Of a DNA stretch of 64,000 nt, positions 1 to 64,000 are shown piece after piece (the first letter of the stretch is position 1; every line of letters begins with the position of its first letter). The notes under the pieces are model-generated. The model made no database searches. It saw nothing but the letters and a program-made list of their open reading frames with translations, and was not told where the DNA came from. The stretch covers positions 7,378,001 through 7,442,000 of the forward strand of contig CATNEN010000002.1 of NCBI GenBank assembly GCA_950097015.1, in the 5' to 3' direction. The stretch is from Macrostomum hystrix (Eukaryota; Animalia; Platyhelminthes). Position numbers and translations under genes: made by a program.

Positions 1-2187
1 GTGGGGAGATAAGATTGAGGGGAGATTGTAGAGAGGGAGATATTGGGGAGAGTTGGGGCTTGGAGAGAGCGGAGATTGTAAAGAGGGAGAAATTGTGGAG
101 AGGGGGATATTGGGGAGAGGGAGAGATTGTTGAGGGGGACATTGTGGAGAGGGGGAGATTACGGAGAGGGGAGATTGTGGAGAGGGGGAGATTGTGGAGA
201 GGGGGAGATTGTAGAGAGTGGAGATTGTGGAGATGGGAAGATTGTAGAGAGGGAGAGATTGTGGAGACGGGGAGGTTATTGAGAGAGGGAGATTGAGGAG
301 AGGGGGGATATTTTAGAGAGGGGAGATTGTGAAGAGGGGGGTTGTGGATGGGGAGATTGTGGAGAGGGGGAGATTCTGGAGAGGGGGAAATTGTGGAAAG
401 GGGGAGATTGTGGAGAGGGAGATTCTGGAGAGGGGGAGATTGTGGAGAGGGGGAGATTCTGGAGAGGGGGAGATTCTGGAGAGGGGAGATTGTGGAGAGG
501 GGGAGATTGTGGAGAGGGGGAGATTGTGGAGAGGGAGAGATTGTGGAGAGGGGGAGATTCTGGAGAGGGGGAAATTGTGGAGAGGGGGAGATTCTGGAGA
601 GGGGAGATTGTGGAGAGGGGGAGATTGTGGAGAGGGGGAGATTGTGGAGAGGGAGAAATTGTGGAGAGGGAGAAATTGTGGAGAGGGGGAGATTGTGGAG
701 AGAGGGAGATTCTGGAGAGGGGGAGATTGTGGAGAGGGGGAGATTCTGGAGAGGGGGAGATTCTGGAGAGGGGAGATTGTGGAGAGGGGGAGATTGTGGA
801 GAGGGGGAGATTGTGGAGAGGGGGACATTGTGGAGAGGGGGAGATTATGGAGAGGGGGAGATTGTAGAGAGTGGAGATTGTGGAGATGGGAAGATTGTAG
901 AGAGGGAGAGATTGTGGAGACGGGGAGGTTATTGAGAGAGGGAGATTGAGGAGAGGGGGGATATTTTAGAGAGGGGAGATTGTGAAGAGGGGGGTTGTGG
1001 ATGGGGAGATTGTGGAGAGGGGGAGATTCTGGAGAGGGGAAGATTGTGGAGAGGGGGAGATTGTGGAGAGGGGGAGATTGTGGAGAGGGGGAGATTCTGG
1101 AGAGGGGGAAATTGTGGAAAGGGGGAGATTGTGGAGAGGGAGATTCTGGAGAGGGGGAGATTGTGGAGAGGGGGAGATTCTGGAGAGGGGGAGATTCTGG
1201 AGAGGGGAGATTGTGGAGAGGGGGAGATTGTGGAGAGGGGGAGATTGTGGAGAGGGAGAGATTGTGGAGAGGGGGAGATTCTGGAGAGGGGGAAATTGTG
1301 GAGAGGGGGAGATTCTGGAGAGGGGAGATTGTGGAGAGGGGGAGATTGTGGAGAGGGGGAGATTGTGGAGAGGGAGAAATTGTGGAGAGGGAGAAATTGT
1401 GGAGAGGGGGAGATTGTGGAGAGAGGGAGATTCTGGAGAGGGGGAGATTGTGGAGAGGGGGAGATTCTGGAGAGGGGGAGATTCTGGAGAGGGGAGATTG
1501 TGGAGAGGGGGAGATTGTGGAGAGGGGGAGATTGTGGAGAGGGGGACATTGTGGAGAGGGGGAGATTATGGAGAGGGGGAGATTGTAGAGAGTGGAGATT
1601 GTGGAGATGGGAAGATTGTAGAGAGGGAGAGATTGTGGAGACGGGGAGGTTATTGAGAGAGGGAGATTGAGGAGAGGGGGGATATTTTAGAGAGGGGAGA
1701 TTGTGAAGAGGGGGGTTGTGGATGGGGAGATTGTGGAGAGGGGGAGATTGTGGAGAGTGAGCGATTGTGGAGAGGGCGAGATTCTGGAGAGGGGGAAATT
1801 GTGGAGAGGGGGAGATTGTGGAGAGAGGGAGATTCTGGAGAGGGGGAGATTGTGGAGAGGGGGAGATTCTGGAGAGGGGGAGATTCTGGAGAGGGGGAGA
1901 TTCTGGAGAGGGGAGATTGTGGAGAGGGGGAGATTATGGAGAGGGGGAGATTGTGGAGAGGGGGAGATTATGGAGAGGGGGAGATTGTGGAGAGGGGGAG
2001 ATTGTGGAGAGGGAGAAATTGTGGAGAGGGAGAAATTGTGGAGAGGGGGAGATTGTGGAGGGGGAGATTGTGGAGAGGGAGAAATTGTGGAGAGGGAGAA
2101 ATTGTGGAGAGGGGGAGATTGTGGAGAGGGGGAGATTGTGGAGAGGGGGAGATTGTTGAGAGGGGAGATTGTAGAGAGGGGAGATCC
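1..2187. repeat. Purine-rich 17-bp minisatellite (GGAGAGGGGGAGATTGT)n with higher-order blocks
   Basis: 17-bp period (ATTGTGG at 607, 624, 641). The variant block GTGAAGAGGGGGGTTGTGGATGG recurs at ~329, ~982 and ~1703. Confidence 0.97.
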
Positions 2188-2256
2188 TAGATTTGAACTA
2201 AGCCCCGAAATCTGCTCATGGTCGAAGCCATCGGTGAAGGCGTGTTCCCTAGTTAG

Positions 2257-2571
2257 CCGTTGGAAATGATAGACCCCATCTTGAGTCACAGTGAGCATGC
2301 TCGAGAGGTGAGCTGTGGTTGAGTGGGTCTGGGTGATAAGCCATAGGGGCAGACAGTGCTCAGCGGAAGGATTTGACACGATAAGCCACACTTCAAGGTG
2401 TTGGCATTGGAATTCTTTATTAGGCCCAACAGCCCAACAGAAAGAAAAAAATGGTTCAATAGGCTTGTTAAACTGATTAATGCGTCGAAACTGGCGCACA
2501 AAAGGGTTCCCAGCTTTGCCGTTGACGACATCGTCATTGCAGGGTTAGGCGATGGTATATTGAGCATAAAA
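2257..2571 (+). CDS. Possible upstream exons of an uncharacterised gene (..MIDPILSHSEHARE | VLALEFF..GILSIK)
   Basis: Donor-like GAG|GTGAGC at 2308 and AAA|GTGAGT at 2572, both phase 0, around open non-repetitive frames. No family recognised, and linkage to the exons at 3038-7252 is unproven. Confidence 0.3.
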
Positions 2572-3095
2572 GTGAGTTATATTAAGGGATTTGGGTAGAG
2601 AAAAGATTTAGAGGAATTGGAGCGAGAGACAGACAGGGAGAAACCGGGTAGGAAAAATATACGGATGGGAAGAATGTATGGGGAGATTAGGGACGATTTC
2701 GGGGAAAATATTTTTTGGGTGGGAAGATTTTTGAGAGAGATGAGATATTTCTCCCGGGATTACTATAGATCAGGGATCTACACAAATGAGATGAGATGTG
2801 AGGGCCATAGGTCAGTGCTGAGCTGCATCTACTCATCTGCTTCTCCCGAATTCAAAGCAACCTAACTCAATAGCTGGTTGTCCCTCAATCTTTCAATCGG
2901 CCAAGCTAATCTAAGTTAGTTAATCCCTAGCTATATTTAACCCGTATCAAAGACTCGACTAATATTCGATTACATTTTTGGGGAAAAAACTGAATTATTA
3001 TTAGCACTATAAGTTGTTTATTAAGCACTGAATGCAGCCAGACAGAATCTCAGGTGAGCTACCTGGATCACGAAAATCCCGGTCTGATCCCGCAG

Positions 3096-6000
3096 GACCG
3101 CAGACAAGCCGGTCCGCCTGCCAGAAGGCCTTCACAGCCACCGACATCGCCAGCTGCCCGGCTGCAGCCAGAGCTCAGCCGTGCCGCGATGCCGCAACCT
3201 ACCTGGCGGCCGACTGCACCTGTGAAGCCTGCCCGACCGCCGCAGCCAGCCCGAAGCTCCACTGCCTGCGCTTGCTGGGCCTCTGCGAGAGCCGCGAGGC
3301 GGCCGTTTCGACGTTCGCGTATTCGGTGACGTCGAGCGACCAGCGTTACTGGACTTGGACTTGGAAGCCGATTGTCGAGGAGAAATCGAGTTCAAGCAAA
3401 GGTGAGTAGAGGGGATATTGTTGTGGGGAGAGATTTTGGTTGGGGAGATGGAGGAGAAGACATAGTAACTATCTAGGCTGCTTGCAGTGACTCCAGTTGG
3501 TGCCATTTTATTTCAAGCAACAGTTCAGTTGCTTCTGTTGTCTTTCGACTATTAATTAGACTCAATGTGAAAATTTCAACATGAAAAAATTTATTTATCC
3601 CCGCCCCTATGGGGCCAGAAGTGCAGCCGACAGCACAGCAGCTGCTATTGCGGCGTATCTGATCTGAAGCTTGCGTATGGCTGTTCAGTCCATGGACTGG
3701 GGCGCCACACCGACACTTAACTCTAGCTAATGCTGGTACCTATTTAACACCTGGGTGAACTGAAGGAATGCTGAGTTAATTGTGTTGCTAAATACCATGA
3801 ACTGTTTCAGTGGAGCCGGGAATCGAACCTTCGACCTTCAAGTCGTGAATACGACGCCATAATCACGCAGGGCAACAACCCCCTTTTAATTTATGAGCAC
3901 TGTGCCCCTACAGTGGAAGCTGACTTTCAGAAGCATAAAAAATCTTGATCGGAGAATTGTTAAATTTCCGGGCTCCAGTTGCTGATCCAGGAAATGTGAA
4001 AAGCCGTCTCTCACAAACAAGTCTGGCCACAAAAAAATTAGAGTGAGAAAAAATCATTAAAAATGAGTTCTCCTGAACTGGTTGTTGTCAACCTAAACAG
4101 CCACCGACTTCCTGTTAATTGTTCATTGCAGAGTTAAAACAATTGCAATCACGCGTTTTTTTATAAAAGAAGCGATTATTGAAAGGAAATTTCGACGGAA
4201 AATTCCCCAATTTGAAGAGTTTATGCGTCTCAATGTCCTGAGAAGGCAGAATATGACTTCAGAAATCTGAGTTTCAAGTACAAAAAGTATGACCTCATTA
4301 GGCGAGCTAAACTCAAGCTGGTTATCCCCTGGGCCCGATGACATTAGTGCATGAGCATTTATAGCGGCTCCCACTAATGAGCTGCCAGATCATTAATCCG
4401 ACCGGGGATTGCTCTATATTTTTCCCTGATTCGGATTGAATCTCCACAGGATCAGAATGAAGCAGAGTTAATCCCATTCGCGAAAGAGATTTGTTTAGAA
4501 ACAATTCAGTTTGGGATATGCAATGTCACAGGAAGTTCTTAATCTGAACAATGAGACCATTCATTACTGATTCATTACTATCAAACCTGACCGATACGTC
4601 GATTAGTACTACAAGTAGGAGTATATAAAAAAATACACTTTTCCAGTCAGAGTCGAAATAATTCCAACTAGATAATAATAAAAAATAATAATCTTGGATG
4701 AAAAGAATTGAATTGACTGCTAATATATTCCTATTTCAAATTTGGGATGGTGTGTGGCGGCTACAATTAGTCCAATTGGGGTGGGTTTGTGGCGGCTACA
4801 ATTAGTCTAATTGGGGTGGGTGTGTGGCGACTACAATTAGTCTAATTGGGGTATGTGTGTGGCGGCTACAATTAGTCTAATTGGGGTGGGTGTGTGGCGA
4901 CTACAATTAGTCTAATTGGGGTGGGTGTGTGGCGGCTACAATTAGTCTAATTGGGGTGGGTGTGTGGCGGCTACAATTAGTCCAATTGGGGTGGGTGTGT
5001 GGCGGCTACAATTAGTCTAATTGGGGTGGGTGTGTGGCGGCTACAATTAGTCTAATTGGGGTGGGTGTGTGGCGGCTACAATTAGTCTAATTGGGGTATG
5101 TGTGTGGCGGCTAAATTAGTCTAATTGGGGTGGGTGTGTGGCGGCTACAATTAGTCCAATTGGGGTGGGTTTGTGGCGGCTACAATTAGTCTAATTGGGG
5201 TGGGTGTGTGGCGGCTACAATTAGTCTAATTGGGGTGGGTGTGTGGCGGCTACAATTAGTCTAATTGGGGTGGGTGTGTGGCGGCTACAATTAGTCTAAT
5301 TGGGGTATGTGTGTGGCGGCTACAATTAGTCTAATTGGGGTGGGTGTGTGGCGGCTACAATTAGTCCAATTGGGGTGGGTGTGTGGCGGCTACAATTAGT
5401 CTAATTGGGGTGGGTGTGTGGCGGCTAAATTAGTCTAATTGGGGTGGGTGTGTGGCGGCTACAATTAGTCTAATTGGGGTATGTGTGTGGCGGCTACAAT
5501 TAGTCTAATTGGGGTGGGTGTGTGGCGGCTACAATTAGTCTAATTGGGGTATGTGTGTGGCGGCTACAATTAGTCTGATTGGGGTGGGTGTGTGGCGGCT
5601 ACAATTAGTCTAATTGGGGTATGTGTGTGGCGGCTACAATTAGTCTAATTGGGGTGGGTGTGTGGCGGCTACAATTAGTCCAATTGGGGTGGGTGTGTGG
5701 CGGCTACAATTAGTCTATTTGGGGTGGGTGTGTGGCGGCTAAATTAGTCTAATTGGGGTGGGTGTGTGGCGGCTACAATTAGTCTAATTGGGGTGGGTGT
5801 GTGGCGGCTACAATTAGCCTAATTGGGGTGGGTGTGTGGCGGCTACAATTAGTCTAATTGGGGTATGTGTGTGGCGGCTACAATTAGTCTAATTGGGGTA
5901 TGTGTGTGGCGGCTACAATTAGTCTGATTGGGGTGGGTGTGTGGCGGCTACAATTAGTCTAATTGGGGTGGGTGTGTGGCGGCTAAATTAGTCTAATTGG

Positions 6001-7252
6001 GGTGGGTGTGTTGCGGCTACAATTAGTCTAATTGGGGTGGGTGTGTGGCGGCTACAATTAGTCTAATTGGGGTGGGTGTGTGGCGGCTACAATTAGTCTA
6101 ATTGGGGTGGGTGTGTGGCGGCTAAATTAGTCTAATTGGGGTGGGTGTGTTGCGGCTACAATTAGTCTAATTGGGGTGGGTGTGTGGCACCTACAATTAG
6201 TCTAATTGGGGTGGGTTTGTGGCGGCTAAATTAGTCTAATTGGGGTGGGTGTGTGGCGGCTACAATTAGTCTAATTGGGGTATGTGTGTGGCGGCTACAA
6301 TTAGTCTGATTGGGGTGGGTGTGTGGCGGCTACAATTAGTCTAATTGGGGTATGTGTGTGGCGGCTACAATTAGTCTAATTGGGGTGGGTGTGTGGCGGC
6401 TACAATTAGTCCAATTGGGGTGGGTGTGTGGCGGCTACAATTAGTCTATTTGGGGTGGGTGTGTGGCGGCTAAATTAGTCTAATTGGGGTGGGTGTGTGG
6501 CGGCTACAATTAGTCTAATTGGGGTGGGTGTGTGGCGGCTACAATTAGTCTAATTGGGGTGGGTGTGTGGCGGCTACAATTAGTCTAATTGGGGTATGTG
6601 TGTGGCGGCTACAATTAGTCTAATTGGGGTATGTGTGTGGCGGCTACAATTAGTCTGATTGGGGTGGGTGTGTGGCGGCTACAATTAGTCTAATTGGGGT
6701 GGGTGTGTGGCGGCTAAATTAGTCTAATTGGGGTGGGTGTGTTGCGGCTACAATTAGTCTAATTGGGGTGGGTGTGTGGCGGCTACAATTAGTCTAATTG
6801 GGGTGGGTGTGTGGCGGCTACAATTAGTCTAATTGGGGTGGGTGTGTGGCGGCTAAATTAGTCTAATTGGGGTGGGTGTGTTGCGGCTACAATTAGTCTA
6901 ATTGGGGTGGGTGTGTGGCACCTACAATTAGTCTAATTGGGGTGGGTTTGTGGCGGCTAAATTAGTCTAATTGGGGTGGGTGTGTGGCGGCTACAATTAG
7001 TCTAATTGGGGTGGATGCTTCACGGCTGCAAAGTCATCAATTCACTCATGATTCCCCACAGGCGTGTCCTGGAGTCTGCTCATCATGCTGATCTGCGTGA
7101 TCCTGGTGGCCGCTCCCATTTTAGCCTTCTTCGCTTATCGCCGATTGAGACGGCCGCTGGCACATGAGCAGCCGAGAACACCCAATATATTCAACGCACC
7201 TGTAGTGCCTGATGATCCTGAAGCGGAGCCACTGCCGACTGGCCAGGCCTGA
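3096..7252 (+). CDS. Uncharacterised single-pass membrane protein with Cys-rich ectodomain (3' exons)
   Basis: Exon 3096-3401 (acceptor CCCGCAG, donor G|GTGAGT, 8 Cys) joins in phase 1 to exon 7062-7252 (acceptor CCCCACAG). The product contains TM SWSLLIMLICVILVAAPILAFFAY, then RRLRR and a short tail ending in TGA. A possible 16-nt exon lies at 3038-3053. Confidence 0.75.
3597..3876 (-). mobile_element. tRNA-derived SINE
   Basis: The minus strand has a tRNA-like head with B-box GGTTCGATTCCC. The body contains TTCACCCAGGTGTTAAATAGGTACC, which resembles conserved invertebrate SINE central domains. Intronic. Confidence 0.65.
4250..4500 (+). pseudogene. Possible decayed LINE reverse-transcriptase fragment
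   Basis: Interrupted frames give SPGPDDI and EAELIPFAK, reminiscent of the non-LTR RT pre-domain motifs SPGPDGI and A.vIPi.K. Contains stops and frameshifts. Confidence 0.25.
4745..7017. repeat. 35-bp intronic minisatellite with internal hairpin CAATTAG-T-CTAATTG
   Basis: Unit GTGGCGGCTACAATTAGTCTAATTGGGGTGGGTGT, period 35 (4761, 4796), about 65 copies. Confidence 0.97.
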
Positions 7253-7477
7253 CGACGAGTTTAAACTATCATTCGTACAAACTAGTACGAAATCTCTGGC
7301 CTAGAAACTAGAACAAACAGCTGCGTTGGTTCATTTAAAAAAGTACTTTTTTTGTTTTCAATTTTAATAATATTAAATATATTCAATTTTTTCCATAGTT
7401 TCGTCATAATTTTAGGACAGGCAACAATATGACACTCGGCTTAAGTGTTGAGTCCAATATTATGACAGTCTAAAACT

Positions 7478-8737
7478 GTCAGTGTCTGTCTGATGCTGTC
7501 AGGGTCTGTCTGATGCTGTCAGGGTCTGTCTGATGCTGTCAGGGTCTGTCTGATGCTGTCAGTGTCTGTCTGATGCTGTCAGTGTCTGTCTGATGCTGTC
7601 ACGGTCTGTCTGATGCTGTCAGTGTCTGTCTGATGCTGTCACGGTCTGTCTGATGCTATCAGTGTCTGTCTGATGCTGTCAGTGTCTGTCTGATGCTGTC
7701 ACGGTCTGTCTGATGCTGTCAGTGTCTGTCTGATGCTGTCAGTGTCTGTCTGATGCTGTCACGGTCTGTCTGATGCTATCAGTGTCTGTCTGATGCTGTC
7801 AGTGTCTGTCTGATGCTGTCACGGTCTGTCTGATGCTGTCAGTGTCTGTCTGATGCTGTCAGTGTCTGTCTGATGCTGTCAGTGTCTGTCTGATGCTGTC
7901 AGTGTCTGTCTGATGCTGTCAGTGTCTGTCTGATGCTGTCACGGTCTGTCTGATGCTGTCAGTGTCTTTCTGATGCTGTCAGTGTCTGTCTGATGCTGTC
8001 AGTGTCTGTCTGATGCTGTCACGGTCTGTCTGATGCTGTCAGTGTCTGTCTGATGCTGTCACGGTCTGTCTGATGCTGTCAGTGTCTGTCTGATGCTGTC
8101 AGTGTCTGTCTGATGCTGTCAGTGTCTGTCTGATGCTGTCAGTGTCTGTCTGATGCTGTCAGTGTGTCTGATGCTGTCACGGTCTGTCTGATGCTGTCAG
8201 TGTCTGTCTGATGCTGTCAGTGTCTGTCTGATGCTGTCAGTGTCTGTCTGATGCTGTCAGTGTCTGTCTGATGCTGTCACGGTCTGTCTGATGCTGTCAG
8301 TGTCTGTCTGATGCTGTCACGGTCTGTCTGATGCTGTCAGTGTCTGTCTGATGCTGTCAGTGTCTGTCTGATGCTGTCAGTGTCTGTCTGATGCTGTCAC
8401 GGTCTGTCTGATGCTGTCAGTGTGTCTGATGCTGTCAGTGTCTGTCTGATGCTGTCACGGTCTGTCTGATGCTGTCACGGTCTGTCTGATGCTGTCAGTG
8501 TCTGTCTGATGCTGTCAGTGTCTGTCTGATGCTGTCAGTGTCTGTCTGATGCTGTCAGGGTCTGACCTGAGGCTGTCATGGTCTGATCTGAGGCTGTCAT
8601 GGTCTGATCTGAGGCTGTCAGGGTCTGATCTGAGGCTGTCATGGTCTGATCTGAGGCTGTCAGGGTCTGATCTGAGGCTGTCATGGTCTGTCTGATGCTG
8701 TCAGGGTCTGATCTGAGGCTGTCAGGGTCTGTCAATC
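7478..8737. repeat. 20-bp minisatellite (TGTCAGTGTCTGTCTGATGC)n, ending in 21-bp variants
   Basis: Visible 20-bp column periodicity. Lies between two convergent 3' ends. Confidence 0.97.
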
Positions 8738-9281
8738 TGTCTCATGAGTCTGTAAGAGGTAGTCAGCTGTCAAAACCTGTGCGAATTATTGTGTTCAACA
8801 ATTCACCAACTATCAGAATTTTACGTAGGAATGCAACAAAGCTGCCGCAACTATAATACTTGAATCCCAGAAAGTTTATAAGCCGCAATCAGCGACAGTT
8901 AAAAAGCTACAGTTCATAGCACAAGCAAGTCTTAGAAGAAAGTTTATTTTCATAATTTAATAACGCGAATCTAGCTACACGATAAAACAAAACTAACATG
9001 AAAACAGTAACTTCTTGTGAATAGCTAAAACGGCTTACAGCAAGCTTAGCTAAACACAAACAAATGGCTCAAAGGAAAACAGACAATGAAATTTCCGAAA
9101 TGCAACTAATTCATAATTCCGTTTTTTCCCACAACTCTATGTCCGCGGATAGGGAAGACAACTGCAAACACGAGAGCTTGTGTGACCCGCTGACAGCAGA
9201 ATTGTCACAATTTAATTCACATGCAAGACAGTCCTAGAAGTCTCATTCACATAACCTAGTATGATTCTAAAAGCCTTAGAT

Positions 9282-9395
9282 CAAGAATTCACAAAGACTG
9301 ATCAAGAATTCACAAAGACTTTGATCAAGAATTCACAAAGACTTTGATCAAGAATTCACAAAGACTAAGATCCAGAATACACAAAGACTTTTCCA
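9282..9395. repeat. Short ~22-bp tandem repeat (GATCAAGAATTCACAAAGACT..)
   Basis: 4-5 imperfect copies just 3' of the ECSIT stop. Confidence 0.8.
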
Positions 9396-9415
9396 ATGGA
9401 CACAGCCTGGCAGCT

Positions 9416-11420
9416 TCAGGACTGTCTACTGCTGCCTCGAGTTTCGTTGTCAAACTGATCCCGCCGGTTGCTGTCATTGCCGGCATCGTCAGCTCGCTGA
9501 TTGTCGGCCTCGGTGGCGTCCCAGCAATCGTCGCGGCGCAGTCGCAGCACCACTGACGCCTGGCGAAGCGCCTCGTTGCCAGGCTCCTCGGCCAGCAGGC
9601 GAACCCAGCGGAGCAGCAGGTCGGCGCCGGCTGAGCTGCTGGCGATAGCCAACGCCAAGATGGTCTGGTCGGGCAGCTCGTGCTCGCTGGCGGAGAGAGC
9701 CAACTCGTTCTCGTCTTCAATTGGCTGCTCTTCGAAGCAGTCATCATCCGGGCAGCGAAGCCGGTGCCACCAGGCGTAGTTCTCTTCGTCCGGACGAGGC
9801 CGCAGCTTCTGCGGCGTTGAAGCGGCGGACGGAGCGGCCGCCATGTAGCGTGCGGCGCTGTGGAATATATTTTACAGTTGTAGCTTCAGAGCAGCTTAGG
9901 CTTAAATATGTGAAACAAAAAAAACTCACATCTCCCTAGCTAGAGGAGTGGGATCAGCTGCTAGCGTGTAGTAGCCTAATCTTAACTGACCGAACCACAC
10001 GCGCCTCGGACCGTCAAGATAGACGTGCGCTCCCGGTGATAAACTGCCTAGCAACCGTTGCTGGGCTGGAGCTTGAGCACTGGCGACAAACAGATCACTG
10101 CCTGGAGGGCCGTCCATATCGTAGGCGGAGACAAGGGTCTCGTGATCTGGACACATGCGGCGTAGGGCACGAATAGCGGCGTCCCTACAATTACATAAAA
10201 AACTTAAATTAAGAAAAACATTCTGGTCCATTGTACTAAAACTCCAGTTTCAGAAGGGGGGTTCGATTTGCTAGTTCTATATACTAAACTCTGCAGTCAG
10301 AAAGGGGTTTAATTTGCTAGTTCTATATACTAAACTCGGCAGTCAAAATTCGAATTAATAGACTTCTTCTACATAGTAATCTTTGCTGCGTACATACGTT
10401 AAAATTCTACAACAATTTATGATATTTTTCTTAACTCAGATAAAATACCACTTTAATATAAACAAGCTTTCAAAACGGACCTAGCACTCTCCAGTTTGGG
10501 CAGGTACTGCAGTCCGGAACTAGTAAGTGTGACGGCCGGCCAGGGATCAGCGTGACGGAGCTTGGGCATCCAGTACATCAAACGCTGAAATTTAGCCATT
10601 ACGTAGGACTCCGTGCCGAATATTCGGCAGATCTGCAGGCCCATCTCTGTGTCCGGCATAACTCGGTGCTCATTCATAGTGTCCAGCAGGCACAGAGCCG
10701 CATCCTGTTGGCGCGGATAGTGCTTGAACTCGCTCTGCCACATAGAGCGCACGCGCATCACGTCCTTAGGGAACACGTCCATTAATGCTTTGTAGCACTG
10801 TGGGAAGGATTTTACAGAATAGGTTTTGACAAAATTTGACGTACAAAAGTACAACACTGATAGCAAAAAAGTATATCTACATGCCCCGCTATTCTCAGGA
10901 TTATACCAGAAACAAATATACGCTCAATTCAACTCACCTGCAAATCATCGTGCACCTCCAGCTCCTTCATGCGACTCAGCGAAGCCTCAATGAACTCGAC
11001 GTGGCCTCGCCTAGTCGGCCCGTAGCGTTGCATATAGAGAAAGATGGAATCGAAGAATTCCTGTCGCTTTCTAGCCCGAATGGCAACGGCCTCGGGTGAG
11101 AAGACCACCTCCGGCTGCTGCAGCCGTTGCAGTCCGGCGAGCTGATTTTCAGTCTTCGACGGCAGGCCGACAGCGGCTTGACTAGCCAGATCGTCAAGTC
11201 TGCGCTGGCGTTTTCGCTGCTTTTCAGCTTCGACGCGTCGCTCCCTATCGGTCAGGCGCATGGATAGGAAACTCTGAATGAATGGCCGCCGGCTGCTGGT
11301 GGACACTGGCCTGCGGTGGCACCAACTGTGGCGATGAAGCCGCTGAGCAGCTGGAGGAGGCTGCGCAGAAGCTGCGACTGACGCCAGCGCCAGCGTTGGT
11401 CGCTTCAACAGCAGCTGCTG
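9416..11420 (-). CDS. ECSIT: ECSIT (mitochondrial complex I assembly factor / Toll pathway adaptor); start codon not resolved
   Basis: Exons ~11420-10938, 10797-10481, 10184-9930 and 9857-9416, GT-AG, phases consistent (0,2,2). Family motifs: RRGHVEFI, YKALMDVFPK, HYPRQQ..MPD.EM, LMYWMPK, ASAQAPAQQ.LL, YLDGP..VW, and HE..DQTILAL..LLRWVRLL. The N-terminus is Arg/Ser-rich like a mitochondrial presequence. Confidence 0.92.
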
Positions 11421-11527
11421 CGGATGAGCCGAGTTAAGGAATAGTATTTAATAATTATAATTCATAAATACGGGGTAATAAAAACGGCCCCCGATGGAAC
11501 CTGCATGAAAATCCTGCGTGTGAGTAA

Positions 11528-11840
11528 ATCTACTGCAGGGAAATCCAGTGTGGGGAAACAACTGCACGGAAATCCTGAGTGAGTAAATACATTGCAGGGA
11601 AATCCAGTGTGGGGAAATCCAGTGTAGGAAAACTACTGCAGAGAAATCCAGTGTGGGGAAATCCAGTGTGGGGAAATCCAGTGTGGGGAAATCCAGTGTG
11701 GGGAAATCCGGTGTGGGGAAATCCAGTGTGGGGAAATCCAGTGTGGGGAAATCCAGTGTGGGGAAATCCAGTGTGGGGAAATCCAGTGTGGGAAAACTAC
11801 TGCAGGGAAATCCAGTGTAGGGAAACTACTGCAGGGAAAT
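11528..11840. repeat. 15-bp minisatellite (GGGAAATCCAGTGTG)n
   Basis: Tandem copies giving the GNPVW pseudo-ORF. Confidence 0.95.
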
Positions 11841-12704
11841 CCTCCGTGGGGAAATGTACTACAAGGAAACCGTACGTTGAATTCTACTGCAGAGAAATCT
11901 TCCGTGGTGGATTTACTCTGTTGAAATCTTTATACTGCAAGGAAAGTCTACTACCAAGGGTAATTCGGTACAGCAAAAATAAGAAGTCAGAAGTGTCACC
12001 AATAAGTTATATTGCTTAGAATGAAGATAAAAATGATTATAGGTAACTGACGTATATTATATACCTAACCATTATGTCAAAAATAAACTCATTTCTCTGC
12101 TAGGTGCATAGGAAAGCCAAGGTGACAAAAATACTAATTCTAAAGAAGTGAATGCTCTCAGAAAATACTACAGATCAAATATTTTATGAACAGAGATCAC
12201 AATTATAATCCTTTGAAATGAATATCACATGCTCAGAAACTGGCCTCTCTACTGCATAATACCGGCCATTGTGAACTAGTCAAAACAATTAGATGAAAAA
12301 CCAAAGTTCTGTTTAAACAAACGCAACACCAGAAACCCAATATGGCAGCAACCGGCAACAATACGACAATACGCGGTTGAGCGGATAGTTCAAAGCGATT
12401 CGCTCTAGTGATGCATGCAGAACACTTCAACACGCAATGGCAAAAAAACAAAATGGTCAGGCAAGTATATCCAAATAATCCCAAGCAGTTGATTGCACAG
12501 TCTACGGTAGTGAAGCACCATTGAGTAAATGAGTAACTGTTGTAGCTCTTACAAAGTATCGGGCCGATTTCAGCTGTTACAAGTAGGATTGGGCAAACAC
12601 TTTTGAGACTTGAGGCAGAATTGAGGCAGAATTTATGTTGCCACAGCACTACTTCGAGTAACATCTAACTAAAAGTATCGAGTGCGAGTACAATCTGGCA
12701 TTGA

Positions 12705-13168
12705 GTAAAAAATTGACAACCTCTAACAATATGGCACTTAGCTTAAATAGAATTTAGTCTGAATTGACCCCCTCTAACAAAATGGCATTTAGCGAATTTG
12801 ACCCCCTCTAACAAAATGGCATTTAGCGAATTTGACCCCTCTAACAAAATGGCATTTAGCGAATTTGACCCCCTCTAACAAAATGGCATTTAGCGAATTT
12901 GACCCCCTCTAACAAAATGGCATTTAGCGAATTTGACCCCCTCTAGCAGAATGGCATTTAGCGAATTTGACCCCCTCTAACAAAATGGCATTTAGCCGAA
13001 TTTGACCCCCTCTAACAAAATGGCATTTAGCCGAATTTGACCCCCCCTAACAAAATGGCATTTAGCCGAATTTGACCCCCTCTAACAAAATGGCATTTAG
13101 CCTGAATTGAACCCCTCTAACAAAATGGCATTTAGCCTGAATTGACCCCCTCTAACAAAATGGCATTT
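12705..13168. repeat. 34-bp minisatellite (CTCTAACAAAATGGCATTTAGCGAATTTGACCCC)n
   Basis: Period 34-35 (12781, 12815). Confidence 0.95.
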
Positions 13169-13397
13169 GGAGTCTAAATAGACATTTCCTAAAAAACGTT
13201 AAAAAATCATTCGAGAAAATTCAAATCACAGACCAAAAAACTCAATGACGCAACACACACACACGCAAAAGAACAATAAGCACAGGCAAAGTCAAAAACG
13301 TGCATTGTGTTTAGAAAGCAGAGATAAGCTTTAATAAATTATTCGGCACTTCAAAGGAATCGTGTGCATTGCTCGCTACTGACTGGCTGGGTTGATT

Positions 13398-16300
13398 TCA
13401 CAGGTTAATGACCCTAGGCTTGCAGTCGTCGTGTTTGGCCAATGAAAGCGAGGCGCCCAGATCTGCTCCGTCAAAATTGGTGACCCGCTGAGCGGTTAGC
13501 AGGAATTCGTCTATGGTAGCCTCGGTGCAATGGCCAATGAAGCGAATGAAGGGCCGGACGTCGCCCTCGTTGGCCTCTTTAATCAGCTGATAGTAGATGG
13601 CTCGCTCTTCTACACGGACAATGGCTGGCGGATATCCGGAGCGCATGAGGATCAGGTTCATCAGCAGCCTGGAAACATTTTCAGTGTACTTTTGTGCAAG
13701 CCAAGCAGAAACATTCGAGTAGATTTCTGAGATCATTTAAAACTGTGATTCATTTATTAACATTCCAAAAACGTTAGGAAGAGAACGTGAAATGTATTTT
13801 TTCATTTAAAGTAGCTGTCAGAAACACTTAGAAACTGTCAGGAAACTGTCAGAAACTTTCAGACACACTAAGGAACATTCAGAAACTATTAAGAACTGTC
13901 ACTCTGTCTCAGGAACTGTCAGAAACTGTCAGGAAACTGTCAGAAACTGACAGGAACTGTCAGGAAACTGTCAGGAAACTGTCAGAAACTGACAGACACA
14001 CTAAGGAACATTCAGAAACTATAAAGAACTGTCACTATGTCTTAGGAATTGTCAGAAAAACCCTTTTAAACGCTAAGAAACCCTCAGAAACAGTAAGAAA
14101 CCCTCAGAAACTGTAAGAAACCCTTAGAAACTGTAAGAAAACTTCAGAAACTGTAAGAAACCTTCAGAAACTGTAAGAAACGTCAAAAAAACCTTTCAGA
14201 ACGGTCTGAAACACTCAGAAGCTGTCAAAAACCACCAGGAACTATCAGAAAGCCCTTTAAACGGTCAGAAACCCTCCGAAACTGTCAGAAACCCTCAGAA
14301 ACTGTCAGAAACCCTCAGAAACTGTCAGAAACCCTCAGAAACTGTCAGAAACCCTCAGAAACTGTCAGAAACCCTCAGAAACTGTAAGAGACCTTATTTT
14401 AATGTAAGGAATCCGAAAAAAACTATGAAGAACTTTTAGAAAATCAAAGAATGTAGGTAAAAAGGTTCTTCAAAAGCACAATTCTTAAAAAAACTTCTAA
14501 AGAGTCACTTACCGAGCTGTCCGACCATTGCCATCGTAGAACGGATGAATATACACCAGTTTCCAATGGGCCAGTGCAGCCACCTCAACCGGATGCAGCT
14601 CGGCTGTGTCCTCGGAGTTCAGCCAGGCGAGAAAGTCGGTCATGAGGCTGGGCACCAGGCGGGCCGGCGGCGGCTCAAAGTCAGCGATAAACACCTGAAG
14701 AGAGATTCGGAGTTTTTTATCATGACCGATATTTAACCATGAAATCTAACATGATCATATAGAAAGTACAAGTGTGTTAATCCTAAAGTATTAGGATTGC
14801 TGAATTCTAAACCCAAAACTGTTTCATCTTAAACCAGAAACTGTCGATCCCCAAACCCGAAAAATGTCGAATTCCTAATCCCGAAACAGCTTATTCCTAA
14901 TCCCGAAACTGTTGAATCCTAATCCCGAAACAGCTTATTCCTAATCCAGAAACTGTTGAATCCTAATCCCGAAACAGCTTATTCCTAATCCCGAAACTGT
15001 TGAATCCTAATCCCGAAACAGCTTATTCCTAATCCAGAAACAGCTCATTCATAATCCCGAAACAGCTTATTCCTAATCCCGAAACTGTTGAATCCTAATC
15101 CCGAAACAGCTTATTCCTAATCCAGAAACAGCTCATTCATAATCCCGATTCTCGTCAAACCCGAATGCTTTAACCTTATATTCGTCAAATCCAAAACTCG
15201 AAACAGTTGAATTCCTAACCCGAAAGCATCTATCTGAAAACTCGAGCCTCTAAACTGGAACCTAAATTCAAGGTTCCAACTAGTTAGCCCTAAATCCCGC
15301 AGCCCCAGCTCACTTGCGTATTCCTGAGTCGGCCGGCCTCCTGCAGATCCACGAAGCCTAGCACGCGGCGGTGAATCTCAAGCAGGTCGTTCAGCTGCAG
15401 CGGTCCCGGCTTTCTCAACAGGCTGCTATTGAGAAACATCAGGGCAGCGTCCAGGCCCAGGACCTCGTTCTGCTCCAGCAGGCTCTTGCCACCCACGGCG
15501 ATGCGAGTCTCAAGGATGGCCCGGGTCTGGGCCAGGCTCAGTGTGTTGCCCTCGATGGCATTGCTGTGGTACACGTAGCGGAAGTAGTGCTCCTTCTTCA
15601 ATCGCCGCAGGCCCGGGTGCGTCTCGGGGATGTGGTAGTACTGGAACACCTTCTGGTCGATACGATTGAACCGAGCCTGGTCGATCTGCTCCACCAATGG
15701 GAGGGTGCGCTTCCGAGAGGCCTTGGCCTGTGGAGGGAATTAATCGATTTGGTTAGATCGGCGCCATGTGATCTGGGAATTTAACTATCCTAAATTGGGA
15801 TCTGGGAATTTAACTATCCTAAATTGGGATCTGGGAATTTAACTATCCTAAATTGGGATCTGGGAATTTAACTATCCTATATTGGGATCTGGGAATTTAA
15901 CTATCCTAAATTGGGATATGGGAATTTAACTATCCTAAATTGGGATCTGGGAATTTAACTATCCTAAATTGGGATCTGGGAATTTAACTATCCTAAATTG
16001 GGATCTGGGAATTTAACTATCCTAAATTGGGATATGGGAATTTAACTATCCTAAATTGGGATCTGGGAATTTAACTATCCTATATTGGGATCTGGGAATT
16101 TAACTATCCTAAATTGGGATATGGGAATTTAACTATCCTAAATTGGGATATGGGAATTTAACTATCCTAAATTGGGATATGGGAATTTAACTATCCTAAA
16201 TTTGGATATGGGAATTTAACTATCCTAATTTGGGATCTGGGAATTTAACTATCCTAAATTGGGATCTGGGAATTTAACTATCCTAAATTGGGATCTGGGA

Positions 16301-19102
16301 ATTTAACTGTCCTAAATTGGGATATGGGAATTTAACTATCCTAAATTGGGATATGGGAATTTAACTATCCTAAATTGGGATATGGGAATTTAACTATCCT
16401 AAATTGGGATATAGGAATTTAACTATCCTAAATTGGGATATGGGAATTTAACTATCCTAAATTGGGATCTGGGAATTTAACTATCCTAAATTGGGATATG
16501 GGAATTTAACAATCCTGAATTGGGATCTGGGCAGTAGATAATACTGGGAGATGGGAATTCGACAATCCTAAATTGGGGAGATGGGAATTCGACAATCCAA
16601 AGTGAGGATCAGCCAGATCTATTACATTCTCACCTTTTCATTAGTAGGATCAGCTAGAAGTGCTTTGCCATAGAAGTGCTCAGCCTTGACATAGTCCGGT
16701 GGCCGGTGCTGCTCAAACACCTCGCCATAGGCTGCCATGGCCTCCGAGTCGTAGGGATTAAGAAGGCGGGCATGCTCGAGCAGCCGTTTGGCCTTGGCCA
16801 GGTTGCCAGAGCGAAGAAACTCTCGGGCCAGTTTAAGAGTGTTGTTGGCCTCACGAATCAGGTCTGGGTAGGAGGTGAAAGTGGAACAATTAATAGGAGT
16901 CCAATGGTAAACTTCAGACTACGGATAAAAATAATCTGCTAGTGTTTAGTTGACCCTAGTGTAAAATGGGTAGCAGTGTCAGCGAGGGAATAAACATAGC
17001 TAGGTGGGGCAACCACACTAGTCTACAGAATGAACAGATACACTGTATTTGGAAACACTGTACAAAAGCTGGAGCAGTGCAATTGGCTATAAATATGGCT
17101 AAACTAGTCAAGCTGTGCATTTTTTGCTTTTATTTGTGAAAAACTGGATATGCACATATTTTACTTACTAAATAGTGAACATGAAATATGTTTTGAAAAT
17201 ATATGTTGTTTATAATGCATGAGTAGCTTATTATGAATTGTTACTAGCTAGCTATCCAGAGCTTTAGGAAAAGTAAATAAGATACTATCATCAAAATAAC
17301 CTAAAATAAATTTGCTATATTGCCATTGGCTTCTGCTTTAATTTTACTACAAAATATAAATGATCAAATATGATATTTTTGTTTCATTAAGAAAGCCAAG
17401 ACATAAGCATATATAGCCTTGCCTATAAATAATTAATTCATTGTTTTTCCTGCTATTGTAAAAATGCACAAAATTTTGTCAAAACATTTTACATAGTTAC
17501 ATAGAATTAAGGCAGTTGTTATTTGTCCGGTTAACCGGACAAATAGCCGTTTGATTATTCGTCCGGTTAACCAAGGTTGTAGGGGTTGTAGTGCTACCAC
17601 GAGAACCTCTATCATTTGTAAGATAAAACAATTAACAAGCTGCAAAAGGACAGTCATTCAGATTTGAAGTTTGTGTCTCAAATTATTTTCGCTTATCAGC
17701 TAATTAAAAAAATTAAAACCTTTTCCAGAAATTCGGTTGTTTCAGGGACTAACTTAGTTCAAGGGTATAGTTTGGTCTTTGTGAGGTCAAGATTCAAGAT
17801 GGCTATTAGCAGGGCAAGAGTGGTCTTTGGGAGGATCGTTGCTCCTGCTCATTGAAAGGGGAGAAATTAAGTCCTTGGGTGGTTAACCGGTTAACCAGAC
17901 GAATAACCAAATGGCTATTTGTCCGGTTAACCAGACAAATAACAACTACCTAGAATTAAATATTACATTTACCAATTAAAAATATATAGATCTTTGTCAA
18001 ATCAATGTCAAAGATCATTTGTTTAGTTAAATTCTTAACCCAAGAATTCTTGCTATCTAGCAATATTCATTAATAAACTCACACTTTATTATAAAGAATC
18101 TTGCTAAAAAGTATCAAATGTTTAAATTTAATTTATATTTTATATAAATTTCTATTTGTTGAATAAAAGCATATAATCTATTTTATGATACTATATTGAA
18201 AATTATCTGGCCCTACTATAATTGAAACCCTAATACAATTCTGTTATATCAGGACAGAAAAAATGATAGGACCTACTTTTAAAACAGCTATAGAACAGAA
18301 ATAGGCATGTTGCTGACCAACCTAGCAAACAGCTCTGGCAGACTGGCTATATAAAAAATAAATATTTATATACATTTTTGTTTTTATAGACCACATATTA
18401 CTATAATAAGTAAGAAAATTTCAAAATAAGATAATACTAACCAATAGACAAACTCAGCTTTTTAGCAGAGGTGAACTGAGTGACATTAATGAAGTTTTCC
18501 TCATTAGTAGGCCGATGGATCATAACATTCTTTAACAATATACTTCTTTGAATTTTTGCAGATAGAGCATATGTGCCTTGTTGTACATCAGAATCTAATA
18601 ATACATTCGAGTAATCATACATAGGTCTGGTAACAGATAACTGTGATTCCTGGGTTGTTGCAGAAGTAAGTTTTGAGGCATCATTTTTTGGCACATAAAA
18701 TTCTGATAGCCATGTTGACAGTTGATCTAATAATGTCACAGAAAGTTGCTCAGTTTCTTCCAATCCAACAAAAACTCCATCCCACAAAGCAGCAAAAACA
18801 TTCTTTATAGCTTGCTGTACATATCTGGCATATGATTGTCTTCTTAATTTAATGGTTTGGCTAGAATCACAAAATCCTGGATGAGATTGGCATGATGATA
18901 GGTCTCTGGGCAGTCTGGCAAATGTTGGATTATTGTGTGCTTGGCCATTGTCAGACTCATCCAATCCACTTAAACTGTCGCCACTTTTTTGAGTATTTTT
19001 TACAATATTTGGTTTAATGACAAAGAAGTATAAGTCTAATGACACGAGAAACAGTAAAGCATAGACGAATACAAGTTTTACAAATCTACTTGCGGACGAC
19101 AT
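13398..19102 (-). CDS. FICD: FIC-domain protein adenylyltransferase (FICD/HYPE), 5 exons, ~585 aa
   Basis: Exons 19102-18442, 16863-16634, 15727-15314, 14694-14513 and 13668-13398, phases 1,0,0,2, total 1758 nt. N-terminal TM, TPR pair ([21 protein letters not shown]), [10 protein letters not shown], inhibitory helix SNAIEGN, Fic motif [12 protein letters not shown], and C-terminal [14 protein letters not shown]. Confidence 0.96.
13815..14390. repeat. Degenerate (CTGTCAGAAA/CCCTCAGAAA) minisatellite in FICD intron 4
   Basis: 10/20-bp repeating units. Confidence 0.85.
14810..15150. repeat. 22-bp minisatellite (CCTAATCCCGAAACAGCTTATT)n in FICD intron 3
   Basis: Period 22 (14881, 14903, 14925). 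Confidence 0.9.
15770..16600. repeat. 29-bp minisatellite (GGGAATTTAACTATCCTAAATTGGGATCT)n in FICD intron 2
   Basis: Period 29 (15781, 15810). Confidence 0.96.
17511..17950. mobile_element. 440-bp MITE, Mutator-like (62-bp TIRs, 9-bp TSD)
   Basis: Left TIR GGCAGTTGTTATTTGTCCGGTTAACCGGACAAATAGCCGTTTGATTATTCGTCCGGTTAACC matches the reverse complement of the right end with 5 mismatches. Flanked by TAGAATTAA at 17502-17510 and 17951-17959. Confidence 0.88.
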
Positions 19103-19764
19103 GTTATTTTCAATTTCTTGTGAGGTTCGGCGCTTTACAAAGCAGCAAAAGTCTATAATAAAAATAGACTTATCCTAGATATGCTCTGTGCAAGTGTGCA
19201 ACAAGCAAGGAGGCTGCGGAGGCAAGGCACAGCTTGGAATTTCTTTCGCCAACTGCTTGTCTGATTCCGATATTTCAAAAAGCCAATATAAACGATCGAA
19301 TCTTATAATCAAGACATGCTGTCACAGTATTTAAGGAATTATACCGTCGATAGACCATTAAATGGTTATGCTCGTAGCCGCAGGTACACGTCAGCTTGTG
19401 ATTTGCAACCTTGAAGCTTTCTTTTTTATTAATTTAAATGTTAAAACGCGTTGTAAAAAAAGAAAAACAAAGTGATTCTGCGAATTGTAGTTAACATATT
19501 TTTATGGAGAGGGTTGATCGATATTTTAAAAGAAAACACTACTTAACTCACCAAAAATGCAGAAACCTTTTAAACTTGAATTAGCAACGAAGTCCAATAA
19601 ATTATCAAATCCAATCCAAAAGCATCTCATCTAAAGTCCTACATTCTTCTTAAAAACAGCTTGGAACCCCACGAATTGCAGCCTTTAACTCATAGATATT
19701 GACGAAAAGAATAACGTTATATACCTTCTCTTATTTGGGGGACTCTGATTGAGTGATAAGCGGG

Positions 19765-20196
19765 GTACTATATCACAAGTTCGAAATTTAATTTTCACAA
19801 CACCGAAAAGCATTTTTTCATAAGGTCGAAACTTCACAAGTTCGAAGTTTAACAACGTCGAAAGCTTTAGCAATTGACTTCATAAGCTCGAATTTTCACA
19901 AGCTCTTGCTACAGCTTTCGACGTTGTGAAGTTTCGAGCTTATGAAGTTTCGACCTAGTGAAGGTAGCTGCTATTTTAGTTTTCGACGTTGTGAAGTTTC
20001 GACCTTATGAAAATTCGAGCTTATGCAGTCCCTTGCTTGAGTTTTCGACCTTATGAAGTTTCGACCGAATGAAGTTTCGACCTTATGAAATTATCTGCTT
20101 TTCGAGTTTTCGATGTTGTTAAATTTCGTCCTTGTGAACTTTCGACCTTGTGAAGAATGGTGCTTTCGACGTGAAATTTCGAGTTGTGAAACCCCC
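19765..20196. mobile_element. Foldback/MITE-like imperfect palindrome made of TTTCGA-containing subrepeats
   Basis: Left half is rich in TCGAAA (TCACAAGTTCGAAATTT) and right half in TTTCGA (AAATTTCGAGTTGTGA). No TSD established. Confidence 0.5.
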
Positions 20197-20956
20197 CATA
20201 CATTGATGCATTGTTTTTGCATTCTGCATCTTATATTTGTTTGTGCATTTAGTTTAACACGACTGGCATGTTCTCGTTTGGTCTTGTTTTTATAAATTTG
20301 GTCTTTTCCAAATTATATGGTCCCATTTTCTCGGATTTCAATTCATACAGGAGACTGTTGATCGCTGCGATCAACATAGTTTATGTAACATATTAAACAC
20401 GTAATGCACGTTGAGAAATTAATACACACGTGTAAAGTTATTACTTAGACCAAACATACATTGAATATACACAGTACCAATCAACACAGCGTGCTCATAA
20501 ATTTTAACAATACTCCGTTGAGATTGCCAGGCGCACAATTAGGCTCATGTTTAAATAGTCTCACTGCAAGACGCGCATCAATTTATTTTCTGCTTAAAAG
20601 GAGCTTGAAAAACGAAACCCTCGGCGTAATTTAATATTCATTTTGAGCACTAGCTATAGAGCTGTCTTGTAGTGAATTATTACACGCATAGTATTAAATT
20701 GCACGATTCTAAAGAATCGCGTACTCGAACAATGCACACACAGATCTCGAGCCAATGCACTCGGCAAAGCGAATGGTCAGCTGCTCATACTTATGAGTAC
20801 TCAAAGTTTTTAACTGCATGCTCAGCAGCCCCTGGCCCCATCTCACCCGTTGCAACCAAATGCTCTACTTTAGAGGCAGGTGACAAAAACTTGAAAGGTT
20901 TAGAACGCCTGCGTCACGTTCAGCAGTTGGAAAGGCAGCAGCAGCAACACAGCATC

Positions 20957-23900
20957 ATGGCGACTGGAACTAGAAAAATCCTTGTGCTCTACACTAGCGG
21001 CGTCTTCGACATGCAGGTAGCCAAATTATCGTAGTTACATATTATATGTACAGTTGCGGCTTTGTGATTTCAGATTTCAGAAGTTAGGAGTTCGAATCTC
21101 AACCCGAGAAGACAGTTTTTGACCTTGTGTGGCAATTAATTCCTAATTAGCTCCCCCAGCTGCAAAATTGGTGCCGCCAGTATCAGGTGAGTTTAGCGGC
21201 CTCCAAAGTCTACGGACCGAGCAGCTATATACAGAGCCCTTAAAAGCTTTTCTGAAGCTTTCTCGGTTGTCTGAGTCTCCACCCGGATCACTCACAGAGA
21301 CGCACTGATATCAGTGCGATGCTAGCCCAGACAAAGACAAAGACAAAGACTAGGAACAAGGAGACTCGTACGTTCTTGTACTTCATTATTCCTTGGCGAT
21401 GTACCAATAAAAAGCTCCAACAAAATTATGTCCATGCAGGACCTTGGTCGCGGCTACGAGGTGGTCCAGAACCCCCTCGACGCAACGCTGCGATCGAACG
21501 CTCTCTTTCACGACGCCCAGCTGGCGAGCGTGCCCGAATTCCAAGGCCTGCTTGTGCTGCCGCAGCTGCGGCCTATCATTACCTACCGGGTGCTGCAGTA
21601 CGAGGACATTATCGACTCCAGCGACATGAGCACAGAGCTCTACGCTCGCATGGCTAGCGATCTTCTCAAGCACTACAAAGACTACGATGGCTTCTTGATC
21701 CTGCACGGCACGGACACACTGGCCTACACGGCCTCCGCGTTGTCCTTCATGTGCGAAAACTTGGGCAAGCCGATTCTGATGACTGGATCGCAGCTGCCGC
21801 TTCGGCATCTGCACAGCGACGCCAGGAACAACCTGCTGGAAGCCCTGGAAGTTGTTGGCCACTACACCATACCGGAGGTGGCCGTCTTATTCGAGCACAG
21901 CGTCTTCCGCGGCAATCGCGTCAGCAAGACAAACTCTACGGCGTTCAAAGCCTTCCAGAGCCCGAACCTGCCGCCACTGGCTACTCTGGGAGTCCAGATC
22001 GATATCAACTGGCCGATTGTGCTTAAGCCCACCGAGCTGAAGCCGTTCTCCGTGAGCACTGAGCTCTCCAGTCACGTGACCATCCTGCGCCTGTTCCCCG
22101 CAATTTCGGCCTCCACCATCGCGGCCTACGTGGCTCCGCCAATCGAGGGCGTCGTGTTGATGACCTACGGCACCGGGAGCGTCTCCAATCTGAAGCCGGA
22201 AGTGCTGCAGGTACTGCGCGATGCCATCCTGCGAGGTGTGGTCATTGTCAGCGTGACGCAGTGCCTGCGAGGCCCAGTTGGCTCAGGCAGCGACGCGGGC
22301 CGTGAGTTTTTAGATGTGCTCATGAACTACTTCAATAAGTAAAATAGTTGAAACTTGAGTAGCCCCGACCTCCGATTCACAGTTGACGCGCTACGCGAAA
22401 TCGGCGTTTGCCCCGGCCACGACATGACTGGCGAGGCGGCCGTGGCCAAGCTGATGCACGTCTGCGCCAGGCCGTGGACTCACGAGCAGAAGCTGGACGC
22501 CATGCAGCGCAGCCTGCGAGGCGAGCTGACGGAGCGCACCGAGGCCCGTCGGGTCAATGAGGCCGGCCGGCACCTGGAGCGACTGTCCGACGCGCTCGGC
22601 CTACAGTCGATCGAAATGGCGGACAGCCTGCAGAAGGACCTGCTGCCAATGCTGATGGCCGCCGCTATCCGGGATGACAACTCCGAGCTGCTGATGCACC
22701 TTGGCCAGTTGATTGGTCACTTTCAGGTGAGCGGAATATGAAAATAATATTTTTTCATTCTAAGAGCGTAGTTGGCTCTTGAATCAAGTAAAAAGTTTTT
22801 TCTTTATCCGATGAAACAACTTCCATAATCACAAAACATCGGTATCGTCGAGACATTCAGAGACTCTCGTCGGGGTGTCAGGTTGACAAAACCCACTAAT
22901 ACGGGCATTATTTTTCTGTTCACACAATTTCATCAAGGAACCATGTCGGCATGCTATGCCTGCGATGTTCATCAGTCGCAGGGACCATTTTTCTCAGCAT
23001 CCCAGCCACCAGGGTCCCCTTCATCATCGTTTGGAGCATCGGGGTGTTTCAGAAGAGGATTGTTTCAGTTCGGCTTTGGGATACCGATCGGTTGCTTTTG
23101 TTGAAAGTTCTGACAGTCGCCGCCGAAAAATCTCATTGGGACAGATTGACTCACATTATTGAACTTCGACAACAGTCGCTGAATATCTCGACGGTACTGA
23201 CACTGGGTAGACACTGGGTATTTAAAATGGTTATTTCCCGAGGGCGAAAAATGGCGTGGTCTTCCTTCTTTTAAGCAAAAAACATTGCATGCATAATAAT
23301 ACGAGCTAATAATAACTGCAGGATGGCGGCGGGCAATGGCACATCATTAAGTGACACTAGACCCGCAGCCAGCGAGGAGGCAATTCTGCCCATTTCGCTG
23401 ACTCCTGAGGACACACGCACACAGATACTGTACGCAGGCACACGCTCACACAGTTGCGTACACCTGTCCTGACTTTCTCATCGTCAGGCAGTGTACATTT
23501 CACTGTGCCGTGGAGGTTGGCCCTCAAGGGCGTAAAGTGCACGACAAGCCCCCTAGCCTTCTCTCCGCGGCTGCGCTCCAAATAAATGTGGCCTCGCCGC
23601 GGAATCGAACTTAGGGACCCTGGTGCGAGAGGCAAACGCGTTAACCGCTCTGCCACCGACCGCCATAATACATGGAAATGACAGGGCCATTTTCATCCCA
23701 CTGTCTATTGAAAGCTGGCTGACGGCGGCTCGGGTAGAACACCGCTGCACCACGCTGCGCACTTCGGCAGCGTCGCCTGCACGGAGCTGCTGCTCCGCAA
23801 TGGCGCCCTGTTGAACCAGACGGACGCTGATGGACGCACGCCGCTTCACCTGGCGGCCAGGCGGGGCCACAGCGGCGTCGTGGAGCTGCTGAAAGCCACC

Positions 23901-24227
23901 GGGGCGCGCCTCTCCACATCGAATCTGCACGAACTCGGCGCCTGGCTGTGTGCGCTGGCCGCCGAGGGCGACGTCGAAGGCCTCGTCAGTCTGGCGACGG
24001 CCGGCGCGGATCTTGACGCTGGCGACTACGATGGTCGGCGGGCGCTCCACATGGCGGCGGCCAGGGGTGACATCCGGGTCTGCAGGCGGCTGCTGGAGCT
24101 CGGAGCTAGTACGGACATTGTGGACAGCTTCGGCAGGACGCCGCTAGATGAGGCCAGTAAAGTGGCGGCCGCGGTCGGTGGCAGCGAAGATGTTCCGGAG
24201 CTGCTGAAGTTGCTGCGGCCTCATTAA
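20957..24227 (+). CDS. ASPG: Asparaginase + ankyrin-repeat protein (ASPG / 60 kDa lysophospholipase family), ~592 aa, probably catalytically altered
   Basis: Exons 20957-21016, 21440-22301, 22383-22726 and 23715-24227, phases 0,1,0, total 1779 nt. Motifs DSSDM, HGTDT, TGSQLP, IPEV, FRGNRVSK, DMTGEAAVAKL, SLRGELT, and ankyrin repeats GRTPLH and DYDGRRALH. Confidence 0.95.
23342..23662 (-). mobile_element. tRNA-derived SINE in ASPG intron 3
   Basis: Minus-strand head GGTCGGTGGCAGAGCGGTTAACGCG (A-box) ... AGTTCGATTCC (B-box), followed by a non-tRNA body and no CCA/acceptor stem. Confidence 0.7.
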
Positions 24228-24466
24228 CGTCGGCTTTTAGAATATATTTTTAGCTACTTCTGCATTGGATGGCCGCTGTTTTAGCGAACAAAAATATTAT
24301 GTTTTAAAAATGAGATGTTGTTCTTATTTAAAATATAATCAACAAACCTTTTGCTCCAAACCTGTTTTATATATAAATGACCCACTAAGCTTATTGGCCT
24401 GCACTATCTAAGCAACATAAGCGAATGAAAATTGGTTCTCATATATTTCACATTTCACATTTCAAA

Positions 24467-24789
24467 CTGGGTGTCAGAGTTGACTGCAGGGTGTCAGAGT
24501 TGACTGCTGGGTGTCAGAGTTGACTGCTGGGTGTCAGAGTTGACTGCTGGGTGTCAGAGTGGACTGCTGGGTGTCAGAGTGGACTGCTGGGTGTCAGAGT
24601 TGACTGCTGGGTGTCAGAATGGACTGCTGAGTGTCAGGGTGTCAGAATGGACTGCTGGGTGTCAGAATGGACTGCTGGGTGTCAGAGTGGACTGCTGGGT
24701 GTCAGAGTGGACTGCTGGGTATCAGAGTGGACTGCTGGGTATCAGAGTGGACTGCTGGGTGTCAGAGTGGACTGCTGGGTGTCAGAGTT
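24467..24789. repeat. 20-bp minisatellite (GGGTGTCAGAGTGGACTGCT)n
   Basis: 20-bp periodicity. Confidence 0.95.
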
Positions 24790-26348
24790 AAAGTTTTAAA
24801 ACTTGAGTTATTGCGTCCAAGAAGATGAATTTTTATTTAAAAATCTGTTCTGGTTGGCTTTTAATAAAACAAATTAGTGGAACCTTAGCAAATGAAAACT
24901 GTAAAAATGACATAAAATTCTAACCGCATTTGTATTTTAGCTATTCGTAGTTTATCATGCCAAACCGTACTACTTCTGTAAGTAGAACGCATGGCAAAAT
25001 ATCAATGGGAAAAATTATCGTTTTATCAATTTAAACACAGTTTTTAAATAGCCATTGTATTATTTTGAAGGGGTTTTAGGGGTATACCAATCGAGACTTA
25101 TTGTTGCGCGCTTCAAATGTCTATGGTAAAATGTTATGTAATAAAAAATAATATATATTCCTTTGAGAAGTTTTACCATAGAGTGGACTGCTTCGCTTCG
25201 CTTGTCTGTGGTAAATCGAATCCGACCTAGATTCTATATGGCTTCGCGCCCTCGGTGCAAATGCATTCGTGCACTCATAGCCGTTCATCACTTATACATT
25301 CTCCATATGCATTGTATGAGTTTGGGCCACCTCTTACCCATAGACAGTTTAAGCGTGCAACAATCGGATTGAAAGACAGACCTCAATGTAATCACCAAAA
25401 ATGATACAGTGAACTCATTCTGAATGATGAAATAGTGCAACATGAATGCAAATTTCAATTCCAGTGGATTTGAGGATATAAATTGATGAAGAATGGTCAA
25501 CTTGGGCAGGCAGTGAGCAGCCAGTCTCTCATTTTACTGAGCTTAGATTAGTCAGCGCTTATCGTGAATTCAATGAAAGGTAAACAATACGAAATAATTC
25601 AATCACTGCGGGAGAATAGGCTTTCAAACTGTCCCCCATCACAATTGGGAAGAGAATAGGGTCAAAGGTTGCCCCCAGTCTGGACACATTAATTAAAAAA
25701 CGGTTTCCCATTGGGACGGGATAACAGACAGGAGGGAGGGGAGGGGAGACACTCAATGCCGCGCTAATACAGGATTCTATGCCATATAGAATCTAGGCCG
25801 GATTCGATTGGCTATAGAATGCCATAGACATATTTCTGTTTCAGAGTAGTCTCAGAAATACAGTTTATCATCTAGTGAGGGCTACAACACAGCTGCATGG
25901 CTTCAATTTATGTGAATGCTGTAAATAGAAATCCTGGGTATTCAATGTACACGGATGCTAGATATTAAAGTCCTTGGATTTATAGTTTGCATTATCTACT
26001 CGGCTTTTAGTTGCAAATTGGGTTCGAACTACTAAATACAGCATTCGAGATTCTTAGATCTAGAATGCCATGGTCTCGACCAACCTACGGCCAACGGCCT
26101 GATCGTTTCACTTCATTCCTGCCCTCGCGCTGAAGTGGCCAATCTTTCACTGCCAGAGTGGGCCATCCAATCAAAAGGCACGGGCCAGAGCTGAGTTGAG
26201 TGAGTGCCAATCCAGAATATCTGTCTGGCTCCACAAACACTCCACAGCCTCACCAAACTCTCCCATCCAGTGGCCCTTTAATAAAAAACGAATTCCCATC
26301 GGCACCGTTCAAGAAACTGCCAGTTCGCAAGTCCGCAGAAGCTGCAGA

Positions 26349-49018
<22,670 letters not shown>

Positions 49019-49994
49019 ACTGCAACGGCTTCCGGAAGCAAGCTACTGAGTTTTCTGCAACAAAAAACTTCAGAAAGAGTTAATTGAAGTATGAGAAAAT
49101 GGCCCTGGTTTGGAAAGTTATATTCCGTCAAACAATTCTGATACCATTGTCATGATAATAGGTAATTTGCTTTTCTAATCCGTGACTTATTGCTTGATTA
49201 CTAAAATTAATTTACTATGTGTTTGAAATTATTTATTTTTATTGACAACTGTAATTAGAAATTTTCAAATAAAAAATAAAAAATAACTACTCAGCAGCTG
49301 TGGAAGGAAAAGTATTTAATTTAAGATGACATAAAATCCCTTAAACTAATTGTTTAATCAAACAATTGTTAATCTAGCTTTATGTTAAAAAATGGAGTAG
49401 CATTTTTCGATTCAGGAAATTGTCACTATAATTCTGTACGCTTAGCTTTTGCTACATTACGCATTAAAACTTCAAATACCTTACTTTTTTTGCTTGAATA
49501 CGATTATCTAATACTATGCAATTTCTGCTTCATATTGCTGGTCAGACACGGACATACTCCAGAATTTCATTATTCTCCCCAGTATATCAACTCAAACACC
49601 TCCACTAATTGTATGTGAATCTACTTGTATTTCTGCTGTTTCTTTGGCTTGCTTCGAAGCGCAGCTATATGCTACTTATTGCGATGCTTAGTAAGTAGCA
49701 TGGATAGAAATTTTGTCAGAAATTTATTGATGATTGTCCACGCACTAAAGAACTCAATTTAACTGATCAAAGCAAGGAAATAAACAGTGCAGTATATACT
49801 CATGATGTACTACTACATAATTGATATATTATAGTACTATTGCTCTGAACTTAAATATCAACACACTTACTCGTATTTGTGTTTTGCCTTATACAGAATA
49901 TACAAATTACGACAACACAACTGAGATTAGCATCACTACTCAATAGAACTAATCAGTCTAATACTCGTACATCCCAACTCAATCTGACATCCAA

Positions 49995-52900
49995 CAAACA
50001 AATCCCTACTCAGTCAAACAAATCCCTACTCAGTCAAACAAATCCCTACTCAGTCAAACAAATCCCTACTCAGTCAAACAAATCCCTACTCAGTGTAACA
50101 AATCCCTACTCAGTGTAACAAATCCCTACTCAGTGTAACAAATCCCTACTCAGTGTAACAAATCCCTACTCAGTCTAACAAATCCCTACTCAGTCAAACA
50201 AATCCCTACTCAGTCAAACAAATCCCTACTCAGTCAAACAAATCCCCACTCAGTCAAACAAATCCCTACTCAGTCAAACAAATCCCTACTCAGTCAAACA
50301 AATCCCTACTCAGTCAAACAAATCCCTACTCAGTGTAACAAATCCCCACTCAGTCAAACAAATCCCTACTCAGTCAAACAAATCCCTACTCAGTCAAACA
50401 AATCCCTACTCAGTGTAACAAATCCCCACTCAGTCAAACAAATCCCCACTCAGTCAAACAAATCCCCACTCAGTCAAACAAATCCCTACTCAGTCAAACA
50501 AATCCCCACTCAGTCAAACAAATCCCCACTCAGTCAAACAAATCCCCACTCAGTCAAACAAATCCCCACTCAGTCAAACAAATCCCCACTCAGTCAAACA
50601 AATCCCTACTCAGTCAAACAAATCCCCACTCAGTCAAACAAATCCCTACTCAGTCAAACAAATCCCTACTCAGTCAAACAAATCCCTACTCAGTCTAACA
50701 AATCCCCACTCAGTCTAACAAATCCCTACTCAGACTAACAAATCCCTATTCAGTGTAACAAATCCCTATTCAGTGTAACAAATCCCCACTCAGTCTAACA
50801 AATCCCCACTCAGTCAAACAAATCCCTACTCAGACTAACAAATCCCTATTCAGTGTAACAAATCCCCACTCAGTCTAACAAATCCCTACTCAGACTAACA
50901 AATCCCTACTCAGTCTAACAAATCCCTACTCAGTCTAACAAATCCCTACTCAGTCTAACAAATCCCTACTCAGTCTAACAAATCCCTACTCAGTCTAACA
51001 AATCCCTACTCAGTCTAACAAATCCCTACTCAGTCAAACAAATCCCTACTCAGTCTAACAAATCCCTACTCAGTCTAACAAATCCCTACTCAGTCTAACA
51101 AATCCCTACTCAGTCAAACAAATCCCCACTCAGTCAAACAAATCCCTACTCAGTCAAACAAATCCCCACTCAGTCAAACAAATCCCTACTCAGTCAAACA
51201 AATCCCTACTCAGTCAAACAAATCCCTACTCAGTCTAACAAATCCCCACTCAGTCTAACAAATCCCTACTCAGACTAACAAATCCCTATTCAGTGTAACA
51301 AATCCCTATTCAGTGTAACAAATCCCCACTCTGTCTAACAAATCCCCACTCAGTCAAACAAATCCCTACTCAGTCAAACAAATCCCTACTCAGACTAACA
51401 AATCCCTATTCAGTGTAACAAATCCCCACTCAGTCTAACAAATCCCTACTCAGTCTAACAAATCCCTACTCAGTCTAACAAATCCCTACTCAGTCTAACA
51501 AATCCCTACTCAGTCTAACAAATCCCTACTCAGTCTAACAAATCCCTACTCAGTCTAACAAATCCCTACTCAGTCAAACAAATCCCTACTCAGTCTAACA
51601 AATCCCTACTCAGTCTAACAAATCCCTACTCAGTCTAACAAATCCCTACTCAGTCAAACAAATCCCCACTAAGTCTAACAAATCCCTACTCAGTCTAACA
51701 AATCCCCACTCAGTCAAACAAATCCCTACTCAGTCAAACAAATCCCTACTCAGTCTAACAAATCCCTACTCAGTCTAACAAATCCCTTCTCAGTCAAACA
51801 AATCCCTACTCAGTCTAACAAATCCCTACTCAGTCTAACAAATCCCCACTCAGTCTAACAAATCCCTACTCAGTCAAACAAATCCCTACTCAGTCTAACA
51901 AATCCCTACTCAGTCTAACAAATCCCTACTCAGTCTAACAAATCCCTACTCAGTCAAACAAATCCCTACTCAGTCTAACAAATCCCTACTCAGTCTAACA
52001 AATCCCTACTCAGTCTAACAAATCCCCACTCAGTCAAACAAATCCCCACTCAGTCTAACAAATCCCTACTCAGTCTAACAAATCCCCACTCAGTCAAACA
52101 AACCCCCACTCAGTCAAACAAATCCCTACTCAGTCTAACAAATCCCTACTCAGTCTAACAAATCCCTACTCAGTCAAACAAATCCCCACTCAGTCAAACA
52201 AATCCCTACTCAGTCAAACAAATCCCTACTCAGTCTAACAAATCCCCACTCAGTCTAACAAATCCCTACTCAGACTAACAAATCCCTATTCAGTGTAACA
52301 AATCCCTACTCAGTCTAACAAATCCCTACTCAGTCTAACAAATCCCCACTCAGTCAAACAAATCCCTACTCAGTCTAACAAATCCCCACTCAGTCAAACA
52401 AATCCCTACTCAGTGTAACAAATCCCTACTCAGTCTAACAAATCCCTACTCAGTCTAACAAATCCCTACTCAGTCTAACAAATCCCTACTCAGTCTAACA
52501 AATCCCTACTCAGTCAAACAAATCCCCACTCAGTCTAACAAATCCCTACTCAGTCTAACAAATCCCCACTCAGTCAAACAAATCCCCACTCAGTCAAACA
52601 AATCCCCACTCAGTCTAACAAATCCCTACTCAGTCTAACAAATCCCCACTCAGTCAAACAAATCCCCACTCAGTCAAACAAATCCCTACTCAGTCTAACA
52701 AATCCCCACTCAGTCAAACAAATCCCCACTCAGTCTAACAAATCCCTACTCAGTCAAACAAATCCCCACTCAGTCAAACAAATCCCTACTCAGTGTAACA
52801 AATCCCTACTCAGTCTAACAAATCCCTACTCAGTCAAACAAATCCCTACTCAGTCAAACAAATCCCCACTCAGTCTAACAAATCCCTACTCAGTCTAACA

Positions 52901-53865
52901 AATCCCCACTCAGTCAAACAAATCCCCACTCAGTCAAACAAATCCCTACTCAGTCAAACAAATCCCCACTCAGTCAAACAAATCCCTACTCAGTGTAACA
53001 AATCCCTACTCAGTCTAACAAATCCCTACTCAGTCTAACAAATCCCTACTCAGTCTAACAAATCCCCACTCAGTCTAACAAATCCCTACTCAGTGTAACA
53101 AATCCCCACTCAGTCTAACAAATCCCTACTCAGTCTAACAAATCCCCACTCAGTCAAACAAATCCCCACTCAGTCAAACAAATCCCCACTCAGTCTAACA
53201 AATCCCTACTCAGTCTAACAAATCCCCACTCAGTCAAACAAATCCCCACTCAGTCAAACAAATCCCTACTCAGTGTAACAAATCCCTACTCAGTCTAACA
53301 AATCCCTACTCAGTGTAACAAATCCCCACTCAGTCAAACAAATCCCCACTCAGTCAAACAAATCCCCACTCAGTCTAACAAATCCCTACTCAGTCTAACA
53401 AATCCCCACTCAGTCAAACAAATCCCCACTCAGTCAAACAAATCCCTACTCAGTGTAACAAATCCCTACTCAGTCTAACAAATCCCTACTCAGTCTAACA
53501 AATCCCTACTCAGTCAAACAAATCCCCACTCAGTCAAACAAATCCCTACTCAGTCAAACAAATCCCCACTCAGTCAAACAAATCCCTACTCAGTGTAACA
53601 AATCCCTACTCAGTCTAACAAATCCCCACTCAGTCAAACAAATCCCTACTCAGTCTAACAAATCCCCACTCAGTCAAACAAATCCCTACTCAGTGTAACA
53701 AATCCCTACTCAGTGTAACAAATCCCCACTCAGTCAAACAAATCCCTACTCAGTCTAACAAATCCCCACTCAGTCAAACAAATCCCTACTCAGTGTAACA
53801 AATCCCTACTCAGTCTAACAAATCCCCACTCAGTCAAACAAATCCCTACTCAGTCAAACAAAGTC
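49995..53865. repeat. 3.9-kb 20-bp satellite (AAATCCCTACTCAGTCAAAC)n
   Basis: About 190 units with a strict 20-bp register and variation at a few fixed positions. Confidence 0.99.
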
Positions 53866-54364
53866 CTGATCCGTTCAATAAATCCCAGTATAACAAGTGA
53901 AATGAGAGAAGCCAATAAGAAAACAACAGAATCGCGTCGAGTTTCAGCAACAGTGATTCCAATAACAAATCGGCACAATTTATCTACTAATGCACAACAT
54001 GCAGATGATAACAGTAGGTAGGAATTTCTAAATTCAAAATCAGCAAAGGTGCAATTGCAGTTAGTGTGCCAGTTTACCTATTATTTATATCTTGATTAAG
54101 TAAACAGTCAGGCCAGATTGGCCTAGCTATGAAAAACTAAAATTCCAACGAAGCTTTTATGGGATAATGATGAATCAGAAACAATACAAGAAGAAGCTCG
54201 TATTGACAGATTTCAACTATAATTTATCTCACAAACTAAATTTTGAACTCATTTATGCCATTGTAGAAATTTCAAACACACTGTACAAGCTAATTAACAT
54301 TCTCAGATGGATTGCTCAACTGAACATAAGATCAATTATGGAATAAATCATTAACGCTTTAGGA

Positions 54365-54955
54365 TTCGGTTTGGGATAATGAAGCTTCAGTTTGGGATAA
54401 TGAAGCCTTAGTTTAGGATAATGAAACATTACTTTAGGATAATGAAGCATCCGTTTGGAATAATGAAGCCTTAATTTAAGATAATGAAGCTTTAGTTTGG
54501 GATAATTAAGCCTTAGTGTAGGATAATGAAACCTTATTTTAGGACGATAAAACTTCAGTTTGGGATAATGAAGCTTTAGTTTGGGATAATGAAGCCTTAG
54601 TTTGGGATAATGAAGCTTCAGTTTGGGATAATGAAGCTTCAGTTTGGGACAATGAAGCTTTAGTTTGGGATAATGAAGCCTTAGTTTGGGATAATGAAGC
54701 TTCAGTTTGGGATAATGAAGCTTCAGTTTGGGATAATGAAGCTTCAGTTTGGGATAATGAAGCTTTAGTTTGGGATAATGAAGCCTTAGTTTGGGATAAT
54801 GAAGCTTCAGTTTGGGATAATGAAGCTTCAGTTTGGGACAATGAAGCTTCAGTTTAGGATAATGAAGCTTCAGTTTGGGATAATGAGGCTTCAGTTTGGG
54901 ATAATGAAGCTTCAGTTTGGGATAATGAAGCTTCAGTTTTAGACAATGAAGTTTC
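54365..54955. repeat. 21-bp minisatellite (GATAATGAAGCTTCAGTTTGG)n
   Basis: Period 21. Contains the palindrome TGAAGCTTCA. Confidence 0.95.
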
Positions 54956-55510
54956 AATGAGACAATAAAACTTCAGAACTGTATAGCGAAAATTCAGTTT
55001 AGGAAAATTAAAATTCAGTTCAGGAAAATTAAAATTCAGTTTAGTATAATGAAGCCTTTGATGGCAAAAATGTAGATGGATTGTTCATAGCAGAATGAAG
55101 CATGTTTTAGGAGATTAAATAACGCGGACAGGGCCTTAAAAATCCCAATTAAGGATCGAATCAGGATGATGCAATGCAAGCTAACAATGGCTTCAACACA
55201 ATTGCTTGGCTATTGGCTGCAGATGTTGCAGAAAAAAATAAATAGCTTGTAATAGCGGACAACAGCAACTGTTAAGCCTAGTTACTAAAGCAGGAAGGGC
55301 TGTGTGCATTGAATACTCGGGCATGAACTTTTACTGAGCACAGAAAAAATAGATAAGCACTAGTCAGAGTTTCCGTTAAATAAATTCCAGAAAAACACAT
55401 TGATCAGACAGACAAAAGTGAATTAATCAACAGTAAGACAGGACATTAATTATTTACAAAATTAACAATTGAGACAGAAGGCAGCACAATTCCAAATCAG
55501 TTCTCAGTTC

Positions 55511-58500
55511 TCAGTAGACCCAATTCACTGGCACCCACTGGTGCTTTGTGTGCACCAGATCAACGCACTGCTTCAGCTGGGCGATGGTGTCCTCGATGTC
55601 ATTGTTGATGATCTTCAAATCGAAGTAGTGCCCATAGTGCCTCTCCAGCAGCTCGCTTTCCTTCGCTAGACGCTCCAGACTGCCGTCCTGCGGATTGCAG
55701 AGATTGGCAGCGAGATTGCTGTTGGAATGCGGCCTTCTGGATTGGGGGTCAGCTGACCTTCTGGATTGGGGTCCTCTGACGTTTTGGATTGGGGGTCAGC
55801 TGACGTTCTGGATTGGGGGTCAGCTGACTCTCTGGATTGGGGAGTCAGCTGACTTTCTGGATTGGGGGTCAGCTGACCTTCTGGATTGGGGGTCAGCTGA
55901 CCTTCTGGATTGGGGGTCAGCTGACGTTTTGGATTGGGGGTCAGCTGACGTTCTGGATTGGGGGTCAGCTGACTCTCTGGATTGGGGAGTCAGCTGACTT
56001 TCTGGATTGGGGGTCAGCTGACCTTCTGGATTGGGGTCAGCTGACCTTCTGGATTCGGAGGTCAGCTGACCTTTGGATTGGAAGTCAGTTGACCATCCGT
56101 ATTGGGGGGTCAGCTGACGTTTTGGATTGGGAGTCAGCTGACTCTCTGGATTGGGGGTCAGCTGACTCTCTGGATTGGGGAGTCAGCTGACTTTCTGGAT
56201 TGGGGAGTCAGCTGACTTTCTGGATTGGGGAGTCAGCTGACTTTCTGGATTGGGGAGTCAGCTGACTTTCTGGATTGGGGAGTCAGCTGACTTTTTGGAT
56301 TGGAGGTCGGCTTACATTCAGTATATGTAAATAAGGTGACCATCAGTATATGGGGGTCACGTGACCTTCAGTATAAGGGGGTCAGGTGACATTAAGGGGT
56401 TGGAAGGTCGGGTGATAGGCATTAACAGCGGCTCACATTGAGTCCGTGCACGTCGCTCATTGCGCTGAGCTCAGGAGCCGCAATGAAAACAACGTAGGGC
56501 GCGAACTCGGCAGTTCGCAGGACGCGCAGAGCCTGCGGCTCAACATCCAGGATGGCCACCTTGCCGTGCCGGTGAATCTCTCGGATGGTGTCCAGCTTGG
56601 TGCCGTACATGGCGTCCTCGTGCGTGCCATACTCCAGGTACTCATTGTTAGTGATGTCCCGCATCATCTCTTCTCGGCTGACAAAATAATAGCTGCGGCC
56701 GTTCACCTCATTCTTGGCTGGTGGCCGGGTTGTGTCTGCGAGGAGGTTGGGATTTACAAGGCATTGCTAAGTTCATTCCTAGATAGGCGATAGAATGGAT
56801 TGCTAGTCCATTCCTAGATAGGGGATAGAATGGATTGCTAGTCCATTCCTAGATAGGGGATAGAATGATTGCTAGTCTATTCCTAGATAGGAGGATAGGA
56901 TCGATTGCTAGTCTATTCCTAGATAGGAGGATAGGATGGATTGCTAGTCTATTCCTAGATAGGAGGATAGGATCGATTGCTAGTCTATTCCTAGATAGGA
57001 GGATAGGATCGATTGCTAGTATATTCCTAGATAGGAGGATAGGATGGATTGCTAGTCTATTCCTAGATAGGAGGATAGGATCGATTGCTAGTCTATTCCT
57101 AGATAGGAGGATAGGATCGATTGCTAGTCTATTCCTAGATAGGAGGATAGGATCGATTGCTAGTCTATTCCTAGATAGGAGGATAGGATGGATTGCTAGT
57201 CTATTCCTAGATAGGAGGATAGGATGGATTGCTAGTCTATCCACCAAGGATGACTGAATAAAACGGATTGCAAGGCTACTCCAAAAGATTGATAAAGTAC
57301 AACACAGAGTCAGGCAGCTCACGCGGTATAGGATAGGCGAATCTGTCCTGGGCGGCCTGTATGAGTGTGTTTTTGATGTGCCGCCTGCCAACGCCGTGAG
57401 CTCCCAGCAGCACCAGAGTCTTGCGCCGGAAATTCGTCAGCTGGACAACCTCCTCGTAGGTGACCATCTCCAGCTGGTCGTAGGCTGCCGTGGCAAACTG
57501 CTGCTGCTGCTGCTGCTTACCCGTAGCGCCGACTCCGCGTTTCCCGCCGGACTTGGTGCCCAGACGCCGGCCGAACGAGAACAGGCCGGTGCAGTTGACC
57601 GTGTCCTTCTTCGATCTTTCAATGGCATTGCAGGCGGCGCGCCACTCTTGCAGCTCAGGCGACGGGATCAGACTGGCCGGAGTGTTGCTGGGGGCGTTCC
57701 AGGCCCGCGCCTGTGGGAGTGGAGAGATACAAAAGCGCTAAAGTCAAAGTGGGTCTTGTGTCAAGGTGAGTCGTGGGTCAAGGTAAGTCCTGGGTCAAGG
57801 CGATTTTTCGGACAAGGCGAGTCTAGGGTCAAGGCGAGTCTTGTGTCGAGGTGAATCTTGGGTCAAGGCGAGTCTTGGGTCAAGGCGAGTCTTGGGTCAA
57901 GGCGAGTCTTGGGTCAAGGCGAGTCTTGGGTCAAGGCGAGACTTGGGTCAAGAGGTAAGTCTCGAGTCAACTATTAGCATGGCGCACCTGCCACCAGTGG
58001 TGGTCGTCCTTGCTGATGACCTGCAGAATGTCGCCAACGCGAAACCGGATGCCGGCCTGAGGACACGGATGCACATCGTCCTCTTCCGGATTGTAGTTGA
58101 ACATCGCCTTGACGTAGATCTGCGGGCGCGGGGACTAAGTACTTTAATTTGCACTTTTAAACTAAGAAACATAACATATTGTTTTTAAAACGCTCACAAA
58201 CTACTACTGAAGTCTTGCTAGGTAAGGAGTAACGTCAGCATTTTAATAAATAAATAATTTAAATTTACTTACCTTTATAGAAACCTAAAGTTTTTGCTTC
58301 ACGACTAACAGTAAAAAATACTCGTAGAACTACATTTTTATTGGCAGTAAAACAATTACAAAAATCATTTTTACATAACAAAGAACGCAAACAACAAAAA
58401 ATTTTTTTTTTAATTTTTTTGCAGAAACTGGGATGATGAGCAGAGGATCTGGGATGTTGATTTAAGCAACATGGGGATCTGGGATGTTGATTTAAGCAAC

Positions 58501-61500
58501 ATGGGGATCTGGGATGTTGATTTAAGCAACATGGGGATCTGGGATGTTGATTTAAGCAACATGGGGATCTGGGATGTTGATTTAAGCAACATGGGGATCT
58601 GAGTTGTTGATTTAAGCAACATGGGGATCTTGGATGTTGATTTAAGCAACATAGGGATCTGGGATGTTGATTTAAGCAACATGGGGATCTGGGATGTTGA
58701 TTTAAGCAACAAGGGGATCTGGGATGTTGACTTCAGCAACATGGGGATCTGGGATGTTGATTTAAGCAACATGGGGATCTGGGATGTTGATTTAAGCAAC
58801 ATGGGGATCTGAGATGTTGATTTAAGCAACATGGGGATCTGGGATGTTGATTTAAGCAACATGGGGATCTGGGATGTTGATTTAAGCAACATGGGGATCT
58901 GGGATGTTGATTTAAGCAACATGGGGATCTGAGTTGTTGATTTAAGCAACATGGGGATCTTGGATGTTGATTTAAGCAACATAGGGATCTGGGATGTTGA
59001 TTTAAGCAACATGGGGATCTGGGATGTTGATTTAAGCAACAAGGGGATCTGGGATGTTGACTTAAGCAACATGGGGATTTGGGATGTTGATTTAAGCAAC
59101 ATGGGGATCTGGGATGTTGATTTAAGCAACATAGTGACCTGAGATGTTGATTTAAGCAACATGGGGATCTGGGATGTTGATTTAAGCAACATGGGGATCT
59201 GGGATGTTGATTTAAGCAACATGGGGATCTGGGATGTTGATTTAAGCAACATGGGGATCTGGGATGTTGATTTAAGCAACATGGGGATCTGGGATGTTGA
59301 TTTAAGCAACATGGGGATCTGGGATGTTGATTAAGGCAACATAGTGACCTGAGATGTTGATTTAAGCAACATGGGGATGTTTAAGTGTATCGAACTAATC
59401 TGAGGATCTGAAAGTTTTGCTATGCAACACAAAATCAAGCAAAGCAGAAAACTACGAAATCAAAGAGTCGAGGAATCAAGACACTGAGCTAACACATTAA
59501 CTGGTGAGTAATTAACAAAGGCCAGGTGGCTGCAGGAACGCCAAGTGGGCAGGTAGGGATAGCCATACCTCACACTGCATGGGGTGGTTGCGGTAGCTGG
59601 GCACTATTTTCAAAGTGACGCTGCCTCGAGCCTCTTTCTGCAAGTGCAAGGAGTTTTTGTGTTTATGTTTTGAAGCCGAAGGGTTCAAGATGATGTAGTC
59701 AAAGCACTCCGATTGGCCAGTCTGTGATATCAGTTTTATAAAGACATTCTCAACACGCCTGTGTCAGCATCCGTTCATTAGAAGTTGCAGGTTCAGTGAC
59801 AGCTAACAACTGAGTCCCTGAAGTTGTTGAGGGTAACAACTGAGTCCCTGAAGTTGTTGAGGGTAACAACTGAGTCCCTGAAGGTGTTTAGGCTAATAAC
59901 TGAGTCCCTGAAGTTGTTTAGGCTAATAACTGAGTCCCTGAAGTTTTTTAGGCTTATAACTGAGTCCCTGAAGGTGTTTAGGCTAATAACTGAGTCCCTG
60001 AAGTTGTTTAGGCTAATAACTGAGTCCCTGAAGTTTTTGAGGCTAATATCTGAGTCCCTGAAGTTGTTGAGGCTAATAACTGAGTCCCTGAAGTTGTTGA
60101 AGGTGAGACCAGAGTCCCTAAAGTGACTGAGGCTAACAGCTAAGTCTCTGAAGTGACCGAGGCATGAGTTCAAAATGAAAAGCTTCACTACGTCTGGGTC
60201 GGAAGCGTCAATCAATAGTTAAGAACTTTAAATAATACTTGCAAGGGCAGAAATAGACGACATGCACCTTAAGTTTAAAGTTTAGAGCGATATATAAAAT
60301 GATAGTTATAGATAAATCAGTTGCTTTGTCACCTGACACCCACAATTTGAAAGATAAACACCACGTAGCGCTATGTGCAATAATTTTCTACTTGATACGT
60401 TCTGCTCAATGACAACAGAACGGTTAGTCTGAAATTTGAATTCGCGCCAAAATAGATTCAAGTCTAGTTTTGTAAGCTTAAATTTAGCTTAAATGACAAT
60501 TTACGTTTCTTTCTACTTGTAGTAGAGTAAAAGGCGTTTAAGACTGCTAATTTTGGTCAGTGTTTTGTCGAAAAACGGAAAAAAATTCTGATTTATTCAA
60601 GTAAGATTTTGTTATAAACCATACTTGGCGCGAATTCAACTAGCATTTAGCAGCAAGTGAGTAAAAATCGATAATCTGAAGCAATTAAAAATCAATAAAT
60701 GTGTTCAGTAAATCTACTGGATAGATATAAGTACAAAAGCCTGTTAATAATTTTGCACCCGAGAAACTGACATTGTGCAATCAACGGGATAAACGTGAAT
60801 AGAAAAAAGCATTACAAAGCATATTATTATGACAGCAGTCTCTGTTTCTCTGTGACTTCTAAAATTCTTATTTTAGAATATTCAGGTTTCAAAAGCGGCG
60901 AGTGTTATTTCGTAGCTGAAGCAGAATGGATTATTTTCACAGAGGGTTTGCAAACGATGTGACAGCTTGGTAAACACGAGAACAATGTGAGATGCTTTTA
61001 CCAGAGCTGGTCAGTACACTGCATCATAAAAATCTTTCTCCTATTCTATTCCCAGTTCAATTCCTCACATCTCCTAGTTCTATTCCTTATGTATCCTAGT
61101 TCTATTCTTCATATTTTCCAGTTCTGTTCCTCATAACTCAGTTCTATTCCTCATATATCCCAGTTCTATTACTAATATATCCCAGTTCTATTCCTCATAT
61201 CTCCTAGTTCTGTTCCTCATGTCTCCTAGTTCTATTCCTCATATTTTCCAGTTCTGTTCCTCATGTTTCCTCGTTCAATTTCTCATATATCTTCGTTCTA
61301 TTCCTCAAGATCCCAGCTCTATTCCTTATCTTCCTGTTCTATTCCTCATCTCCCTGTTCTATTCCTCATCTTCCTGTTCTATTCATCATCTCCCAGTTCT
61401 ATTCCTCATCTCCCTGTTCTATTCCTCATCTCCCAGTTCTATTCCTCATCTCCCTGTTCTATTCCTTATCTCCCTGTTCTATTCCTCATCTCCCAGTTCT

Positions 61501-64000
61501 ATTCATCATCTCCCTGTTCTATTTCTCATCTGCCTGTTCTATTCCTTATCTCCCAGTTCTATTTCTCATCTCCCTGTTCTATTCCTTATCTCCCTGTTCT
61601 ATTCCTCATCTCCCAGTTCTATTCATCATCTCCCTGTTCTATTCCTCATCTCCCAGTTCTATTCCTCATCTCCCTGTTCTATTCCTTATCTCCCTGTTCT
61701 ATTCCTCATCTCCCAGTTCTATTCATCATCTCCCTGTTCTATTTCTCATCTCCCTGTTCTATTCCTCATCTCCCAGTTCTATTCCTCATCTCCCTGTTCT
61801 ATTCCTTATCTCCCTGTTCTATTCCTCATCTCCCAGTTCTATTCATCATCTCCCTGTTCTATTTCTCATCTGCCTGTTCTATTCCTTATCTCCCAGTTCT
61901 ATTTCTCATCTCCCTGTTCTATTCCTCATCTCCCAGTTCTATTCCTCATCTCCCTGTTCTATTCCTCATCTCCTAGTTCTATTCCTCATCTCCCTGTTCT
62001 ATTCCTCATCTCCCAGTTCTATTTCTCATCTGCCTGTTCTATTCCTCATCTCCCAGTTCTATTCATCATCTCCCTGTTCTATTCCTCATCTCCCAGTTCT
62101 ATTTCCCATCTGCCTGTTCTATTCCTCATCTCCCAGTTCTATTCATCATCTCCCTGTTCTATTCCTCATCTCCCAGTTCTATTTCTCATCTGCCTGTTCT
62201 ATTCCTTATCTCCCAGTTCAATTTCAAATCCTAATTAAGCAGTCATCTACTGTCCACAGGCCAGGCAGATATCAAGAAGCGAACCTCGTCACCAACAGTT
62301 TTAAATTTCAAAGAGAAAGCTGCACTCGGGCACACAGGCACAGGTGCACACAGGTTTTACCTCCTTGAAGGTCTGGCACAGTGCTTTAGGCTGACACAGG
62401 CTGGGTACAATTTTGATTGTCACCATGCCGCGTAGGGCTTTCTGCGAATTTGCGCGGCAGTGATTTAATTAAACTTTCACTTGCAATTCTACTTATAGTA
62501 GACTGTAAGGCGTTTAAAGCCAGCAGTTTTAGGCATTGGAATTTTGTTCGAAATAAAAATAGCAAGAGGGCATACAGTAATTTTTAATTAAAAAAAATGC
62601 AACTAAAAGCAAAAACTAAAATGGCCAATCAGAGTGCTTGCTTACGTAAACAGTTTTTGGTCGTGAAAGAATTACAATGCACAATAAGTAAACCCGGCCT
62701 AATATGACTAAATTTGACTAAAATATATTGTAAGATAATTTACATATTTCACATGAGGTAGATGTACATTCTGCCATAGTCTGTCAGACATTCCACATAA
62801 TCTGTCAGACATTCTACATAACCTGTCAGACATTCTAAATAATCTGTCAGACATTCTACATAATCTGTCAGACATTCTACATAATCTGTCAGACATTCTA
62901 CATAATCTGTCAGACATTCTAAATAATCTGTCAGACATTCTACATAATCTGTCAGACATTCTACATAATCTGTCAGACATTCTACATAATCAGTCAGAAA
63001 TCTTGAAACAATATGCAATACACCCTAAATCTGTAACCTATTCTAGCAAATTCAGGCTAATAAAAGTTCACGCACCAGCAGTCTCTGCAGCGCCTCAACT
63101 GATTGGCCCAAAACTGGCTCGCCGTTGATTTCGCGAATCTCGTCGCCAACGTGCAGAGTGCCTGATAAAAAAAGCGAATAAAATATAGTAACAGCCAATC
63201 TACTAGCTACTTAAAGTAGAGTTTTAAATAAATATCAAATAATGTATAAAAATCGCTAATCTGTTAGAATAGATGAAGGTGTGACAATAGATGAAGGTGT
63301 GACAATAGATGAAGGTGTGACAATAGATGAAGGTGTGACAATAGATGAAGGTGTGACAATAGATGAAGGTGTGACAATAGATGAAGGTGTGACAATAGAT
63401 GAAGGTGTGACAATAGATGAAGGTGTGACAATAGATGAAGGTGTGACAATAGATGAAGGTGTGACAATAGATGAAGGTGTGACAATAGATGAAGGTGTGA
63501 CAATAGATGAAGGTGTGACAATAGATGGAGGTGTGACAATAGATAAAGGTGTGACAATAGATGAAGGTGTGACAATAGATGAAGGTGTGACAATATATGA
63601 AGGTGTGACAATAGATGAAGGTGTGACAATAGATGAAGGTGTGAGAATAGATGAAGGTGTGACAATAGATGAAGGTGTGACAATAGATGAAGGTGTGACA
63701 ATAGATGAAGGTGTGACAATAGATGAAGGTGTGACAATAGATGAAGGTGTGACAATAGATGAAGGTGTGACAATAGATAAAGGTGTGACAATAGATAAAG
63801 GTGTGACAATAGATAAAGGTGTGACAATAGATGAAGGTGTGACAATAGATAAAGGTGTGACAATAGATCAAGGTGTGAGACTAGAGGATGGTGAATAAAG
63901 ATAAAGGTGAGAACAGATGGTGAGAATAGATCAATGATGTCGGAGCAGATACGCGTCTCACCCTGTCTGTGAATCATTCCGCCGTGCATAATTCTGGCCA
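55511..64000 (-). CDS. CASK: CASK/LIN-2 MAGUK, 3' part (PDZ-SH3-HOOK-GK); 5' exons outside the window
   Basis: Exons 64000-63962, 63161-63076, 59637-59569 (or 62441-62361), 58119-57988, 57710-57323, 56735-56437 and 55687-55511, phases consistent. Motifs [93 protein letters not shown], and terminal QWVPVNWVY*. Confidence 0.96.
55735..56390. repeat. 24-bp minisatellite (GGATTGGGGGTCAGCTGACCTTCT)n
   Basis: Period 24. Contains the 12-bp palindrome GGTCAGCTGACC. Confidence 0.95.
56760..57245. repeat. 36-bp minisatellite (TCCTAGATAGGAGGATAGGATCGATTGCTAGTCTAT)n
   Basis: Period 36. Fills a CASK intron. Confidence 0.95.
57745..57955. repeat. 17-bp minisatellite (GGGTCAAGGCGAGTCTT)n
   Basis: Period 17. 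Fills a CASK intron. Confidence 0.9.
58430..59380. repeat. 30-bp minisatellite (ATGGGGATCTGGGATGTTGATTTAAGCAAC)n with a 330-bp higher-order duplication
   Basis: Period 30. Variant series repeats at 58601 and 58931. Confidence 0.97.
59795..60150. repeat. 30-bp minisatellite (TAACTGAGTCCCTGAAGTTGTTTAGGCTAA)n
   Basis: Period 30. Confidence 0.93.
61040..62225. repeat. 20-bp pyrimidine-rich minisatellite (ATTCCTCATCTCCCTGTTCT)n
   Basis: Period 20. Confidence 0.96.
62361..62441 (-). CDS. CASK: Alternative (duplicated) CASK PDZ C-terminal exon A
   Basis: TTCGCAG|..81 nt..|GTAAAA, phase 0-0. Encodes [27 protein letters not shown], paralogous to exon 59637-59569. Confidence 0.75.
62778..63000. repeat. 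21-bp minisatellite (TCTGTCAGACATTCTACATAA)n
   Basis: Period 21. Confidence 0.93.
63265..63890. repeat. 18-bp minisatellite (GATGAAGGTGTGACAATA)n
   Basis: Period 18. Confidence 0.97.

What the first reader, a model, noticed from the sequence alone, without database searches (positions are those of the whole stretch)
59569..62441. CASK carries two paralogous exons for the end of the PDZ domain (likely mutually exclusive splicing)
Seen in sequence: between the PDZ exon ending ..ALQRLL (63076) and the SH3 exon IYVKAMF.. (58119) lie two phase 0-0 exons with proper splice sites. Exon A (62441-62361) encodes [27 protein letters not shown] and exon B (59637-59569) encodes [23 protein letters not shown]. 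They share K..RG.VT.KIVPS and a terminal E. Established knowledge: B resembles canonical CASK (RGSITFKIVPSYR), and this segment forms the last PDZ strand and the PDZ-SH3 linker of the PDZ-SH3-GK supramodule. Inference: exon duplication yields two CASK isoforms with different PDZ-SH3 coupling. I do not know of this being described.
Basis: partly seen in the sequence, partly recalled or inferred. Interest (0 to 1): 0.7.

Follow-up and report, generated by a model that had tools for sequence, protein, structure and literature searches.

The report
Duplicated CASK PDZ-strand exon, co-included
A free-living flatworm's CASK scaffold gene carries an extra, conserved copy of the small exon for the last strand of its PDZ domain, and RNA shows this copy spliced in front of the original exon rather than replacing it.

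Summary
Exon A (62441-62361) and exon B (59637-59569), minus strand, are paralogous, phase 0-0 and flanked by AG/GT.

The reading "mutually exclusive" is not supported.
- Transcript contigs from four public runs of one study join the PDZ exon (63076) to exon A (62441).
- In two of those runs the same contig continues from exon A (62361) straight into exon B.
- The contig break points imply that PDZ>B also exists. Exon A is therefore an alternatively included cassette exon. The A+B mRNA encodes two consecutive copies of the last PDZ strand.

Exon A is old and under selection.
- A-type exons with intact frame and splice sites precede a near-invariant B exon in four Macrostomum lignano CASK loci or gene models.
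- Against the closest locus, dN/dS is 0.11 at dS 0.9.
- None of about 270 other CASK-like proteins examined, including those of parasitic flatworms, has one.

An 18-bp intronic duplex brackets exon A. It is conserved with two compensatory changes in the closest M. lignano locus and probably loops exon A out.

Which strand copy completes the PDZ fold is unresolved; AlphaFold was inconclusive. An A-only isoform is hinted at but not shown.

The scan had not noted this gene before. It had noted other duplicated-exon pairs in this genome.

The parts
63962..64000 (-). 3' end of the preceding PDZ exon (..[12 protein letters not shown], ends CAGG|gtgag); the exon runs off the window
   Evidence: the loose end at 63162 in all four runs reads this exon's last 30 nt.
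63076..63161 (-). PDZ exon (G)[28 protein letters not shown], carrying the alpha-B helix; starts in phase 1 and ends in phase 0
   Evidence: Pfam PDZ; contigs cover 63076-63162.
62622..62639 (-). Box 1: 5' arm of a conserved long-range RNA duplex, in the intron PDZ>A, 198 nt upstream of exon A
62489..62503 (-). Small conserved hairpin-like block (CTACT..AGTAG), about 50 nt upstream of exon A
   Evidence: It is one of only three blocks conserved with L008 in this intron. Function not tested.
62361..62441 (-). Exon A: alternatively included paralogue of exon B, 27 aa ([14 protein letters not shown] + variable tail ending FKE)
   Evidence: (joint 63076>62441 in 4 runs; loose end at 62361 equals the start of exon B).
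59702..59719 (-). Box 2: 3' arm of the duplex, in the intron A>B, 65 nt upstream of exon B
   Evidence: (the only block conserved in this 2.7-kb intron).
59569..59637 (-). Exon B: the canonical last-strand (beta-F) exon of the CASK PDZ domain, 23 aa
   Evidence: matches human CASK PDZ 1KWA residues 71-87; its first 28 nt follow exon A in the contigs.
57988..58119 (-). First SH3 exon (IYVKAMF...HHWWQ), 44 aa
   Evidence: (Pfam SH3).

Best explanation
Exon A is a lineage-specific, conserved cassette exon. It arose by tandem duplication of the exon for the last beta strand (beta-F) of the CASK PDZ domain, which is exon B. The gene makes at least two mRNAs: the canonical PDZ>B>SH3 form, and PDZ>A>B>SH3, in which exon A is inserted in frame ahead of exon B. 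The A+B protein therefore has two consecutive copies of the beta-F segment. Inference: the A copy follows helix alpha-B at the canonical spacing and keeps every core position of beta-F, so it most likely completes the PDZ fold (my odds about 55:45). Its variable tail plus the displaced B copy would then lengthen the PDZ-SH3 linker from about 9 to about 36 residues. That would loosen or retune the PDZ-SH3-GK supramodule, much as vertebrate CASK does with its linker exons 19 and 20. Exon choice is probably set by an 18-bp RNA duplex between a box upstream of exon A and a box just upstream of exon B. When the duplex forms, exon A is looped out and skipped. Shown here: the exons, the joints PDZ>A and A>B, conservation and purifying selection, and the conserved complementary boxes. 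Inferred: the PDZ>B joint in this species (from contig break points), the effect of the duplex, and the protein-level consequence.
For: RNA: joint 63076>62441 with GT..AG in 4 of 4 runs. Coverage is exon-only with zero depth on unique intron, so the runs behave as RNA. In X3 and X4 the loose end after 62361 is the exact first 28-29 nt of exon B. The A-specific contig starts 26 nt inside the PDZ exon, and the upstream contigs end 4 nt past it. This is what a 31-mer assembly graph gives if a second path shares the AAAG that begins both A and B, which points to PDZ>B. The contig's end 28-29 nt into B is where that second path would rejoin.
Conservation: A-type exons with AG/GT and an intact frame lie between the PDZ exon and B in M. 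lignano loci L008, L001 and L009 and in model P0003. The lengths are 27, 29, 34 and 29 aa. For window versus L008, exon A has dN 0.104 and dS 0.907, and neutrality is rejected (Fisher p = 2e-4). The flanking exons have dN 0.023 and dS 0.92. Residues L3, M6, I9 and L15 and an ending in [FL]KE mark four of the five A copies and no B copy; the L009 copy has diverged.
Co-inclusion elsewhere: models P0170, P0173, P0168 and P0003 carry A followed by B. P0002, P0151, P0165, P0166 and P0167 carry B only.
Duplex: 18 bp, -35 kcal/mol, and the motif occurs only at these two places in 64 kb, with 0 of 100 shuffles reaching two matches. Box 2 is the only conserved block in the 2-2.7 kb intron. All 18 pairs are kept in L008, with two compensatory changes and two wobble-compatible changes.
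Against: All four runs come from one study and are held only as assembled contigs. Isoform ratios cannot be measured, and the whole transcript is not phased. The PDZ>B joint in this species is inferred, not read. AlphaFold2 on a paralogue's A+B segment gave low confidence for both strand copies, so the protein-level model is untested. The duplex was not found in the more distant paralogues L001 and L009, and its effect on splicing is inferred. Some M. lignano models add extra residues around exon A (a 45-nt 5' extension; a 14-aa spacer) that may be prediction artefacts.
Confidence: 0.75

Rival explanations
1. True mutually exclusive splicing. The functional isoforms would be PDZ>A>SH3 and PDZ>B>SH3, and A+B would be a minor by-product.
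For: The exons are tandem paralogues of equal phase. In X1 and X2 the A-specific contig stops exactly 1 nt after exon A. That fits a branch between A>B (AA..) and A>SH3 (AT..), because exon B and the SH3 exon both begin with A.
Against: A>B is read directly in X3 and X4 with no branch. All four gene models that contain an A-type exon also contain B, and no A-only protein was found among about 280 retrieved. Both exons are multiples of 3, so nothing enforces exclusion through the reading frame. No complementary boxes bracket exon B.
Confidence: 0.08
2. Same splicing, different protein outcome. In the A+B isoform the invariant exon B strand still completes the PDZ fold, and exon A forms a 27-aa loop or hairpin inserted between helix alpha-B and strand beta-F.
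For: Exon B is the near-invariant copy and aligns with the canonical strand in every other animal. AlphaFold2 predicts short strands in both copies with low confidence, so neither is excluded.
Against: A loop would not need to keep the full beta-F pattern (G.VT.KIVP) under purifying selection while its tail varies freely in sequence and length. A hydrophobic, strand-prone insert next to its own binding groove would compete for it.
Confidence: 0.3
3. Exon A is non-functional exonisation or splicing noise, kept by chance.
For: It is missing from the NCBI annotations of loci L001 and L008. Its tail evolves faster than neighbouring exons (p = 0.016).
Against: It is kept in frame with intact splice sites in five loci or models separated by saturated synonymous divergence. 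dN/dS is 0.11. The A-specific contig has word depth of the same order as the shared upstream contig in all four runs (a crude measure). Conserved regulatory boxes flank it.
Confidence: 0.05
4. The A>B joint is an assembly chimera, or comes from a paralogous gene or a retrocopy.
For: The contigs are short (108-136 nt) de Bruijn products, and the kind of run is not on record.
Against: Every 31-mer across the joint must exist in reads. The flanks match this window's exon A and exon B at 100%, whereas paralogues differ by 10-20% at the DNA level. The joint was seen in two runs. Unique intron DNA is absent from the runs, so they are not genomic.
Confidence: 0.02

Closest known systems
Vertebrate CASK alternative exons 19 (69 bp) and 20 (36 bp) in the PDZ-SH3 linker (PMC8208546)
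   Same: Same gene family and the same place in the protein: directly after the ..SYR....CE exon and before the SH3 exon. They are in-frame cassette exons that change the length of the PDZ-SH3 linker inside the PDZ-SH3-GK module. Exon 19 is also 69 bp. Insect and other CASKs show further small linker inserts at this site.
   Different: The vertebrate inserts are unrelated, disordered linker sequence placed after the beta-F exon. Here the insert is a paralogue of the beta-F exon itself, placed before it, so a structural strand is duplicated.
Tandem-duplicated, mutually exclusive exons (for example Dscam, 14-3-3 zeta, tropomyosin; reviewed in PMC9013439 and PMC9741552)
   Same: Origin by tandem exon duplication, equal phase, similar length, homologous sequence, both copies conserved, and alternative use.
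   Different: The defining rule, one and only one copy per transcript, is not met. A is spliced to B.
Exon choice through long-range intronic RNA pairing (competing or looping RNA structures; discussed in PMC9013439)
   Same: Conserved complementary boxes in the introns flanking an alternative exon, with compensatory substitutions between related loci.
   Different: There is a single pair of boxes that would loop out one exon, not a docking site with several competing selectors. The effect on splicing is not tested here.
Engineered 'alternate frame folding' proteins with a duplicated terminal segment (my own knowledge, not checked here)
   Same: One polypeptide has two copies of a strand that can each complete the same fold, but not both at once.
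   Different: Those are laboratory designs. Here the arrangement would be natural and switched on by splicing. Whether the two copies really compete is unknown.

Membership tests
CASK (MAGUK with CaM-kinase, L27, PDZ, SH3 and GK domains) | PDZ-SH3-guanylate kinase module in this order | tested here: met
   Pfam PDZ, SH3_1/SH3_2 and Guanylate_kin on the exons at 63159-63076, 58119-57988, 57467-57279 and 56706-56425.
CASK (MAGUK with CaM-kinase, L27, PDZ, SH3 and GK domains) | Closest relatives are CASK rather than other MAGUKs | tested here: met
   Exon B matches the human CASK PDZ structures 1KWA and 6NH9. Hits to the SH3 exon and to the paralogues are named CASK across animals, at 57-60% identity over the module.
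CASK (MAGUK with CaM-kinase, L27, PDZ, SH3 and GK domains) | N-terminal CaM-kinase domain and two L27 domains | not testable with these tools
   The 5' part of the gene lies beyond position 64000. The closest M. lignano model, P0166, has Pkinase and L27.
Mutually exclusive tandem-duplicated exons | Adjacent homologous exons of the same phase and similar length | tested here: met
   81 and 69 nt, both phase 0-0, 10 of the first 15 residues identical.
Mutually exclusive tandem-duplicated exons | Exactly one of the exons in every mature transcript | tested here: not met
   One contig carries PDZ, A and the start of B in X3 and X4. A+B is present in P0003, P0168, P0170 and P0173.
Cassette (skipped or included) exon | Transcripts with the exon | tested here: met
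   Joint 63076>62441 in four runs, and continuation 62361>59637 in two.
Cassette (skipped or included) exon | Transcripts without the exon | tested here: inconclusive
   In this species it is only inferred, from contig break points at PDZ+AAAG and 28-29 nt into B. B-only models exist for M. lignano paralogues (P0002, P0166, P0167).
Cassette (skipped or included) exon | Inclusion keeps the reading frame | tested here: met
   81 nt, no stop, phase 0-0.
Splicing controlled by long-range RNA structure | Complementary intronic boxes conserved with compensatory changes | tested here: met
   18 bp; two double-sided and two wobble-compatible changes between the window and L008, none disruptive. Only two sequences were compared.
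Splicing controlled by long-range RNA structure | Disrupting and restoring the pairing changes exon inclusion | not testable with these tools
   This needs a minigene or genome-editing experiment.

The most novel reading that the evidence does not exclude
The A+B isoform is a natural 'alternate-frame' PDZ domain. Two tandem copies of the last strand compete to complete one fold. The domain could then toggle between two states with different ligand-groove geometry and different PDZ-SH3 linker lengths. The state might be set by partners or modification, and the isoform itself is switched on by a splicing decision governed by a conserved RNA duplex.
Probability: 0.12. Interest if true: 0.75.

Novelty: new variant of a known kind. 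Interest (0 to 1): 0.45.

Why it matters
Textbook reasoning holds that a duplicated exon inside a globular domain must be used in a mutually exclusive way, because including both copies would break the fold. Here a duplicated strand exon is conserved under purifying selection and is nevertheless spliced in tandem with its parent. This happens in CASK, a key synaptic and polarity scaffold. It offers a natural test of how a PDZ domain copes with two candidate terminal strands. It is also a second, independent evolutionary route to tuning the PDZ-SH3 linker, which vertebrates tune with unrelated cassette exons. Finally, it is a compact candidate for splicing controlled by RNA structure in a flatworm that can be manipulated genetically. 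The event is lineage-restricted and no phenotype is known, so the general impact is moderate.

Tried and rejected
The joints into exon B and the SH3 exon were therefore not read directly.
With in-frame intron flanks added to reach 40 aa it found no candidate.
3. A word search restricted to the A-type segment of P0003 found only P0003 itself. No other annotated protein of 355-1129 aa shares its words.
4. A PDB sequence search with exon A found nothing. Pfam found nothing on exon A or exon B alone.
5. Genomic contigs of other organisms: L005 has a single B-type exon 170 nt after its PDZ exon and no A-type exon. L002 (Schistosoma), L003 and L004 did not contain the region and were uninformative.
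6. AlphaFold2 on P0003:181-421 (A + 14 aa + B) gave PDZ pLDDT of 43-71, with both strand copies at or below about 55. The B-only control, P0002:64-262, gave PDZ pLDDT of 64-92 and about 86 on the last strand. This does not decide which copy is used.
7. A 10-nt complement between the PDZ exon and box 1 occurs only in the window and is not conserved, so it was dropped.
8. A shuffle test of the best intron-by-intron duplex energy timed out. It was replaced by the motif-count shuffle.
9. DNA of the flanks of A and B shows no direct similarity, so the extent of the original duplication cannot be traced.
10. Literature searches for CASK with mutually exclusive exons, for PDZ with tandem exon duplication, and for Macrostomum with CASK found no description of this event.
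Full report
**1. The observation**

Each is preceded by ..cag and followed by gta... They lie between a PDZ exon and the first SH3 exon.
- The PDZ exon is 63161-63076. It starts in phase 1 and ends in phase 0 with ..EALQRLL.
- The SH3 exon is 58119-57988.

A six-frame motif scan finds only these two copies in the window. The exons around them hit Pfam PDZ, SH3 and Guanylate_kin. Exon B aligns to the last 17 residues of the human CASK PDZ structures 1KWA and 6NH9, whereas exon A alone reaches no PDB sequence. The introns are filled with minisatellites: 30 nt x 31 copies, 20 nt x 58, 21 nt x 11 and 18 nt x 35.

**2. RNA evidence**

The look-up of sequencing runs returned four runs of one study and one organism, held as Logan contigs with no kind on record.

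Coverage is exon-only, with zero depth on the unique intron and 100% identity, so these runs behave as transcriptomes. The main results were:
- All four runs hold a contig that joins 63076 to 62441, skipping 634 nt with GT..AG on the coding strand.
- That contig carries 26 nt of the PDZ exon plus the whole of exon A.
- In X3 and X4 it runs on for 28-29 nt. The reverse complement of those letters is exactly the start of exon B.

Exon A is therefore spliced to exon B.

The break points are informative, because Logan contigs end where the 31-mer assembly graph branches.
- Exons A and B both begin with AAAG. A branch between PDZ>A and PDZ>B predicts an A-specific piece starting 26 nt inside the PDZ exon, and upstream contigs ending 4 nt past that exon. 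Both are observed.
- The A-specific piece should rejoin the B path 29 nt into exon B. The observed values are 28 and 29.

I take this as strong indirect evidence that PDZ>B transcripts also exist.

In X1 and X2 the piece stops exactly 1 nt after exon A. That fits a further branch between A>B (AA..) and A>SH3 (AT..), but it is only a hint.

The mean word depth of the A-specific piece is 0.37-0.79 of that of the shared upstream contig. The tool warns that depth is a poor measure, so I conclude only that exon A is not a rare by-product.

**3. Relatives**

Earlier notes of this scan call the genome a Macrostomum flatworm. My searches agree, because the nearest public proteins are all from Macrostomum lignano.

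A full HMMER search with the SH3 exon and a word search with a paralogue gave several M. lignano CASK models.
- B only: P0002, P0151, P0165, P0166 and P0167.
- An A-type exon directly followed by B: P0170 and P0173 (the L001 type), P0168 (the L009 type, an NCBI model) and P0003.
- None is A only.

I fetched three M. lignano loci. In each, an A-type exon with AG/GT and an open frame lies between the PDZ exon and a near-invariant exon B.

| Locus | A-type exon | Length | Annotated in the NCBI model? |
|---|---|---|---|
| L008 | 26622-26702 | 27 aa | no |
| L001 | 7525-7611 | 29 aa | no |
| L009 | 1604-1705 | 34 aa, more diverged | yes |

None of the M. lignano models is identical to the window. 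L008 is the closest, with exons 83-91% identical at the DNA level and introns that cannot be aligned. The window is therefore either another Macrostomum species or a further paralogue.

**4. Selection**

| Comparison (window vs L008) | dN | dS | dN/dS |
|---|---|---|---|
| Exon A | 0.104 | 0.907 | 0.11 |
| PDZ, B and SH3 exons pooled | 0.023 | 0.92 | 0.025 |

For exon A, 6 of 62 non-synonymous sites changed against 10 of 19 synonymous sites (Fisher p = 2e-4). Against L001, the first 15 codons of exon A give dN 0.063 and dS 0.85.

The strand part ([13 protein letters not shown]) is conserved. The tail varies in sequence and in length (27-34 aa) but always keeps the frame and ends in KE. Residues L3, M6, I9 and L15 mark four of the five A copies and no B copy; the L009 copy has diverged. 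The duplication therefore predates the split of these loci.

**5. Distribution**

About 270 other CASK-like proteins retrieved here have a single B-type segment. They include Echinococcus, Opisthorchis, Fasciola, Paragonimus, Spirometra, Anoplocephala, Mesocestoides, molluscs, annelids, arthropods and vertebrates. An unidentified eukaryote contig, L005, has only a B-type exon.

A word search on the A-type segment found nothing beyond P0003. Unannotated alternative exons would escape such protein searches, so absence outside Macrostomum is provisional.

**6. A conserved RNA duplex**

Two intronic boxes are complementary.

| | Position | Location | Sequence |
|---|---|---|---|
| Box 1 | 62639-62622 | intron PDZ>A | AAGCACTCTGATTGGCCA |
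| Box 2 | 59719-59702 | 65 nt upstream of exon B | TGGCCAATCGGAGTGCTT |

- They form 18 bp: 17 Watson-Crick pairs and one G·U.
- The duplex of the two surrounding 32-mers has an energy of -35 kcal/mol, and each arm is unstructured on its own.
- The motif occurs only at these two places in the window, and 0 of 100 shuffles reach two matches.
- In L008 the same boxes sit at the same relative places, with box 2 lying 90 nt upstream of exon B.
- Box 2 is the only block conserved between the 2.7-kb and 2.0-kb introns.
- All 18 pairs are kept in L008. There are two double-sided compensatory changes (A-U to G-C, and G-C to A-U), two wobble-compatible one-sided changes and one bulge.

Such a duplex would loop out exon A and bring the PDZ donor close to the acceptor of exon B, which favours skipping. 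It was not found in L001 or L009. Its effect is inferred.

**7. Protein consequence (inference)**

Exon A keeps every core position of beta-F and follows helix alpha-B at the normal spacing. I therefore favour exon A supplying the strand in the A+B isoform. Its tail and the displaced B segment would then extend the PDZ-SH3 linker from about 9 to about 36 residues.

Vertebrate CASK varies the same linker with exons 19 and 20, and this has been proposed to tune the flexibility of the PDZ-SH3-GK module (PMC8208546).

The alternative is that B stays the strand and A forms a loop. This cannot be excluded.
- AlphaFold2 on the paralogue P0003:181-421 gave low confidence for the PDZ domain and for both strand copies.
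- The B-only control, run with the same shallow alignment, was confident.

**8. Verdict**

Exon A is a real, conserved, alternatively used paralogous exon, but it is co-included with its parent exon (a cassette exon) rather than mutually exclusive.

I found no paper describing this. Some database gene models already contain A+B without comment.

**Limits of this work**
- There was one study of RNA, available as contigs only.

Noticed in passing
window 57753-57952, 58445-59378, 59802-60154, 61050-62223, 62766-62998, 63268-63893: The CASK introns are largely built of minisatellites with 17-30 nt units and up to 58 copies. The 30-nt family also occurs, at 70-76% identity, elsewhere in the M. lignano loci L001 and L008, so it is a dispersed satellite family.
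   Followed up: partly
window 62489-62503 (-); L008 about 26551-26565: A 15-nt block about 50 nt upstream of exon A is conserved between the window and L008. Its arms are self-complementary (CTACT..AGTAG) and its loop varies. It may be a small hairpin or a branch-point element.
   Followed up: no
L001 7480-7524; proteins P0170 and P0173: Two M. lignano gene models start exon A 45 nt further upstream, adding RSADREL.LAIAALQ. The window's RNA uses the acceptor at 62441, and the window has no equivalent open extension.
   Followed up: partly
protein P0003 residues 284-297: A 14-aa spacer lies between the A-type and B-type segments. It begins VK, as a read-through of a gtaaa donor would. It is probably a gene-prediction artefact or an alternative donor. 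No DNA for this locus could be fetched.
   Followed up: partly
L008 26622-26702 and L001 7525-7611 (M. lignano GCA_002269645.1): The A-type exons are not part of the NCBI gene models BOX15_Mlig028881g1 and BOX15_Mlig005720g1, which are B-only.
   Followed up: yes
proteins P0006 and P0152 (Schistosoma margrebowiei); locus L002: Both annotation versions of this fluke's CASK-like gene jump from ..QKNTDEP straight to the SH3 domain and lack the PDZ core. No PDZ exons were found in the 16-kb locus. This could be an assembly gap, a mis-annotation or a real loss.
   Followed up: partly
protein P0041: An arthropod-like CASK model joins ..ALQKIL directly to the SH3 start, which skips the beta-F exon altogether.
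   Followed up: no
window 63099-63108 (-) versus 62623-62632 (-): The PDZ exon contains GGCCAATCAG, which is complementary to 10 nt of box 1. This could compete with box 2, but the match is absent in L008.
   Followed up: yes
window 62224-62291: Run X1 holds a 102-nt contig on the intron just downstream of exon A, next to the 20-nt satellite. It is probably repeat-derived or pre-mRNA.
   Followed up: no
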